Source: Bacteroidales bacterium (GTDB taxonomy: Bacteria; Bacteroidota; Bacteroidia; Bacteroidales; FEN-979). Taken from it: a DNA stretch of 64,000 nucleotides. The DNA is taken from positions 62,443 through 126,442 of the forward strand of contig DAONET010000002.1 in NCBI GenBank assembly GCA_035403225.1, in the 5' to 3' direction. Below are positions 1 through 64,000 of this stretch, in pieces. The translations under genes were made by a program, and so were the position numbers. Below the pieces are notes generated by a model. It was not told the DNA's origin. It saw only the letters and a list, made by a program, of their open reading frames with translations, and did no database searches. Every line of letters starts with the position of its first letter. Positions within the stretch are counted from its first letter, which is position 1.

Positions 1-305
1 ACCAATACCTGCTGCTGCTTTCCATGACCGGCGTCGGTATTGCCTGGGCCAGTATCCTCTCCATGCCCTATGCCATCCTGGCCGGGTCATTGCCCCCGGG
101 AAAAACCGGTGTGTACATGGGCATCTTTAACTTCTTCATCACCCTCCCCGAAATCATCGCTTCCCTGGTCTTCGGATGGGTCATGAACCACTGGCTCGGG
201 AACAACCGGCTTGCCGCCGTGATCATGGGGGGCTTTTTCCTCATCATCGCCGCCCTCTTCATGCAACGGATCAAACAGACCCCGGCTAAGGTCAATCAAC
301 CATAA
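1..305 (+). CDS. MFS sugar transporter, C-terminal fragment (5' end lies off-window)
   Basis: The frame is open from the window edge to the stop at 303-305. The TM-rich tail GIFNFFITLPEIIASLVFGWVM parallels GIFNLSVVLPQLVSSLFIGSVI of the complete MFS paralog at 3837-5102. It lies directly upstream of malQ. Confidence 0.75.
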   Translation, partial: QYLLLLSMTGVGIAWASILSMPYAILAGSLPPGKTGVYMGIFNFFITLPEIIASLVFGWVMNHWLGNNRLAAVIMGGFFLIIAALFMQRIKQTPAKVNQP

Positions 306-335
306 TATTCAATCGAACCAACAACACCCCCAAAA

Positions 336-1844
336 ATGAAATACCAACGAGGCAGCGGAATCTTACTCCATCCTTCCTCCCTGCCGGGATCATACGGGAT
401 CGGAACACTGGGAAAAGAAGCGATGGAATTCATCGACTTCCTTTCACACTCCAGGCAACAATACTGGCAGATCCTGCCACTAGGGCCCACCGGCTTTGCC
501 GACTCCCCTTATCAATGCTTCTCTTCCTTCGCCGGAAATCCCCTGCTGATCAACCTTGATCTGCTGATACAGGACAACCTCCTGAAAAGCGCCGACCTCG
601 ATCCGCTGCGGTCATTCGGCGACGGTCCCGTTGACTTTGGAAAACTGACCCTGCTGAAATACCCGGTGCTGAAAAAGGCCGCTGTCAACTTCCTGGCTTT
701 GGATCCGGGAAATACCAAACAGCCCTATCGCGATTTTATCGATCAACATCAAGACTGGCTTAACGACTATGCTTTGTTCATGGCACTCAAAGCACATTTC
801 GACCTGAAACCATGGTACGTATGGGATAAACCCCTCAAAGAACGGGACCCGGAAGAACTTGAAAAATACCGGATCATGCTGAAAGAAGAGATTCTCTTTC
901 ACCAGGTGATCCAATACCTGTTCTTCAGCCAATGGAAATGCGTGAAAGCATATGCCAACCAACAGGGCATCACCATTATCGGAGATATCCCGCTGTATGT
1001 GGCCATGGACAGCGCCGATGCCTGGATGAATCCTGATCTCTTCGAGTTTGATGACGAACGCAATCCCATTGCCGTAGGTGGTGTCCCTCCCGATTATTTC
1101 AGCGAAACAGGACAGCTATGGGGAAATCCGCTTTTCCGGTGGGAAACGCATAAAAACACGGGTTACTCCTGGTGGATCAACCGCATTAAAGGAAACCTGT
1201 TATTATACGATGTGATCCGGATCGATCATTTCCGGGGATTCGCGGCATTCTGGTCCATCCCTTATGGCGAACCTACCGCCATCCACGGGCAATGGATCCC
1301 CGGACCGGGGAAGGACCTTTTCAGGGCCATCTTCGACCAACTGGGCGATATCCCCATTATCGCCGAAGATCTGGGGGTGATCACCGATGACGTCATTGAC
1401 CTGAGAGATTCGTTTGACCTTCCGGGGATGAAGATCCTCCAGTTCGCTTTTGACTCGGGGGAAGAAAACGACTACCTCCCGCATAACTATCCGAAAAATT
1501 GTATCGTGTATACCGGAACCCACGACAATGATACCGTGACCGGCTGGTTCGGGAAGGCCCGGGACGAAGACCGTCGTTTCGTCATGGCGTACCTTCACAG
1601 CGACGGTCAGCACATCAGCGAAGATTTTATCCGGGCTGCTTTCTCTTCCGTCGCCAATACCGCCATTATCCCCATGCAGGATCTTCTGGGACTGAATACG
1701 GAAGCCAGGATGAACCTGCCCGGGACCACCGTAAACAACTGGCGATGGAGACTGAAACCGGGGCAGATCAGCGAAGGACTCTCTTCCAGGCTGGCGGAGA
1801 TGACGAAACTATACGGGAGAGACCACCGGAGGGAAAATAATTAA
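336..1844 (+). CDS. malQ: 4-alpha-glucanotransferase (amylomaltase, GH77)
   Basis: 502 aa. The N-terminus RGSGILLHPSSLPGSYGIGTLG and the motifs IRIDHFRGF, IIAEDLG and TGTHDNDT are typical of MalQ. Confidence 0.95.
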   Translation: MKYQRGSGILLHPSSLPGSYGIGTLGKEAMEFIDFLSHSRQQYWQILPLGPTGFADSPYQCFSSFAGNPLLINLDLLIQDNLLKSADLDPLRSFGDGPVDFGKLTLLKYPVLKKAAVNFLALDPGNTKQPYRDFIDQHQDWLNDYALFMALKAHFDLKPWYVWDKPLKERDPEELEKYRIMLKEEILFHQVIQYLFFSQWKCVKAYANQQGITIIGDIPLYVAMDSADAWMNPDLFEFDDERNPIAVGGVPPDYFSETGQLWGNPLFRWETHKNTGYSWWINRIKGNLLLYDVIRIDHFRGFAAFWSIPYGEPTAIHGQWIPGPGKDLFRAIFDQLGDIPIIAEDLGVITDDVIDLRDSFDLPGMKILQFAFDSGEENDYLPHNYPKNCIVYTGTHDNDTVTGWFGKARDEDRRFVMAYLHSDGQHISEDFIRAAFSSVANTAIIPMQDLLGLNTEARMNLPGTTVNNWRWRLKPGQISEGLSSRLAEMTKLYGRDHRRENN

Positions 1845-1869
1845 CATTATTAATTAATAATATTAACTT

Positions 1870-3735
1870 TTGAGGAGGAAGAAATTAAGTTTGAGGTTAT
1901 GGGTCGGATTGATTCTGTTGTCGGTGACGGCGACAGGGCAACCACAGACAACCGTGAAGGTGGAACCGCCTTCGTGGTGGACCGGCTTCCGGAATCCATC
2001 ACTTCAACTGATGGTTTATGGAAAAGGCATCTCCGGCACCATCCCTGTGATCAATTATCCCGGTATCACCCTGGAGAAAGTGGAAAAAACATCCAATCCC
2101 GATTACCTCTTCCTCGATCTTTTTCTGTCATCCTCCGTCACCCCCGGAGATGTCAGCATCGGATTTCTTGCTGACGGCGACACCGTGGCCCGCTTTCTTT
2201 TTCCGCTGAAAGAACGCAAGCCCGGATCAGCGAATCGCAAAGGATTCTCCCCGGCCGATGTCATCTACCTGCTCATGCCCGACCGGTTTGCCAACGGAGA
2301 TCCCTCCAACGATGCAGTGACGGGCATGAGCGAAAAGCCCGACCGTCGCGACCCCGGCGGAAGGCACGGGGGCGATATTAAAGGGATCGCGGACCACATC
2401 GGATATCTGCAAAACCTGGGAATAACTGCTGTCTGGAGCACGCCTCTTCTGGAGAACAACATGAAAAAATATTCGTATCACGGCTATGCCATTACTGATT
2501 ATTACCACATCGACTCCCGGCTTGGATCCAACGACGATTATTTCGCCCTGGCAGATCAGCTTCATGCTTCCGGTCTCCGGTTGATCATGGACATGGTGTT
2601 CAATCACTGCGGTTCCAATCACCCCTGGGTATCCGATCCTCCGGACACCAACTGGTTCAACGAGTTCCCTGCTTTCACCCGCACGAACTACCGGTCGGCG
2701 GTAGCTACCGATCCTTACGCTTCCGGCTACGATTTTACCTTATTCCGGAAAGGCTGGTTCGATGAACACCTGCCCGACCTGAATCAACGGAACCCTTTCC
2801 TGGCAAAATATTTTATTCAGCATGCCATCTGGTGGATCGAGGCGGCAGGCCTGGACGGGATCCGGCTCGACACCTATCCATATTGTGATAAGGATTTCAT
2901 GGCGGAATGGGATCAGGCCGTTCTTACCGAATACCCCTCGTTCAATATCGTCGGCGAATGTTGGGTCACTACCCCCGGCAGCATCTCTTATTGGCAAAAA
3001 GATTCTCCGAATACCGACGGCTTCAACTCGCACCTCCCGGCAGTTATTGACTTTGCCATGTACGACGCGTTAAGACTGGGATTCATGGAAAATGAAGGGT
3101 GGAGTACCGGTACCCTGCGGTTGTACGATATTCTTTCGCAGGATTTTGTTTATCCGGATCCTGACAACCTCCTGGTATTTATCGATAACCACGATGTGGA
3201 CCGTTACCTCGCTACCCAGGGAGGGAATGTCCGTCACCTGAAGATGGCGCTCGCTTTCCTGCTGACCACGCGGGGCATCCCACAGATCTATTACGGGACC
3301 GAAGCTCTCATGACTACCGGCGAGGATAAAAGCGACGGAAATAAACGGGCCGATTTCCCGGGCGGATGGCCTTCCGACAGTGTAAATGCCTTCACCGGGA
3401 AAGGGCTTACGGCCGATCAGCTGGAATTGTCGGAATACATGCACCGGCTGCTGAACTGGCGAAAAAACCAGGAGGTGATCCACCGCGGGAAGCTGACTCA
3501 TTTCCTGCCCGTCGAAGGCATTTACGTTTACTTCCGTTCTTTGGAAACGAAAACCGTGATGGTGGTCCTCAATAACAACCCCGCTGAAAAAACCATCGAC
3601 CCAACGAGGTATGATGAATTTCTCCGGGATGTTACCTCCGCTGTTGACGTGATGACCGGCAAAAGATTTAACAATCCCGGGCACATCACGGTACCTGCTG
3701 AATCAGCCCTGATACTGGAACTCGAAAAACAATAG
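1870..3735 (+). CDS. GH13 cyclomaltodextrinase/neopullulanase-like alpha-amylase (SusA-like, secreted)
   Basis: 621 aa with a signal peptide. It has a cyclomaltodextrinase-type N-domain (VKVEPPSWWTGF) and GH13 regions DRFANGD, GLRLIMDMVFNHCG, GIRLDT and FIDNHD. The start codon is TTG. Confidence 0.9.
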   Translation: MRRKKLSLRLWVGLILLSVTATGQPQTTVKVEPPSWWTGFRNPSLQLMVYGKGISGTIPVINYPGITLEKVEKTSNPDYLFLDLFLSSSVTPGDVSIGFLADGDTVARFLFPLKERKPGSANRKGFSPADVIYLLMPDRFANGDPSNDAVTGMSEKPDRRDPGGRHGGDIKGIADHIGYLQNLGITAVWSTPLLENNMKKYSYHGYAITDYYHIDSRLGSNDDYFALADQLHASGLRLIMDMVFNHCGSNHPWVSDPPDTNWFNEFPAFTRTNYRSAVATDPYASGYDFTLFRKGWFDEHLPDLNQRNPFLAKYFIQHAIWWIEAAGLDGIRLDTYPYCDKDFMAEWDQAVLTEYPSFNIVGECWVTTPGSISYWQKDSPNTDGFNSHLPAVIDFAMYDALRLGFMENEGWSTGTLRLYDILSQDFVYPDPDNLLVFIDNHDVDRYLATQGGNVRHLKMALAFLLTTRGIPQIYYGTEALMTTGEDKSDGNKRADFPGGWPSDSVNAFTGKGLTADQLELSEYMHRLLNWRKNQEVIHRGKLTHFLPVEGIYVYFRSLETKTVMVVLNNNPAEKTIDPTRYDEFLRDVTSAVDVMTGKRFNNPGHITVPAESALILELEKQ

Positions 3736-3836
3736 GAAGATGATGTTTGTCACGTTATGGCGTCCCTTCTCCTTTTATATATATCTTTATATATTGATGC
3801 ATAACTATTCATACGTGAATTTTTAAAAGAAACACC

Positions 3837-5102
3837 ATGCTTCCGATCCAGAAGAAATTAACCAACCTGTTTTACGTGATCCTTGGCTTGCCTTCGACAG
3901 GCATGGGATTCGCGTTATCGGTCCAGATCGCGGTGCTGAGCTGGATCCTGCGGACGAAGTACAATCTTGAGATCGATCAGATCGGCATTGTATGGGCGGC
4001 GGGCCCGATAGCCGGCATCCTGGGTCAACCCATCATCGGACTCATCAGCGACAAAGTGTGGTTCTGGGGTGGCAGGCGGAAGCCTTTTATCATTATCGGG
4101 GGAATTCTCGCCGCCATCATGATATTCTCTCTTCCGAATATTGACCGGATCAACGACTTTTTCGGGATCGGGAGTCTGATGGCCGTCGCCATCACGGTTG
4201 CCCTCACGTTAGATCTATCCATCAACATCAGTTTCAACCCTACGCGGTCGATCATTGCCGACGTCACTCCCGAAGGAAATGCCCGGACAAAAGGCTATAC
4301 CTGGATGCAATCGGTCTCCAACCTCTTCGGGAGTCTGGCTTACCTCACCGGCGCCCTGATCAGCAATTATTTCCTCATCTATGTAGGGGTAGCCATCGTG
4401 TTGTTATTCTCTATCGGACCGATGTTCTTCATCACGGAACCCAGGGAGCTGAAACCGGAAGGATCGAAGACCGGTGAAGGGACCTCCGTCAAAAAAACTC
4501 AATGGGGGCAGTTGTTCCGTCTCTATTTTGCCCATGCCTTTTCCTGGCTGGGGATCCAAACCATGTTCATTTATCTTATCGCCTTCCTCGAGCAAAAAAT
4601 GCACCCGGAAAACGACATACAAACAGGACAAATGATCGGGTGGTCGTTTTTTATTCTGAATGCAGCCGGGGCCATCTGGCCTGCTTTTTTGCTGGAGCCT
4701 CTTAGCGAAAAAACCGGGCGTGTTCGCGTTCACGTCCTGGCAGTGGCTTCCATGGCTCTGGGATATTTCGGCATCGTACTCTTTGCCCGGAATGCCCTCA
4801 CCCTGTACCTGATGATGCTGGTTCTTACCTTTGGATGGGCATCTGTGGTCAGCCTGCCTTTTGCCATCATGTCTGAAAAAGTCGATAAACGCAAAATGGG
4901 TTTCTTCATGGGAATCTTCAACCTCTCGGTCGTATTGCCTCAACTGGTCTCCAGCCTGTTCATCGGCAGCGTGATCCGTCATGCCAGCGATATGAACATT
5001 GTGTTTATTATCAGCGGATTTTCCCTTGCTATTTCGTCAATACTATGGATATTTGTAAGCGATGACACACGCAAAACTAAAATAAACCAACCTGCCTTAT
5101 GA
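3837..5102 (+). CDS. MFS (GPH/SLC45-like) oligosaccharide transporter
   Basis: 421 aa with about 12 predicted TM helices. It is a paralog of the fragment at 1-305 and is embedded between GH13 genes. Confidence 0.8.
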   Translation: MLPIQKKLTNLFYVILGLPSTGMGFALSVQIAVLSWILRTKYNLEIDQIGIVWAAGPIAGILGQPIIGLISDKVWFWGGRRKPFIIIGGILAAIMIFSLPNIDRINDFFGIGSLMAVAITVALTLDLSINISFNPTRSIIADVTPEGNARTKGYTWMQSVSNLFGSLAYLTGALISNYFLIYVGVAIVLLFSIGPMFFITEPRELKPEGSKTGEGTSVKKTQWGQLFRLYFAHAFSWLGIQTMFIYLIAFLEQKMHPENDIQTGQMIGWSFFILNAAGAIWPAFLLEPLSEKTGRVRVHVLAVASMALGYFGIVLFARNALTLYLMMLVLTFGWASVVSLPFAIMSEKVDKRKMGFFMGIFNLSVVLPQLVSSLFIGSVIRHASDMNIVFIISGFSLAISSILWIFVSDDTRKTKINQPAL

Positions 5103-7468
5103 ACAGATTTATCTTCTGCAGTATTACCTGCATTGCAGCGTTTTTCTTTGCTGCCTGTTCCGACCGGAACGATGTTCCCGTGCCGGATGAACCACAGATT
5201 ACAGGAATCGCCGAGCCGATCACCCTGCAACCTGATTCTACCACTATCATCCTCCAGGATTACTTTCGTGATCCGAAGGCCATCGATTCCGTGATCACTG
5301 ATCCTTCGCTGGGATTTGTCTTCTCGGCAGATTCTGCTACGATGACTCTTTTTCCGCAGAATAAATCGATCCCGCGACTGTCGGTCATGAAAATCTGGGC
5401 CGACAAATTCTGCTATTCGATTCTGATCAAAAAATGCCCGAAAATCTGGCAGCATTTTTCTTTTGATCCGAAAGACAAAACTTACAAGAGCGTACAACTC
5501 GCCGGTGATATGAATGACTGGGTCCCGGCCCGCAACCCGATGAAGTTGAAAGACAACATCTGGCAGACAGATGTGCTGGTCAATCCCGGGAGATATCAGT
5601 ATAAACTGGTGGTTGACGGAAAATGGATGACTGATCCCGCGAACAGCGAAGTATCGGGATCCAATTCGATCGTTCACGTTGGTTCTGTCAATCCTCCTTC
5701 AGCTCCCGTCCTTTTCACGCTGTCCACCGAGAAAAAAGTCATCACCCTCGGCATGCAGAACAAGGCGGATGAACTGTTCGTTTTATGGGAAAACTACCTG
5801 CTGGATGATCATTTCTTCAAGATCGACAGCAATCAGATCAGCATCACCATTCCCGGTGCAGCCGGAAAATTCGACCGTTCTTCGATCCGTGTTTACGCTG
5901 TGAATCGTTCCGGCGTTTCGAACGAGATCCTGATCCCTTTGGAAGACGGGAAAGTGGCGATGGATGCCACGAAACTGGACCGCACGGATCCTCATGCCAT
6001 GGTGATCTATTTCATGATGGTAGACCGTTTCATGAATGGAAACAAAGAAAACGATCGTCCGGTGGTCGACAAAGAAGTGGATCCGAAAGTCAACTTCCAG
6101 GGCGGCGACCTGACCGGTATCACCAAGAAAACCGAGGATGGTTATTTCACCGATCTCGGAGTGAACACCCTGTGGATCTCTCCCATCAACCAGAACCCGA
6201 TGGATGCCTGGAAAGAATATCCCGCTCCTAACCGCAAATTTTCAGCCTATCATGGATACTGGCCGGTGACATTGACTACCGTCGATCCTCGTTTCGGGAC
6301 TTCCGACGATGCAAAAAACCTGGTGAAAGAAGCCCACGACAAGAACATGAATGTGTTGCTCGATTATGCTTCCAACCACGTTCACCAGGAATCAGCTATC
6401 TATAAACAGCATCCCGACTGGGCAACACCCGGCGTGCTCCCGAACGGGAAAAAGAACATCCGCCTGTGGAACGACCAGCGTTTGACCACCTGGTTCGATG
6501 AATTCCTCCCCACCCTCGATCTCTCCAAACCCGAGGTCGCCAATATGATGTCGGATTCGGCCCTTTTCTGGATCAAAGAATACGGCTTTGACGGATTCCG
6601 TCACGACGCCGCCAAACATGTGGATGAAGGGTACTGGCGGATGCTGACCAAAAAGATCAAAGAACAGGTCGTGACTCCCGAAAAGAGACAGATATACCAG
6701 ATCGGCGAAAGCTTCGGAAGCCGGGAACTGATCAACAGCTACATCGGCCCCGGTATGATGGACGCCCAGTTCGATTTCAATGTCTATTTCGATGCCTCCT
6801 CTGCCTTCTCCACGAACAACACTTCGCTGAAAGACCTGAATGCCTCCTTGTATGAGACCTTCTTCTACTTCGGAAACCATCATGAGATGGGCAATATCAC
6901 GGGCAACCAGGATCTGGCCCGGTTTATCTCTTACGCTTCCGGCGCTCTCAGCCCATCGGAAGATGCCGTGGAAGCCGGCTGGAAACGCGAGATCAAAATC
7001 GAAGATACAACGGCGTATAACAAACTGGATATGCTGATGGCGTTCAACATGACCATCCCCGGTGTCCCCGTGATCTATTACGGCGACGAGTTCGGGATGC
7101 CCGGCGCCGGTGATCCCGATAACCGCCGCATGATGAAATTCGATAACCTGACCCCCTCTGAAGCCAGAACCAAAGCGATCACTGCAAAACTGGCCAACCT
7201 GCGCAGAAACAGCATGCCGCTGATTTATGGCGACTTCGCTACCATCCAGGCCGGTGAAAATACCTGGGTATATGTCCGCTCTTATTTTGACAAAGCCGTG
7301 ATCGTCGTCTTCAACAAAGACCGTTCTGAGAAGAAGATCGAATTCAACATCCCCGACCGCTTTGCCGGTACTACTTTCACCGGTAACTTCGGTCATCAGT
7401 TCAAAATGGATAACGGAAAAGTTACCATCACAATGAACCCGAATTCATTTGAAATTCTGACCAATTAA
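5099..7468 (+). CDS. GH13 alpha-amylase lipoprotein with CBM48/E-set glycogen-binding domain
   Basis: 789 aa with lipobox FFFAAC. It has a CBM48-like segment (QLAGDMNDWVPARNPM...YQYKLVVDGKWMTDPAN) and GH13 motifs DRFMNGN, VLLDYASNHV, GFRHDAAKH and GNQD. Its ATG overlaps the upstream stop as ATGA. Confidence 0.9.
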   Translation: MNRFIFCSITCIAAFFFAACSDRNDVPVPDEPQITGIAEPITLQPDSTTIILQDYFRDPKAIDSVITDPSLGFVFSADSATMTLFPQNKSIPRLSVMKIWADKFCYSILIKKCPKIWQHFSFDPKDKTYKSVQLAGDMNDWVPARNPMKLKDNIWQTDVLVNPGRYQYKLVVDGKWMTDPANSEVSGSNSIVHVGSVNPPSAPVLFTLSTEKKVITLGMQNKADELFVLWENYLLDDHFFKIDSNQISITIPGAAGKFDRSSIRVYAVNRSGVSNEILIPLEDGKVAMDATKLDRTDPHAMVIYFMMVDRFMNGNKENDRPVVDKEVDPKVNFQGGDLTGITKKTEDGYFTDLGVNTLWISPINQNPMDAWKEYPAPNRKFSAYHGYWPVTLTTVDPRFGTSDDAKNLVKEAHDKNMNVLLDYASNHVHQESAIYKQHPDWATPGVLPNGKKNIRLWNDQRLTTWFDEFLPTLDLSKPEVANMMSDSALFWIKEYGFDGFRHDAAKHVDEGYWRMLTKKIKEQVVTPEKRQIYQIGESFGSRELINSYIGPGMMDAQFDFNVYFDASSAFSTNNTSLKDLNASLYETFFYFGNHHEMGNITGNQDLARFISYASGALSPSEDAVEAGWKREIKIEDTTAYNKLDMLMAFNMTIPGVPVIYYGDEFGMPGAGDPDNRRMMKFDNLTPSEARTKAITAKLANLRRNSMPLIYGDFATIQAGENTWVYVRSYFDKAVIVVFNKDRSEKKIEFNIPDRFAGTTFTGNFGHQFKMDNGKVTITMNPNSFEILTN

Positions 7469-7492
7469 AAGTTGTAATGTAAGACATTTGAC

Positions 7493-8884
7493 ATGAAAAA
7501 GAATGATTTGTTCCACCGGAATAAGAGATTGCTGCTTATTCCGGTGGTGTTCTTCGCCAGTGTTTTACTCGTTTCGTACCAAATGGATCAAAGAACTATT
7601 TCACGACCCTCTGTCGTAACACACCCGGATTGGAGCCGAAATGCCGTCATCTATGAAGTGAATATCCGCCAGTACACTCCCGAAGGAACATTCAAGGCGT
7701 TTGAACAACATATCCCCCGCCTGAAAGAAATGGGGGTGGATATCCTGTGGCTGATGCCCATCAACCCGATCGGGGAGAAAAACCGGAAAGGGAGCCTGGG
7801 CAGTTATTATTCAGTGAAAGATTACCTGGCTGTCAACCCCGAATTCGGGACGTTGAACGACTTCAAATCACTGGTCAATACTGCTCATCAGCATGGAATG
7901 AAGGTGATCATCGACTGGGTGGCCAATCACACCTCCTGGGACAACAAACTGATCACCGAACATCCCGACTTCTATACAAAGGATGCGGCAGGATCGATCA
8001 TCGCCCCCGTGCCCGACTGGACCGATGTGGCCGACCTGAACTACGATAACCCTGAATTGCGGAAATACATGACTGATGCCATGCTTTTCTGGGTCAGGGA
8101 CGCCGACATCGATGGTTTCCGCTGCGACGTAGCCGGTATGGTCCCGGTCAGCTTTTGGAACAAAGCCGTGCCGGAACTCCGGAAGGTGAAACCGGTGTTC
8201 ATGCTGGCCGAATGGGAAACTCCCGAATTGCACGATACCGCTTTCGATATGACCTACTCCTGGGAGTTCTTCAAACTGATGAAGGAGATTTCCAAAGGAT
8301 CTAAAACGATCGATCAGATCGACTCCGTTCTGGCCCGGGAAGATACCGTGTACAACTCCGATGCCTACCGCATGCTGTTCACCACCAACCATGACGAGAA
8401 TTCATGGAACGGAACGGAATACGAATTGTTCGGGGATGCCGCGCAGACCTTTGCGGCGCTGAATTATCTGCTCCCGGGAATGCCGTTGATTTACAGCGGA
8501 CAGGAAACCGGGATGAAGAAACGCCTGCGCTTCTTCGATAAGGACACCATCGGCTGGGACGGTTATAGCCTGGTTCCTTTCTATACCACGTTGAACCGGC
8601 TGAAACACGGTAACAAAGCGTTATTCAACGGAGCAGCCGGCGGGCCGCTCGTGAGAGTTCATACAGATCACGAAAAGCAGGTTTACGCTTTTACCCGGGA
8701 GAAGGACGATAATAAAATCTTTGCTGTCTTTAATATATCCGCTTCTCCTGTGTCGGTGAAATTCTACGACGGCCATCTGTCAGGACCCTGGAAGGACGCC
8801 TTTACCGGATCGGATATCCCCTCCTCCTGGATGAAAGAGATGACGCTCAATCCCTGGGAATACAAGATCCTGGTAAGGAAATAA
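7493..8884 (+). CDS. GH13 alpha-amylase (periplasmic)
   Basis: 463 aa with an N-terminal signal/anchor. GH13 motifs are VIIDWVANHTS, GFRCDVAG, MLAEWE and TTNHDEN. Confidence 0.9.
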   Translation: MKKNDLFHRNKRLLLIPVVFFASVLLVSYQMDQRTISRPSVVTHPDWSRNAVIYEVNIRQYTPEGTFKAFEQHIPRLKEMGVDILWLMPINPIGEKNRKGSLGSYYSVKDYLAVNPEFGTLNDFKSLVNTAHQHGMKVIIDWVANHTSWDNKLITEHPDFYTKDAAGSIIAPVPDWTDVADLNYDNPELRKYMTDAMLFWVRDADIDGFRCDVAGMVPVSFWNKAVPELRKVKPVFMLAEWETPELHDTAFDMTYSWEFFKLMKEISKGSKTIDQIDSVLAREDTVYNSDAYRMLFTTNHDENSWNGTEYELFGDAAQTFAALNYLLPGMPLIYSGQETGMKKRLRFFDKDTIGWDGYSLVPFYTTLNRLKHGNKALFNGAAGGPLVRVHTDHEKQVYAFTREKDDNKIFAVFNISASPVSVKFYDGHLSGPWKDAFTGSDIPSSWMKEMTLNPWEYKILVRK

Positions 8885-8905
8885 AACCTTGCAGGGAACA
8901 AAGAA

Positions 8906-8942
8906 AGAGGGTGTCTGAAATATCCAGACACCCTCTTTTTTC
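8906..8942. terminator. Bidirectional rho-independent terminator between convergent amylase and susE-like genes
   Basis: A perfect 12-bp stem (AGAGGGTGTCTG at 8906-8917 pairing with CAGACACCCTCT at 8925-8936) encloses a 7-nt loop and is followed by a T-run. Confidence 0.8.
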
Positions 8943-8975
8943 TTCCCGATCGGGTCATCAACCTGTCCGGGAAGT

Positions 8976-10226
8976 TTAGAAGTTTTTGACAATCGTGATC
9001 TTCTTTGTGTCGCTGTTGGCAGCGTCGATGACCAGGGTCATGGTGTAAGAACCCTTGGTTGTCGTTCCCAGGTTTCCGCTTATGTCAATGATTTCCGCAG
9101 CGCTTGCCGCCACATCCAGGGCGGAATACCCGGCATCGAAGTTAGCGCCGCCCGATGGAGGAGCCACCCCGTTAACCGTTCTGATCTTGAATCCTTCGTT
9201 GGCTTCCAGGATGATGTTGGTCCAGGTCCAGGTATACGTGTCTCCGCTAACCGTTGGCACACCGGCATTATCCGCCAGTATCTGGTTGCCCCAAGCCCAG
9301 GAACTCGTGTCAGCCGAAGCCGTTGGGTTATCGATACTGACACCTGTACCAACCGCGTCACAGACAACGCCTGTCCAGTTGGTCAATGGCAGGTCACCAG
9401 TCTTGGTAGCGGTAGCTGAATAACCCGAACCAAGGGTATAGGAGATCGAAATGGTATAAATACCGGGATTGGCATTCACGATGTTCGCTCCCCCGGCAAC
9501 CAGGTTATCAACTGCTTCTCCAAAGTTGGTATTCACTTTCACCCCGATCTTTCCGCCTCCGACGTCAAGGACGGTATCCAGTTCCACTTTCCATCCGTCG
9601 GAATAGCGGAATTTCCAGTCACCACCCCGGAGTTCCATGTCAGAAATGGTCCAGGACATGGTGAATAGGTCAAAGGCCGATTCTGTCAGAGGGGTGGAAC
9701 TTCCCCAACCGTCAGGAGTGGCTGCCCCGATGATTCCCCAATGTACGGGAATAATGGCTACTTTATTAAGCTCATAATCGATCACGACATGATACATCCC
9801 ATCCGTGGGTACCGTGAACTTGGTGTCTGTCACCCCCAGATCACCACGCTGGAAATCCACTTTGGGTTCGTCGGTCGTGCCTTCCGTGATCACTCCGAAA
9901 TTGGTTCCGGGACCGTACACGGTCTGAACTGAACCGGCAACTTTTACAATATTAAATCCCTCGGCTCCGGCTTTGATCGGAATGTAGAGTTCCAGCAAGC
10001 TTGCTCTGTCGGTCTGGGTAACCTCATTGCGGGCTATCTTCATCATCGCTTTCGAGTTAAAATCAGCATAGGCAGTCACGGCGCCTTTTACATAATAGCC
10101 GTCGAGTACAATAACAGGAGGTTCACCATCATCGTCGTCATCTTTGCAGGAAGTAAAGCTTAATGCAATGCTGATCAGCGCAAATGCTGAGAATAACATT
10201 GCTAAGGTCTGAGTTACTTTTTTCAT
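8976..10226 (-). CDS. SusE/SusF-like outer-membrane starch-binding lipoprotein
   Basis: 416 aa with lipobox SFTSCKDDDDD. It is rich in beta-sandwich repeats and sits immediately downstream of the susC/susD pair. Confidence 0.75.
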   Translation of the reverse strand: MKKVTQTLAMLFSAFALISIALSFTSCKDDDDDGEPPVIVLDGYYVKGAVTAYADFNSKAMMKIARNEVTQTDRASLLELYIPIKAGAEGFNIVKVAGSVQTVYGPGTNFGVITEGTTDEPKVDFQRGDLGVTDTKFTVPTDGMYHVVIDYELNKVAIIPVHWGIIGAATPDGWGSSTPLTESAFDLFTMSWTISDMELRGGDWKFRYSDGWKVELDTVLDVGGGKIGVKVNTNFGEAVDNLVAGGANIVNANPGIYTISISYTLGSGYSATATKTGDLPLTNWTGVVCDAVGTGVSIDNPTASADTSSWAWGNQILADNAGVPTVSGDTYTWTWTNIILEANEGFKIRTVNGVAPPSGGANFDAGYSALDVAASAAEIIDISGNLGTTTKGSYTMTLVIDAANSDTKKITIVKNF

Positions 10227-10315
10227 AGACTTTCGATTTAGGTTAATAATTATATCTGTAAATATAATGATAAATTCTGAATTTTAATAGGTACATGCCT
10301 GAATACTTATCGTGG

Positions 10316-11806
10316 TCATTTTACAGGAAGAAGGAGGTTTTCATTGACATCCGTAGCCCACTTGGGGATAGGGAATTTATTTCTCTCCGATCCATGGGCT
10401 TCTTTTTCCCACCATGAGTTACCGAACAATCCGAAACGGATGAGATCCTGGCGCCGATGGCCTTCGCAATAGAGCTCCCTTCCCCGTTCAGCGAGCAACT
10501 GCTCCAGCGTGGTACCGGTCCATGCTGAAACGCCGGCTCTCAGTCGGATCGGATTAACCCACTCGTCGCCGTTGCGGCCCATTCTGATCTCTACTTCGGC
10601 TTTCATCAGGTAGAAATCCGTCAGGCGGAACAACGGGAAGTCATTGCTCAGGTTCTCCTTGGCCCCCATTTTGATCTCATATTTCTGGAGACGCGCTCCC
10701 GTAGTCCTGATCTGTACCGTAGAAAATTGCGGGACTTGCATAGTCAGCGCCGGCAGGTACGGATTAATATCCAGGGGAACTTTTGTTTCTCCGTCGATAA
10801 TCTGCGTTCCGTTCGCCGCATACTGCGGTCCGAAGATATTATACCCCTCCCGGCGAAGATCATTCGGTTCGTAAGTATCGAAGAACGTCGGTACAATGGC
10901 GAGCCCGTTCCACGGGCCGACCGGCATATTGTACTTCAGGTTATGCTGGTAATGCAAGGTCCTCATGTGAATCCGGAAGCCCTGAAAATTATCTTCATCA
11001 TAAGGAATGGAGAAGATGATCTCTCTCGAATTTTCATTGTTCGTTTTAAACGGGGCCAGAAAATCGGACTCAAGACTGTAAGGTCCGGCAATCACACTGT
11101 CGCAGTACTGACCTGCTTTTTCCCATTGTGCGGTACCGGTATATACCTCCGCGTTCAGATAGAGTTTGGCTAACAGGGCAAAGGCAGCATATCGGTTCAT
11201 CATGTATTTCAGGTCCTGTGCTTTCAGGTACGGTAGCGCATTTTCAACGGTGGTGGTGATGGAATCGAAAATGGCTTCCCGGGAAATTTTAAAGGGTTTT
11301 TCCGGAGCATCAACAGTGGTAGTCAGATAGGGGGCATCGCCATAATTGTCAATAAGCAGGTAATAATAGAATGCCCGCATCACTTCCACTTCTTTAATTT
11401 TCTTCAGGAGAGTCTCGCTTTCCGGGATGGTTTTCATCAGGTCGAGCCGTTGGTTGCAAGTCGTGATCCCGTCCCAGAAAACATACCACATGCGGTTGAC
11501 ACCTTCCACATCGTTGGTCCAGGTATGTTTGTACATATTTACCCATTTCCCTCCATCGTACCAGTCGGCGCCCCTCGTTGGGCCGCAAAATTCATCAGAG
11601 GTCAATTCCTGGGCAAGAAACCACCATCCCTCATCATCAGCAAAGGGCTGAAGCTTGGCGTAGGCTTCCGCCGGAAGGTTAGCTATCTGGGCATCGGTCT
11701 CGGGATAAATATCCCCGGGGATCTTATCATAAACGGTCTCATCCAGTTTAGTACAGGACAGGATGGAAGCAACCGCCGCTAACAGGAAAAAATATCTCGT
11801 TTTCAT
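10316..11806 (-). CDS. susD: SusD/RagB-family nutrient-binding outer-membrane lipoprotein
   Basis: 496 aa with lipobox ILSCTK. It has TPR-like helical content and sits 11 bp downstream of susC. Confidence 0.9.
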   Translation of the reverse strand: MKTRYFFLLAAVASILSCTKLDETVYDKIPGDIYPETDAQIANLPAEAYAKLQPFADDEGWWFLAQELTSDEFCGPTRGADWYDGGKWVNMYKHTWTNDVEGVNRMWYVFWDGITTCNQRLDLMKTIPESETLLKKIKEVEVMRAFYYYLLIDNYGDAPYLTTTVDAPEKPFKISREAIFDSITTTVENALPYLKAQDLKYMMNRYAAFALLAKLYLNAEVYTGTAQWEKAGQYCDSVIAGPYSLESDFLAPFKTNNENSREIIFSIPYDEDNFQGFRIHMRTLHYQHNLKYNMPVGPWNGLAIVPTFFDTYEPNDLRREGYNIFGPQYAANGTQIIDGETKVPLDINPYLPALTMQVPQFSTVQIRTTGARLQKYEIKMGAKENLSNDFPLFRLTDFYLMKAEVEIRMGRNGDEWVNPIRLRAGVSAWTGTTLEQLLAERGRELYCEGHRRQDLIRFGLFGNSWWEKEAHGSERNKFPIPKWATDVNENLLLPVK

Positions 11807-11817
11807 AGCTGTCGTTA

Positions 11818-14800
11818 TTAGAATTTAACCTTTAAACCTACCGTGACGGCACGTGTTTTGGGGTATACATTGTATTGATCAATACCGAAGGACAACCCAT
11901 CGGTCTTGGTCTCGGGATCCACGCCTGAATAGCCGGTGATGGTGAAGACGTTGTTGGCAGCGATGAACACGTTGATCTGATCAATCCACCTGATCTTTGA
12001 AACATCAAAATCATAGGTGAGCGCGATATAATCGAGTTTGAGGAACGACGCATTTTCCACATAGATATCGGCAATGCTGGCGCTTGAAGTCCTTCCCTTG
12101 TTATACCAGTCGATGGCGCTGGGCACCCCGTTCAGCGAAGGGAGGTTCCCCGGATAATCGAAAAACATCTCCGTAGCGTTGTAAACATGGTTCCCGATCC
12201 AGGCACGCAACGAAAAGTCAAGTTTCCAGTGCTTATAGAAGGTGAAGTTATTTGACCACCCGATTTCAACCTTGGGGGCAGCTGTTCCGATGATCTCCCG
12301 TTTTGCTTCGGCCAGGTTGGTAGTATAACCGCCCGAAAGAGATTTATAAACCACCTCCCCGTCTTCGGTCAATGTCACATATACCGGCAGGTAAAATGTA
12401 CCTGTTTCTTCACCGACCATAATCCCGGTAACCCAGTATTCCGTTCCGACCATCCCCCTGCCGGAGATATAACCCTCATGACGGATATTCTCCGTGAAAT
12501 AATCTCCCAGGTCCAGGATCTCCGTCCGGTTATGCGCAACCGTCAAGGCTGATTTCCAGGCGATATTCTTTTTATTGATGATGTAAGCCTGCAGGAACAA
12601 TTCGATCCCTTTGCTCCCCATGGAACCGGAATTAGCATAGGTCGTTTGTGCCTGGTTGGGAGGAACCGATACGGAATACTGACCCAGCAGGTCATCGGTG
12701 CGCTTGATATAATATTCAATACTTCCGCTGATCTTTTCATTCAGGAAAGCAAAATCGGCCCCGAAGTTCAGTTCGGAAGTTTCTTCCCATTTCAGGTCAG
12801 GGTTGCTGTTCCAGGCCGGTTGAAAAGCGATGATATACTGGCCCGTTTCCGGATTGATCGTTTTTTTGAACGGTTGCCATAAAGCCATGCTGCGGTACTC
12901 ACCGATCTTATCATTCCCTGATACCCCGTAACTGACTCTCCACTTCCATTGATTCAGCCATCTCAGCGAATGCATAAAGTTCTCTTTCTCCATGCTCCAG
13001 CCAATAGCGGCCGTCGGGAACCATCCCCACTTGTGGTTAGACCCGAATTTCGAGGAACCATCTCGGCGAAGGGAAGCAGAGACATAATACTTGCTCGCGT
13101 AATTGTACTGTACGCGCCCGAAGAACCCGATCAGGGTCGATTCCCCCCTCCACGAACTGATATCTCCCCAGATAACGTCAACCAGCGTTTGCAGATTCTC
13201 CGGTCCGGAATAAGGTGAATTGGCATCTCTCGCCTGGGCGAAAAACCCGTTGTATTCATCCATCTGCCACGAATACCCGACAAGAGCATTCAGGTTGTGT
13301 TTCACGTTAAAGGTTTTGATATAATTCCCGGTAACCTCGATCAGTTTGTTGGAGGTGTTGTCATATTGTTTCTTGGCAAACCCGTTGTCGGCCGTAGCAT
13401 ATAAATTGGCGGGCCGGAAATAGTTGGTCGTTTTATCTTCCATGGTGTAACCCAGGTTCAGGCTTCCGATCAACCCGGGAATGAATTCGACATCGGTCTT
13501 CAAGCCCCCCAGGAATTTCTTGGCATCACGAGTGTTCGTGATTTCATTGATGATCGACAGTGGATTCTCATAGTTAAAGACCCGGATGGTTTTATAATAC
13601 GATCCGTCCTTATTATAAACCGGGTCGGTCGGGTTCCGGGATATAGCCTGATAAATCACATCATCCTTGTCCCAGCCATCATAATTTTCCAGGTCGTTGT
13701 TTTCAATGGCCCCCATCAGGTTCCCGGTAAAAGTTATCCGATCCTTCCAGGTCTTATGGGTGAAGTTGATCCTGGCGGTGGTCCGCTCCTTGGAAGTTCC
13801 TTTCATCACCCCTTCCCAGTAAGAATGATTGACTGAACCCATGTACGAGTTCTTTTCATTTCCCCCGGAAATACTTAACGTGTTCGAGGTCGATACTCCT
13901 GTCCGGTAGATCTGATCCTGCCAGTCGGTGCTGGCTCCGCCGTCGATAAACACGCTGTCCATGGTATACTCCGGATGCTTGATCTGCGCTTCTGTTAGTA
14001 GTTGGTAGGCAAATCTTCTCATCTGAAATGCAGACAGGACATCCAGTTTCTTGGCTACTTTTTCGAAGGAAACCTGGGTAGAAAACTCAATGTTGCTGAA
14101 AGCGCCCGCTGCTTTTCCGGTAGGGATTCCTTTCTTCGTGGTGATAATGATAACGCCGTTGGAACCCTGCGATCCGTAAATAGCTGTGGAAGCGGCATCC
14201 TTTAATACATTGTACGTCTCAATGTCATCCGAGGCGATCATGGTCGGGTCGGCATTTGGGATCCCGTCAATGACATACAGGGGCTGCGTGTTGGCATCAT
14301 ATCCCGATGCCCCTCTGATACGGACCGAATAGCCTTCGGTCGGGTCCCCTCCTTTTTTGGAAACGGATACACCGGCTACTTTCCCCTGCATGGCCTGGAT
14401 CGGGTCGGTGATAACCCCTCCGTTCAACTCATCCGATTTTACCATGCTCACTGCTCCGGTCTTGTCGGTCTTCTTCTGCGTACTGTACCCGATCACGATC
14501 AGTTCGTCCAGGGTGCTGACTTCTTCGTCCATCAGAACATTCAGCGCCCCTTCATGTTTCACCAGAATCTCCTGCGTGGTAAATCCGACGTAGGAAAAAA
14601 CCAGGACCGAATCTTTCGGCAGAGAGATCCTGTACTTACCATTAACATCCGTCACGGTGCCATTGGTAGTACCTCTTTGTAATACGGTAACCCCGATCAG
14701 GGTAATTCCCGTGGAACGTTCCTTGACTGTTCCACTCACCTCCACGTTCTGTGCGATAAGACCTGGCAGTGTCACGAGTAGAAAACTGGAAAAAAGGAGG

Positions 14801-14832
14801 CTCCGGATTGTACTGCGTAAATGTCTTTCCAT
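11818..14832 (-). CDS. susC: SusC/RagA-family TonB-dependent outer-membrane transporter
   Basis: 1004 aa. It has an N-terminal carboxypeptidase-regulatory-like domain (VSGTVKERSTGITLIGVTV), a plug domain and a C-terminal barrel ending ...VGLKVKF. Confidence 0.95.
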   Translation of the reverse strand: MERHLRSTIRSLLFSSFLLVTLPGLIAQNVEVSGTVKERSTGITLIGVTVLQRGTTNGTVTDVNGKYRISLPKDSVLVFSYVGFTTQEILVKHEGALNVLMDEEVSTLDELIVIGYSTQKKTDKTGAVSMVKSDELNGGVITDPIQAMQGKVAGVSVSKKGGDPTEGYSVRIRGASGYDANTQPLYVIDGIPNADPTMIASDDIETYNVLKDAASTAIYGSQGSNGVIIITTKKGIPTGKAAGAFSNIEFSTQVSFEKVAKKLDVLSAFQMRRFAYQLLTEAQIKHPEYTMDSVFIDGGASTDWQDQIYRTGVSTSNTLSISGGNEKNSYMGSVNHSYWEGVMKGTSKERTTARINFTHKTWKDRITFTGNLMGAIENNDLENYDGWDKDDVIYQAISRNPTDPVYNKDGSYYKTIRVFNYENPLSIINEITNTRDAKKFLGGLKTDVEFIPGLIGSLNLGYTMEDKTTNYFRPANLYATADNGFAKKQYDNTSNKLIEVTGNYIKTFNVKHNLNALVGYSWQMDEYNGFFAQARDANSPYSGPENLQTLVDVIWGDISSWRGESTLIGFFGRVQYNYASKYYVSASLRRDGSSKFGSNHKWGWFPTAAIGWSMEKENFMHSLRWLNQWKWRVSYGVSGNDKIGEYRSMALWQPFKKTINPETGQYIIAFQPAWNSNPDLKWEETSELNFGADFAFLNEKISGSIEYYIKRTDDLLGQYSVSVPPNQAQTTYANSGSMGSKGIELFLQAYIINKKNIAWKSALTVAHNRTEILDLGDYFTENIRHEGYISGRGMVGTEYWVTGIMVGEETGTFYLPVYVTLTEDGEVVYKSLSGGYTTNLAEAKREIIGTAAPKVEIGWSNNFTFYKHWKLDFSLRAWIGNHVYNATEMFFDYPGNLPSLNGVPSAIDWYNKGRTSSASIADIYVENASFLKLDYIALTYDFDVSKIRWIDQINVFIAANNVFTITGYSGVDPETKTDGLSFGIDQYNVYPKTRAVTVGLKVKF

Positions 14833-14900
14833 AAAACAGCTTTTTTTGAGTGTTACAATAATACGTCTATCTATCTACATTCATTGATTTACAGATAAAA

Positions 14901-14908
14901 CAAATATA
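14901..14908 (-). promoter_or_regulatory. Candidate Bacteroidota -7 box (TATATTTG on the minus strand) for susC
   Basis: Plus-strand CAAATATA is the reverse complement of the TAnnTTTG consensus. It lies 69 nt upstream of the susC start. Confidence 0.35.
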
Positions 14909-14973
14909 CGAAAGAAGTCCACCAATTTCAATATTCGTTTTAAAAAATCTACCTATAAAGGTGAAAATCAGAT

Positions 14974-14981
14974 TACTTTTG
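14974..14981 (+). promoter_or_regulatory. Candidate Bacteroidota -7 box TACTTTTG for the T9SS amylase gene
   Basis: Matches TAnnTTTG and lies 20 nt upstream of ATG 15001. Confidence 0.4.
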
Positions 14982-15000
14982 TAGTAAGAAACGATATGTC

Positions 15001-17799
15001 ATGAAAAGGTTATATATATCCATATCTACAGGCATTATCAGTGTTTTTATAACCGGAATTTGCCTGGCACAAACCGTGATGACGATCCCGGTTTATCCTG
15101 TTGACACCGATTCATGCAAGGTGATCTTTGACGCGACCCAAGGCAATGGTGAACTGGCCAATGAACCTCCGCCCCTATATGCACACACGGGCGTGATCAC
15201 CAGTCAGAGCAGCAATCCGTCGGATTGGAAATATGTGATCGCCAATTGGAACGAAAACACCGAAAAAGCCCGGATGACTTCGTTAGGCAACAATCTCTGG
15301 CAGTTGCGGATAACCCCTTCTATCCGTGAATTCTACGGCGTTCCTGCAGGGGAGACCATCCAGAAACTGGCATTTGTGTTTCGCAATTCCGACGGTTCAA
15401 AGGTTGGCCGGGAGGCGAATGGCGGGGATATCTTTGCCGATGTTTACCCTGATACGTTTAGTATCAACATCACCTCCCTCACGTTGGATAACCTTATCCT
15501 GCAAGCGCAGGATTCCATCCCGGTTTCCGCCGTCAGCCCTTTTGCCGACAGCATGTTCCTGTATGTCGATAACACCCTGGTGAAGAAAGTGGCCGGGATC
15601 AACATTACCGATACTTTGCCTGCCGGCGATTTCGGGATGATATGGGTCAAACACCAGATCCGCATCACCGCAAAAAACGATACATCCACGGTATCTGATT
15701 CTGTTTCTTTCCAGATCGTCCCCGACCCTTCGGTAGCGGAACTGCCCGGCGGGATCATCGACGGGATCAACTACCTCGACTCCGCCACGGTGACACTGTG
15801 CTTGTATGCTCCGGAAAAAAAATTCTGTTTTGTCATTGGCGACTTCACTAACTGGGAAGCCGACTCTCTCCGGTATATGTACCTGACACCCGACGGAAAA
15901 CGATTCTGGTTACATATCACCGGACTTGAGCCCGGCAAAGAGTATATCTTTCAATACATGGTCGACGGCGTCCTCCGTATCGCTGATCCCTACACCGAAA
16001 AAATCAGTGACCCCGACGACCAGTATATCTCTTCCTCCACCTACCCGGGCTTGTTGCCATATCCAACGGAAAAAACAACGCAGATTGCTTCCATACTCCA
16101 GACAGCACAGACTCCGTATCCGTGGGATACCGGCACCTTCACTCCTCCCGCTGTCACAGATCTGGTCATCTATGAGCTGCTGCTTCGTGACTTCGTTAGC
16201 GCTCACGATTATGTTACGCTGGAAGATACGCTTGATTACCTCTGCCGGCTGGGAGTAAATGCCGTTGAACTGATGCCGGTCATGGAGTTCGAAGGCAACA
16301 GCAGCTGGGGATACAACCCCGATTTCCTCTTTGCCCCTGATAAATATTACGGTCCGGCAAACACACTCCGTCATTTTGTGGAAACGGCCCATCAGAAAGG
16401 TATCGCTGTCATACTCGACATCGTCCTTAATCATCAGTTCGGACAATCGCCGCTGGTGAGGCTTTACTGGGACGACGCCAACGACCGGCCTTCGTGGAAC
16501 AGTCCCTGGTTCAATCCTATTCCCAAACACCCGTATAACGTGGGATACGATTTTAATCACGACAGTCCCGACACCAAAGCTTACTGCAAACGGGTACTAA
16601 AACACTGGATCACAGCGTATCATATTGACGGCTTCCGGTTCGACCTCTCCAAAGGATTTACACAGGTAAACTCCTACCCCGATGATGTTCCACTTTGGGG
16701 AAATTACGATGCCAACAGGGTTTCCATCCTGAATAATTACCTGATCGCCATGCGATCGGTCAAACCCGATATCATCCTCATCCTGGAACATTTTGCCGAT
16801 AACGACGAAGAGAAGGATCTCGCGGAAGACGGAATGCTGTTATGGGGAAACCTGAATAACCCTTATGCGGAGGCAGCCATGGGATATCATTCCGGCGGAA
16901 TCTCCGACTTCTCCGGAATATCCTACCTCGACAGGGGATGGTTCTACCCTCATCTTACAGGCTATATGGAGAGCCATGATGAAGAGCGGCTGATGTACAA
17001 ATGCCTTACCTGGGGCAACAGTCAGGGGTACTATCTTGTGCAGGATACCAACACTGCGCTGAAACGGATCGAAATGAATGCTTCATTTTTCTTCACGGTT
17101 CCCGGGCCTAAAATGATTTGGGAGTTTGGTGAATTGGGATACGATTATTCGATTGATTGGGGTGGTGGCCGTCTCTCGCCCAAACCACCGCGATGGGATT
17201 ACCAGAACCAATGGCGACGCGGTTATCTGAATAAAGTCTTTGCCACCCTGATCAGTCTGAAAAAAAATCAGGATGTATTCAGAACGACAAATTTCACGAT
17301 GGATGTTTCCGGCCCTATGAAAAGGATCAACCTGAACCATTCATCCATGGATGTGACCATCATAGGCAACTTCGACGTCCAATCCGGGAATATCATTCCG
17401 CAGTTTCAACGCTCCGGTACCTGGTATGATTACTTTTCGGGAGACTCGATTTCGGTTTCAAGCCTTACCGATGCAATCACTCTGTCAGCCGGCGAGTACC
17501 ACCTGTACACATCCAAACGGTTGCAGAAACCTGCTTTTACGGCCATAGATGAATTCCCCTCCCCCGAATCTGCCTCCGGGAAAGCAGTTGTTTTTCCCAA
17601 TCCGTTCACCGATGCGATAACCGTCATGTCCGATATCCCGGTAACACGGCTGGAGGTATACCATCTCACCGGCATCCTGCTTTTTGCTATCGACAACGCC
17701 ACCCGGGCAGACTTGTCCGGTCTCCCTGCAGGTTTCTATTACCTGAAGATTTACTATTCAGATTGCCATACGGCTATGGTGAAGCTGATCAAACAATGA
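15001..17799 (+). CDS. GH13 alpha-glucan hydrolase (pullulanase/amylase-like) with CBM48 and T9SS C-terminal sorting domain
   Basis: 932 aa with a signal peptide. It has a CBM48-like segment (FVIGDFTNWEADS...YIFQYMVDG) and GH13 motifs AVILDIVLNHQ, GFRFDLSKG and YMESHDE. The C-terminal ~75 aa (VVFPNPFTD...FYYLKIY...) look like a type-A Por/T9SS CTD. Confidence 0.85.
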   Translation: MKRLYISISTGIISVFITGICLAQTVMTIPVYPVDTDSCKVIFDATQGNGELANEPPPLYAHTGVITSQSSNPSDWKYVIANWNENTEKARMTSLGNNLWQLRITPSIREFYGVPAGETIQKLAFVFRNSDGSKVGREANGGDIFADVYPDTFSINITSLTLDNLILQAQDSIPVSAVSPFADSMFLYVDNTLVKKVAGINITDTLPAGDFGMIWVKHQIRITAKNDTSTVSDSVSFQIVPDPSVAELPGGIIDGINYLDSATVTLCLYAPEKKFCFVIGDFTNWEADSLRYMYLTPDGKRFWLHITGLEPGKEYIFQYMVDGVLRIADPYTEKISDPDDQYISSSTYPGLLPYPTEKTTQIASILQTAQTPYPWDTGTFTPPAVTDLVIYELLLRDFVSAHDYVTLEDTLDYLCRLGVNAVELMPVMEFEGNSSWGYNPDFLFAPDKYYGPANTLRHFVETAHQKGIAVILDIVLNHQFGQSPLVRLYWDDANDRPSWNSPWFNPIPKHPYNVGYDFNHDSPDTKAYCKRVLKHWITAYHIDGFRFDLSKGFTQVNSYPDDVPLWGNYDANRVSILNNYLIAMRSVKPDIILILEHFADNDEEKDLAEDGMLLWGNLNNPYAEAAMGYHSGGISDFSGISYLDRGWFYPHLTGYMESHDEERLMYKCLTWGNSQGYYLVQDTNTALKRIEMNASFFFTVPGPKMIWEFGELGYDYSIDWGGGRLSPKPPRWDYQNQWRRGYLNKVFATLISLKKNQDVFRTTNFTMDVSGPMKRINLNHSSMDVTIIGNFDVQSGNIIPQFQRSGTWYDYFSGDSISVSSLTDAITLSAGEYHLYTSKRLQKPAFTAIDEFPSPESASGKAVVFPNPFTDAITVMSDIPVTRLEVYHLTGILLFAIDNATRADLSGLPAGFYYLKIYYSDCHTAMVKLIKQ

Positions 17800-17830
17800 T
17801 CAGGTCTTTCTTTTCCTGAAAGCCGGGCAT

Positions 17831-17866
17831 AAAAAAAAACCGCCCCGGTGCAGGGCGGTTTTCTTT
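17831..17866. terminator. Bidirectional rho-independent terminator
   Basis: An A-run precedes stem AACCGCCC (17838-17845) pairing with GGGCGGTT (17853-17860), followed by TTTTCTTT. It lies between convergent genes. Confidence 0.8.
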
Positions 17867-17883
17867 AAAAGATCCGAAAAATT

Positions 17884-18447
17884 CTATTCACGGGTATAGG
17901 TGATCTTTAACGACCCCGCCGGGAGTTTCTCAATAATTACAAGTTGTGTCTCGGTAAGTTCAAGGACCTTCAGCGTGTATTTTTCTTTGTTTTTTATATT
18001 GCGGACCACTATTTTCTTCCCACTGGCTTTCATCTTCCACGATGCTTTGATGATATTTTTGCGGTACTCTTTCATGGCCGTATGATCAGCAAAGATGGTC
18101 AGAGGGGCACGTTCTTCCCCGCGAATGAATCGTTCCAGTTTATCGCCTTCTGATCTTTCGGAAGTCTCTTTGCCTCCCTTGTCCGAAACAACTTTCCCGG
18201 TTTGGGCAGGCTGGCCTGACTGCGTATTTTCTTTTGCCTGTCCTTCAGGAGCTGGTGTACCCGGAATTTTTTTGTCCATAGCTGCGTTCCCGGCTGCTTG
18301 TGGAATGTCAATTCGTTCCACACTAACAGGTTTCCATTTCCCGACCAGGAGTTGTTCTTTGGAGGTTAACTTGCCAGCAGAGGCCATAAACGTAGTAAAA
18401 ACTACCAGGATGAGGGTTGTTGAGAGGTATTTTTTCATATTGTGCAA
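17884..18447 (-). CDS. Hypothetical secreted protein (lipocalin-like ends split by a low-complexity insert)
   Basis: 187 aa with a signal peptide. I recognise no family. The start is probably MKKYL at 18438. Confidence 0.5.
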   Translation of the reverse strand: MHNMKKYLSTTLILVVFTTFMASAGKLTSKEQLLVGKWKPVSVERIDIPQAAGNAAMDKKIPGTPAPEGQAKENTQSGQPAQTGKVVSDKGGKETSERSEGDKLERFIRGEERAPLTIFADHTAMKEYRKNIIKASWKMKASGKKIVVRNIKNKEKYTLKVLELTETQLVIIEKLPAGSLKITYTRE

Positions 18448-18495
18448 TTTTTAAAGGTAGATTAAGAAACGAGAAGAAAGTCGTTTTATTATTTT

Positions 18496-21183
18496 TCAGA
18501 GATCTTTCGCTACATCAACCGTCATATCGCCCGGTGTGGTCGTGATCCGGAAGTTTCTCTTTTTGAAGACGGATATCATCCGTTTATTATCGCTGGTTGT
18601 CTGAGCGATAATTTTTTTCAGATTCCATGTTCCGGCTATCTGAAGGCAGAAATCGGTTATGATGTTTCCCAGGTCTTTTTGTTGCCAGGCATCGGCAATG
18701 AGGATGGCGTATTCAACAGACTCATGGTCGGGATCGGCGATAAGCCGGCCTACTCCGATGAGTTTTCGCTTCCCCTCTTCCACAATCTCGGCCACGATGG
18801 CGATCTCCCGGTCATAGTCGATATAACAAAAGCGGGTAGCCACCTCGTGCGACTGCCATTGAAAGAAATAACGGAAACGTGAGTAGAGTGATTCTTTTGA
18901 ACAACGTCCGAGCATTTCAAGCCACAAGGGTTCATCTTCGGGTTTGATGGGACGAAGAATCACGGGGGTGCCATCCTGCAGGGTGACCCGGGAGACGTAC
19001 TTTTCGGGATACGGATGCAGAGCCAGGTGTGAATAATCGGGATTCTCCTTCGGGGAGACCGAGCGGTCAATGACTACGCGCGCGTCGAGCGCTATCGCAT
19101 CATCGGCGTTTACCAGCAGCGGGTTGATATCCAGTTCGATGATCTCAGGGTAATCGGCAGCCAGGTAGGAAAGGCGGATCAGCGTCCGCTTGAGTTTCCC
19201 GATATTTTTTTCCGGGCTTCCCCGGTAGCCCTTCAACAACGGGTAGATCTTCAACGATTCGATCATGCGGCTGGCGAGGCGTTCGTTCAGGGGAGGAAAC
19301 CCCAACGACTTATCAGCAAACAACTCCGCAGTCACGCCACCCATGCCCGCCAGGAGTACGGTTCCGAAAACCCGGTCTTTCTTGATCCCGAGGATCATCT
19401 CCACGGCATCCTTCGATGAAACCATCTTCTGCACGGTCACCCCGTCGCACCTGGCCCCGGGCTTGCCGACATGTACGTTTTGCAGGATCCGTTCGAACCC
19501 CGATCTCACCGACTCCGCATCAGCCAGACCCAGAAGAACGCCGCCGGCATCCGACTTATGGGAGATATCGGGCGATTGTATTTTCAACACCACCGGAAAC
19601 CCTGTCTGAACCGCCTTTTCAACCGCTTCTTCAGCAGTCTTCGCCAGCACCGGACGAGTGGTTGTAATGCCGTATGTCTCCAGGATTTTTTTTGATATCT
19701 CTTCGGAAAGGACATTCTCCTTCTCGCCGGTGAGTGCCGGAAATGTCTCCCGCAAGCGCTGGCGTTCAACCGTAAACTCAACCGGTACGTCTTGCGGAGT
19801 CTCATACAGGATCTCCAGGTTTCTTGAATACTCTACCAACGTCATGAAGGCGCGGATGGCCTGCTCGGGTGTTTTATAGGAAGGCACTCCGGTTTCCACC
19901 AGAATATCCTGAGCTTCATGCATGCTTTTACCTCCCAGCCAGGCTGCCAGAATCGGCTTTGGAGTCGCTTTTGATAATTCAGCTACCTCTCTGGCCGTTG
20001 CTGCAGGATTTGTCATGGCCTGTGGAGTAAGAATCACCAGCACGGCATCCACACCCGGGTCTCCCAGGACAATCTGTGTTGCTTTGGTGATCCGCTTGGC
20101 CCGGGCATCACCAAGGACATCCACGGGGTTGCCGTGCGACCAGAACCCGGGAAGATGCTGGTTGAGTTGCTCCAGGGTGGCGGGAGAAAGTTCGGCCAGA
20201 ACACCGTTGGAGGAAATCAGGGCATCGGTCGCCATCACCCCCGGACCACCGGCATTGGTGATGATGCCAAGGCGGGGCCCCTGGGGAAACTTGTTCCGGC
20301 TGATCAGCTCGGCCACGCTGAAGATATCGCCAATCTCGTACACCCGCGCCAGACCTGCCCGCTGAAAAGCGGCGTCGTACACGGCATCTTCCGAAGCCAT
20401 GGCTCCTGTATGCGAAGCCGCCACCCTGGCCGACTCGGGAAAACGCCCGGCTTTGTAAACGATGATGGGCTTCCTGCGCGCAAAGGCCCGGGCTGCAGTC
20501 ATGAATTTCCGCGGGTTGCTGATGGATTCTATATACAAAATGATGCAATGCGTATTCTCATCTTCCCCGAAATAATCGATCAGGTCGCCGAATTCAACAT
20601 CGATGCTGTTGCCGATGGAAACAAACTGGCTGAAACCGATCTTCCCCTCCATGGCCCAATCCAACACCGAAGTACACAACGCCCCCGATTGCGAGATAAA
20701 GGCAATATTGCCCTGCATGGGCATGCCGGCAGCAAAACTGGCATTCAGCTTCATGCCCGGGGCAATAATACCCAGACAATTGGGACCGATTACACGCATC
20801 CCGTCATACTTCCTGATCAAGGTTCTGATCTCATCTTCCAGCTTCCGCCCTTCTTCCCCGGCCTCTTTAAAACCGGCTGACAGGATGATCAGTCCCCGGA
20901 TCCCCTTATCACCACATTCCCTGACCATGCCCGGAACTTTCTCTGCGGAAGTGCAGATGATACCCAGGTCGGGGACTTTCGGGAGACTCATGATGTCGGG
21001 GTAACAAGGGATCCCCATGACCGCTTCATGATCGCGGTTCACCGGGTACACAACTCCCCGGTATCCCCCTGAGACCAGATTGATCAAGACCTTTCCACTG
21101 ACACTGTTCGGGTTCGTAGTCACCCCGATGAGCGCAATCCGTTGCGGTTTGAATATATTATTCAGCTTATGAATATTCATCAT
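18496..21183 (-). CDS. Bifunctional ADP-forming acetyl-CoA synthetase-family / GNAT N-acetyltransferase (Pat/YfiQ-like protein acetyltransferase)
   Basis: About 895 aa. It has a CoA-binding N-domain (IALIGVT...VYPVN), succinyl-CoA-synthetase-like and ATP-grasp domains and a C-terminal GNAT domain. The likely start is MMNIHK at 21183, not the ORF-track start at 21219. Confidence 0.85.
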   Translation of the reverse strand: MMNIHKLNNIFKPQRIALIGVTTNPNSVSGKVLINLVSGGYRGVVYPVNRDHEAVMGIPCYPDIMSLPKVPDLGIICTSAEKVPGMVRECGDKGIRGLIILSAGFKEAGEEGRKLEDEIRTLIRKYDGMRVIGPNCLGIIAPGMKLNASFAAGMPMQGNIAFISQSGALCTSVLDWAMEGKIGFSQFVSIGNSIDVEFGDLIDYFGEDENTHCIILYIESISNPRKFMTAARAFARRKPIIVYKAGRFPESARVAASHTGAMASEDAVYDAAFQRAGLARVYEIGDIFSVAELISRNKFPQGPRLGIITNAGGPGVMATDALISSNGVLAELSPATLEQLNQHLPGFWSHGNPVDVLGDARAKRITKATQIVLGDPGVDAVLVILTPQAMTNPAATAREVAELSKATPKPILAAWLGGKSMHEAQDILVETGVPSYKTPEQAIRAFMTLVEYSRNLEILYETPQDVPVEFTVERQRLRETFPALTGEKENVLSEEISKKILETYGITTTRPVLAKTAEEAVEKAVQTGFPVVLKIQSPDISHKSDAGGVLLGLADAESVRSGFERILQNVHVGKPGARCDGVTVQKMVSSKDAVEMILGIKKDRVFGTVLLAGMGGVTAELFADKSLGFPPLNERLASRMIESLKIYPLLKGYRGSPEKNIGKLKRTLIRLSYLAADYPEIIELDINPLLVNADDAIALDARVVIDRSVSPKENPDYSHLALHPYPEKYVSRVTLQDGTPVILRPIKPEDEPLWLEMLGRCSKESLYSRFRYFFQWQSHEVATRFCYIDYDREIAIVAEIVEEGKRKLIGVGRLIADPDHESVEYAILIADAWQQKDLGNIITDFCLQIAGTWNLKKIIAQTTSDNKRMISVFKKRNFRITTTPGDMTVDVAKDL

Positions 21184-21293
21184 CAATGGATAAATGGTAT
21201 CACCCTCAAATGTAATCAAACAAATGAAAATTGAAAGACAGATATTCAGGGAATTATAAGTTTCTTTGCGAAAAATTTTAACATCTTTTACGA

Positions 21294-22625
21294 ATGAAAA
21301 AAATAGTTACCGCTGCCCTTTGCGCCATGGCGATTGTTCCCGGATCTTTCCTCCGGGGTTTCAGCCAGGATGCCGGCAGCAAAGAAAAGCCTTTTGGCGT
21401 CAATTTTACCGGTTATGTAAACTGCGATGTTTTCTTTGATTCCAGGCAGACAGTGATGTCGCGAGAAGGACAATTCCTCTTTTACCCCGAAAAAAAGAGT
21501 CTGGATGCGAACGGACAGGACATCAACGCGAAGGGGACTTTTAACATTCTCAGTATACAAAGCCGTCTCACCGCGAATATTACCGGACCCGACATCCTGA
21601 AAGCACAAACCTCCGGCGTGATCGAAGGAGAGTTTTATGGGAATATCAACCCCAATATCAATACCTTTCGTCTTCGCCTGGCCTATATGAAACTGAAATG
21701 GAAATCGACCGAGCTTTCCCTGGGTCAGAACTGGCACCCGATGTATGTCCCCGGTTGCATGCCGGAAGTCGCCTCGCTGAACTCGGGCGCTCCGTTCTTG
21801 GTCTTCTCCCGGAACCCGCAGGTGCGCATCGCACAGGATTTCGGGAAAATCCGGTTCCAACTGGCCGCCATCTCCCAGCTTGACGGTACCAGTAATGGCC
21901 CCGACGGTCCTTCTGCAAAATACCTGAGAAACTCCCTTCTCCCTGAACTCAATGTTCTCTTTCAGTTCAGTTCGAAGAACGAAAAGGAAAACCGGGAATT
22001 CACGGCCGGCGCCAGCATCGATTACTTTATGCTCACCCCGCGTCTCTGCACCGAAGTAATTCTCAAACCCGCAGTCGACACAGTGATCAACAGCATCGTC
22101 AACCACCAGGATGCGGTGGTGGCCACCTACAAAACCGATGAGAAATCGTACGGCCTGACTGGAAATATCTATGCGAAAATGATGTTGCCGAAAGTCACCC
22201 TGCGCCTTGGCGGAGTGTATGGCACCGACTGCTATGCTTTTAACATGCTCGGCGGTTATGCCGTGAAAAGCATCATCGACACCGCCACCGGCGCCATGGA
22301 TTACACGCCCGTCAGAACTGCTTCGGCATGGATCGATGTTAAAACGAACGGGAAACACTGGCAACCGGGACTCTTTGCCGGTTTCAGTAAAAATCTCGGC
22401 GCCGACGCTGAAGTCGCCGGTCCGCTTTATACACGGGGTTGCGACATCGACTATCTCTACCGCATCTCGCCGCGTGTAACAGTCAGGGTTAGTAAACTCC
22501 GCCTGTCGACAGAACTTGAATATACCGTCGCAGCTTATGGAACTACCGACTCAAAAGCAAGAGTCACCAACGCCAAAGAAATCGGCAATTGGCGCCTCCT
22601 GATGGGAGTCTATTATTACTTCTGA
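21294..22625 (+). CDS. Outer-membrane beta-barrel porin
   Basis: 443 aa with a signal peptide. Amphipathic beta strands alternate throughout, and the C-terminus ...GVYYYF ends in an aromatic residue. Confidence 0.65.
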   Translation: MKKIVTAALCAMAIVPGSFLRGFSQDAGSKEKPFGVNFTGYVNCDVFFDSRQTVMSREGQFLFYPEKKSLDANGQDINAKGTFNILSIQSRLTANITGPDILKAQTSGVIEGEFYGNINPNINTFRLRLAYMKLKWKSTELSLGQNWHPMYVPGCMPEVASLNSGAPFLVFSRNPQVRIAQDFGKIRFQLAAISQLDGTSNGPDGPSAKYLRNSLLPELNVLFQFSSKNEKENREFTAGASIDYFMLTPRLCTEVILKPAVDTVINSIVNHQDAVVATYKTDEKSYGLTGNIYAKMMLPKVTLRLGGVYGTDCYAFNMLGGYAVKSIIDTATGAMDYTPVRTASAWIDVKTNGKHWQPGLFAGFSKNLGADAEVAGPLYTRGCDIDYLYRISPRVTVRVSKLRLSTELEYTVAAYGTTDSKARVTNAKEIGNWRLLMGVYYYF

Positions 22626-23137
22626 TAGGTCCGCGGATCAAGAGCCCGGGGATTCCACATCTTCAGGAAGTTGATCACCTTGGTCGTATCGTATCCTTTG
22701 GTCTGGCAATGTTCAAGCACGCCTGAGTCCTGGATGTGCAGTTCCCTGCCATCTCCATCCAGGATCACAAAGACCGGATAACCGAAACGATTCGGGTAAT
22801 TATACTGTCTGAAAAGTTCATTATCGCGTTTTTCTTTTTCCCGGGGCACATTGGCCAGCACGTACACATAATCAGCTTTCATCAACGAGTCGATAGTCCG
22901 TTCACCGCCTGCCATGGCATGAAACCGCAGACACCAGGGACACCAGTTCCCGCCGAACTGGACCAGCACATGTTTGTTTTCGGTTTTTGCCTGCTGAATG
23001 GCCGCTTTCAGATCGGCCCGCACATCGGCATTCTCATTATAGGGCCGCTGCACCTGATCCTGAGCCGCCACGGGAAAACAGTTGAAGGTGATCGCTGCGA
23101 AAATCGCTACGATCACCAGTGTTTGAATCTTTTTCAT
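22616..23137 (-). CDS. Secreted thioredoxin-fold protein (CxxC)
   Basis: 173 aa with a signal peptide and motif GGNWCPWC. Its start abuts the stop of the upstream Kbl-like gene. Confidence 0.8.
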   Translation of the reverse strand: MKKIQTLVIVAIFAAITFNCFPVAAQDQVQRPYNENADVRADLKAAIQQAKTENKHVLVQFGGNWCPWCLRFHAMAGGERTIDSLMKADYVYVLANVPREKEKRDNELFRQYNYPNRFGYPVFVILDGDGRELHIQDSGVLEHCQTKGYDTTKVINFLKMWNPRALDPRTYQK

Positions 23138-24385
23138 TTACAATCCGTATCTTTCGATGATCTCCTGTTTATTCTTTCCGAGGATCTCATATTTCTTTCC
23201 AACTTTTCTAAAGGCATCCAGGGCTTTCTCGAGATGATGAGTCTCATGCCCGGCAGAAATCTGTGTCCGGATGCGCGCTTGTCCCTGAGGCACTACGGGG
23301 AAGAAGAATCCGATAGCATAGATCCCTTCTTCGTAAAGGTCGCGGGATACATCCTGTGAGAGTTTCGCATTAAAAAGCATCACCGGGACAATGGGCGTGT
23401 CGCCTTCTTTAATAATAAAACCGGCATCTTTCAATCCGTTCCTCCAGAATTCCGTGTTTCTTTCAAGCTTATCGCGCCGTTCGGTGGTAGCTGACAGCAG
23501 CTCCAGCACCTTGATCACACCGGCGACCACCGGTGGAGCAATGGTATTGGAGAAGAGGTAAGGACGCGCTTTCTGACGGCACATCTCCACCAATTCTTTC
23601 CTTCCCGACACACAACCGCCGGAAGCTCCTCCCAGCCCTTTTCCAAAGGTGGTGGTGATGATATCGATCTTGCCCATCACCCCGCATTTTTCATGCGTGC
23701 CGCGGCCGGTCTTGCCGATAAAGCCCGTAGCATGGGAATCATCCACGAACAACAGCGCATCGTATTTCTCACACAGGGCGACCATCTCATCGAGTTTGGC
23801 CATGTCGCCATCCATCGAGAATACCCCGTCGGTGATCACAATCTTCAACCGTTTGTCGTTGTGAAGCTGCAGCTTCTCCTCCAGGTGTTCCATGTCGGAA
23901 TGCTTAAAGGTATCGTGCATTGCACTGCATAAACGGATTCCGTCAATGATGGAGGCATGAACCAGCCGGTCGGAGATCATTACATCATCTTTGGTCAGCA
24001 CCGCTTCAAACACGCCACCGTTGGCATCCATACACGATGGAAAGAGAATGGTGTCCTCCGTTCCGAGGAACTTCGTCACCATCGATTCCAGCTGTTTGTG
24101 GATATCCTGGGTTCCGCAGATAAACCGGACAGAAGACATACCGTATCCACGCGAATCCAATCCCTCGTGAGCGGCTTTCACCACTTCGGGATGACTTGAA
24201 AGGCCAAGGTAGTTGTTGGCACAGATGTTGATCACCTTCCTTACAGATGATCCTTCCGGAAATTCCACTTCAATATCGGCTGCCTGGGCCGAGTGGATGT
24301 ATCGTTCCACCTTGAACAAACCTGCGTCTTTCAGGCCGCTCAGGATCTCGCTGTACATCCCGCGTGTTTTGTCGGTGTATGCCAT
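23138..24385 (-). CDS. Alpha-oxoamine synthase family PLP enzyme (diverged Kbl/glycine C-acyltransferase-like)
   Basis: 415 aa. Motifs are NFCANNYLGL-like INICANNYLGL, VRFICGTQ, DGVFSMDG, VDDSHATG, the PLP-Lys region TTFGKGLGGASGG and RPYLFSN. The minus-strand reading has an AAGGAGG box 4 nt upstream of the ATG. Confidence 0.85.
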   Translation of the reverse strand: MAYTDKTRGMYSEILSGLKDAGLFKVERYIHSAQAADIEVEFPEGSSVRKVINICANNYLGLSSHPEVVKAAHEGLDSRGYGMSSVRFICGTQDIHKQLESMVTKFLGTEDTILFPSCMDANGGVFEAVLTKDDVMISDRLVHASIIDGIRLCSAMHDTFKHSDMEHLEEKLQLHNDKRLKIVITDGVFSMDGDMAKLDEMVALCEKYDALLFVDDSHATGFIGKTGRGTHEKCGVMGKIDIITTTFGKGLGGASGGCVSGRKELVEMCRQKARPYLFSNTIAPPVVAGVIKVLELLSATTERRDKLERNTEFWRNGLKDAGFIIKEGDTPIVPVMLFNAKLSQDVSRDLYEEGIYAIGFFFPVVPQGQARIRTQISAGHETHHLEKALDAFRKVGKKYEILGKNKQEIIERYGL

Positions 24386-24394
24386 AATTCCTCC

Positions 24395-24637
24395 TTATTT
24401 TAAATATTCGTTGACCAATGAACAGATCTTGTTGACCGAGTCGAATGCCTCGGGAGTGGCTTTATCATCAGGAATGGAAATATCGTACTTGTTTTCAAGG
24501 AACCGTTTCAGCGATACCATCGAGAAGGAATCGACAATGCCGCCTGAGATCAGCGGTGTGTCGTATCCGACTTCTGTATCGTCTTCCACATATTCTCTCA
24601 CAACATATTTCCTGATGACTTCATTCATTTCTTCCAT
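24395..24637 (-). CDS. Stand-alone acyl/peptidyl carrier protein
   Basis: 80 aa and acidic. It has a phosphopantetheine-Ser motif (GGIVDSFSMVSL), and an AAGGAG box lies 8 nt upstream. Confidence 0.75.
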   Translation of the reverse strand: MEEMNEVIRKYVVREYVEDDTEVGYDTPLISGGIVDSFSMVSLKRFLENKYDISIPDDKATPEAFDSVNKICSLVNEYLK

Positions 24638-24685
24638 GGGTTTTTCTCCTTTTCTTTAGTATGTTTTTGTTTATATTAATGTAGA

Positions 24686-26428
24686 TCAATCATTCTCAAG
24701 GGTTGAAGTATCGCCGATCTCCTCGCCCCATTCTCTGGCATGCAGGATCCGTCGCATGATCTTCCCGCTTCTGGTCTTGGGCAGGGCATCAATGAATTCG
24801 ATCTCCTGCGGCATCGCCAGCGGGGAGAGTTTCTTCCGCACAAAGTTCATGATATCGAGGTCAAGATCTTTTCCGGGGATGAAACCGGGTTTCAGGGTCA
24901 CGTAAGCTTTCACCACTTCCATGTTCACGAAGTCGGGTTTGCTGACCACAGCCGATTCTGCAACGGCAGGGTGTTCAAGCAGGGCCGACTCTACTTCGAA
25001 CGGGCTTACCAGGTGTCCCCCGGTGTTGATCACATCGTCGTCGCGTCCCACAAACCAGAAATAACCTTCACTGTCGATGCTGGAACGGTCGCCGGGAAGG
25101 TACCAGCCATTCCGGAATTTATTGTTATAGGTCTCCTCGTTGTTCCAGTACATTCGCATCATCGAAGGCCAGCCGGGTCGGATGGCGATCAGTCCGATTT
25201 TTCCGGGTTCCGCGAAGGGTTCGTATTTCTCGGGATCAATGACGGTGGCCGTGATGCCCGGAAAGGGTTTGCCCATGGAACCGGGTTTGATCTTCATCCC
25301 GGGATAATTCGAGATCATGATCGATCCGGTCTCCGTTTGCCAGTAAGTATCCAGGAATGGCTTGCCAAATACTTTCTCCGACCAGATCACCGCTTCGGAA
25401 TTCAGGGGTTCACCTACCGATGCCAGATGACGCAGGCTGCTGAGGTCGAATTTTTTCACGATCTCATCACCAGCCTTCATCAGCGAACGGATTGCAGTGG
25501 GAGCCGAATACCACATCGTGATACGGTGCTTCCCGATAAACCGGTACCAACTTTCGGCGGAAAAACCCGAGTCTAGCACACATTGTGTTACCCCGTTGCT
25601 GAAGGCGCCAATGATGCCGTAAGAGGTGCCGGTAACCCAGCCCGGATCAGCTGTGCACCAGTAAATGTCGTCATCCCGTAAATCAAGCACCCATTTGGCG
25701 GTCAGATATTGAGAAATGAGGGAATAATGAACATGTTTCACCCCCTTGGGCTGACCGGTAGTACCAGAGGTATAATGCAATACCGATGGGGATTCTGCTT
25801 TTGTCGGGTAGATCTGAAACGTTTCGGCCGCAGGCAGCTCCTCCATATTCATCGCTACTTCACGCTCCTGGAGAGGCTTTCCCGGTTCCTGGTCGACAAT
25901 GATCATATACTTTAGCCAAGGCAATTGTGCCAGGATCTTTCTTACCTTGGGAGCATGTTTCTTCTGCGTGATAATGACCTTGGTTTGTGCATTTTCCAGC
26001 CTGACCAGCAATGATTCGTCTCCGAAGGCCGAAAACAATGGCTGGGCGATGGCGCCAATTTTCAGAATACCCAGAAACCCGATATAGAGTTCCGGAACCT
26101 TATCCATGAAAAGGCATACGCGGTCTTCAGGTTGGATCCCGAGATCACGCAGGTATTGCCCGATGGAATCCGATAACCGGCGGATATCATCATAGGTGTA
26201 CCGCTTTTCAGCGCCGGTACTGCCTTCCCAAATGAGGGCCTGCTTATCGGCCTTCCCCATGCGGCATATCCGGTCAGAACAGTACCACCCGATGTTGATT
26301 ACTTGGCCGGGCTGGTAATCAAGTTCCTTCTCCGCTATACTCCAGTCGAAGTCTTTGATTCGTTCGTTGTATGATCCGATGTTCGACATATGCAGATTTT
26401 TGGTTAATACTTCCAATCTCATTGTCAT
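24686..26428 (-). CDS. AMP-forming acyl-CoA/acyl-carrier ligase, AcsA (acetyl-CoA synthetase)-like
   Basis: 580 aa. It has the AMP-binding motif YTSGTTGQPKG and the C-terminal PKTRSGKIMRR. The layout resembles short-chain AcsA enzymes. Its start overlaps the acpS stop by 4 bp. Confidence 0.85.
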   Translation of the reverse strand: MTMRLEVLTKNLHMSNIGSYNERIKDFDWSIAEKELDYQPGQVINIGWYCSDRICRMGKADKQALIWEGSTGAEKRYTYDDIRRLSDSIGQYLRDLGIQPEDRVCLFMDKVPELYIGFLGILKIGAIAQPLFSAFGDESLLVRLENAQTKVIITQKKHAPKVRKILAQLPWLKYMIIVDQEPGKPLQEREVAMNMEELPAAETFQIYPTKAESPSVLHYTSGTTGQPKGVKHVHYSLISQYLTAKWVLDLRDDDIYWCTADPGWVTGTSYGIIGAFSNGVTQCVLDSGFSAESWYRFIGKHRITMWYSAPTAIRSLMKAGDEIVKKFDLSSLRHLASVGEPLNSEAVIWSEKVFGKPFLDTYWQTETGSIMISNYPGMKIKPGSMGKPFPGITATVIDPEKYEPFAEPGKIGLIAIRPGWPSMMRMYWNNEETYNNKFRNGWYLPGDRSSIDSEGYFWFVGRDDDVINTGGHLVSPFEVESALLEHPAVAESAVVSKPDFVNMEVVKAYVTLKPGFIPGKDLDLDIMNFVRKKLSPLAMPQEIEFIDALPKTRSGKIMRRILHAREWGEEIGDTSTLEND

Positions 26429-26808
26429 GAAGTCATCTTTTCAACAATTACCATCGCATTAGCTACTTCGCGAATATGGGAGAGTGTGAGGTGGATTTCT
26501 CCTGCGCCGGCTTGATCCGCCAGTTCCCGGGCACGTCCGCCTAAGCGGATCATGGGTTTGCCCAGACTATCGTGAACGACCTCGATCTCGATGAAACGGA
26601 TTCCATCGCGCCAGCCTGTGCCAAAAGCTTTCATCCAGGCTTCCTTGGCCGCGAAACGCGCCGCGTAATGCTGGTATTTGTTTCTCTTCGACTCACAATA
26701 CCGGATCTCATCCCCGGAAAAGATCTTTTCCCGGAATCCGATATCCTGTTCCATCACTTTCTGGATACGGGAAACTTCGATGATGTCTGTTCCTATTCCG
26801 TAAATCAA
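26425..26808 (-). CDS. acpS: Holo-[acyl-carrier-protein] synthase (4'-phosphopantetheinyl transferase)
   Basis: 127 aa. The N-terminus MIYGIGTDIIEVSRI and the motif FAAKEAWMKA are typical of AcpS. Confidence 0.9.
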   Translation of the reverse strand: MIYGIGTDIIEVSRIQKVMEQDIGFREKIFSGDEIRYCESKRNKYQHYAARFAAKEAWMKAFGTGWRDGIRFIEIEVVHDSLGKPMIRLGGRARELADQAGAGEIHLTLSHIREVANAMVIVEKMTS

Positions 26809-26882
26809 CTGGTAAATCGGCTATAAATAATTATCAGTCATGAAAGATAATACGAAAAATAGAAATTATCATGATTGCTGTT

Positions 26883-26922
26883 AAAAAAACTTCCCATCCC
26901 TCCTTTTCGGGAGAAATGGGAA
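26883..26922 (-). terminator. Rho-independent terminator downstream of kbl (minus strand)
   Basis: On the minus strand, the hairpin CTTCCCAT...ATGGGAAG, with inner pairing CTCC/GGAG, is followed by TTTTTTT (plus-strand A-run 26883-26889). Confidence 0.7.
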
Positions 26923-26951
26923 GTATTATCATGATTTCGCCGGGATGATGA

Positions 26952-28148
26952 TTAGATAGCACCCAACTTTTTCCCCACTTTCGTGAACTTTTCGATAGCG
27001 AATTCGATTTGTTCTTTCCTGTGGGCAGCGCTGATCTGAACACGGATCCTTGATTTCCCTTTGGGGACAACGGGATAGTAGAAGCCGATGACATAGATGC
27101 CTTCTTTAAGCAGCTCGTTGGCAAAATTCTGCGAGAGCTTGGCATCGTCGGGAAGATGTCCGAAGAGCACGGGAACGATAGGATGTGTGCTGTCGATGAT
27201 CCGGAAACCGGCATCTTTCATTCCTTTTCTGAAGATTTGCGTATTTTCATTTACGCGGTCGCGGAGTTCGGTGGTGCTTGAAAGGATATTCAGCACTTCA
27301 GCGGTAGCGCCTGCAATAGCCGGGGAAAGGGAGTTCGAGAACAGGTATGGCCGTGAACGCTGACGAAGCATTTCAACAATGGCTTTTCTTCCCGAGATAC
27401 ATCCTCCGGATGCTCCACCAAGTGCTTTTCCGAAAGTAGTAGAGATGATATCAACCCGGCCCATGGCGTTGCAATATTCAATACTTCCACGTCCGGTCTT
27501 ACCGATAACGCCGGTAGCATGTGAATCGTCAACCATAACCATGGCGTCGTATTTTTCAGCCAGGTCACAGATTTTATCAACCTGGGCAATGATTCCATCC
27601 ATGGAGAATACGCCGTCGGTAACGATCAGTTTGAAACGAGCTTCACTGGCATCCTGCAATACTTCTTCCAGGTCGGCCATGTCGTTGTTCTTATACCGGA
27701 AACGTTTTGCTTTGCAAAGTCTTACTCCGTCGATAATCGAAGCATGGTTTAATTCATCGGAGATAATGGCATCCTGCTCACCCAGCAAAGGTTCAAAAAC
27801 CCCGCCGTTGGCATCGAAAGCGGATGAATACAGGATGGTGTCGTCAGTTCCTAAGAACTCACTTACTTTTTTCTCCAGGTCTTTGTGCACCTGTTGTGTT
27901 CCGCAGATGAACCTCACTGAAGATAATCCAAATCCAAATCTGAAAAAGGTGTTGTTTGCGGCCGCCATTACCCGGGGATCTGAGCTGAGCCCGAGGTAAT
28001 TATTGGCACAGAAGTTCAGGACTCTCTGTCCGTTGGTCATGATCTCCACATTCTGCGGAGTAGTGATGATCCGTTCTTCTTTGTATAAACCGTCGTTTTT
28101 GATACTTTCAATCTGTGATTCCAGATACTGTTTGATCTTTCCGTACAT
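26952..28148 (-). CDS. kbl: 2-amino-3-ketobutyrate CoA ligase (glycine C-acetyltransferase)
   Basis: 398 aa. By recall it is near-colinear with E. coli Kbl: GLYKEERII, NFCANNYLGL, VRFICGTQ, NHASIIDGVRLCKAKR, DGVFSMDG, VDDSHATG, FGKALGGASGG, RPYLFSNS and FYYPVVPKGKSRIRVQISAAH. Confidence 0.9.
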   Translation of the reverse strand: MYGKIKQYLESQIESIKNDGLYKEERIITTPQNVEIMTNGQRVLNFCANNYLGLSSDPRVMAAANNTFFRFGFGLSSVRFICGTQQVHKDLEKKVSEFLGTDDTILYSSAFDANGGVFEPLLGEQDAIISDELNHASIIDGVRLCKAKRFRYKNNDMADLEEVLQDASEARFKLIVTDGVFSMDGIIAQVDKICDLAEKYDAMVMVDDSHATGVIGKTGRGSIEYCNAMGRVDIISTTFGKALGGASGGCISGRKAIVEMLRQRSRPYLFSNSLSPAIAGATAEVLNILSSTTELRDRVNENTQIFRKGMKDAGFRIIDSTHPIVPVLFGHLPDDAKLSQNFANELLKEGIYVIGFYYPVVPKGKSRIRVQISAAHRKEQIEFAIEKFTKVGKKLGAI

Positions 28149-28235
28149 AATAAGATGTCTTTAGATAGTTGCACAAAATTACAAAACTCTTGGGTGAAAA
28201 CGTCTTATATTTGAAGCAAATTCAATAGAAATCTC

Positions 28236-28676
28236 ATGAAAAACCGCATCCTTCCCCTGTCAATGATCCTGCTGATCTGCTCTCTTTTTTTTCTCAGTTC
28301 CTGTAAGAAAGAAGAAACACCCGATTACCCCATGCTGATCGGTTATTGGACCGGACATACTTCCCAGGAAAATACCATTGAATTCAAGGTGGAAAATAAA
28401 AAAGGGACACTTTATATCACCAAATACCGGCTCGTCGTTACTTACAGCAATGGATCGATACAGACATTCGAGGGTATTAACAGCCGCGGGATTGTGGCAT
28501 TGACGGGACTGTCCTTTAACATTCCCCTGGCTTCGGGTAATTCAGGAGCAGCTTACATCAGCGGAAATTTCAACCTTTCTTCCCAGGAATACAGGTTAAC
28601 AGGGAACTTTGCGGCTTATTATCCTTCCAGTAGTGTTGACCTGGTGACTGGTAATTATATCGCTTATCTTTATTAA
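28236..28676 (+). CDS. Hypothetical lipoprotein
   Basis: 146 aa with lipobox LSSCKK. I recognise no family. Confidence 0.55.
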   Translation: MKNRILPLSMILLICSLFFLSSCKKEETPDYPMLIGYWTGHTSQENTIEFKVENKKGTLYITKYRLVVTYSNGSIQTFEGINSRGIVALTGLSFNIPLASGNSGAAYISGNFNLSSQEYRLTGNFAAYYPSSSVDLVTGNYIAYLY

Positions 28677-28688
28677 TCAAAAAACATC

Positions 28689-29834
28689 ATGATGGAAAAT
28701 TTCACTGCATATATTCCGACCAAGCTGCATTTCGGGAAAGAAGTGCTGTCGGAACTGCCTGTTTCGCTGGCTGCTTACGGGAAACGGGTCCTTTTTGTTT
28801 ACGGAAAAGGATCGATTATCCGGTCCGGTCTCTACGACAGGATCATGCATATGCTTACGGAAGAAGGCATGGAGGTTGTTGAATTCGGGGGCATCCGGTC
28901 CAATCCGGTGGTGGAGGATGCAGATGCTGCGGCGAAACTGGGCAGAGAGCGGCACGTGGATGTCATCCTGGCTGTTGGTGGCGGAAGCGTGATTGATTCG
29001 GCGAAGATCATCGCCCTCACCATTCCCGTGAATCATTCAGGATGGGATTTCTATGCAAAGAAAGCCAAGCCCCGGCAGGCTGTTCCCATGATTGCCGTGC
29101 TGACACTCGCTGCAACCGGGACTGAGACGAACCCTTTCGCCGTGCTTTCCAACCATACAGAAGGGAAAAAAGATGGCTACGGTCATTTTCTCTGCTTCCC
29201 GAAGGAATCGTTCCTTGACCCGGCACTGACACTCTCCGTACCGAAAAATTATACAGCCTATGGCATTGCCGACCTCATCGCGCACTGTTTCGAAATGTAC
29301 TTCGGGGCTGGGGATACGTCCCTCACCGACCGCATCATCACCTCCATTGCCCGCGAAGCGATGGAATACGGACCTCGCCTGCTTGATAACCTGTATGACA
29401 TCGATCTCCGTTCCCGCATCATGTATGCAGCCACGCTGGCGCTCAATCCGCTGACCGGCTATGGCAAAGTGTCGGGTGACTGGGCGGTACACGCCATGGG
29501 ACATGTTCTTTCATTGCTCTATGATACCCCGCACGGCGCCTCCCTGACCATTGCTTACCCTGCCTGGTTGCGGTTCTTCGAAAAGCCGCTGAACAACCGC
29601 ATTGCCGCCTTGGGAAGCGAGATCTTCAGAGAGAATATTACTGCTGCTGAAACGATCCTGCGTCTGGAAACATTCTTCCGGAACATTGGCTGCCCGGTAC
29701 GATTATCAGAAATCGGTATCGGCGCCGACCAAAAAGAAGCACTCTTCAGAGGGTTTATCTCCAACGAAGTGAATGGGGGTAACATGAAAATCAGCACGGA
29801 GGACTACCCACGGCTGATAGAATGGATGATGTAA
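28689..29834 (+). CDS. Iron-containing (group III) alcohol dehydrogenase, YqhD/butanol dehydrogenase-like
   Basis: 381 aa. It carries the motif GGGSVIDSAK and the His-rich metal site region HAMGHVLS. Confidence 0.9.
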   Translation: MMENFTAYIPTKLHFGKEVLSELPVSLAAYGKRVLFVYGKGSIIRSGLYDRIMHMLTEEGMEVVEFGGIRSNPVVEDADAAAKLGRERHVDVILAVGGGSVIDSAKIIALTIPVNHSGWDFYAKKAKPRQAVPMIAVLTLAATGTETNPFAVLSNHTEGKKDGYGHFLCFPKESFLDPALTLSVPKNYTAYGIADLIAHCFEMYFGAGDTSLTDRIITSIAREAMEYGPRLLDNLYDIDLRSRIMYAATLALNPLTGYGKVSGDWAVHAMGHVLSLLYDTPHGASLTIAYPAWLRFFEKPLNNRIAALGSEIFRENITAAETILRLETFFRNIGCPVRLSEIGIGADQKEALFRGFISNEVNGGNMKISTEDYPRLIEWMM

Positions 29835-29836
29835 GG

Positions 29837-31975
29837 CTATTCTTCTTCCTTTTCCTGTTCTTCGTAAGCCTTCAGCAGTTTATCCTGTACATCGCCCGGC
29901 ACCTGAGCATACTCGGCAAATTTCATGGTGTAGGTGGCACGTCCGCTGGTGATGGAACTAAGAGCAGTAGAATACCTGTTCATTTCGGCCAGGGGAACTT
30001 TGGCAATGATCTTCTGGAAGTTGTTTTCGCTGTCCATCCCCATGATGACGGCACGACGACCCTGAAGGTCAGTCATCACTTCACCCATCTTGTCTTCGGG
30101 AACGATAACTTCCACGTCGTAGATCGGTTCCAGAATTTTCGGTCCGGCATTCTTGAATGCTTCTTTGAAAGCATTACGTCCGGCCAGTTTGAAGGAGATT
30201 TCGTTTGAGTCGACCGGATGCATTTTCCCGTCGTAAATGTTGAAGACGATATCACGGGCATAGGAACCTGTGAGAGGGCCTTCTTCCATCTTTTCCATGA
30301 CCCCTTTGAGAATGGCAGGCATGAAACGGGCGTCGATGGCGCCACCGACGATACAGTTGTTCATGATCAGCTTGCCACCCCATTCCAGGTCGATCGTCTG
30401 GCGGTCGCGGATGGGAAATTCCGTCTGGTCAGCCATACCTTCTTTGTAAGGATGGATCATCATATGGACTTCACCGAACTGACCGGCGCCACCTGATTGT
30501 TTCTTATGACGGTACATGGCCTTGGCCGATTTGGTGATGGTTTCGCGATAAGGAATACGCGGCGGGAGGTATTCAATGAGAACCTTTTCCAGGTTTTCGA
30601 TATGCCATTTTACCAGATTGAGATGAAGTTCTCCCTGTCCTTGTACGATGATCTGACGAAGTTCTTTAGAAAATTCGTACACAAGAGTCGGGTCCGTTTT
30701 GGCGATCTCGGCCAGAATGCTGCTCATCTTTTCATCATCAGCGGCATTTTTTGCTTTGATAGCGACGCGGAATTTCGGGTCGGGATAAACCGTCGGTTCA
30801 ATAATATCGTCGGAATTCTTTAAGGAATCGAGCGTATTGTTGGTATATACGTTTTTCATTTTGATCGTGGCACCCAGGTCACCGGCCACAAATTTTTCCA
30901 CTTTCTCGCGGTTTTTCCCGCAAACGGAAAAGAGCTGTGATACCCTTTCTTTCGAGCTATTGCGGGTAGGGTTGATCATATCCTGAGCTTCTACTATCTC
31001 ACCGGCATAAACCTTGAAGTAGGTGACTTCGCCGATATGCTGTTCGATGGTTGTTTTGTAAACGAGGAGGGAAGTGGGGTCAGCAGCGTTGCATTTCAGT
31101 TCCTTACCGCCAAGTGTCTTGGTTCCCGGCATTTCATCGGGAGGCGGGACAGCGGCGCCAATAAATTCGAGAAGACGACCAACACCCATATTGTGTTTGG
31201 CAGCGATACACAGAACCGGGAAAAATGTGCGATGCATCAACCCTATTTTCAAAGCTTTATCAATCTGTTCAGGAGTCAGGGTTCCTTTATCAAAAAACTC
31301 TTCCATCAAAGCTTCATCTTTGGAAGCAAGTTCTTCGATGAGCGAAGCATGCATTTCTTCGGCTTTGTCTTTTTCGCCGGCCGGAATATCCACGATCTCC
31401 GGTTTGCCTCCGCCTTGCGGATAAGTGTACATTTTCATCTTCAAAAGGTCGATGAAACTGTTGAACCCGATTCCCTGGTTCACGGGGTATTGAACAGCGG
31501 TGACGTTGTTGCCGAACCGGTGATGCAGCTGGCGCATCACTTCTTCAAAATTTGCATGTTCGTTATCAAGGGTATTGACAGCAAAGATCACGGGGGTATG
31601 ATCACGGTTGGTCCAACGCCAGGTAATCTCGGTGCCGACTTCAACCCCATTCTGAGCATTCACTACCATCACAGCTGTATCAACTACCCGTAATGCTCCG
31701 ATCACTTCTCCGATAAAATCATCAAAACCGGGAGTATCAATGACATTGATTTTCTTGTTATCAGAAAAAGTGTACATAACGGAAGAACTGACCGAATTCT
31801 GGCGCTCCAGTTCAATCGGACGATAATCGGAGACAGTATTTTTATCTTCTACTGTCCCTCTCCGGCTAATTACGCCGCCTTCAAACAACATCGCTTCCGC
31901 CAGGGTGGTCTTTCCGGTCTTTGCGCCTCCGATAAGGGCAATATTCCGGATCTCTTTCGTCTGATAAACCTTCAT
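29837..31975 (-). CDS. Elongation factor G paralog (EF-G2-like) with degenerate GTPase motifs
   Basis: 712 aa with five-domain EF-G architecture. G1 is GGAKTGKTT, switch II is DTPGFDDF (Phe where the catalytic His sits in DTPGH), and G4 is NTLD instead of NKxD. Confidence 0.9.
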   Translation of the reverse strand: MKVYQTKEIRNIALIGGAKTGKTTLAEAMLFEGGVISRRGTVEDKNTVSDYRPIELERQNSVSSSVMYTFSDNKKINVIDTPGFDDFIGEVIGALRVVDTAVMVVNAQNGVEVGTEITWRWTNRDHTPVIFAVNTLDNEHANFEEVMRQLHHRFGNNVTAVQYPVNQGIGFNSFIDLLKMKMYTYPQGGGKPEIVDIPAGEKDKAEEMHASLIEELASKDEALMEEFFDKGTLTPEQIDKALKIGLMHRTFFPVLCIAAKHNMGVGRLLEFIGAAVPPPDEMPGTKTLGGKELKCNAADPTSLLVYKTTIEQHIGEVTYFKVYAGEIVEAQDMINPTRNSSKERVSQLFSVCGKNREKVEKFVAGDLGATIKMKNVYTNNTLDSLKNSDDIIEPTVYPDPKFRVAIKAKNAADDEKMSSILAEIAKTDPTLVYEFSKELRQIIVQGQGELHLNLVKWHIENLEKVLIEYLPPRIPYRETITKSAKAMYRHKKQSGGAGQFGEVHMMIHPYKEGMADQTEFPIRDRQTIDLEWGGKLIMNNCIVGGAIDARFMPAILKGVMEKMEEGPLTGSYARDIVFNIYDGKMHPVDSNEISFKLAGRNAFKEAFKNAGPKILEPIYDVEVIVPEDKMGEVMTDLQGRRAVIMGMDSENNFQKIIAKVPLAEMNRYSTALSSITSGRATYTMKFAEYAQVPGDVQDKLLKAYEEQEKEEE

Positions 31976-32199
31976 TTTTATAATTGTTCTTAAATGATTT
32001 TGAAATGGATTGATCTAATAAAAGGCTGCAAAGTTATTAAAAGATATTGATTTTTCAAAGATTATGAATCCGGAGAGAGGGAAGATACAGTACTTCTATG
32101 AGTTAGCAGGTTGCAGATTGTGCGGACGGGTTTTTGCAAAATTTTGTCGTCTACACAAGCATAAATCGTATTATTGCAAGAAAAAACAGTCATTATAAC

Positions 32200-33297
32200 A
32201 TGGGAGATTCAAAACATTATTTTTGCGTGATCATGGCCGGTGGTATCGGAGCCCGTTTCTGGCCCCTGAGCCGGACCTCACATCCCAAACAGTTTATCGA
32301 CATCCTCGGCACCGGGGAGACTCTTATCCGTCAGACATATAACCGTTTCATCCGCATCATTCCGAAGGAAAACATTTATATCGTCACCAACGAGAGTTAT
32401 TTTGATCTCGTGATGTCACAGTTACCGGAGATCAAACCTGATCAGATTCTCCTGGAGCCATCCCGGAGAAATACGGCTCCCTGTATCGCTTATGCCAACT
32501 ACCGTATCCTCCGTCGCGATCCGGAAGCAAAGATCGTCGTCGCCCCTTCTGACCACATCATCATGAAGGAAGAAATCTTCCTCAGTAACATCAAAACCGC
32601 ATTGGAAGCCGTTTCAGAGAACGACTGGCTGCTGACATTGGGTATCAGGCCCAGCCGTCCCGACACCGGGTATGGTTATATCCAGTTTCTCGAAGAGAAT
32701 GTTTATCCGAAAGATTCGCACCTCCGCAAGGTCAAGACCTTCACCGAAAAACCCAATCTCGACCTGGCCATCACTTTTCTCAAATGCGGCGACTTCCTTT
32801 GGAACTCGGGGATTTTTATCTGGTCGTTGAAAAGCATCATGAAAGCATTCCGGCAATTTCTCCCCGACGTAGATATATTGTTTGAAAAAGGAGAGGATAA
32901 ATACGGTACGGCTGCCGAAAAAGGGTTCATCTCCGATACTTATTCGATCTGTAAAAGCATCTCCATCGACTACGGTCTCATGGAAAAAGCCACGAACGTG
33001 TATGTTCTGGCCGCGGATTTTGGGTGGTCAGACCTTGGTACATGGGGTTCGCTTTATGAAAACCGGCAAAAGAATAAAGAAGGGAATTCCGTACTGGGAA
33101 AAAATGTAATGATGTACAATTCCACGGGCTGCGTAGTGAATATGCCCGATGATAAAATGGTGGTTCTCGAAGGGCTCACGGACTATATTGTGGTGGAATC
33201 CGATAACATTCTGTTAGTTTGTAAGAAAGCTGATGAACAACAGATCAGGCAGTTTGTGAATACGGTGTTGTTGGAGAAAGGGGAGAAATATACTTGA
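32200..33297 (+). CDS. manC: Mannose-1-phosphate guanylyltransferase
   Basis: About 365 aa from ATG 32200 (MGDSKHYFCVIMAGGIGARFWPLSR). It is a nucleotidyltransferase N-domain protein. The ORF-track start at 32134 is probably an artefactual extension. Confidence 0.85.
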   Translation: MGDSKHYFCVIMAGGIGARFWPLSRTSHPKQFIDILGTGETLIRQTYNRFIRIIPKENIYIVTNESYFDLVMSQLPEIKPDQILLEPSRRNTAPCIAYANYRILRRDPEAKIVVAPSDHIIMKEEIFLSNIKTALEAVSENDWLLTLGIRPSRPDTGYGYIQFLEENVYPKDSHLRKVKTFTEKPNLDLAITFLKCGDFLWNSGIFIWSLKSIMKAFRQFLPDVDILFEKGEDKYGTAAEKGFISDTYSICKSISIDYGLMEKATNVYVLAADFGWSDLGTWGSLYENRQKNKEGNSVLGKNVMMYNSTGCVVNMPDDKMVVLEGLTDYIVVESDNILLVCKKADEQQIRQFVNTVLLEKGEKYT

Positions 33298-33303
33298 CCC
33301 AAA

Positions 33304-33512
33304 ACCCTGTCAGGGTGTAGGACCCTGTCAGGGTTAAAGATTATAAATCATTCAGGGTTAGCCATAAATGATTTTTCTTTATTGTTTTCGATACCACCCT
33401 GTCAGGGTGATATCGGAATGGGTTATTTTTTATATCCATTTCTTCATAGTAGATTGAACTTCTGACATTTATTTGCAACTGACCCTGTCAGGGTATAGGA
33501 CCCTGTCAGGGT
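33304..33512. repeat. Five copies of the 13-bp palindrome ACCCTGTCAGGGT, as two tandem pairs plus one single copy (REP-like element)
   Basis: Exact copies lie at 33304-33316, 33322-33334, 33396-33408, 33482-33494 and 33500-33512, with a half-site TCAGGGT at 33352-33358. Within each pair the copies are separated by GTAGG or ATAGG. Confidence 0.9.
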
Positions 33513-33527
33513 TCTTGAAAAATAAAA

Positions 33528-33535
33528 TATCTTTG
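33528..33535 (+). promoter_or_regulatory. Candidate -7 box TATCTTTG for the histidine kinase gene
   Basis: Matches TAnnTTTG, lies 40 nt upstream of GTG 33575 and starts 16 bp downstream of the second palindrome pair. Confidence 0.35.
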
Positions 33536-33574
33536 TATTGAAAACGTTACCAAAACAAAATACAAAGATTACCC

Positions 33575-35089
33575 GTGGACATTTACCTTCGCAAAAAACG
33601 GTGGAAACTGACCCTCCTGGCCGGAGCAATCATCATCGTGGCTGCATCACTATGGTACACTAACATCCTCGTCCGACATATCCGCGAAGATGAACGCCGT
33701 AGCGTACGCATGTGGGCCGATGCAATCCACCGGAAAGCTGACCTGGTCAACTTTACTAACCGCCTTTTCGAAGAAATTAAAACCGAAGAACGCGTTCGCG
33801 TCCAAACATACGCCGAAGCTCACCGGATGCTGATCACTGCTACCTCCAACGACGACCTCACTTTCCTCACAAAGATCATCTCGGAAAATACTACCATCCC
33901 CGTTATCCTGACCGACGAAAAAGGAAACATCGTCATGACCAGAAATGTTACCTTTAACCTCGATACCGTCCCACGCTTCGAAGGCAAAATTAAAACCGAA
34001 TTTTCTGCCTACCCCCCTATCGTCCAACGATACTACGGTAATAATATGATCTTCCTTTACTATAAAGATTCTAATATATTTACTGAACTTAAAGTCGTAC
34101 TCGATGACCTGATCCGCTTCTTCTTCGACGAGGTCGTCTTTAACTCAGCCTCCGTCCCGGTCATCATCACCGACAGCACCCGTACGCATGTAATGGATTT
34201 TGGGAACATCCCCCCAAAGAAAATGAAAGACCCTGTGTTCGTCAGGAAAACGCTTGCTTCCATGGAGGCACAGAATAATCCCATCAGCGTCAACATCGCC
34301 GGCACCGGCACCCGCCTGATCTTCTATAAAGACTCCTTCCTCCTTACTCAACTCCAATATTACCCGGTCGTGCAGTTTGCTGTCATCGGGGTCTTCTTCC
34401 TGATCGCTTACCTGCTCTTTAGCTTCGCCCGCCGTTCAGAACAAAATCAGGTGTGGGTGGGAATGGCCAAGGAAACTGCCCACCAACTGGGAACACCCCT
34501 TTCAAGCATGGTGGCCTGGGTCGAACTGCTCAAACTCAAAGGACTTGATGAGGAAACCGTAAAGGAGATCGAAAAGGATGTACACCGGCTCGAAACCGTC
34601 ACTGACCGCTTCTCGAAAATCGGCTCCATCGCCCGGCTCGAACAAGCCGACATCGTCACGGTGATACACAATACCGTGAACTACATGAAACCCCGCACCT
34701 CTGCAAAAGTCCTCTTTGAGGTGACACCGGGAGAGGAATCGAAGATATTTGTCCCCATCAACCTCCACCTCTTTGAATGGGTGATCGAAAACCTCATCAA
34801 AAACGCCGTCGATGCAATGGACGGAAGCGGTAAAATCACCATCTCCATCACCAACGAGGAAAACCGGGTGAATATCGATGTGTCTGATACCGGCAAAGGG
34901 ATCGCCCGCAGACGTTTCAAAACCATCTTCAATCCCGGATTTACAAGCAAAACCCGTGGCTGGGGACTCGGACTGACTCTCTCGCGCCGCATTGTCAACG
35001 ATTATCACAAAGGTCATATCTTCGTAAAAAACTCTGTCTTGGGCGAAGGAACTACTTTCCGCATCATCCTGAAAAAAAAGAAAAAATAA
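33575..35089 (+). CDS. Sensor histidine kinase (two TM helices, periplasmic sensor domain)
   Basis: 504 aa. It has the H-box ETAHQLGTPLSSM and HATPase_c motifs (NLIKNAVDA, DTGKGI, GWGLGL). No response regulator gene is adjacent. Confidence 0.9.
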   Translation: MDIYLRKKRWKLTLLAGAIIIVAASLWYTNILVRHIREDERRSVRMWADAIHRKADLVNFTNRLFEEIKTEERVRVQTYAEAHRMLITATSNDDLTFLTKIISENTTIPVILTDEKGNIVMTRNVTFNLDTVPRFEGKIKTEFSAYPPIVQRYYGNNMIFLYYKDSNIFTELKVVLDDLIRFFFDEVVFNSASVPVIITDSTRTHVMDFGNIPPKKMKDPVFVRKTLASMEAQNNPISVNIAGTGTRLIFYKDSFLLTQLQYYPVVQFAVIGVFFLIAYLLFSFARRSEQNQVWVGMAKETAHQLGTPLSSMVAWVELLKLKGLDEETVKEIEKDVHRLETVTDRFSKIGSIARLEQADIVTVIHNTVNYMKPRTSAKVLFEVTPGEESKIFVPINLHLFEWVIENLIKNAVDAMDGSGKITISITNEENRVNIDVSDTGKGIARRRFKTIFNPGFTSKTRGWGLGLTLSRRIVNDYHKGHIFVKNSVLGEGTTFRIILKKKKK

Positions 35090-35093
35090 CACC

Positions 35094-36236
35094 TTGGCGG
35101 GCATTTACATCCATATTCCTTTCTGCAGACAAAAATGCCATTACTGTAATTTTTTCTCCGCTGCCTCTCAAAAGCTGAAAGAGCCTTTGCTGAAAGCCCT
35201 TGTTACAGATATCAGGCAAAACAGCGACTACCTGGCTGCAGAGTCCGTCTCAACCATCTATTTCGGAGGAGGAACCCCATCTCTCCTCTCCGCGGAAGAG
35301 ATCACCACCATCCTCAAATCCATCACTTCCACCTTTCCGGTCGCCCCCGGTGCCGAGATCACCCTGGAAGCTAATCCCGATGACCTGTCAGATGCCTACC
35401 TCAACGACATTCGCCAAACCGGGATCACCCGCCTTAGTATCGGGGTCCAATCCTTTTCCGACCATGACCTGATCAAACTGAACAGAACTCATACTGCTTC
35501 CCGCGTACATACGGTGTTGTCATCCCTGACTGCCTCCGTTGCCCCGTTTCCCTCCTTCTCCATCGACCTTATTTACGGAATCCCGGAAATGACGGATGAA
35601 AGGTGGAAACAGAATATCGAAATAGCCATCGGGTACGGTATCCCGCACATCTCGGCATACGCCCTCACTGTTGAAGAAAAAACCCCGCTGTCCTGGATGA
35701 TCGAAAAAGGAAGGTTCCCGGTTGTCTCACCCGAACAAGCCTCCCGGCAGTATGCGATCATGACAGAGACCCTGAAAAACGCCGGCTATGAGCATTACGA
35801 GGTGTCGAACTTCTGCAAACCGGGATGTTGGTCCAGACATAACAGCGGCTATTGGAAAAATGTTCCCTACCTCGGAACAGGTCCTTCAGCCCATTCCTAT
35901 AACGGAACCGCCCGTCGCTGGAATGTTTCAAATATTTCAGAATACATCAACAAGATCAGCCACGGAGAAAAAGCCTTCGAAGAGGAAACCCTGACTCTTA
36001 CCCAACGATACAACGAATATGTGATGACCGGTCTCCGCACCATGTGGGGTTGCGATGCCGGTTATATCCGGAATGAATTCGGATCGGACTTCTTCGATCA
36101 TTTTATGAAAAAGACGCCCCGGTATCTTGCCGCCGGCCGTATGATCATCAATGGCAGTGGATGTTATTCCCTGACCGATGAAGGGATGTTGTTTGCCGAT
36201 GGCATCGCGGTCGACTTTTTCAGGGAAGATCGCTGA
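35094..36236 (+). CDS. hemW: Radical SAM heme chaperone HemW (HemN-family, oxygen-independent coproporphyrinogen oxidase-like)
   Basis: 380 aa with the motif IHIPFCRQKCHYCNF (CxxxCxxC) and a HemN C-terminal domain. The start codon is TTG. Confidence 0.9.
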   Translation: MAGIYIHIPFCRQKCHYCNFFSAASQKLKEPLLKALVTDIRQNSDYLAAESVSTIYFGGGTPSLLSAEEITTILKSITSTFPVAPGAEITLEANPDDLSDAYLNDIRQTGITRLSIGVQSFSDHDLIKLNRTHTASRVHTVLSSLTASVAPFPSFSIDLIYGIPEMTDERWKQNIEIAIGYGIPHISAYALTVEEKTPLSWMIEKGRFPVVSPEQASRQYAIMTETLKNAGYEHYEVSNFCKPGCWSRHNSGYWKNVPYLGTGPSAHSYNGTARRWNVSNISEYINKISHGEKAFEEETLTLTQRYNEYVMTGLRTMWGCDAGYIRNEFGSDFFDHFMKKTPRYLAAGRMIINGSGCYSLTDEGMLFADGIAVDFFREDR

Positions 36237-37122
36237 ACCGCACCACCGTTCCCAGCGGTAGTTTTCTCCCGGCCCGGTCGGGAAAATAAAACTCTCCCGA
36301 TTCCAGGCCTGTCGCCTTCGGAAAATGGGTCGTGACCAGGTTTTCGCCAATCAGAGATGAAAATCCCATGGAATAGAGGCTGAGAATGAAGAAGTGCTGT
36401 TGGGGTTGGAGAATCTTGCTGCAAAGAGAAATGATTTCATCGATCGATTCCTCCAGCACCCACTTCTCCCCTTCCGGTCCGCGGCCGTAAGCCGGAGGAT
36501 CCAGAATGATCCCGTCATACAGGTTGCCTCGCCGTGCCTCACGCCGGACAAACTTCAACGCATCTTCCACCACCCAACGGATGCCATCCAGGCCGGAGGC
36601 TTCCATGATCTCCCTCGCCCAGGTGATGACCGGCTTCACCGAATCCACATGCGTGACATCCGCACCAGCAACTCGCGCAGCCAACGACAAGCCACCGGTA
36701 TAGGCAAAGAGATTCAGGATCCGGGCCCCGGGCTTCTTCTTCAGACGACGATAAACATATTCCCAGTTTTCCGCCTGCTCGGGAAAAACACCGATGTGAC
36801 CGAAAGAAGTCAACCCCAGCCTGAATTTCAACCGTAAATCATCATGATTATACGAGATCAGCCACTGATCTGCCACCCCGCGTTTGCGGCGCCATTCGCC
36901 CCGCTCGCTCCCTGTTTTGCTGTCCTCTTGCTTCCCCGACCTCCGGAACCATGCATCCGCCAGATTCTCCCATTCTTCTTCGCGAATGGCTTTCTGCCAA
37001 ACCGCCTGGGGCTCGGGACGGGCAAGAGTATACTTTCCAAACCGCTCCAGTTTCTCGCGGTTTCCGGTATCGATCAGTTCATAATCCGTCCAACGGAGAG
37101 AAGTTAACTGCATCATGGTCAT
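36220..37122 (-). CDS. Class I SAM-dependent (rRNA-type, RlmI/PF10672-like) methyltransferase
   Basis: 300 aa. It has the SAM-binding segment ILNLFAYTGGLSLAA and the motif IILDPPAYG. Confidence 0.8.
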   Translation of the reverse strand: MTMMQLTSLRWTDYELIDTGNREKLERFGKYTLARPEPQAVWQKAIREEEWENLADAWFRRSGKQEDSKTGSERGEWRRKRGVADQWLISYNHDDLRLKFRLGLTSFGHIGVFPEQAENWEYVYRRLKKKPGARILNLFAYTGGLSLAARVAGADVTHVDSVKPVITWAREIMEASGLDGIRWVVEDALKFVRREARRGNLYDGIILDPPAYGRGPEGEKWVLEESIDEIISLCSKILQPQQHFFILSLYSMGFSSLIGENLVTTHFPKATGLESGEFYFPDRAGRKLPLGTVVRFSDLP

Positions 37123-37177
37123 TTCATGCTAAAACGCAAAGATAACAAAGAGGCCGTCACGTCAGCATTTCCCTCCG

Positions 37178-37492
37178 CTATTTCCGTAGTTTCAGCACCA
37201 GCACCTTCAGCAACTGGTCACTGTTGTTCTTCCATCCCCTCTTTACTCCGTGTTCCACATGGATGCAGTCTCCGGCGATGGCATGAAGTCGCTCCTCTTC
37301 AATGCGAAGAGTCCCTTCGCCCTCCCTGACGAAAAAAACCACCTCGAAAGGCATGGAATGCAATTCCATCCCTTCACCCGGTTTCAGTGTCAGATGAACC
37401 ACCTCAAACCGGTCAGAGGTGAACAGAATCCTCCCGTCAAGAGTCCCTTGTACGGGCGGAGCTGACTCCAGAGATGTAATGAAATGTGTCAT
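37178..37492 (-). CDS. Cupin domain protein
   Basis: 104 aa with the cupin motifs GEGMELHSMP and FVREGEG. Confidence 0.7.
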   Translation of the reverse strand: MTHFITSLESAPPVQGTLDGRILFTSDRFEVVHLTLKPGEGMELHSMPFEVVFFVREGEGTLRIEEERLHAIAGDCIHVEHGVKRGWKNNSDQLLKVLVLKLRK

Positions 37493-37537
37493 CTTCTTTT
37501 TGATTTCAATTTACGATTCAGCAATTAATAAAACCTT

Positions 37538-39064
37538 TCAGTCCTTTTCTTCTTCACTTCTCTCCCTGTAGGTCTTCTCCCTGGCTTGTGCCTGAGCATC
37601 CCAACGGGGAATAACAGTAGTGATAAATTCTTTTTTCTCCTTGTTCAACTCATCCATTTTAAGTCCGATGAACTGCTGCGCTTTTGCTTTGGTGGCAATA
37701 TCCGGATACGGGATCTCTTCTGTCTTGCCGTGTTTCGCCAGAATGCGGGCCAGCGCTACCCTGGCCTTCTGTGTCTCGCTGATGCTGTTTCCCAGTAAAC
37801 GTGCTACCTCCAGGGGAGAATGGAAGGAGGAACCGTGCCCGGCGACTGCATAATCCCAATACCACTGTGCCCGGCGGATACTCTGTAATGGCCCTTCCAT
37901 CTCTTTCGCGGTGGCCGAGGCATTCCACGCCTCCCTGGCTTCCAGATGGGCGCTCACCAACTCCGTTTCAGCCTTGCCCCTGATTTCCATGATCTTCTCC
38001 TGCCGCTCATACACGTTTTCCCGAAGTTGCTCTTCCGTTTCCCGGTGACATACCTGACAGGTAGTAGCAATGTTGGCAAGCGGACTGACAATACGATGAC
38101 TGGTGAATTTCTGCCCGCCTTCCTTTACATACGGCATGTGACAATCAGCACAAGCCACACCGCGTTCGGCATGGATGCCGGTCAGAAAAATCTCATAATC
38201 GGGATGCTGAGCCTTGAGGATGGGAGCCTGACTAAGCTGATGTGTGAAATCGGAAAAATTCAGGGAATCATAATAAGCCAGCGCCGCCTCAGCGGTCATC
38301 CCCTTCTGCCAGGGAAACGTGAGATAGGAAACATCCGGTGCATCCGGGCGGTGCTTGTCGAAAAAATACTCTACATGACACTGGGCACAAACCAGGGAAC
38401 GCATCTCCTGGTGAGTGGCTTTGGAGATATCTTTGCCCATGGAAGCAAAGGCTTCCACCAGCGCGGGACGCGTGATCCGCAAATCCATTGTCGTCGGGTC
38501 ATGACAGTCGGCACATCCGATATAATTCACTACCTCGGGACCTTTGGCCGCCCATTTCCCTTTGTAAAAGCCTGCCGGACCGAGCTTCTCCATGAGACGG
38601 GGCACGTCAGGCCCCTTGCAGGTCCAACAGGTGGCAGGCTGAGGTCCGTCATCGGGACCTTTCGGAGCACCGGTCCGTAACGTGTTCCGGATATCATCGA
38701 TGGCAAAATAATGCCCGCGCGCCTGACTGTAATCCTTCGAAAAAGCATATCCAGCCCAGAGTATCACCATCCTGGGATCGCGGTCTAATGCATCAATGAA
38801 CGCACTGCCGTTGTACAAGCTGCGGAAAGAGGTATCGGCGGTCTTAAGGTAGGTCTGATATTCGCGGGGGAAATTCTCACCCCACATGGCATTTCGCGGC
38901 TCATACTCCGTCAGGTTGACCTTGGGCTTATAGACATATTCCGATTCCGCGTTCCGCTCCGTAATGGAGGAAGCCAGCAATCCAAGCAGGAACACCACCA
39001 CCATGGTGCCGAAAAATAACGCCCAGTTTACCCAGACTTTTCTCTTCTTTTTTTGTGTGTCCAT
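37538..39064 (-). CDS. nrfA: Cytochrome c nitrite reductase, pentaheme subunit NrfA (ammonia-forming)
   Basis: It has the active-site heme motif CWTCK plus four CxxCH motifs (CADCH, CAQCH, CADCH, CQVCH). The likely start is MDTQKKK at 39064; the ORF track extends to 39097 and would overlap nrfH. Confidence 0.95.
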   Translation of the reverse strand: MDTQKKKRKVWVNWALFFGTMVVVFLLGLLASSITERNAESEYVYKPKVNLTEYEPRNAMWGENFPREYQTYLKTADTSFRSLYNGSAFIDALDRDPRMVILWAGYAFSKDYSQARGHYFAIDDIRNTLRTGAPKGPDDGPQPATCWTCKGPDVPRLMEKLGPAGFYKGKWAAKGPEVVNYIGCADCHDPTTMDLRITRPALVEAFASMGKDISKATHQEMRSLVCAQCHVEYFFDKHRPDAPDVSYLTFPWQKGMTAEAALAYYDSLNFSDFTHQLSQAPILKAQHPDYEIFLTGIHAERGVACADCHMPYVKEGGQKFTSHRIVSPLANIATTCQVCHRETEEQLRENVYERQEKIMEIRGKAETELVSAHLEAREAWNASATAKEMEGPLQSIRRAQWYWDYAVAGHGSSFHSPLEVARLLGNSISETQKARVALARILAKHGKTEEIPYPDIATKAKAQQFIGLKMDELNKEKKEFITTVIPRWDAQAQAREKTYRERSEEEKD

Positions 39065-39077
39065 TGTACCTCCGCTT

Positions 39078-39656
39078 TTATTCTTCCTCCTCCTCATCCC
39101 TTTCCGTTCTGCTTTCCAGTTTTGTTTTTACCAAGGTATTAGGTGTGCTCGAAAGACCGTTGACCCGGCTGTGTGGACTTTCCCGGTGACAATCGAGGCA
39201 CTGACGCTCCAACAGATGATTCTTATAACCCGGCAATACCGATCCCAGGTACTGCATTCCAACTGTATTTTCGTGACAACGAATGCAGTTTGATTGAACA
39301 ACCTTCTTCCCCGGGTCCAGGATATAAATCACCTGCGGCTCCGTCCGTAACGTGAAAATGGTGGCATGTCGCAATCCATCCTTCGCTTTGAAGGCATATT
39401 TATTGAAAACATTGTTATGCGGAACATGGCAATCATTACAGGTGGCCACTTCCCGGTGGGCGCTGTGCATCCAATCGTTGTACTGCGGATTCATCACATG
39501 GCAGTTGATGCAAACTTCCGGTTTGTCTGAAAGATAAGAGGGAGCTTTTGAGATCAGAACCGCGTATAAAAGCAATCCGCAGAAAATACCCGATAATACG
39601 ATCACCGGGCGTTGCCACGATTCAGGAGGAACAAGCCGACGGATAAATCTTTTCAT
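39078..39656 (-). CDS. nrfH: Cytochrome c nitrite reductase small subunit NrfH (NapC/NirT tetraheme quinol dehydrogenase)
   Basis: 192 aa with an N-terminal TM helix and four CxxCH motifs (CINCH, CNDCH, CIRCH, CLDCH). Confidence 0.95.
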   Translation of the reverse strand: MKRFIRRLVPPESWQRPVIVLSGIFCGLLLYAVLISKAPSYLSDKPEVCINCHVMNPQYNDWMHSAHREVATCNDCHVPHNNVFNKYAFKAKDGLRHATIFTLRTEPQVIYILDPGKKVVQSNCIRCHENTVGMQYLGSVLPGYKNHLLERQCLDCHRESPHSRVNGLSSTPNTLVKTKLESRTERDEEEEE

Positions 39657-39741
39657 GACGAGCAGGACTGGTCCGTGAAAGAGTTTTTATTGGCAGAAAC
39701 AAATATAAAACAATATCCGGATTTTTATTCCGCATTCCCGA

Positions 39742-40596
39742 TCATACCCAATCTTCCTGTAACACTTCCCCCTGCAGACTGACAATCGTTTTCTTGATGG
39801 GAATATTCCGGCCTGCCTTCTGCCTGGCCTCTAAAGCCATCTGTAACAACCCTCCGCAACAGGGTACTTCCATCATGATGACATGCAACGTATTGATATG
39901 AGCTCCGGAAATCATCATGCTCAGCTTCTCCACATACGATTCTTTATCGGAATCAAGTTTGGGACAAGCGATGGCAATCGATTTCCCTTTGAGGAACCTG
40001 GCGTGGAAATTCCCCATGGCAAAAGCCACGCAATCGGCTGCCAGCACAACATCGGCATCTTTAAAATAAGCGGCATTCGGGTTTAACAAGTGAAGCTGCA
40101 CAGGCCACTGACGCAATTCCGACGGTGCGCTCATGCCATCGGCCGCCGCTTTCCCGCTGCCCGCTTCCTGACGGTTGCTCTCCCGGAAGTCAATCTCCCG
40201 GCCACCCGGACAACCACAAGAACGGGGCGCCTTTGCCTCCTGCGCCGGCCCCATGTCGATGTTGTTCTCTTTCAGGTACCCGATCGCTTGCTTTAATAAT
40301 TCTTCTTCACCATGATCGCGCAAATGTTCCAGATGAGCCAGGATGGTGTTCCTCCCTTTAGGAACCAGCGTCTCCATCACTTTCCGCTCATCATAAGGTT
40401 CAGCCTCCCGCTCAATGATTTCAATGGCGCCTTCCGGACAATGCCCGATGCAGGCCCCCAAACCATCGCAAAATAAATCGCTGATCAACCGCGCTTTCCC
40501 GTCAATGATCTGCAAAGCGCCTTCCTGACAGTTGGGAACACAAGCTCCGCAACCATTACACTTCTCTTCGTCAATCTGAATGATTTTTCTTTTCAT
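39742..40596 (-). CDS. 2x[4Fe-4S] ferredoxin-domain protein with Cys-containing C-terminal domain
   Basis: 284 aa. N-terminal motifs are CNGCGACVPNC and CDGLGACIGHC. C-terminal Cys motifs are SCGCPGG and EVPCCGG. It lies between the Rrf2 gene and nrfH. Confidence 0.75.
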   Translation of the reverse strand: MKRKIIQIDEEKCNGCGACVPNCQEGALQIIDGKARLISDLFCDGLGACIGHCPEGAIEIIEREAEPYDERKVMETLVPKGRNTILAHLEHLRDHGEEELLKQAIGYLKENNIDMGPAQEAKAPRSCGCPGGREIDFRESNRQEAGSGKAAADGMSAPSELRQWPVQLHLLNPNAAYFKDADVVLAADCVAFAMGNFHARFLKGKSIAIACPKLDSDKESYVEKLSMMISGAHINTLHVIMMEVPCCGGLLQMALEARQKAGRNIPIKKTIVSLQGEVLQEDWV

Positions 40597-40643
40597 TATT
40601 TATGTATTTTGGTATTGTTTTACTTCATTCTGAATAAAAAAAA

Positions 40644-41042
40644 TTACATATAATACGATAAGGTACGATCGTGGAGGAATTTTTTGAAATCCAGGGTCAT
40701 ATTATTGACAATAGATCCCATCACGCACTCATCAAAACGGCAGGTCTCATTGGACAACGGACAATCGGTAATCTCCAGTTTCCCTTCAATGGCTTCATAA
40801 ATATTCAACAGCGTTATTTTAGCGGGATCTTTCCTCAAGGTAAAACCGCCGGCGGGACCACGAACAGACTTCAGCATCCCGATTTTCACCAGCCTTTGCA
40901 GTACTTTCGCTATATGATTCTTCGAAAAACCCGTAGTATCGGCAATTCTGATGACATTCAACCCATTTTCCGAACGGGCAATCAGCACCATGCTGTGGAT
41001 CGCAATAGAGGCTGCTTCGGATAATGAGAATACTTTTGACAT
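40644..41042 (-). CDS. Rrf2-family transcriptional regulator (NsrR/BadM-like)
   Basis: 132 aa with a winged HTH (IADTTGFSKNHIAKVLQRL) and C-terminal Cys residues (CPLSNETCRFDEC) that could ligate an Fe-S cluster. Confidence 0.85.
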   Translation of the reverse strand: MSKVFSLSEAASIAIHSMVLIARSENGLNVIRIADTTGFSKNHIAKVLQRLVKIGMLKSVRGPAGGFTLRKDPAKITLLNIYEAIEGKLEITDCPLSNETCRFDECVMGSIVNNMTLDFKKFLHDRTLSYYM

Positions 41043-41051
41043 CTTATTTCG

Positions 41052-41072
41052 GTATTTTAATACGCAAATGTA
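41052..41072 (-). promoter_or_regulatory. Candidate -7 box (TACATTTG, minus strand) plus an AT-rich inverted repeat GTATT-TT-AATAC upstream of the Rrf2 gene
   Basis: Plus-strand CAAATGTA at 41065-41072 is the reverse complement of TAnnTTTG, 23 nt upstream of the start. The inverted repeat at 41052-41063 lies between the box and the ATG. Confidence 0.35.
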
Positions 41073-41227
41073 TAATTAATTTTTCGATTGCAGGTATGCT
41101 GTTGCTAAATTTTTTAACTTTGGACCATATTTAGAAAGATTCTAAACGTATTGTATTGATACTGAATTAGATTTGATATTATATTCTGATTCAAAAGAAG
41201 TTATAAGAAAGCCAATATCCATTTCCG

Positions 41228-42028
41228 ATGCCAAAGCAAATCACCAGTCTCCAGAATCCCGTCATTAAAAATATCATGCTGCTGGAAGAAAAGCCGCGGG
41301 AACGGCGACAGCAGAACCTGGCCGTGGTCGAAGGATTGCGGGAGGTGAAACTGGCGATCGGTTCAGGATTTTCGATCCCGTTGATCCTCTATTGTCCGGA
41401 ATACCTGGGGCAAGCGGAGCTGGATGCCCTGCTGGCGGAAATGACCACCCCTCCCGAACTGGCGGAGATTACGCCCGATATCTTTAACCGGCTGGCATAT
41501 CGCCAAAACGCCGGTGGAATTATAGCAACGGTTGTTCCCAGACGCTTGCGTTTCGAGGATCTGCCGTCTGTCATCACTCCCTTGTTCCTAGTCCTCGAAA
41601 CAGTGGAAAAACCGGGCAACCTCGGAGCCATCCTCCGCACCGCCGACGCAGCCAACCTCGACGGGGTGATCATCTGCGATCCCCAGACCGATATCTACAA
41701 CCCCAACGCCATCCGTTCCTCCTTAGGCTGCATCTTTACCATGCCGGTGGTGACCAGTACTACGGCCGAAACCATTGCCTGGCTGCGTTCCAAAGGTATC
41801 CGTTCGTTTGGTACCGCCCTCACAGCTACCGGCTTTTACCACCTTTCCGATTACCGGCAACCGGCAGCCATTGTCATGGGGTCGGAAGCTTTCGGTCTCA
41901 GCCAAACCTGGCTTGATCAGGCTGACGAACTGGTGAAGATTCCCATGAGAGGAAAAGTCGATTCCATGAATGTCTCTGTATCCGCGGCCATCATGGTGTT
42001 CGAAGCTTTACGTCAACGAGGTTTCTGA
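41228..42028 (+). CDS. TrmH/SpoU-family RNA 2'-O-methyltransferase
   Basis: 266 aa with SpoU motifs LVLETVEKPGNLGAILRTADA and IPMRGKVDSMNVSVSAAI. Confidence 0.9.
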   Translation: MPKQITSLQNPVIKNIMLLEEKPRERRQQNLAVVEGLREVKLAIGSGFSIPLILYCPEYLGQAELDALLAEMTTPPELAEITPDIFNRLAYRQNAGGIIATVVPRRLRFEDLPSVITPLFLVLETVEKPGNLGAILRTADAANLDGVIICDPQTDIYNPNAIRSSLGCIFTMPVVTSTTAETIAWLRSKGIRSFGTALTATGFYHLSDYRQPAAIVMGSEAFGLSQTWLDQADELVKIPMRGKVDSMNVSVSAAIMVFEALRQRGF

Positions 42029-42074
42029 TCGAAATTATTTTTTAAAAAACACATCCACCCAAGCTGAAAAAGAG

Positions 42075-42106
42075 TACTTTTGTTTCGTCTTTCTACGAAA
42101 TACTAA
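42075..42106 (+). promoter_or_regulatory. Promoter/operator copy A: TACTTTTG -7 box followed by TTTCG-N8-CGAAA-TACTAA
   Basis: It is nearly identical to the element at 44275-44307 and lies immediately upstream of arsR (ATG 42110). Confidence 0.6.
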
Positions 42107-42109
42107 ATT

Positions 42110-42442
42110 ATGACAACCACCAGGAAATATTTCACGGAAAGCCAGGAAAAAATGGCCCGGTACGCGAAAGCATTATCACATCCGGTCAGAATCTTCATCC
42201 TCGATTTTCTGGCTGAAAATACGCACAAGTGCTGTTACAGCGGCGATATGGCCGAAGAGCTGCCTATCGCCCGCTCAACCTTGTCTGAACATCTGAATGA
42301 ATTGAAAAAAGCAGGGTTGATACAGGGCGAAATCAATCCACCCTACATCAAATACTGTATCAACAACGAGAATTGGGAAGAAGCAAAAACACTGTTTCGA
42401 CCCTTCTTTGAGCGAAAAGTGGTGAAAAGAGTATGCGATTAA
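42110..42442 (+). CDS. arsR: ArsR/SmtB-family metalloregulator
   Basis: 110 aa. It has the HTH region ALSHPVRIFILDFLA...MAEELPIARSTLSEHLNELKKAGLI and a vicinal Cys pair (HKCCYSGD) where the ArsR CVC site normally sits. Confidence 0.9.
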   Translation: MTTTRKYFTESQEKMARYAKALSHPVRIFILDFLAENTHKCCYSGDMAEELPIARSTLSEHLNELKKAGLIQGEINPPYIKYCINNENWEEAKTLFRPFFERKVVKRVCD

Positions 42443-42454
42443 AAAATTATATCC

Positions 42455-42691
42455 ATGGAAATTAAAATCCTGGGGCCCGGGTGCCCAAAATGTAAAACGC
42501 TGGATAAACTAACCCGTGAAGTGGTTGAACATAACGGGATTGATGCGACGATCACGAAAGTGGAAGACATCATGGAAATCATGAAGTATGGCGTCATGTC
42601 AACGCCTGCACTGGTGGTGGACGGCCAGGTCCTGATCAAGGGTCGTGTCCCTTCATCGGATGAGATCAAAAAAATATTAACATCAAAATAA
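42455..42691 (+). CDS. Small cytoplasmic thioredoxin-fold protein (redox-active disulfide protein 2 type)
   Basis: 78 aa, starting MEIKILGPGCPKCK, with a CxxC motif. Confidence 0.85.
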   Translation: MEIKILGPGCPKCKTLDKLTREVVEHNGIDATITKVEDIMEIMKYGVMSTPALVVDGQVLIKGRVPSSDEIKKILTSK

Positions 42692-42700
42692 ACCTGCTGT

Positions 42701-43132
42701 ATGAAAAAACTCATTCCGTTTATGCTCCTTCTGGCCATGTTCACAGGAAGTTATGCCTGCAACGGCCCTGCATCATCCTCTCCGGCCGGCAATGCGGCTG
42801 TTACTACCGGTAAAAAAGTGGAGGTATATTATTTTCATTTTACCCGTCGTTGCATGACTTGCCAGAATGTGGAAAATGTCTCGAAAAAAGCGGTCGAAAC
42901 CTTATATCCCGAACAGGTAAAAAAAGGTGATATCATCTTTAAAAGCGTCAACCTGGAAGAAAAAGAGGGAGAGATCCTCGGAATAAAGTACAAGATCGAA
43001 GGCCAGACCCTGATCGTGATCAGCGGGACGAATAGAGTGGACCTTACGGATAAAGGCTTTTTATATGCCAACAACAACCCCGAAAAACTCACCGCTGAAA
43101 TTAAAAAAGCGGTTGACGGTATGATGAAATGA
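42701..43132 (+). CDS. Exported CxxC lipoprotein (thioredoxin-like; possibly the family annotated ArsF-like)
   Basis: 143 aa with lipobox GSYAC and motif FTRRCMTCQN. The family name is recalled from annotations and was not verified. Confidence 0.6.
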   Translation: MKKLIPFMLLLAMFTGSYACNGPASSSPAGNAAVTTGKKVEVYYFHFTRRCMTCQNVENVSKKAVETLYPEQVKKGDIIFKSVNLEEKEGEILGIKYKIEGQTLIVISGTNRVDLTDKGFLYANNNPEKLTAEIKKAVDGMMK

Positions 43133-43151
43133 TGCGCTGATCAACTGGTAT

Positions 43152-43853
43152 ATGGAAGTACTCGAAAACATTCTCGCCAACTCCCAGTACGCGGCTGTCA
43201 CCGCGTTCATCCTTGGTTTAATGACCGCCATCAGCCCATGCCCGCTGGCGACCAATATCACGGCCATCGGTTTTATCAGCCGTGACATCGAAAACCGCCG
43301 CAGGGTCTTTCTGAAAGGGCTGGTCTATACGCTCGGAAGAGCCATCACCTATACGGGACTCGGTGTCCTGCTCTACCTCGGTGCCAGCAAAATGAAAGTC
43401 ACCAACCTCTTCCAGGGATGGGGCGAAAAACTACTGGGACCGCTGCTGATCCTGATCGGACTCCTCATGCTCGATTTCATCAAAGTCAGGTTCCCGGGGT
43501 TTTCAAACCTGACTGAAAAGATGGGAGACAAAGGCCGTCGATCATACGGGGGCACTCTTTTGCTGGGAATCATCTTCGCGATGGCTTTCTGCCCATACAG
43601 TGGAGTACTGTACTTCGTGATGCTGATCCCCATGACCATCGCAAGCGCCAGCGGGCTCTACCTGCCGGCCATCTTCGCCGTTGCTACCGGCCTGCCGGTC
43701 ATCCTTTTTGCCTGGCTGTTGGCTTACGCTATCGGAAATGTGGGGAAATTCTACGACCGCATTAAAACATTCGAGCTGTGGTTCCGCCGGCTGGTGGCTG
43801 TTTTGTTTATCGCTGTCGGGATTTATTACATTATTATTTTCTTCGTAAAATGA
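43152..43853 (+). CDS. DsbD/CcdA-like integral membrane thiol-disulfide protein (family also annotated as ArsG-like permease)
   Basis: 233 aa with about 6 TM helices. Two intramembrane Cys-Pro motifs are present (AISPCPLATN and AMAFCPYSG). Confidence 0.75.
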   Translation: MEVLENILANSQYAAVTAFILGLMTAISPCPLATNITAIGFISRDIENRRRVFLKGLVYTLGRAITYTGLGVLLYLGASKMKVTNLFQGWGEKLLGPLLILIGLLMLDFIKVRFPGFSNLTEKMGDKGRRSYGGTLLLGIIFAMAFCPYSGVLYFVMLIPMTIASASGLYLPAIFAVATGLPVILFAWLLAYAIGNVGKFYDRIKTFELWFRRLVAVLFIAVGIYYIIIFFVK

Positions 43854-44269
43854 TGAATGCATTATTCGGTAATAAAGGTTTCGAAAGCAATGGCATCCTC
43901 CACCTGGTGCCACGCGATGCCTATGAACTGTGTATGAAAGGAGCAGTGCTCATGGACGTGCGCGAAGAATACATGAACCGATATAAAATGTTTGATGTGC
44001 CCGAGGTTATTTACTGCCCCCTGAGCATCCTCGAAGAAAATTTGGAAAACCTCCCGGCCGATAAACCATTGATTTTTGCCGACGCCGCCGGCTTACACAG
44101 TAAAGAGGCCGTGCTGTTACTCATCGGGAAAGGACTTGGACAACGCATCGCCAACCTGGCCGGCGGACTCGTGGAATGGGAACACGATGGCCTGCCCCTG
44201 ATCATCGACAAAAGCGAAAAACTGACCGGCTCTTGCATGTGCCAGCTCAAACCCCGGGATAAAAAATAA
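43850..44269 (+). CDS. Rhodanese-homology domain protein lacking the catalytic Cys (Asp instead), with a C-terminal CMC
   Basis: About 139 aa from ATG 43850, which overlaps the upstream stop as ATGA. The active-site loop reads IFADAAGLHSKE where rhodaneses carry C-x5-(R/S). The tail is TGSCMCQLKPRDKK. Confidence 0.7.
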   Translation: MMNALFGNKGFESNGILHLVPRDAYELCMKGAVLMDVREEYMNRYKMFDVPEVIYCPLSILEENLENLPADKPLIFADAAGLHSKEAVLLLIGKGLGQRIANLAGGLVEWEHDGLPLIIDKSEKLTGSCMCQLKPRDKK

Positions 44270-44274
44270 TTTTT

Positions 44275-44307
44275 TACTTCGTTTTTCGGATTTCTACGAA
44301 ATACTAA
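44275..44307 (+). promoter_or_regulatory. Promoter/operator copy B: TACTTCG...TTTCG-N8-CGAAA-TACTAA
   Basis: It shares the exact 17-mer TTTCTACGAAATACTAA with copy A and lies 45 nt upstream of ATG 44352. Confidence 0.6.
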
Positions 44308-44351
44308 TAATAAAGAATGGAAAGGTCCATTTCGTTTTAAAAATTGAAAAC

Positions 44352-44726
44352 ATGTCGGAAATAATGAAACCTGGTTTTATCATGTGCGTTTGCACCGGTA
44401 AATGTCCCGGGTTTTCCAAAATGGATATCTGGGATTTCATCAACAGAGTGAGAATCGAATTGCCCGTGGAATATGGGTTTATTCACCCGCAACTATGTGA
44501 AGAAGACGGAGACCGGTTTTTATCGGATTTCCTGAAATCGCACCGGAAAGTGATCATCGGAGGTTGTGCTCCCAATATGCAATATAAACTTTTCAGGGAT
44601 GCTTTCAGGGAAGCCGGTCTTGACATAAACAAGGATCTGATCCCTATCGATGTACGCGACATGACTACCGATCAAGCCGTTGAAAAGGTCAATGCGGCCC
44701 TTGGAAAAATGGAGGAAGCAAAATGA
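44352..44726 (+). CDS. Cys-rich small alpha/beta protein (degenerate DGC-like or MvhD/FlpD-like)
   Basis: 124 aa. Motifs MCVCTGKC and VIIGGCAPN are spaced like PCSG...DGC of the downstream DGC proteins and like the GGCHxGDC region of MvhD. The resemblance was judged by eye only. Confidence 0.45.
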   Translation: MSEIMKPGFIMCVCTGKCPGFSKMDIWDFINRVRIELPVEYGFIHPQLCEEDGDRFLSDFLKSHRKVIIGGCAPNMQYKLFRDAFREAGLDINKDLIPIDVRDMTTDQAVEKVNAALGKMEEAK

Positions 44727-45016
44727 GTGAAACAACTTTCATGGGAGTCGAACGGGAAAGAATCGACTGGAAACCGGTCATCGATTACTCAAAGTGTGAT
44801 TTCTGCATGGAATGCGTAAAATTCTGTCCCCACCGGGTTTTTGAAGTCCGGGAAAACCAAGAGATCAAACTGGTTGTTAAAAACCCCTTCAACTGCGTGG
44901 TGTTCTGCAGGGCCTGCTCGAAAACCTGTGGACCCGACGCCCTGTCGTTCCCCGATAAAAATAAAACATCGCAGATGATCAGAGATATCAGGAAGGAGGC
45001 GGAAAACCATGAGTGA
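44723..45016 (+). CDS. 2x[4Fe-4S]-type ferredoxin
   Basis: 97 aa with motifs CDFCMECVKFCP and CVVFCRACSKTC. GGAGGA lies 6 nt upstream of the ATG, and the gene overlaps its upstream neighbour by 4 bp and its downstream neighbour by 8 bp. Confidence 0.8.
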   Translation: MSETTFMGVERERIDWKPVIDYSKCDFCMECVKFCPHRVFEVRENQEIKLVVKNPFNCVVFCRACSKTCGPDALSFPDKNKTSQMIRDIRKEAENHE

Positions 45017-45866
45017 AAAGTATGCGGTGCTTCCCTGCAACGGACTGGATAAATGCGCAGGGGTCATTTCAAGGGAAATCGCTTTGAGATTATGCGGTGA
45101 TGCCGGCCATGAAATCATTTGTCCGGTGTTTTCCAGGATCGCGGAATTGAAATACCGGAAAATCATCAGCGAACACCCGTTGCTGGTCATCGATGGCTGC
45201 CCTACCCGATGCGCAAGCAAACTTGCGGCAGAAAAGAATTTTAAAATTGCCGGAAAGATAACCGTTACGGAAGAAGCTAAAAAATCCGGGATTGAGCTAA
45301 GTGATACGTTGCAACTCGGGGAAAAGGAACATGCGTTGATCGGGCTCCTGTTGAATGACCTGAAAACACCCGGGAATACATCCAAACAGCCTGATGAAAG
45401 GGAAGGTGAATCGTACCATTTTGATTATGAGACTTTTCAAAAAGGGAAATTCCTTTTCAGAGTCCCCGTGAATAAGGATATCTTTTTTATCGAAAATGAT
45501 TGCTGGGCCTACGTTTCCGGGAACAGGGCCAGAATTGGTGTCACCGATTTCGTCCAGCAAAACCTGTCGGATATCTTGTTTTTCACCCCTCCTGAAATGG
45601 GCTCGGAAATTGATCAGTTCGGTGAAGCAGGAGAAATCGAATCGTCAAAGTCGGTCTTTGAAGTGATCTCTCCGGTTAGCGGAAAAGTGATAGGGGTGAA
45701 CGAAGCCCTGATCCAAAAACCGGAACTGATCAACGAAAACCCTTACGAACTGGGCTGGATAGCCGACCTGGAATTGACCGCGTTCGAAAACGATAAAGAA
45801 TTACTGATCGGTTTTGATCAGTATTTTGAAATAATGAAAAGAAAGGTGATGGATCTCAATGGATAA
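45009..45866 (+). CDS. DGC-domain (putative Zn/metal-binding) protein fused to a GcvH-like lipoyl-attachment domain
   Basis: 285 aa. The N-terminal part has LPCNGLDKCAG...VIDGCPTRCA (DGC motif). The C-terminal part has RIGVTDFVQQ...GEIESSKSVFEVISPVSGKVIGVNEAL...NENPYELGWI, which is H-protein-like with Lys214 at the lipoyl position (codon 45648-45650). Confidence 0.75.
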   Translation: MSEKYAVLPCNGLDKCAGVISREIALRLCGDAGHEIICPVFSRIAELKYRKIISEHPLLVIDGCPTRCASKLAAEKNFKIAGKITVTEEAKKSGIELSDTLQLGEKEHALIGLLLNDLKTPGNTSKQPDEREGESYHFDYETFQKGKFLFRVPVNKDIFFIENDCWAYVSGNRARIGVTDFVQQNLSDILFFTPPEMGSEIDQFGEAGEIESSKSVFEVISPVSGKVIGVNEALIQKPELINENPYELGWIADLELTAFENDKELLIGFDQYFEIMKRKVMDLNG

Positions 45867-46251
45867 AAAAGTAAAAGTGATTCCTTGCAGTGGAATAGGG
45901 AAAGTATTTGGCTTCATGGCCCGGGAAGCTGCATTGAAAACAGTTTATGAATTATGCCCGGAAAAAGCTGAAACGGTTTGTCTCGCCCGGATAGTGACCG
46001 GCGATCAGGAAGTGAAGGAAAAGATCGAAGGCAGTGATTGTATCACGGTGGATGGTTGCCCCAAAATGTGTGCCTCAAAAAATGTCACAGCCGCAGGAGG
46101 CATCGTAATAGAAGAAATCAAAGTATTAGATACCGTGAAAGAGCATAAAGGGGAAAAGTTCGGATCACCCTCGCAACTGGATGCTGATGGCGAAGTCGTA
46201 ACAGGCGAAATCGCATCGAAGATCGCTGATAGAATAAATGAAGTAAAATAA
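45859..46251 (+). CDS. DGC-domain protein
   Basis: 130 aa with motifs IPCSGIGKVFG and ITVDGCPKMCA. Confidence 0.75.
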   Translation: MDKKVKVIPCSGIGKVFGFMAREAALKTVYELCPEKAETVCLARIVTGDQEVKEKIEGSDCITVDGCPKMCASKNVTAAGGIVIEEIKVLDTVKEHKGEKFGSPSQLDADGEVVTGEIASKIADRINEVK

Positions 46252-46257
46252 GGAGGA

Positions 46258-46716
46258 ATGCTGATGTCGGAATTTAAAGTAGGCGTAATTTCTTGCAGCG
46301 GAGAGGAATGTCTCGGGGGAACCATCTCAAGACTGGCGACAAGAAAGGTGTTGGAAGAGCTGAAAATGGTTGAACCGGTTACCCTGTGTCTGCCGCTTTA
46401 CCTGGCCGGTGGGAAAGAAGAACGAAACTTTGCCAGGGTGTTCCCGGTAATATCAGTCGACGGTTGCCATCAATGCTGCGCCAAAAGAAGTACGGAAAAG
46501 TACAGCGGTCAGGTAAGCGGGGCTGTCGATGTGGCAGACATCATCGGGGAAGAGAACGCCCTGAACACGGAAATTGTCAGGAATAAGGATCTTACATCAG
46601 AACACCTCCGGATGATTGACCGGGTTGCAGAAGATATCGTAAAAAAGATCGGGAATATCAGTCCGGATGCTTATTCCGGGAAAACATTCCACGGTTGTGG
46701 ATGCAGCGAAAAGTGA
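46258..46716 (+). CDS. DGC-domain protein
   Basis: 152 aa with motifs ISCSGEECLGG, ISVDGCHQCCA and a C-terminal HGCGCSEK. AAGGAGG at 46250-46256 favours the ATG at 46264 as the true start. Confidence 0.75.
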   Translation: MLMSEFKVGVISCSGEECLGGTISRLATRKVLEELKMVEPVTLCLPLYLAGGKEERNFARVFPVISVDGCHQCCAKRSTEKYSGQVSGAVDVADIIGEENALNTEIVRNKDLTSEHLRMIDRVAEDIVKKIGNISPDAYSGKTFHGCGCSEK

Positions 46717-46751
46717 CTAATGGATCCCTCTAATAAACATTTTGGAAAACG

Positions 46752-47246
46752 ATGAACGCTTCTGATAAAAGAAAACCAATATCAGCGATCCTTAACATCA
46801 CCTTTATCGGGCTGGGCCTCGTGGCCCTGGTCTTGTTGTTCGTTTTCAAAGGCAGTCTGAATACCGTTGTTACAAAAACCATCAAAGCACAGGCCGGTGA
46901 AGAGCTTCAAAACCATGTTGCCATGTATGTTGATTCTGCGTTCAATTACCGGCAGAACGGGGAAGGCTTCCGGATAACATTCCTTGAATTTGGTGCTAAA
47001 GGTTGCAGTGCTTGCAAAATGATGGAAAAGGAGATGGAGAAAGTGAAAAACAATCATCCGGATGAAGTCAGGGTGACTTTTGTCAATGTTTTGATGCCTG
47101 CTGGTCAGGATCTGATGAAATATTACGGAATTGCCTCCATCCCGACACAGGTACTTTTGGATGATGCTGGTCACGAGGTTTTCAGGCATACTGGATATTT
47201 TTCATCAGATGATCTGGATAAAGAGTTTTTAAAAATCAACCCATAA
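46752..47246 (+). CDS. Membrane-anchored periplasmic thioredoxin
   Basis: 164 aa with an N-terminal TM helix and a Trx fold carrying FGAKGCSACKMM and the cis-Pro region SIPTQV. Confidence 0.85.
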   Translation: MNASDKRKPISAILNITFIGLGLVALVLLFVFKGSLNTVVTKTIKAQAGEELQNHVAMYVDSAFNYRQNGEGFRITFLEFGAKGCSACKMMEKEMEKVKNNHPDEVRVTFVNVLMPAGQDLMKYYGIASIPTQVLLDDAGHEVFRHTGYFSSDDLDKEFLKINP

Positions 47247-47255
47247 AAAATTCGT

Positions 47256-47615
47256 ATGAAAAATTTCCACCTGCTTTGGATTCTTACCGCATTTCTCCTT
47301 TGGTCTTGCGCTGAAAAAGATAATACCCAACCATCCGAAGAAATAAAAATTAACAGCCTGACAGCATCGGAAAACCCCGTCAAAGCCTGGGACACGGCGG
47401 TAATCACGGTAGAAGCTACCGGCGACAACCTCCAATACAGATGGGAAGCAAACCACGGTAATTTCAGGGGAGGCGGTAAACAAATCAGATATGCTGCAGG
47501 TGAATGTTGTGTTGGTCTCAACACGATCACCTGCACGGTTTCTAATAGCTCGGGTAAGGTATCCGATACCATTATGATCCGTGTTACATCCTATTTCGAT
47601 CCAAAAAACAAATAG
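47256..47615 (+). CDS. Small Ig-like lipoprotein with a vicinal Cys pair
   Basis: 119 aa with lipobox LLWSCAEK. It is beta-rich and carries the motif AAGECCVG...ITC. Confidence 0.55.
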   Translation: MKNFHLLWILTAFLLWSCAEKDNTQPSEEIKINSLTASENPVKAWDTAVITVEATGDNLQYRWEANHGNFRGGGKQIRYAAGECCVGLNTITCTVSNSSGKVSDTIMIRVTSYFDPKNK

Positions 47616-47618
47616 TAC

Positions 47619-48608
47619 ATGCTGAAATTAAACGCATTTCTGATCAGTTCATCGTTGCTGTTTTTTATTATCGCGGATAAAACCTCCGCTCAATGTTGCT
47701 CTTCGGGGAATCCTTTTATCAGCGATGCAGAGCATCCTGCCCTGCAATCACAGGTGCTGACCTCTTCTCTGACGTACCGTTATGGCCATTCCTCCCAATA
47801 CTTTTCCGGGGATTCACGATTTTCCGACCTTCCATTCAAGGAGACTTCTTATAGCAATTACGCGGATTTCCAAGTTGGCTATGGAATCACCAATTGGTTG
47901 ACTGTACAAGCCGGCATAGGCTACTTTTTCAATAAAACCCTGACCACATCCGGACTGGAACCTTATAAGGGTTTTGGATTAGGTGATGCGGAACTGTATT
48001 TGAAATTCAATGCTTATACAAATCCTGAAAAAAGATTTTCAATCTCACCTTCACTGGGTGTGAAATTCCCCATCGGTGTTTTTGATCAGGAAGCAGATCA
48101 TGTACAATTACCCATCACGGTCCAGCCATCATCGGGAAGCTATAAATACACCGGGAATGTGTTTATTTTAAAAGGCATCGGCAGAAAAATGGCTTTCGCT
48201 GCATTCCTTGCCTATGAATATTCACAACTCATTGAGTCGGACAATTTCTACTATAAGTACGGTGATCAATGGATTGGCGCCGTGTACTTCAACTTCCAGG
48301 CATGGAAACGGCTTGGGGCAGATATTCAGTTCCGGAATGAATACAGGGCCAAATCCACGCGTGAACATAACGAAATCGTAGATGCTACGGGCTACAACGT
48401 GATCTTCTTCACTCCTCAGTTGACCTGGGCTTTTAAGCACAACTGGTATCTTTCAGCGTACTCCGACATCCCCATATACAAATACTACAATGGTATCCAA
48501 ATGTCATTCGGGTATTCATTTTCAGTTCGTTTGACAAAAAAGATCGATTTTATTGCGCTGAAAGCATACCAAAAATCAAAAAATTATGACGTATTATTAC
48601 GTCAATAA
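47619..48608 (+). CDS. Outer-membrane beta-barrel protein with CC at the predicted mature N-terminus
   Basis: 329 aa. The signal peptide ends ...KTSA, and the predicted mature N-terminus is QCCSSGNPF (Cys codons 47694-47699). Aromatic and Gly-rich strands alternate. Confidence 0.6.
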   Translation: MLKLNAFLISSSLLFFIIADKTSAQCCSSGNPFISDAEHPALQSQVLTSSLTYRYGHSSQYFSGDSRFSDLPFKETSYSNYADFQVGYGITNWLTVQAGIGYFFNKTLTTSGLEPYKGFGLGDAELYLKFNAYTNPEKRFSISPSLGVKFPIGVFDQEADHVQLPITVQPSSGSYKYTGNVFILKGIGRKMAFAAFLAYEYSQLIESDNFYYKYGDQWIGAVYFNFQAWKRLGADIQFRNEYRAKSTREHNEIVDATGYNVIFFTPQLTWAFKHNWYLSAYSDIPIYKYYNGIQMSFGYSFSVRLTKKIDFIALKAYQKSKNYDVLLRQ

Positions 48609-48649
48609 AGATTATAACGTATATTTGCGTCAAATCAAATTCAAGAGAG

Positions 48650-49393
48650 ATGAAAAAATTTTTTGTTTTGATGTTGTTCCTGTCATTCCTGCCAGGCACA
48701 CTTCTCCTTTCAGCACAGACCTCCCAGGAGTTGTTGAAAGCCCAAAAGTCGGGAAAAACAGTTTTCCTGGTTGCCTACACATCGAAAGGCGCTGAACTTG
48801 ATAAGGCTGTTGCCATTGCAAAATCAGCTAATCAAAAAGTCCCTTCCGCAACGACCGTTGTGACCATGAATGCAAGCGATGCCGGCAACAAAGATCTTGT
48901 CACAAAATTCCGAATAAGTGGTGCTCCTTTACCCTTAATCCTGGTTTTGGATAAGAATGGAACAGCCGCAGGCGGGATCATTCTAAAAGAGGCCACTGCA
49001 GAGAAATTGGTAGATATGATACCATCACCAAAAACTTCTGAACTTCTGAAAGGATTGGCAGATGGAAAATCAGTATATATAGTGGTTTACAAGGAAAGCA
49101 TGACTTCGAAAAAAGAAATCATGAATAACTGTGCCACGGCCTGTTCCAAAATGAAGAATACAAGTATTACCATTCAGGTCAACGCCGATGACAAGAAGGA
49201 AACCAAACTATTACGCACCTTAAAGTATGATAATACGGCGACGCAACCTGTTACCTATGTGGTGAATTCATCGGGCCAGTTGACAGATACATATAATGGC
49301 ATGACCAATGTGACCAGCCTGATAGGTTCAGCCCAAAAAGTGATCAAAAGTTCCTGTTGCCCGGGAGGCTCAAAAACCGGTGTTTGTAAATAA
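48650..49393 (+). CDS. Periplasmic tandem thioredoxin-fold-like protein with a Cys-rich C-terminal tail
   Basis: 247 aa with a signal peptide. There are two ~100-aa repeats (KSGKTVFLVAY... and ADGKSVYIVVY...). The tail is SSCCPGGSKTGVCK (about 49349-49390). Confidence 0.55.
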   Translation: MKKFFVLMLFLSFLPGTLLLSAQTSQELLKAQKSGKTVFLVAYTSKGAELDKAVAIAKSANQKVPSATTVVTMNASDAGNKDLVTKFRISGAPLPLILVLDKNGTAAGGIILKEATAEKLVDMIPSPKTSELLKGLADGKSVYIVVYKESMTSKKEIMNNCATACSKMKNTSITIQVNADDKKETKLLRTLKYDNTATQPVTYVVNSSGQLTDTYNGMTNVTSLIGSAQKVIKSSCCPGGSKTGVCK

Positions 49394-49398
49394 TCCCT

Positions 49399-50625
49399 TT
49401 GATCATGACACTTTTTAAACTGGTTTGTATTGAACTCTGGAAACGAAAATCCCAGCTGATTACCGGGCTTCTGGCCATAACCCTTGGTATTGCAGTCATT
49501 GTAGGCATACAGAGCGTTGCTGTTGTTTCTGAACAAAACGTAGCAAAAAACCTCGATAATCTCGGGGCAAATATTCTGATTCTTCCACAGGCTGCAAGCA
49601 TAGACGATTATTACACGGCTGATATTGATGCGCCAACTTTGCCAATGGATTATGTTGAGCGGATACTGTCTTCCACCATTGCCGGTGTCGATAATATGTC
49701 ACCAAAACTAACCCGAAGAATCAAAGTAAAAGGTCAGACCGTCGTACTTACCGGGATACTTCCCAAAAGCGAAATTGCTTCCAAACCCCTTTGGCAATCC
49801 TCCGGTTTACTGGGAAAACAACTTACCACTGAATGCTCTCCCAACCAAACAGTCAATGAATCTCACGGGATGGAGGATGAAAGGTTGCAACGGAAGGCCA
49901 TCGATACCCTTTACAGTGAGAATTGCCTCGCAGGATCACAGGTTGCCAAGAAACTAAACCTTTCCGTTAACAACAAAATTACTATACTCGGAAAGTCTTT
50001 TACGGTGGCGAAGATACTTCCGGAAACAGGGACAGTGGATGATGACAGAATTTTTGCCAACCTGAAAGATGTGCAAAATCTTTTAAAGATCGAAAACCAG
50101 GTATCGGCCATTGAAATCATGGGGTGCTGTCATGCAATTTCAGAAGGATTGCTCAGCCAACTCAGAAACATTCTGCCGGATACAAGAGTGACATCAATAA
50201 ACCAGATTGTATCTACCCAAATCGAAACGAATCAGTTGATGAAAAAAATCACCCTGGTCATGCTGATCATCATCTTCTTCGTTGGAGGAATTTCTATCGG
50301 GAACTTTATCTGGGCGAATGTCAACGAACGGAAAAAGGAAATCGGAATCCTTCGAATGATCGGTGCAAACCATTGGACGATTTATAGTCTTTTCCTTTAT
50401 AAAGCCGTTTTCCTGGGTATTGTCGGGGGAATTCTCGGATATCTTTTGGGAACACTGGCAGGAGTGATTCTGGGGCCTTACTTTGCAGGAATCAATGTGC
50501 AACCCGTGGCAATCTATTTCCTTTACTCTATTTTGCTATCCGTCATCATTGCGATAGCCGGGTCTGTTTTACCTACTTGTCTTGCTGCAAGGATCGACCC
50601 CCATTTAAATTTACAAGAAGATTAA
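49399..50625 (+). CDS. FtsX/MacB-type ABC transporter permease
   Basis: 408 aa with TM1, a large periplasmic domain and three C-terminal TMs (the FtsX fold). The start is TTG 49399 or ATG 49405. Confidence 0.85.
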   Translation: MIMTLFKLVCIELWKRKSQLITGLLAITLGIAVIVGIQSVAVVSEQNVAKNLDNLGANILILPQAASIDDYYTADIDAPTLPMDYVERILSSTIAGVDNMSPKLTRRIKVKGQTVVLTGILPKSEIASKPLWQSSGLLGKQLTTECSPNQTVNESHGMEDERLQRKAIDTLYSENCLAGSQVAKKLNLSVNNKITILGKSFTVAKILPETGTVDDDRIFANLKDVQNLLKIENQVSAIEIMGCCHAISEGLLSQLRNILPDTRVTSINQIVSTQIETNQLMKKITLVMLIIIFFVGGISIGNFIWANVNERKKEIGILRMIGANHWTIYSLFLYKAVFLGIVGGILGYLLGTLAGVILGPYFAGINVQPVAIYFLYSILLSVIIAIAGSVLPTCLAARIDPHLNLQED

Positions 50626-50627
50626 TC

Positions 50628-51305
50628 ATGATGATACAGGTAGAAAAAATATTCAAGCGGTATAATCATAATAGTAAGACTATCAATGCTCTGGACGGGG
50701 TATCGTTTCAGATCAACCAAAGTGATTTTGTCACCGTGACCGGCCCTTCCGGATCTGGTAAAAGCACTTTACTACTGTCTCTTTTTGGGTTGATACGGAT
50801 AAGTTCCGGCTCCATTCAGTTTAATGATCGCCGGATTGATGATCTGCCGGATAGGGAACTTGCCCTGATCAGAAAAAAAGATGTGGGGTATGTCCTCCAG
50901 AGTTTTGCTTTGATCCCGTACCTGACAACCATCCAAAACGTAATGATCCCACTGGCATTGGGAAGGATCCGGAAAAAAGAACAGTTCGACCGTGCATCAG
51001 AGATCCTTGAATATGTGGGCCTCTCCGATCGTATGGACCATCTGCCGGGAGAACTGTCTGCAGGCCAGCAACAAAGGGTTGCCATCGCCAGGGCGATTGT
51101 CCACCATCCAAAGGTCATTCTTGCTGATGAACCAACCGGAAATCTTGATCCTTTCTTGTCGGTAGAGATATTGGAATTTCTGAAAAAAATCAATGAGGAA
51201 AATAAAATCACGGTGATGATGGTGACCCATAGCCCTGTCGCAGCACAATACGGAACCGTGAAACTTCATCTTCAGAATGGTAAAATAATGAATAATAACC
51301 GGTAA
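50628..51305 (+). CDS. ABC transporter ATP-binding protein (MacB/LolD-like)
   Basis: About 225 aa from ATG 50628. It has Walker A GPSGSGKST, the signature LSAGQQQRVAIARA and Walker B ILADEPTGNLD. Confidence 0.9.
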   Translation: MMIQVEKIFKRYNHNSKTINALDGVSFQINQSDFVTVTGPSGSGKSTLLLSLFGLIRISSGSIQFNDRRIDDLPDRELALIRKKDVGYVLQSFALIPYLTTIQNVMIPLALGRIRKKEQFDRASEILEYVGLSDRMDHLPGELSAGQQQRVAIARAIVHHPKVILADEPTGNLDPFLSVEILEFLKKINEENKITVMMVTHSPVAAQYGTVKLHLQNGKIMNNNR

Positions 51306-51307
51306 AA

Positions 51308-51643
51308 ATGGCTTACGCAAAAACAGAATTGTTCGATAAGAAATTATCCTCCGATGCATCCTTATTCAAATCGCTGGCGCATCCCGCACGATTGGCAATA
51401 TTGAAATACCTTGCTGAAACCCGGGTTTGTATTACTGGCGATATTTCAGATAAATTGCCTTTGAGCCGGACAACCATTGTCCAGCACTTGAAAGAGTTGA
51501 AAAAAGTCGGGCTAATTCAGGGACAAGTTGATGGTGCAAAAGTGAATTATTGTCTTGATAATAAAAAAGTGTGTGAGGCTTATTCCGCTATACGGGAATT
51601 CTTCGATACCATCAATGTCCCAAACAACGGGAATTGTAAATAA
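51308..51643 (+). CDS. arsR: ArsR/SmtB-family transcriptional regulator (second copy)
   Basis: 111 aa with the HTH region LAHPARLAILKYLAETRVCITGDISDKLPLSRTTIVQHLKELKKVGLI. It starts 2 bp after the ABC ATPase gene. Confidence 0.9.
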   Translation: MAYAKTELFDKKLSSDASLFKSLAHPARLAILKYLAETRVCITGDISDKLPLSRTTIVQHLKELKKVGLIQGQVDGAKVNYCLDNKKVCEAYSAIREFFDTINVPNNGNCK

Positions 51644-51657
51644 TCTTTCTGACAACC

Positions 51658-52068
51658 ATGAAAATCCTGATCATTTGTACCGGAAATTCATGCCGAAGCC
51701 AGATGGCTGAAGGTTTTTTGAAATCCCTGAATCCTTCCATGCAGGTTTTTTCTGCAGGTACCCTCCCTGAAAAACAGGTCAGTCCTTATGCCGTAGAGGT
51801 CATGAAAGAAATCGGAATAGATATTTCCCGGAACAGGCCCAAAAAGGTGGATCTGTTTCTTGACGATTCTTTTGATTATGTGATCACCGTATGCGATTCG
51901 GCGAAAGAAACCTGCCCGTTGTTCATCGGGAAAGTGAAAAACAGACGTCACATGGGTTTTGAAGATCCGGCGGATGCCCGGGGGACAAAAGAAGAAATTC
52001 TTGCCGTCTATCGCCGTGTCAGAGATCAGATCAGAGAAGAATTCAGGGCTTTTTACGATACCTTGTAA
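51658..52068 (+). CDS. arsC: Arsenate reductase, LMW-PTP (thioredoxin-coupled) type
   Basis: 136 aa with the P-loop ICTGNSCRSQMAEG and the downstream Cys pair VCDSAKETCP. Confidence 0.9.
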   Translation: MKILIICTGNSCRSQMAEGFLKSLNPSMQVFSAGTLPEKQVSPYAVEVMKEIGIDISRNRPKKVDLFLDDSFDYVITVCDSAKETCPLFIGKVKNRRHMGFEDPADARGTKEEILAVYRRVRDQIREEFRAFYDTL

Positions 52069-52084
52069 ATAATCACTTCAGATA

Positions 52085-53206
52085 ATGGTAAAAATCAGTA
52101 AAAAACCGGCTTGTGATTGCGGATGCAACGGTGATGGAGCATCTCCATCCGAAAAAAAACATCCCGGATTACAACCTGATTTCATAATTGGCTCATATCC
52201 ATCTGGCGAAAAATCCGTTCCTCTGGTTTCAACAACATGGAGCCGGACCGATCGGCTGAGCGCGTTGAAAGTCCGGTGGTCCATCGGCAGAATGCATTAT
52301 AAAGTCGATCCGGGAATTTATGCAGTCGGGAAACCCGGCGATCAATCGCTTGTTTTTGTGACCGCCAATTATAAGTTGAGTTTTGATCACCTCAGAAGAG
52401 GGCTCGACGGACTCGACGCCTGGATCCTGGTCCTTGACACGAAAGGGATTAATGTTTGGTGCGCTGCCGGGAAAGGGACATTCGGCACCAAAGAACTGGT
52501 GCGCCGCATCCGGATCCATCACCTGGCCGACCTGGTCACTCACCGGAGAATCATCCTGCCGCAACTGAGCGCTACGGGAGTTGCCGCTCATGAAGTGAAA
52601 AAAATGACGGGTTTTTCGGTTACCTATGGCCCGGTGAGAGCCGTCGACATCAAGGCGTTCCTTGATTCCGGCCTGAAAGCCGGCGAAAGAATGAGAACCG
52701 TTACTTTTTCGTTGGCAGACCGCCTGAAACTGATCCCCGTCGATATCTTTTACGCAAAATATTACCTCCTCCTTATCCCGGCCCTGTTTTTCCTCCTTTC
52801 GGGTCTCAACCCCCATGGGTATTCCATCGAAATGGCCGTTGAAACCGGGAGCAGATCCATACTCAATTTATTTGCCGGTTACCTTTCCGGATGCGCTCTT
52901 ACCCCCATCCTCCTGCCCTGGATCCCGTTCAGAAGGTTTTCGCTGAAAGGATTACTGGTCGGCTGGTTAGTCGCACTCTTCCTGATGGGGGCAGGCACCT
53001 TGGGAAATAACGCGGTCGAGATCGGTTCCTGGTTCCTGATCATGGGAGGACTATCTTCTTTCATGGCCATGAATTTTACTGGTTCGTCTACCTTCACATC
53101 CCTATCCGGAGTTCAAAAAGAAATGAAAACGGCCATTCCTGTTCAGATTACGATGACGGCTCTGGGACTGGCAGGATGGATATTCACCAGATTTATTATC
53201 CTATGA
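52085..53206 (+). CDS. hgcA: Mercury-methylation corrinoid protein HgcA
   Basis: 373 aa. It has the cap-helix signature GINVWCAAGKGTFG (Cys126 codon 52460-52462), a CFeSP-like corrinoid-binding N-domain, a C-terminal multi-helix membrane domain and an N-terminal CDCGC cluster. Confidence 0.9.
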   Translation: MVKISKKPACDCGCNGDGASPSEKKHPGLQPDFIIGSYPSGEKSVPLVSTTWSRTDRLSALKVRWSIGRMHYKVDPGIYAVGKPGDQSLVFVTANYKLSFDHLRRGLDGLDAWILVLDTKGINVWCAAGKGTFGTKELVRRIRIHHLADLVTHRRIILPQLSATGVAAHEVKKMTGFSVTYGPVRAVDIKAFLDSGLKAGERMRTVTFSLADRLKLIPVDIFYAKYYLLLIPALFFLLSGLNPHGYSIEMAVETGSRSILNLFAGYLSGCALTPILLPWIPFRRFSLKGLLVGWLVALFLMGAGTLGNNAVEIGSWFLIMGGLSSFMAMNFTGSSTFTSLSGVQKEMKTAIPVQITMTALGLAGWIFTRFIIL

Positions 53207-53502
53207 AAGAATTCATTTATTTACCCGACGTAGTCACCCTGGAACTTGACAGGGAGAAATGCAACGGTTGCCGGATGTGCCTGACGGTATGTCCCCACGC
53301 TGTATTTGAAATAAAAGATAAGAAGGCGGTGATCCGTCATAAAGATCAATGTATGGAATGCGGGGCATGTGCCAAAAACTGCCCGCAGGAGGCCATTACC
53401 GTCAGATCCGGTGTAGGGTGTGCAGCCGGGATCCTCAATGGAATACTCCGCGGTACTGAACCGACATGCGATTGCAGTAAGGATAGCGGAAGTTGTTGTT
53501 GA
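53203..53502 (+). CDS. hgcB: Mercury-methylation ferredoxin HgcB
   Basis: 99 aa from an ATG overlapping the hgcA stop as ATGA. It has two CxxCxxCxxxCP motifs (CNGCRMCLTVCP and CMECGACAKNCP) and the C-terminal tail CDCSKDSGSCC. Confidence 0.9.
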   Translation: MKEFIYLPDVVTLELDREKCNGCRMCLTVCPHAVFEIKDKKAVIRHKDQCMECGACAKNCPQEAITVRSGVGCAAGILNGILRGTEPTCDCSKDSGSCC

Positions 53503-53523
53503 ATCTCAAATCTTCAGATCGAT

Positions 53524-63680: not shown

Positions 63681-64000
63681 ATGAAAAAATTTAAATTTAC
63701 CATCCATGGAAACGATTACGAGGTCGATATCCTTGGATTTGAAGAAAATATTGCAAAAGTCGAGGTGAACGGAACACAGTATGATGTAGAAGTGCACCGC
63801 GATATGAAAGTAACCAAAACCCCTACCCTCGTAAGGGCTGAAGTTCCCAAGCCCCTGCCTAAAGAAAAACGGATCCAGAAAGTACCCAGCCATACCACGA
63901 ATGTGGCTATCAAAGCCCCGCTGCCCGGAACCATCGTACAGGTCCTGGTGAAGGTGGGCGATGCGGTCACCATCGGACAGAAGATCCTGACCATGGAGGC
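63681..64000 (+). CDS. mmdC: Biotin carboxyl carrier subunit (MmdC-like), 3' end off-window
   Basis: Translated by hand from ATG 63681: MKKFKFTIHGNDYEVDI...IKAPLPGTIVQVLVKVGDAVTIGQKILTMEA. It runs off the window just before the expected biotinyl-Lys (EAMKM). Confidence 0.8.
   Translation, partial: MKKFKFTIHGNDYEVDILGFEENIAKVEVNGTQYDVEVHRDMKVTKTPTLVRAEVPKPLPKEKRIQKVPSHTTNVAIKAPLPGTIVQVLVKVGDAVTIGQKILTME

Follow-up and report, generated by a model that had tools for sequence, protein, structure and literature searches.

A conserved five-gene block encoding DGC, H-protein-like and iron-sulfur proteins accompanies arsenic-resistance islands of anaerobic bacteria

Five adjacent genes (g1-g5) in a 64,000-nucleotide stretch of Bacteroidales DNA (the window) form a conserved module found in arsenic-resistance (ars) islands of up to about 200 anaerobic species, and this module is not specifically tied to the mercury-methylation genes that lie nearby. 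Our tentatively favored reading, drawn from sequence comparison, is that the five products may be subunits of one cytoplasmic, ArsR-controlled, lipoate-dependent Fe-S/thiol redox complex that serves these islands. The preliminary description of this DNA knew of no system of such composition, and full-text literature searches likewise found no published description of the module; redox/thiol or metalloid hand-off, the class of function it had put forward, remains the most reasonable one. The block comprises five co-directional open reading frames, confirmed at 44352-46716 and correctly delimited from the outset:

44352..44726, + strand: g1, 124-aa stand-alone HdrA N-terminal domain-like protein, predicted [4Fe-4S] electron-transfer subunit
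44723..45016, + strand: g2, 97-aa 2x[4Fe-4S] ferredoxin (Fer4, Fer4_10, Fer4_7 and Fer4_9 above threshold)
45009..45866, + strand: g3, 285-aa DGC-H-protein fusion (DGC, PF08859, 62.3 bits; GCV_H, PF01597, 101.5 bits)
45859..46251, + strand: g4, 130-aa DGC protein (PF08859, 51.7 bits)
46258..46716, + strand: g5, 152-aa DGC protein (PF08859, 57.5 bits)

The genes are tightly coupled, as first reported, with junctions of -4 (g1/g2, the g2 start overlapping the g1 stop in ATGA), -8 (g2/g3), -8 (g3/g4) and +6 bp (g4/g5), and GGAGGA precedes g5. Of the 80 best loci, nearly all keep this order and spacing; a few are short contigs that end inside the block, and two carry the permuted order g4-g5-g1-g2-g3. 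The order is also kept in three further loci, and all these loci taken together span Bacteroidota, Clostridia and relatives, Limisphaerales, and Armatimonadota. Conservation of this kind across several phyla indicates that the arrangement is not due to chance and, together with the overlapping or abutting genes, would imply co-translation and a stoichiometric complex.

The existence of three DGC proteins was borne out by a Pfam scan, in which g3, g4, and g5 all exceeded the PF08859 threshold of 27 bits, and the motifs quoted for them (LPCNG...VIDGCPTRCA, IPCSG...TVDGCPKMCA and ISCSG...SVDGCHQCCA) are all present. Each domain has three to four invariant cysteines: Cys10, 38, 64, and 68 in g3 (domain at residues about 6-93) and Cys13, 44, 70, and 74 in g5, with Cys10, 41, 67, and 71 conserved in g4 alongside an additional Cys61, although the g4 of Limisphaerales keeps only three of the DGC cysteines. 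A C-terminal GCGC tail occurs in about 60% of g5 orthologues. Comparison of g4 by hhalign gave 98% against the N-terminal domain of g3 and 99% against g5, and no PDB relative of the DGC domains was detectable by sequence profile or by fold. In g3, a variable linker (about residues 95-150) leads to the C-terminal H-protein domain (residues 161-277), in which Lys214 of the motif ESSKSV (nt 45648-45650) shows no variation among 18 orthologues, reaches at least 95% conservation in a set of 80, and aligns with the lipoyl-lysine motif of the Thermus thermophilus, Mycobacterium tuberculosis, and pea H-proteins. The predicted g3 model is of low confidence (pLDDT 54), and its C-terminal half matched H-proteins in Foldseek. 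The proposed fusion of a DGC domain to an H-protein domain with a lipoyl-position lysine stands. It is not rare: in a set of 185,579 species genomes, up to 202 gave a match; among the matches listed (n=120), which are 66-89% identical, all have both domains.

The first gene had been taken for a degenerate DGC protein, an assignment that we reject. The g1 protein matches no Pfam family (PF08859 is absent even at E<=10), in profile-profile comparison it reaches a probability of <1% with every one of the three DGC families, and both sequence and structure comparisons lead instead to the N-terminal [4Fe-4S] domain of HdrA (PDB 5odc, 7bkb, 8rvu), with which it aligns over residues about 5-93. A weak NCBIfam match covers HdrA residues 7-95; phmmer against PDB aligned g1 with residues 10-93 of HdrA 7bkb_A (E 0.0025) with four cysteines in register, the cysteine ligands of HdrA being conserved; and the AF2 model (pLDDT 85) superposes best on HdrA chains, which make up the top seven Foldseek PDB matches (E 7e-5 to 1e-3). 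With DGC, g1 has in common a beta-alpha topology with cysteines after strands 1, 2, and 3, and this is probably what had been noticed at first. Unlike HdrA, g1 represents a narrow family: a search of 1.84 billion proteins matched only 129 clusters (50% identity), whose members almost all stand alone at 100-135 aa. It also has a fifth invariant cysteine, the full set being C12, C14, C18, C49, and C72. Identity of 68-94% between phyla is typical of a core subunit. The neighboring g2 was correctly recognized as a ferredoxin: it matches 4Fe-4S dicluster families, and its eight cysteines, in the motifs CxxCxxCxxxCP and CxxxCxxCxxxCG, are 100% conserved in 80 sequences. In Firmicutes loci, a second small ferredoxin recurs beside an extra DGC gene.

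Within the window the block is embedded in an ars island, the nearest genes of which are:

42110..42442, + strand: ArsR-family regulator (HTH_5, HTH_20), heading the co-directional string, with a CC pair at the metal-site position of helix 3
42455-42691, + strand: ArsE, MTH895-type thioredoxin-like protein (NCBIfam TIGR00412, 123.8 bits, above cut-off)
42701-43132, + strand: ArsF, 143 aa, with a lipoprotein-like signal (NF040494, 105.8 bits, above cut-off)
43152-43853, + strand: ArsG, DsbD_2-family membrane protein (NF040495, 306.6 bits, above cut-off)
43850..44269, + strand: rhodanese-homology protein directly upstream of g1 (PF00581, 29.8 bits)
46752..47246, + strand: membrane-anchored thioredoxin-family protein directly downstream of g5 (Thioredoxin, Thioredoxin_2)

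Genes of ars type lie near the block in 27/28 long Bacteroidota loci and 32/37 long loci of other phyla, with ArsR, ArsE, ArsF, ArsG, Acr3, ArsC, ArsM, ArsP, ArsA, and ArsD encoded around it almost everywhere. An ArsR gene is adjacent in 26/28 and 32/37 long loci, respectively, the Bacteroidota orthologue being upstream, and many of these regulators have the classical CVCxLC As(III) triad. The most constant neighbors in Bacteroidota are ArsE, ArsF, and ArsG (25-26 of 28 long loci); most loci have ArsE, Trx, and either ArsG or ArsP on the flanks of the block, the downstream thioredoxin-family gene recurs in Bacteroidota, Armatimonadota, and Firmicutes, and small AhpD/CMD-like CxxC proteins follow the block in at least seven loci. 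The rhodanese-homology protein, the start of which overlaps the ArsG stop, is present in 19/28 long Bacteroidota loci; it lacks the usual active-site cysteine and has a conserved C-terminal SCMC motif. Not every one of the ArsR, ArsE, ArsG, and ArsP families is strictly limited to arsenic. Further neighbors include cysteine desulfurase/SclA-like proteins (7/37), DUF3343, DUF2703/'DF family (seleno)protein', and rhodanese-like and AhpD-like proteins, families with redox-active Cys or Sec members that are likewise not confined to arsenic, and the signals of ArsR/SmtB regulators include other metals and persulfides. On these grounds, the block might serve thiol, sulfur, or selenium redox homeostasis in general and be only a passenger of ars islands, whether as an anaerobic stand-in for thioredoxin-reductase and glutathione systems or as a persulfide or selenide carrier. 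We regard this as distinctly improbable: Acr3, ArsC, or ArsM is encoded within 10 kb in 20/28 Bacteroidota and 17/37 other long loci, ArsA and ArsD also occur, the triad of many adjacent ArsRs is As(III)-specific, and a distribution over at most 202 species genomes is too sporadic for housekeeping.

Arsenite and organoarsenicals classically bind reduced lipoamide with high affinity, and the block could accordingly encode an arsenic-binding chaperone or sink, in which the dihydrolipoyl dithiol of g3 and the DGC cysteines would bind As(III) or trivalent organoarsenicals (methylarsenite, aromatic arsenicals). It would then act as a decoy for the lipoyl enzymes of the cell or hand its ligand to Acr3, ArsP, ArsG, or ArsM, as ArsD does to ArsA, with g1, g2, and a dihydrolipoyl dehydrogenase merely keeping the dithiol reduced. 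The invariant cysteines of each DGC domain resemble the As(III) sites of ArsR, ArsD, and ArsM, arsenical permeases (ArsG, ArsP, Acr3) are almost always encoded beside the block, and the rhodanese-like neighbor has lost its catalytic cysteine while keeping a C-terminal CxC tail. The reading is nonetheless unlikely in all these variants, as a stoichiometric sink would be costly, binding calls for no two dedicated and extremely conserved Fe-S proteins, and ArsD-type chaperones do without redox partners.

The preliminary description had placed the block upstream of hgcAB and suggested that it could feed the corrinoid system. The hgcAB pair is genuine. Eight genes and 5.4 kb lie between g5 and the pair, which is found further downstream in the following context:

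51308-51643, + strand: second ArsR
51658-52068, + strand: LMW-PTP-type ArsC
52085-53206, + strand: HgcA (434.6 bits; cut-off 275)
53176-53502, + strand: HgcB (128.5 bits; cut-off 99)
53524-54582, + strand: Acr3

The pair belongs to the same ars island but not to the module. Of the two associations that had been suggested for checking, that with ars genes holds in the proportions given above, whereas that with hgcAB fails: the pair occurs within 10 kb of the block in only 9/28 long Bacteroidota loci and 0/37 long loci of other phyla. That the block relays electrons, thiols, or metal to HgcAB-dependent mercury methylation is, therefore, highly improbable, even though block and hgcAB share one co-directional string in the window and in nine Bacteroidota loci, and even though the best NCBIfam matches of g2 are the ferredoxin part of an HgcAB-like model (36.9 against a cut-off of 285) and the HgcB model (32.9 against 99), both far below cut-off. 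Against it stand the 19/28 and 37/37 long loci with no hgcAB within 10 kb, the eight unrelated genes and the second ArsR that separate block and hgcA here, and the fact that HgcA already has its own ferredoxin in HgcB. Moreover, the placement of hgcAB among ars genes is an independent pattern that has already been described (PMC7438021).

The operon context outside Bacteroidota, missed in the preliminary description, bears on lipoylation. A gene for a genuine dihydrolipoyl dehydrogenase (Lpd) lies directly upstream of the block in 34/37 long non-Bacteroidota loci, and one for lipoate-protein ligase (LplA) lies downstream in 15/37; both pass their models (TIGR01350, 524 bits vs 408.8; TIGR00545, 436 vs 280). 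This larger operon, found in Clostridia and other non-Bacteroidota, strongly supports an H-domain that is truly lipoylated and redox-cycling. In Bacteroidota, adjacent Lpd occurs in just 1/28 long loci and adjacent LplA is lacking, the block in the window likewise having neither beside it, and it is in these loci that lipoylation and electron source are least certain. The g3 H-domain resembles that of glycine cleavage in fold, lipoyl-lysine motif, identity (27-40% to solved H-proteins), and in having Lpd and LplA as partners. It differs in falling below the NCBIfam gcvH equivalog cut-offs, in its N-terminal DGC fusion, and in its ArsR-headed operons; neither GcvT nor GcvP turned up in the annotated window genes, the recurring neighbor families, or the called genes of three further loci. 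The GcvH-L/SirTM/LplA2 operon of Streptococcus and Staphylococcus also provides a specialized second H-like protein and its own ligase in a stress operon, but has no Fe-S or DGC partners, while our module has no sirtuin or macrodomain and occurs in other organisms under a different stress (PMC4518038).

Together, Lpd, g1, and g2 resemble a split HdrA (flavoprotein, N-terminal domain, and ferredoxin domain), the flavin and ferredoxin modules being separate gene products here or absent. This likeness, and that of three DGC paralogues, arm, and Fe-S chain to sHdr-LbpA, 2-oxoacid, and glycine systems, could point to a new arsenical-transforming enzyme. The complex itself would reduce arsenate or pentavalent methyl- or aromatic arsenicals to trivalent forms, or perform C-As or As-S chemistry, with DGC as catalytic site, the lipoyl arm as two-electron shuttle, and Lpd/NADH or ferredoxin as donor. 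Many block loci lack ArsC (found in 13/28 and 7/37 long loci), and the module occurs in Fusibacter sp. 3D3 (L071), for which growth with arsenate without ArrAB has been reported, the mechanism being unknown (PMC9751042). We consider such an enzyme quite unlikely: DGC has no catalytic precedent, no substrate-binding domain is recognizable, the ArsEFG, ArsP, and Trx association is explained equally by a relay, and Fusibacter is a co-occurrence in a single genome only.

In the lipoate-dependent redox complex that we tentatively favor, Lys214 of g3 would be lipoylated by LplA, which many genomes encode beside the block. The lipoyl disulfide would be reduced to the dithiol by NADH via the upstream-encoded Lpd (in most non-Bacteroidota) and/or by reduced ferredoxin-level electrons via g2, with two [4Fe-4S] clusters, and g1, with its HdrA-N-type [4Fe-4S] cluster. 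The swinging dihydrolipoyl arm could then service the four-Cys, putatively metal-binding centers of the three DGC domains, which may hold Zn, Fe-S, or As or form a redox disulfide. From these, reducing equivalents, or thiol-bound As(III) or organoarsenicals, may pass to ArsE, Trx, AhpD-like proteins, and ArsG/ArsF; ArsE, Trx, AhpD-like, and DsbD-like proteins would link the relay to thioredoxin-coupled ArsC, efflux, and periplasmic steps. This reading draws on a complete lipoyl system (H-domain with aligned lipoyl-Lys, Lpd, LplA) with no GcvT/GcvP found, on the electron carriers g1 (HdrA-N-like, Cys ligands aligned) and g2, and on thiol partners (ArsE, Trx, ArsG/ArsP, AhpD/CMD-like) under arsenic control via ArsR. 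For pure reductant supply, three distinct conserved DGC paralogues and two Fe-S proteins look over-engineered, which hints at real substrate chemistry.

A relay of this kind has partial parallels. In M. tuberculosis Lpd-DlaT-AhpD-AhpC, a lipoyl protein reportedly acts as disulfide reductant for a thioredoxin-like protein, electrons running from NADH through Lpd and protein-bound lipoamide to a CxxC protein in stress defense; AhpD/CMD-like and Trx-like proteins are similarly encoded beside our block. There, however, the carrier is the pyruvate dehydrogenase E2 on double duty rather than a dedicated H-type protein, Fe-S and DGC components have no counterpart, and the stressor is peroxide, presumably arsenic here. 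The sHdr-LbpA system likewise places a GcvH-like carrier outside glycine cleavage, in a gene set that also supplies Hdr-related Fe-S proteins, rhodanese or thiol carriers, and a lipoate ligase of its own; the lipoyl arm is proposed to move back and forth from an Fe-S enzyme to a dehydrogenase (PMC6067878). Our module differs in having only an HdrA N-terminal homologue (no HdrB, CCG-domain HdrC, or full HdrA flavoprotein), a DGC-fused carrier without the two strictly conserved LbpA cysteines, a canonical LplA instead of sLpl(AB)/LipS, and a context of arsenic resistance in strict anaerobes instead of sulfur oxidation.

In some ars operons, a thioredoxin reductase (ArsT) and a thioredoxin (ArsX) are supplied by the operon itself. 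Like this ArsTX pair, and like ArsEFG, the module would give the island its own thiol reducing power or relay for arsenic detoxification, but through completely different families (lipoyl carrier, Fe-S, and DGC proteins). It is probably a dedicated electron/thiol relay.

The g1–g5 module, formed by five plus-strand genes, belongs to arsenic islands, and its genes are translationally coupled:

44352-44726, + strand, g1, 124 aa, stand-alone HdrA-N-type protein
44723-45016, + strand, g2, 97 aa, 4Fe-4S dicluster ferredoxin
45009-45866, + strand, g3, 285 aa, DGC-GcvH fusion
45859-46251, + strand, g4, 130 aa, DGC protein
46258-46716, + strand, g5, 152 aa, DGC protein

The ATG of g2 shares bases with the TGA of g1 (ATGA), g3 starts 8 nt ahead of the g2 stop, g4 starts 8 nt ahead of the g3 stop, and a gap of 6 nt separates g4 from g5, which is preceded by GGAGGA; the string of overlapping or near-abutting genes reported in the preliminary description is thus borne out on both open reading frames and junction sequence. 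Promoters and terminators predicted across 41-55 kb numbered about as many as expected from shuffled sequence, and with a promoter model ill-suited to Bacteroidota the scan was uninformative.

Profile searches uphold the DGC, H-protein and ferredoxin assignments that had been made by eye. Against a Pfam gathering threshold of 27 bits for DGC (PF08859), g3, g4 and g5 scored 62.3, 51.7 and 57.5 bits, and hhalign related g4, g5 and the DGC part of g3 to one another with a mutual probability of 96-99%. Each carries the DGC motif followed by xxxC, with four Cys (C10/C38/C64/C68 in g3, C10/C41/C67/C71 in g4 and C13/C44/C70/C74 in g5) that are conserved at 99-100% in 75-80 orthologues; in an alignment of 30 DGC sequences, the second of the four in g4 is lost (C41 to Ala) at loci L075 and L079. 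Residues 161-277 of g3 match GCV_H (PF01597) with 101.5 bits, and Lys214, invariant in 18 orthologues and conserved at 95% or more in 80, aligns with the lipoyl-lysine of the VES(V/T)K motif in the solved H-proteins of Thermus thermophilus, Mycobacterium tuberculosis and pea (1onl, 3ift, 1dxm). The 4Fe-4S dicluster families score above threshold in g2, whose eight Cys are conserved. The AF2 model of g3 is poor (pLDDT 54 overall, about 63-87 in the DGC half and below 50 in the H-domain half); in Foldseek its C-terminal half matched only H-proteins (E 2.5e-5) and its DGC half nothing significant, and an HMM built from the 30 DGC sequences found no match among PDB sequences.

The first gene had been taken for a degenerate DGC protein, a reading that did not survive: hhalign gave g1 only 0.2-0.4% against the DGC part of g3, g4 and g5, and neither PF08859 nor any other Pfam family matched it, even at E<=10. 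NCBIfam instead aligns g1 with HdrA positions 7-95, and g1 matches residues 10-93 of PDB 7bkb_A (E 0.0025), with C12, C14, C49 and C72 falling on the HdrA cysteines that ligate a [4Fe-4S] cluster. An AlphaFold model made with a 27-sequence alignment reached pLDDT 85, and its best seven Foldseek matches in PDB are all HdrA chains (E 7e-5 to 1e-3). At 124 aa, g1 has neither the FAD-binding thioredoxin-reductase-like domain nor the ferredoxin domains of a full HdrA in the same polypeptide. When 1.84 billion representative proteins were searched exhaustively with a profile, only 129 clusters came up for the g1 family, 127 of them short (100-135 aa in most cases, or fragments); the two long matches, P0359 and P0362, are HdrA-like proteins with the same domain at the N-terminus. 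On the strength of the HdrA matches in NCBIfam, PDB and Foldseek, and of a family that is mostly stand-alone, g1 is taken as a protein of the HdrA-N type that stands alone and presumably binds a [4Fe-4S] cluster. It has a fifth invariant Cys (C18) and is the best-conserved subunit, with 68-94% identity across phyla. In its strand-helix topology a Cys follows each of strands 1, 2 and 3, an arrangement shared with the DGC part of the g3 model that probably explains why the same spacing had been noticed.

The fusion in g3, whose rarity had been put forward for checking, is not rare. In a scan of one genome per species it was matched in up to 202 species, and the matches listed, at least 120, are all full length, contain both domains and are 66-89% identical. 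Plasmid carriage was not borne out, since PLSDB yielded no full-length fusion but only ordinary gcvH genes. From the best 80 loci, a tblastn map of the window proteins shows the order g1-g2-g3-g4-g5 and its spacing kept in nearly all, in Bacteroidales, other Bacteroidota, Clostridia, Desulfosporosinus, Desulfotomaculia and Syntrophomonas, with a few short contigs ending inside the block. Presence of the five genes rests on this map and not on ORF clusters because the ORF caller was crude and at times chose antisense ORFs in place of g2, g4 or g5. The block is also found on an Armatimonadota contig and in Candidatus Formimonas, and a permuted order, g4-g5-g1-g2-g3, with a longer g5 (241-267 aa), occurs at L075 (6424-7612, labelled Limisphaerales) and L079 (8147-9302, an unclassified bacterium). 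A contig labelled as an Alphaproteobacteria MAG (L034, SACF01000058.1) has the gene content of a Bacteroidota ars island and identities of 77-88% to it, which suggests that it was mis-binned or recently transferred.

All neighbouring ORFs were clustered and the recurrent families annotated; counts refer to loci of at least 12 kb.

Table. Genes accompanying the block in 28 Bacteroidota loci and 37 loci of other phyla
Gene or family; Bacteroidota; other phyla
Lpd directly upstream; 1/28; 34/37
LplA downstream; 0/28; 15/37
ArsR-family regulator adjacent; 26/28; 32/37
ArsE / ArsF / ArsG; 26 / 26 / 25 of 28; 16 / 0 / 12 of 37
Rhodanese-like protein; 19/28; 0/37
ArsP; 4/28; 22/37
Acr3, ArsC or ArsM; 20/28; 17/37
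Any non-regulator ars-type gene; 27/28; 32/37
hgcAB; 9/28; 0/37

The suggested co-occurrence with ars genes is therefore well founded, linkage to arsR and arsenic genes being steady across genomes. Many of the adjacent ArsR proteins carry the classical As(III) triad (KDLCVCELC at L067, KEMCVCELC at the Fusibacter locus L071), and the Bacteroidota-type ArsR has a CC pair at the triad position. Given this linkage, a general thiol, sulfur or selenium system that merely hitch-hikes on ars islands seems doubtful, even with cysteine desulfurase recurring near the block outside Bacteroidota. Also recurrent there are ArsA and ArsD, a split or whole ArsP permease, an extra DGC protein beside a second small ferredoxin, a thioredoxin and DsbD_2 (ArsG-like) pair, and a sigma factor with DUF2703.

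The oxidoreductase directly upstream of the block outside Bacteroidota passes the TIGR01350 equivalog for dihydrolipoyl dehydrogenase (Lpd; 524 vs 408.8 bits) and fails the MerA cut-off (357.7 vs 454.45), and the downstream ligase is a lipoate-protein ligase (LplA) by the TIGR00545 equivalog (436 vs 280 bits). The frequent adjacency of the two in these phyla (Lpd at 34 and LplA at 15 of the 37 loci) leads us to predict that Lys214 is lipoylated. The Bacteroidota version, that of the window included, is without an adjacent Lpd or LplA, save for Lpd at a single locus, and there the prediction on Lys214 and its electron donor is at its weakest.

A functional tie to hgcAB, proposed from their proximity, fares badly. 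HgcA and HgcB downstream of the block are genuine by NCBIfam equivalog cut-offs, but they accompany it at only nine of the 28 Bacteroidota loci and at none of the 37 from other phyla, counts on which an accessory module dedicated to them is rejected and the feeding of HgcAB by the block is held to be highly improbable. In the window the block lies near hgcAB because both are island cargo; that hgcAB commonly occur among ars genes is already published (PMC7438021). In the stretch 51308-54582 (+ strand) the two genes follow an ArsR-family gene and are flanked by arsC and acr3, hence lie within the arsenic island; many related loci have, ahead of hgcA, a small Cys-rich membrane protein and another ArsG-like gene, both absent in the window.

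Several other features of the island and of related loci deserve mention:

42455-43853, + strand, ArsE/ArsF/ArsG
43850-44269, + strand, rhodanese-homology protein, directly upstream of g1
47256-51305, + strand, conserved gene set without recognised function, between the module and the second ArsR

The name of the ArsE/ArsF/ArsG trio refers to the detoxification of nitroaromatic arsenicals. With a cytoplasmic MTH895 thioredoxin-like ArsE, an ArsF with a lipoprotein-type signal (MKKLIPFMLLLAMFTGSYAC) and a DsbD_2 membrane ArsG, the trio in the window looks like a transmembrane thiol relay of the CcdA/DsbD type; at several Bacteroidota loci ArsF is present as two or three copies in tandem. The rhodanese-homology protein, whose start codon overlaps the ArsG stop (ATGA), reads ADAAGLHS at the catalytic-Cys loop position, without Cys, and has a C-terminal GSCMCQLKPR motif kept in orthologues; it may serve as a thiol or As(III)-binding adaptor without catalytic activity. 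The 47256-51305 set comprises a 119-aa lipoprotein-like protein and a 329-aa probable outer-membrane protein, both without a Pfam family, a 247-aa secreted thioredoxin-like protein with the C-terminal end CCPGGSKTGVCK, and a MacB-type FtsX/ABC pair, and recurs in many Bacteroidota ars islands (including L003, L004, L007, L009, L015, L021 and L031). G+C at about 42000-52000 is 0.42-0.47 vs 0.49-0.53 in the flanks, which hold ordinary genes (SpoU methylase, Rrf2 regulator, NrfA cytochrome c552 and RND efflux pump), and GC skew goes positive at 44-48 kb, consistent with horizontal acquisition of the ars/hgc island. Two Desulfosporosinus loci (L058, L065) share, 1-7 kb downstream of the block, genes for a radical SAM/SPASM protein, a LysR regulator, an LPG_synthase_TM protein, a GT2 glycosyltransferase and a DUF2064 protein, which may form a separate arsenic- or lipid-related cluster.

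Three known systems invite comparison. With GcvH, g3 shares the H-protein domain and the lipoyl-lysine (E-S-x-K motif), but it scores below the NCBIfam gcvH equivalog and subfamily cut-offs (TIGR00527, 94.5 vs 115.85; NF002270, 105.9 vs 117), and neither GcvT nor GcvP was found among the annotated genes around the block in the window, those neighbour families recurring among the 80 loci that were annotated or the called genes of three further loci; a canonical role in glycine cleavage is rejected on these grounds. The nearest architectural precedent is the LbpA of the sHdr system, which has two strictly conserved cysteines (PMC6067878). These are missing from the H-domain of g3, whose single Cys (C165) is present in only 66% of orthologues, and in place of a linked hdrA flavoprotein, hdrB and hdrC there are only the 124-aa HdrA-N-like protein and the 97-aa ferredoxin; no CCG-domain protein occurs among the annotated neighbour families. 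With both the signature cysteines and hdrBC missing, g3 is not an LbpA.

Mycobacteria possess an Lpd-DlaT-AhpD-AhpC relay, which may be the nearest working precedent for the module. AhpD/CMD-like CxxC small proteins, found right after the block at seven or more loci of Firmicutes and Bacteroidota (L082, 13954-14277; L013, L020 and L027, family 43; L037, L042 and L055, family 53), recall the passage from lipoyl protein to AhpD in that relay. Of its parts (Lpd, lipoyl carrier and CxxC acceptor), Lpd and carrier occur together outside Bacteroidota, Lpd being adjacent at one of the 28 Bacteroidota loci, and a thioredoxin-like ArsE or a thioredoxin is present at most loci.

We class the module as a lipoyl-carrier-based multi-protein redox system, and our preferred reading, held tentatively, is a lipoate-dependent Fe-S/thiol redox relay complex of arsenic islands. 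Outside Bacteroidota the gene for a lipoyl-carrier domain is accompanied by those of a genuine E3 and a lipoate ligase but not by glycine-cleavage enzymes; throughout there are two Fe-S electron carriers, one akin to the HdrA entry domain, and three four-Cys domains, paralogues of one another, of which one is joined to the lipoyl carrier, in an ArsR-headed arsenic context rich in thiol proteins. The five proteins would form one complex in which Lys214 of g3 would carry the lipoyl group, its disulfide being reduced with NADH through Lpd and/or with low-potential electrons through g2 and g1, so that Lpd, g1 and g2 together would mimic a split HdrA. The dihydrolipoyl arm would then serve the DGC Cys centres, from which reducing equivalents or As(III)-thiolates would pass to the thioredoxin-like, AhpD-like and DsbD-like proteins of the island and onward to thioredoxin-coupled ArsC, periplasmic ArsF and permeases. 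The same four-Cys domains could instead belong to an arsenical-binding decoy or chaperone, which we consider unlikely for a block that also encodes two Fe-S carriers.

Slightly less probable is a new arsenical-transforming enzyme, in which g1-g5 and Lpd would constitute a lipoate- and Fe-S-dependent arsenic enzyme new to science with the DGC domains as catalytic metalloid-binding sites. One possibility under it is a cytoplasmic NADH/ferredoxin-linked reductase of arsenate or pentavalent organoarsenicals, and the split-HdrA-like architecture could make such a reductase energy-coupled. At L071 (Fusibacter sp. 3D3, NZ_BDHH01000002.1) the order is ArsR-Lpd-g1-g2-g3-g4-g5, followed by a small Cys-tailed protein and Trx-ArsG. 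This strain is reported to grow with arsenate without ArrAB, by an unexplained mechanism, and the paper describing this does not mention these genes (PMC9751042); energy-coupled arsenate reduction by the module, if true, would explain such ArrAB-independent growth.

Full-text literature searches turned up no account of what PF08859 does or of this gene set, whether in work on LbpA or on hgcAB neighbourhoods, and no expression or arsenic-phenotype data; published work on Paraclostridium EML (an arsenic methylator), Fusibacter 3D3 and P. mercurii ND132 (ArsR-hgcAB) does not mention the module. The preliminary remark that no described system of such composition was known agrees with this. The module offers a first testable functional context for the DGC domain, and likewise for a stand-alone HdrA-N-like Fe-S protein without a Pfam model. 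Current database names, 'glycine cleavage system protein H' or 'putative zinc-binding protein' for the fusion and 'hypothetical' or 'HdrA-like polyferredoxin' for g1, mislead metabolic reconstructions.

To our knowledge lipoate has very few jobs, namely in 2-oxoacid dehydrogenases and glycine cleavage and, as a recent addition, in sHdr sulfur oxidation; a dedicated lipoyl carrier in arsenic islands, accompanied by an Lpd and an LplA of its own, would, if true, be another. The textbook target of arsenite is reduced lipoamide, and bacteria may therefore have made the poison's target part of the defence. The hosts of the module are anaerobes of paddy soil, sediment, digesters and groundwater, in Bacteroidales also carriers of hgcAB. 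These anaerobes control arsenic speciation, and we know of several anaerobic arsenic activities still without genes, among them the reduction of methylated As(V) and arsenate-dependent growth that does not require ArrAB.

Follow-up and report, generated by a model that had tools for sequence, protein, structure and literature searches.

Organization of the locus

The window analysed here, a 64,000-nucleotide stretch of DNA from a Bacteroidales bacterium, contains an arsenic island in which six genes for envelope proteins are followed by arsR, arsC, hgcA, hgcB and acr3 (Table 1). The six open reading frames and the adjoining arsR are all on the forward strand and are separated by 9, 3, 41, 5, 2 and 2 bp as read from the ORFs; the gene order and spacing given in the original prediction match the sequence. 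The 406-aa homologues of the permease suggest that it starts at 49405 and not at the alternative ORF start 49399; the 5-bp gap would then be one of 11 bp. The module forms one tightly packed string with arsR-arsC-hgcAB-acr3. No convincing terminator was found between the module and these genes, and the string may well be co-transcribed.

Table 1. Features of the envelope gene module and the surrounding arsenic island (positions in the window).
Feature	Position	Strand	Basis or remark
Putative ArsR operator/promoter element (TTTCTACGAAATACTAA), just 5' of arsR1	42090..42106	+	exact 17-mer repeat
Upstream ars block, arsR1 to rhodanese	42110..44269	+	NCBIfam, Pfam
arsR1	42110-42442	+	first gene of the upstream ars block
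arsE-like small thioredoxin	42455-42691	+	NCBIfam ArsE family, 123.8 bits, above cut-off
arsF-like lipoprotein with CMTC	42701-43132	+	NCBIfam ArsF, 105.8 bits, above cut-off
arsG/CcdA-like membrane protein	43152-43853	+	NCBIfam ArsG, 306.6 bits, above cut-off; Pfam DsbD_2
Rhodanese	about 43853-44269	+	Pfam Rhodanese
Second 17-mer copy, in the 82-bp gap before the string from 44352 to acr3	44291..44307	+	exact repeat
Cytoplasmic Cys-rich redox cluster	44352..46716	+	five products: HdrA-N-like (124 aa), 2x[4Fe-4S] ferredoxin, DGC+GcvH fusion, two DGC-domain proteins
Signal-anchored periplasmic thioredoxin, GCSAC	46752..47246	+	Pfam Thioredoxin, 35.9 bits
Small lipoprotein, probably Ig/PKD-like, three conserved Cys	47256..47615	+	lipobox Cys 21/21; weak PKD match
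12-stranded outer-membrane channel, COG4313/PF13557 type	47619..48608	+	AF2, Foldseek; PF13557 on homologues
Possible internal promoter (-7 box TATATTTG) within the 41 bp 5' of the Cys-tail gene	48620..48627	+	pattern match only
Periplasmic tandem Trx-fold protein (Cys-tail)	48650..49393	+	AF2 and Foldseek
FtsX/MacB-type (type VII ABC) permease	49405..50625 (or from 49399)	+	Pfam FtsX, MacB_PCD
ABC ATPase, LolD/MacB/FtsE type	50628..51305	+	Pfam ABC_tran, 110 bits
arsR2 (51308-51643) and thioredoxin-type arsC (51658-52068)	51308..52068	+	domain and family profile matches
hgcA (52085-53206) and hgcB (53176-53502), between arsC and acr3	52085..53502	+	NCBIfam
Acr3-type arsenite efflux permease, island end	53524..54582	+	orthologues 88-93% identical downstream of the trio

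In the upstream block both CcdA-type cysteines are present in ArsG, and the redox cluster that follows adjoins the module in 9 of 40 loci. Three cysteines are kept in the orthologues of ArsR2. HgcA and HgcB exceed their NCBIfam cut-offs (434.6 and 128.5 bits, respectively), and Pfam SBF was found in the Acr3 orthologues of loci L138, L142 and L143. The embedding of hgcAB between arsC and acr3 has been published previously (PMC7438021; bioRxiv 10.1101/2022.10.17.512643). In sister loci devoid of hgcAB, arsC directly adjoins acr3.

The exact 17-mer occurs twice in the window (0.16 copies expected), and in 10 other loci a 13-mer shared with it also lies 5' of the arsR1 orthologue. The first copy comes after a Bacteroidetes-type -7 box (TAnnTTTG) at 42075. 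In the window one copy is situated 5' of arsR1 and the other 5' of the long gene string to which the module belongs.

Two sub-modules of Cys-bearing envelope proteins

The six genes represent a real, conserved and uncharacterised set of Cys-studded envelope proteins around a MacB-type ABC transporter. The original prediction of an envelope system is therefore upheld, but not as a fixed six-gene unit: two separable sub-modules can be delineated, and across the loci they are often apart or single.

The first sub-module consists of the thioredoxin, the lipoprotein and the barrel. The hydropathy scan placed a single transmembrane segment in the thioredoxin, at its N-terminus (residues 13-31), and its CxxC is kept in all ten orthologues. 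In the lipoprotein a lipobox (LWSC) and a GECC motif can be read from the sequence, and its match to the Pfam PKD domain is weak (18.3 bits, cut-off 23.5). The lipobox cysteine, C85 and C93 are each found in 21 of 21 orthologues; the third cysteine is at position 82 in 10 of the 21 and at position 84 in the other 11. In the barrel protein QCCSSG directly follows the signal peptide, the CC pair is kept in 19 of 21 orthologues, and no part of the protein is more conserved than the mature N-terminus QCCSSGNPF. The AF2 model (pLDDT 81) is a 12-stranded beta-barrel, for which Foldseek retrieved 4rl8 (E 3e-13, target TM 0.80-0.82) and also FapF. Judged from this model, QCCSSGNPF corresponds to the lumen-inserted segment of the COG4313 family. 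The same three genes are also present in arsR-arsEFG-ArsP-...-arsR-arsC-acr3 operons with neither hgcAB nor the ABC genes.

The second sub-module, the trio, comprises the Cys-tail protein, the permease and the ATPase. The AF2 model of the Cys-tail protein (pLDDT 86) has two Trx-fold domains and a disordered tail, and Foldseek groups it with PDI bb' and QSOX-like folds. A catalytic CxxC is absent; a helix pair, C161/C165, is present. The protein ends in SSCCPGGSKTGVCK, a CC-x8-C pattern whose cysteines are kept in 51, 40 and 45 of 52 orthologues, and all 159 of its 159 homologues are named 'hypothetical'. The FtsX/MacB topology proposed originally for the permease was borne out by the Pfam matches to FtsX and MacB_PCD and by four transmembrane segments, with a large periplasmic domain at approximately residues 44-285 in the hydropathy scan; the closest PDB matches are MacB. 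The strongest signal, missed in the original prediction, is the periplasmic Cys triad of this permease (C146 together with C243-C244 in SAIEIMGCC), which is invariant in 49 of 49 orthologues and has its CC pair at the start of the last helix of the periplasmic Porter subdomain. The family of this periplasmic domain is small, with 32 clusters found at E<1e-30 in a set of 1.84 billion representatives. The ATPase scores 210 bits with the NCBIfam LolD model, below the equivalog cut-off of 307.

All four Cys motifs predicted for the module (GCSAC, GECC, QCCSSG and the tail) are thus present as described. Their expected conservation holds for the thioredoxin, the barrel and the tail; GECC is conserved in about half of the orthologues, the alternative being CxSC. 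Exactly three conserved cysteines, a vicinal or near pair among them, are found in each of the permease, the tail and the lipoprotein, and a thiophilic ligand can be argued for because these cysteines are conserved.

Distribution and genomic linkage

The linkage of the trio was followed in 56 related genome loci, all of them from MAGs; no cultured carrier was found. The trio is contiguous in 48 of the 48 loci with room for it, in Bacteroidota and four other phyla, and an ArsR gene abuts it in 42 of the 56. Downstream sequence of at least 4 kb is available for 35 trio loci; acr3 is found within 6 kb downstream in 30 of them, arsC in 23 and hgcA in only seven, and arsC or acr3 is present in 27 of the 30 loci having both flanks. 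Two independent metagenome loci have permuted orders, arsR-arsE-arsF-arsG-ArsP-rhodanese-Acr3-FtsX-ABC-arsR-CysTail and arsR-CysTail-...-FtsX-ABC-arsC-Acr3. Conversely, 27 close hgcA loci extend at least 6 kb upstream; both arsC and acr3 are present in 15 of them, the trio in only seven. The trio thus travels with arsR-arsC-acr3 and not specifically with hgcAB, which is an occasional insert in the same operon; what these loci share is the ars operon.

Originally, the module was proposed as a possible trans-envelope route by which a thiophilic metal(loid) species such as Hg(II), MeHg or As(III)-thiol complexes would be captured, taken up or extruded; read as a system that serves HgcAB, it would take up Hg(II) or export MeHg. 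Indeed, the module and hgcAB belong to the same gene string in the window, 2-21 bp apart, and roughly one locus in four, including the distant Eisenbacteria locus L037, has hgcAB no more than 10 kb from the trio. Vicinal thiols are classical ligands of Hg(II), and CC and CxCxC motifs are also found in HgcB and HgcA here. However, hgcA is absent from the 6 kb downstream of the trio in 28 of 35 loci and from the entire locus in 27 of 35, the trio is missing from 20 of the 27 close hgcA loci, and on the FtsX tree hgcAB-positive loci are scattered patchily among hgcAB-negative sisters. Trio and hgcAB are each independently tied to arsR-arsC-acr3, and three-Cys sites are a better fit for As(III) than for Hg(II), which is linear and two-coordinate. 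Uptake is unlikely because the transporter is of the MacB type, among which importers are not known. The idea of a thiophilic ligand is supported by the conserved cysteines, and a specific tie to HgcAB is not supported; an Hg-dedicated role is unlikely, and we assign it a very low probability.

Another view is that these are generic envelope genes, a Lol/MacB-like ABC system for lipoproteins or peptides and a hydrophobic-compound channel, lying beside ars genes with no functional tie. The database names are generic, the ATPase is LolD-like at 210 bits and COG4313 channels are linked to hydrophobic-compound uptake. Yet the ars linkage is retained across phyla and at identities as low as about 31%, permuted gene orders stay inside ars clusters, Lol and MacB do not have the invariant Cys triads, and the Lol equivalog score is 52 against a cut-off of 362. 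This view, already disfavoured, is highly improbable.

Three trio loci with no arsC or acr3 found nearby speak against an arsenic function. In one, L042, the trio lies between Moco genes (MoeA, MoeB-rhodanese, MoaE, MoaC-MogA) and a SulP/MOT1-like permease; in the flanks of locus L038 an ArsR regulator is the sole ars-related gene identified, arsC and acr3 not being found. Together with the many metals sensed by the ArsR family, these contexts favour a role in capturing or handling some other thiophilic element, in sulfidic water and with a sensor of the ArsR/SmtB type; thiomolybdate or tungstate, Zn, Cu, Cd and Sb are among the candidates. The alternative contexts are nevertheless confined to single loci, against arsenic/antimony-specific arsC or acr3 in 27 of 30, and such a role appears improbable. 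ArsR/SmtB regulators can also sense other metals or persulfides.

Possible role in arsenic detoxification

The reading that we prefer, with a probability of roughly 0.55, is that the module adds an accessory layer in the envelope to an arsenic-resistance island controlled by ArsR and is not dedicated to HgcAB. Trivalent species such as As(III), perhaps with methyl or aromatic groups, or Sb(III) would be pumped to the periplasm by Acr3/ArsP or would enter from sulfidic surroundings. The core unit would be the tandem-Trx Cys-tail protein, which has no redox CxxC, with the permease and ATPase; the tail, acting as a chaperone, and the permease triad would capture the ligand on S3 thiolate sites. 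Such S3 geometry, three cysteines with a vicinal pair, is used by ArsR, ArsD and ArsA. ATP hydrolysis would then cause mechanotransmission in the periplasmic domain, by which the ligand would be released or handed on and the process would gain direction. The anchored thioredoxin, the three-Cys lipoprotein and the COG4313-type channel, whose lumen-inserted N-terminus bears a vicinal dithiol, may provide passage across the outer membrane, and the thiols would be kept reduced by the thioredoxin and an ArsE/ArsG(CcdA-like)/ArsF relay. For As(OH)3, passive exit from the periplasm is the usual view, so that the need for an ATP-driven step is putative. Hg(II), Cd(II), Cu(I) or Zn(II) would be further ligands for Cys sites of this type. 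No adaptor (MFP) joining the permease and the barrel was found in the loci.

Alternatively, the module might protect or repair envelope thiols instead of transporting a metalloid. In this case the ABC machine would remodel its Trx-fold partner or release it, as in FtsEX, or export a reductant, and periplasmic thiol proteins would be kept functional under arsenic or sulfide stress. The island is crowded with Trx folds, an anchored CxxC thioredoxin, a CcdA-like ArsG, rhodanese and redox genes of the Hdr/DGC type, and several type VII ABC systems (FtsEX, BceAB) act on partner proteins without transport. On the other hand, the Trx-fold partner has no catalytic CxxC, the conserved cysteines form triads on segments that are flexible or exposed, as is typical of metal(loid) sites, and an outer-membrane channel with a Cys-bearing plug suggests ligand passage. 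A redox role of this kind is possible, if rather unlikely.

Relation to known systems

Like the type VII ABC transporters MacB, LolCDE, FtsEX and HrtBA, the trio has an FtsX C-terminal domain and a MacB periplasmic core domain, four transmembrane helices with the large periplasmic domain between TM1 and TM2, and a LolD/MacB-like ATPase; action on a periplasmic-side substrate by mechanotransmission is likely to be shared. It differs in its separate NBD, the lack of an adjacent membrane-fusion protein and of a TolC-type duct, scores that fall well short of the equivalog cut-offs for Lol, MacB and FtsX, the unique Cys triad (SAIEIMGCC and C146) and an obligatory Trx-fold partner with a Cys3 tail.

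In concept, three-Cys sites and chaperone-to-pump hand-off are known from ArsD/ArsA, ArsR and CusF-CusCBA, which are related to the module in neither sequence nor fold. The ArsD site, also with a vicinal pair, is Cys12-Cys13-Cys18, and CusF is a soluble periplasmic chaperone feeding an energised pump. ArsD/ArsA are cytoplasmic, whereas the module is periplasmic and outer-membrane and its motor is a type VII ABC. The SAO system likewise has an ABC transporter amid Cys/Sec-overloaded exported proteins and a thioredoxin-like protein. It has been read as soft-metal trafficking by Haft & Gwadz, who link it conceptually to the CC and CU motifs of HgcA/HgcB (bioRxiv 10.1101/2022.07.06.499078). SAO is, however, a MetI-type importer with substrate-binding proteins, and is not homologous to the module; the NCBIfam scores here are below cut-off (SaoA 136.6, cut-off 360; SaoT 16, cut-off 65).

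The module barrel shares 12 strands and a short N-terminal segment before strand 1 with the COG4313/PF13557 channels (Pput2725, SphA) and FapF. In Pput2725 the N-terminal segment sits in the lumen, which in the COG4313 family is constricted by approximately 14 N-terminal residues; the module barrel differs in beginning with a vicinal Cys pair. COG4313 channels are found in the context of aromatic or lipid catabolism, the module barrel in ars operons. None of the NCBIfam ars models match the six genes, and the ArsEFG/ArsP organoarsenical resistance proteins are separate from the module's six. The two sets are co-located in the same islands, where a lipoprotein, a thioredoxin-like protein and a membrane protein resembling CcdA all occur.

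Linkage to arsenic resistance genes

To our knowledge, known arsenic resistance ends at the inner membrane (Acr3, ArsB, ArsP, ArsAB), and the clearance or tolerance of periplasmic trivalent arsenicals by diderm anaerobes and their crossing of the outer membrane are essentially unaddressed. The module of six genes, encoding a thioredoxin (Trx), a lipoprotein, an outer-membrane barrel, a Cys-tail protein, an FtsX permease and an ABC ATPase, would be a compact and widely conserved candidate for this gap. Its best-supported reading is an ArsR-controlled extension of arsenic detoxification into the periplasm and the outer membrane, under which arsenic induction and an arsenic phenotype would be expected.

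A survey seeded with the Cys-tail protein, with one genome per GTDB species, gave 57 loci, of which 56 have a usable match to the trio of Cys-tail protein, permease and ATPase. All 56 trio loci are from MAGs, which represent at least 56 species-level genomes and originate from anoxic lakes, peat, permafrost and groundwater. The carriers are mostly Bacteroidales and Prolixibacteraceae, but Eisenbacteria, Bipolaricaulota, Gemmatimonadota and one deltaproteobacterium are also among them. The order Cys-tail, FtsX, ABC is unbroken in 48 of the 48 loci with room for it, and an ArsR gene touches the trio in 42 of the 56 loci (directly upstream in 17, directly downstream in 25). In the 35 loci whose 3' flank measures 4 kb or more, acr3 lies within 6 kb downstream of the trio in 30, arsC in 23 and hgcA in seven, and arsC or acr3 is present in 27 of the 30 loci having both flanks. 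The trio is therefore linked to arsR, arsC and the As(III) efflux permease in the way expected of an ars operon component. A coincidental neighbourhood of module and ars genes is a very unlikely alternative. Three loci are exceptions: L007 is devoid of nearby arsC and acr3, and L038 has an upstream ArsR only. In L042 (5122-14323), from a MAG labelled Chitinophaga, the trio lies amid Moco-biosynthesis and SulP genes (MoeA, TauE, MoeB-rhodanese, MoaE and MoaC-MogA on one side, a SulP/MOT1-like permease on the other), with no ars genes within 10 kb. The last locus would also suit a module that handles another thiophilic element, a reading to be set against the acr3 and arsC neighbours of most other loci.

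The six genes are two separable sub-modules. Trx-lipoprotein-barrel was found in only 14-17 of the 40 trio loci whose upstream flank is 6 kb or longer, and in some loci (L005, L014) a cluster of DGC genes lies between it and the trio. Distant barrel homologues (approximately 45% identity, CC retained) are encoded in operons of the order arsR-arsE-arsF-arsG-ArsP-x-Trx-lipoprotein-barrel(-arsR-arsC-acr3), which contain neither the ABC trio nor hgcAB. Permuted gene orders likewise remain within ars clusters, namely arsR-arsE-arsF-arsG-ArsP-rhodanese-Acr3-FtsX-ABC-arsR-CysTail in L142 and arsR-CysTail-(lipoprotein paralogue of CysTail)-DUF1573-[AbiEii]-FtsX-ABC-arsC-Acr3 in L143. The paralogue in L143 (9001-14980) is a second, lipoprotein-anchored Cys-tail protein with the tail GGGCCPTGSGESCGP; the DUF1573 Ig-like protein between the Cys-tail gene and FtsX has an SCGC motif, and a DUF6088/AbiEii toxin-antitoxin pair is inserted inside the operon.

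Island organization and regulation

In the window, the module is part of one 12.5-kb island, from the ArsR1 end to acr3 (see the table). The original prediction was correct in the coordinates of the six genes, the gaps that follow them (9, 3, 41, 5 or 11, 2 and 2 bp) and their Cys motifs. The longest gap between genes from 44352 to 54582 is 41 bp, which makes a shared transcript of the module and arsR2-arsC-hgcAB-acr3 plausible.

Features of the arsenic island and its borders in the window
Feature	Position	Strand	Remark
SpoU methylase gene	41228-42028		upstream island boundary
Bacteroidetes-type -7 box	42075
17-mer TTTCTACGAAATACTAA, first copy	42090-42106		before arsR1
Island part 1: arsR1, arsE-like Trx, arsF-like lipoprotein, arsG/CcdA-like membrane protein, rhodanese		+	arsE/arsF/arsG-like genes at 42455-43853
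17-mer TTTCTACGAAATACTAA, second copy	44291-44307		in the 82-bp gap before the 44352-to-acr3 string
Island part 2 (DGC cluster): HdrA-N-like Cys-rich protein, 2x[4Fe-4S] ferredoxin, DGC+GcvH fusion, two DGC-domain proteins	44352-46716	+	cytoplasmic
Island part 3: Trx, lipoprotein, barrel, Cys-tail protein, FtsX permease, ABC ATPase	46752-51305	+	the six-gene module
Bacteroidetes-type -7 box	48620		possibly an internal promoter
Start codon of the permease	49405	+	probable
Island part 4: arsR2, arsC, hgcA, hgcB, acr3		+	HgcA N-terminus at 52085-52150
TetR/OEP/MFP/RND operon	54853-61177	-	downstream island boundary, convergent; MFP/OEP genes at 57963-60494

The 17-mer, for which 0.16 matches are expected by chance, has two exact copies and contains the palindrome TTTCG-N7-CGAAA. 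In 10 other loci its 13-mer core also lies 5' of arsR1. The repeat is a likely ArsR operator and would set up a regulon of two promoters. Next to the trio, the ArsRs have retained three Cys, arranged in two different ways, and resemble As(III)-sensing ArsRs, which have convergent S3 sites. A sigma-70 scan (24 promoter-like sites vs. 19.9 expected) is uninformative; its model does not include Bacteroidota promoters. Likewise uninformative is the intrinsic-terminator scan (23 sites vs. 14.3 expected), in which the + strand sites examined were all intracoding. No riboswitch or other structured RNA was found in the island or in the atypical loci.

The arsE/arsF/arsG-like genes look like a DsbD/CcdA-type trans-membrane reductant relay. 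Its members are a mini-thioredoxin of the cytoplasm that has CPKC, a membrane protein carrying two Cys of the CcdA type, and a CMTC lipoprotein. The NCBIfam names "nitroreductase subunit" and "efflux permease" are an odd fit for such a relay. In the DGC cluster start and stop codons overlap, and such clusters were seen inside the ars islands of nine of 40 loci. The operon of a TetR-regulated OEP, MFP and AcrB-type RND protein abuts acr3, and a TetR/MFP/RND/OEP set of similar kind stands beside the Trx-lipoprotein-barrel operon in L140. Its position next to the island is probably a coincidence or an island boundary.

Relation to hgcAB

The original prediction saw in the module a possible capture, uptake or extrusion route for a thiophilic metal(loid) species such as those of Hg or As, co-expressed with hgcAB and the ars genes. 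As an Hg route it has the neighbouring hgcAB of the window on its side. A role dedicated to Hg was not borne out, and an accessory system dedicated to HgcAB is made unlikely by two reciprocal neighbourhood surveys together with the FtsX tree. The second survey, seeded with HgcA in metagenomes by six window-derived patterns (one of them CDCGCNGD from the HgcA N-terminal extension), yielded 27 close relatives whose upstream sequence spans 6 kb or more. In these, hgcAB is flanked by arsC and acr3 in 15 cases and accompanied by the trio in seven only, while L067 combines Trx-lipoprotein-barrel, ars genes and hgcAB without the trio. In the NJ tree of FtsX, loci that have hgcAB are interspersed among sisters that lack it, and in these sisters arsC adjoins acr3 directly; acr3 itself is nearly universal. 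Due to this patchy distribution and the abutting arsC and acr3, hgcAB looks like a facultative insert in the operon. In this Bacteroidota clade it would be a sporadic guest between arsC and acr3 within a much larger ArsR-controlled island, and its neighbour genes should thus not be read as Hg-specific.

The arsC-hgcAB-acr3 arrangement and the ArsR control of hgcAB have been published, and the ABC module is unmentioned in the same three papers (PMC7438021; bioRxiv 10.1101/2022.10.17.512643; PMC11984097). The HgcA of the window has a Cys-packed N-terminal extension, KKPACDCGCNGDG, in the region where a PCUGP selenocysteine motif is reported for other HgcA proteins (Haft & Gwadz, bioRxiv 10.1101/2022.07.06.499078). 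The extension has no in-frame UGA, and Cys occupy the place of PCUGP.

Permease and ATPase

The permease-ATPase pair belongs to the type VII ABC transporters (FtsX/MacB superfamily), both by its domains and by its topology with a cognate ATPase. The permease matches PF02687 (FtsX, 68.9 bits) and PF12704 (MacB_PCD, 44.8 bits) above the Pfam cut-offs, and its best PDB sequence relatives are MacB. A heuristic hydropathy scan supported the predicted MacB/FtsX topology, with TMs at 25-43, 286-304, approximately 330-357 and 370-388; a large extracytoplasmic domain separates TM1 from TM2. The adjacent gene encodes an ATPase (Pfam ABC_tran, 110 bits) that is LolD/MacB/FtsE-like, yet stays under every NCBIfam equivalog cut-off. 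Since all FtsX homologues have 404-407 aa, the start codon in the table is the probable one; the choice of start codon is also the probable cause for the lack of any record in an exact-sequence look-up of the window FtsX.

Among the proteins of the module, the permease has the strongest Cys motif, which the original prediction had overlooked. C146 and C243-C244 are kept in 49 of 49 sequences, and the motif around the pair, SAIEIMGCCnAISdGLLgkLRNILPDT, is near-invariant in proteins that are elsewhere 58-84% identical. In an alignment with MacB the CC pair falls after the last beta-strand of the periplasmic Porter subdomain, at the N-terminus of its last helix.

Thiol-bearing envelope proteins

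Cys conservation was counted in orthologues from the 56 trio loci, and the conservation on which the original prediction depended was found. Trx (164 aa) has a single TM segment at its N-terminus, and its Pfam Thioredoxin domain contains GCSAC, the CxxC of which is kept in 10 of 10 orthologues. The lipoprotein (119 aa) combines a lipobox with a weak PKD-like signal. Of its three further Cys, C85 and C93 are kept in 21 of 21 sequences, and the third stands at position 84 (11/21) or 82 (10/21); a sequence search of the lipoprotein against PDB gave nothing usable. The Cys-tail protein (247 aa) has a signal peptide and two modelled Trx-fold domains (pLDDT 86) that match PDI bb', QSOX and archaeal PDO-like folds, followed by a tail (residues 235-247) disordered in the model. 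Its conserved Cys are C161 (52/52) and C165 (43/52) in mid-helix and those of the tail (51, 40 and 45 of 52). By these counts, the permease, the Cys tail and the lipoprotein each present three conserved thiols, two of which are vicinal or close to each other. Thiol-redox repair without transport is an alternative reading of such a set and would be served by the CxxC of Trx; on the other side stands the Cys-tail protein, which was rejected as a catalytic thioredoxin or PDI because neither modelled Trx fold has a CxxC, which such enzymes have at the N-terminus of helix 1.

The predicted barrel was recovered as 12 strands in the AF2 model of the 329-aa protein (pLDDT 81). By Foldseek it is structurally a COG4313/PF13557 outer-membrane channel, matching Pput2725 (4rl8; E 3e-13, target TM 0.80-0.82), and FapF also matches. 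The window barrel itself has no PF13557 match at E<=0.01, and many homologues at 43-73% identity do have one. [quoted passage not shown] Their counterpart in the barrel is the mature N-terminus QCCSSGNPFISDAE, which is better conserved than any other stretch of the family, with CC kept in 19 of 21 orthologues. By analogy with Pput2725 it may likewise be inserted into the lumen, residues 19-38 being of low confidence in the model.

Known systems and a possible route

A MacAB-TolC tripartite pump was rejected, as the partner MFP and outer-membrane factor are missing: no MacA/HlyD-type MFP or TolC-type OEP is encoded in the six genes or beside the trio in L142 and L143, and the only MFP/OEP genes near the module are those of the TetR-RND operon. 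LolCDE (LolC/E TIGR02212 52.2 vs. a cut-off of 362; LolD TIGR02211 210 vs. 307.8) and the SAO system (SaoA 136.6 vs. 360; SaoT 16 vs. 65; SaoP MetI-like, not FtsX) were also rejected, as were the mer transport proteins, since none of the six proteins matched a Mer family (MerT/MerP/MerC) in Pfam or NCBIfam at E<=0.01. The module is alike in its hand-off concept to ArsD-to-ArsA and CusF-to-CusCBA and would work in the manner of type VII ABC systems. The module proteins and their homologues all have generic database names, and the literature searched (FtsX/MacB or mechanotransmission with arsenic; COG4313 with arsenic) gave no description of the module, which is not proof of general absence.

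As an extension of arsenic detoxification, the module would act on trivalent arsenicals reaching the periplasm via Acr3/ArsP or from sulfidic surroundings. These would be bound on S3 thiolate sites by the carrier tail and the FtsX periplasmic domain, and ATP-driven mechanotransmission would free the ligand or hand it on. Outer-membrane passage could proceed via the Cys3 lipoprotein and the CC-plugged COG4313 channel, where present, with the thiols kept reduced by the anchored Trx and an ArsE-ArsG(CcdA-like)-ArsF relay. Substrate, direction and hand-off order are here what we infer. A stricter version, which we consider improbable, joins both sub-modules into an ATP-driven thiol-to-thiol relay resembling the Lol pathway with a soft metal(loid) cargo, passing from the FtsX Cys triad to the Cys3 tail of the soluble Trx-fold carrier, the Cys3 outer-membrane lipoprotein and finally the CC-gated COG4313 channel. 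If true, arsenic would for the first time have a dedicated extrusion route from the periplasm to the outside, and hgcAB-carrying lineages could move Hg(II) or MeHg by it too. The GCC motif, the Cys3 tail and the QCC plug offer residues for clear testing.

The repertoire of type VII ABC transporters would also gain a thiol-based substrate site. The family of the permease periplasmic domain is a small one, with 32 clusters at E<1e-30 in a set of 1.84 billion representatives, and distant FtsX relatives have GCC, GCGC, GCxC or ECLC at the GCC site. A periplasmic Cys pair at this position may therefore mark a broader, as yet uncharacterised subfamily of type VII ABC permeases. Pairs of the GCGC, GCxC or ECLC type were seen in the distant homologues P0376, P0389, P0392, P0395, P0399, P0408 and P0417-P0429.
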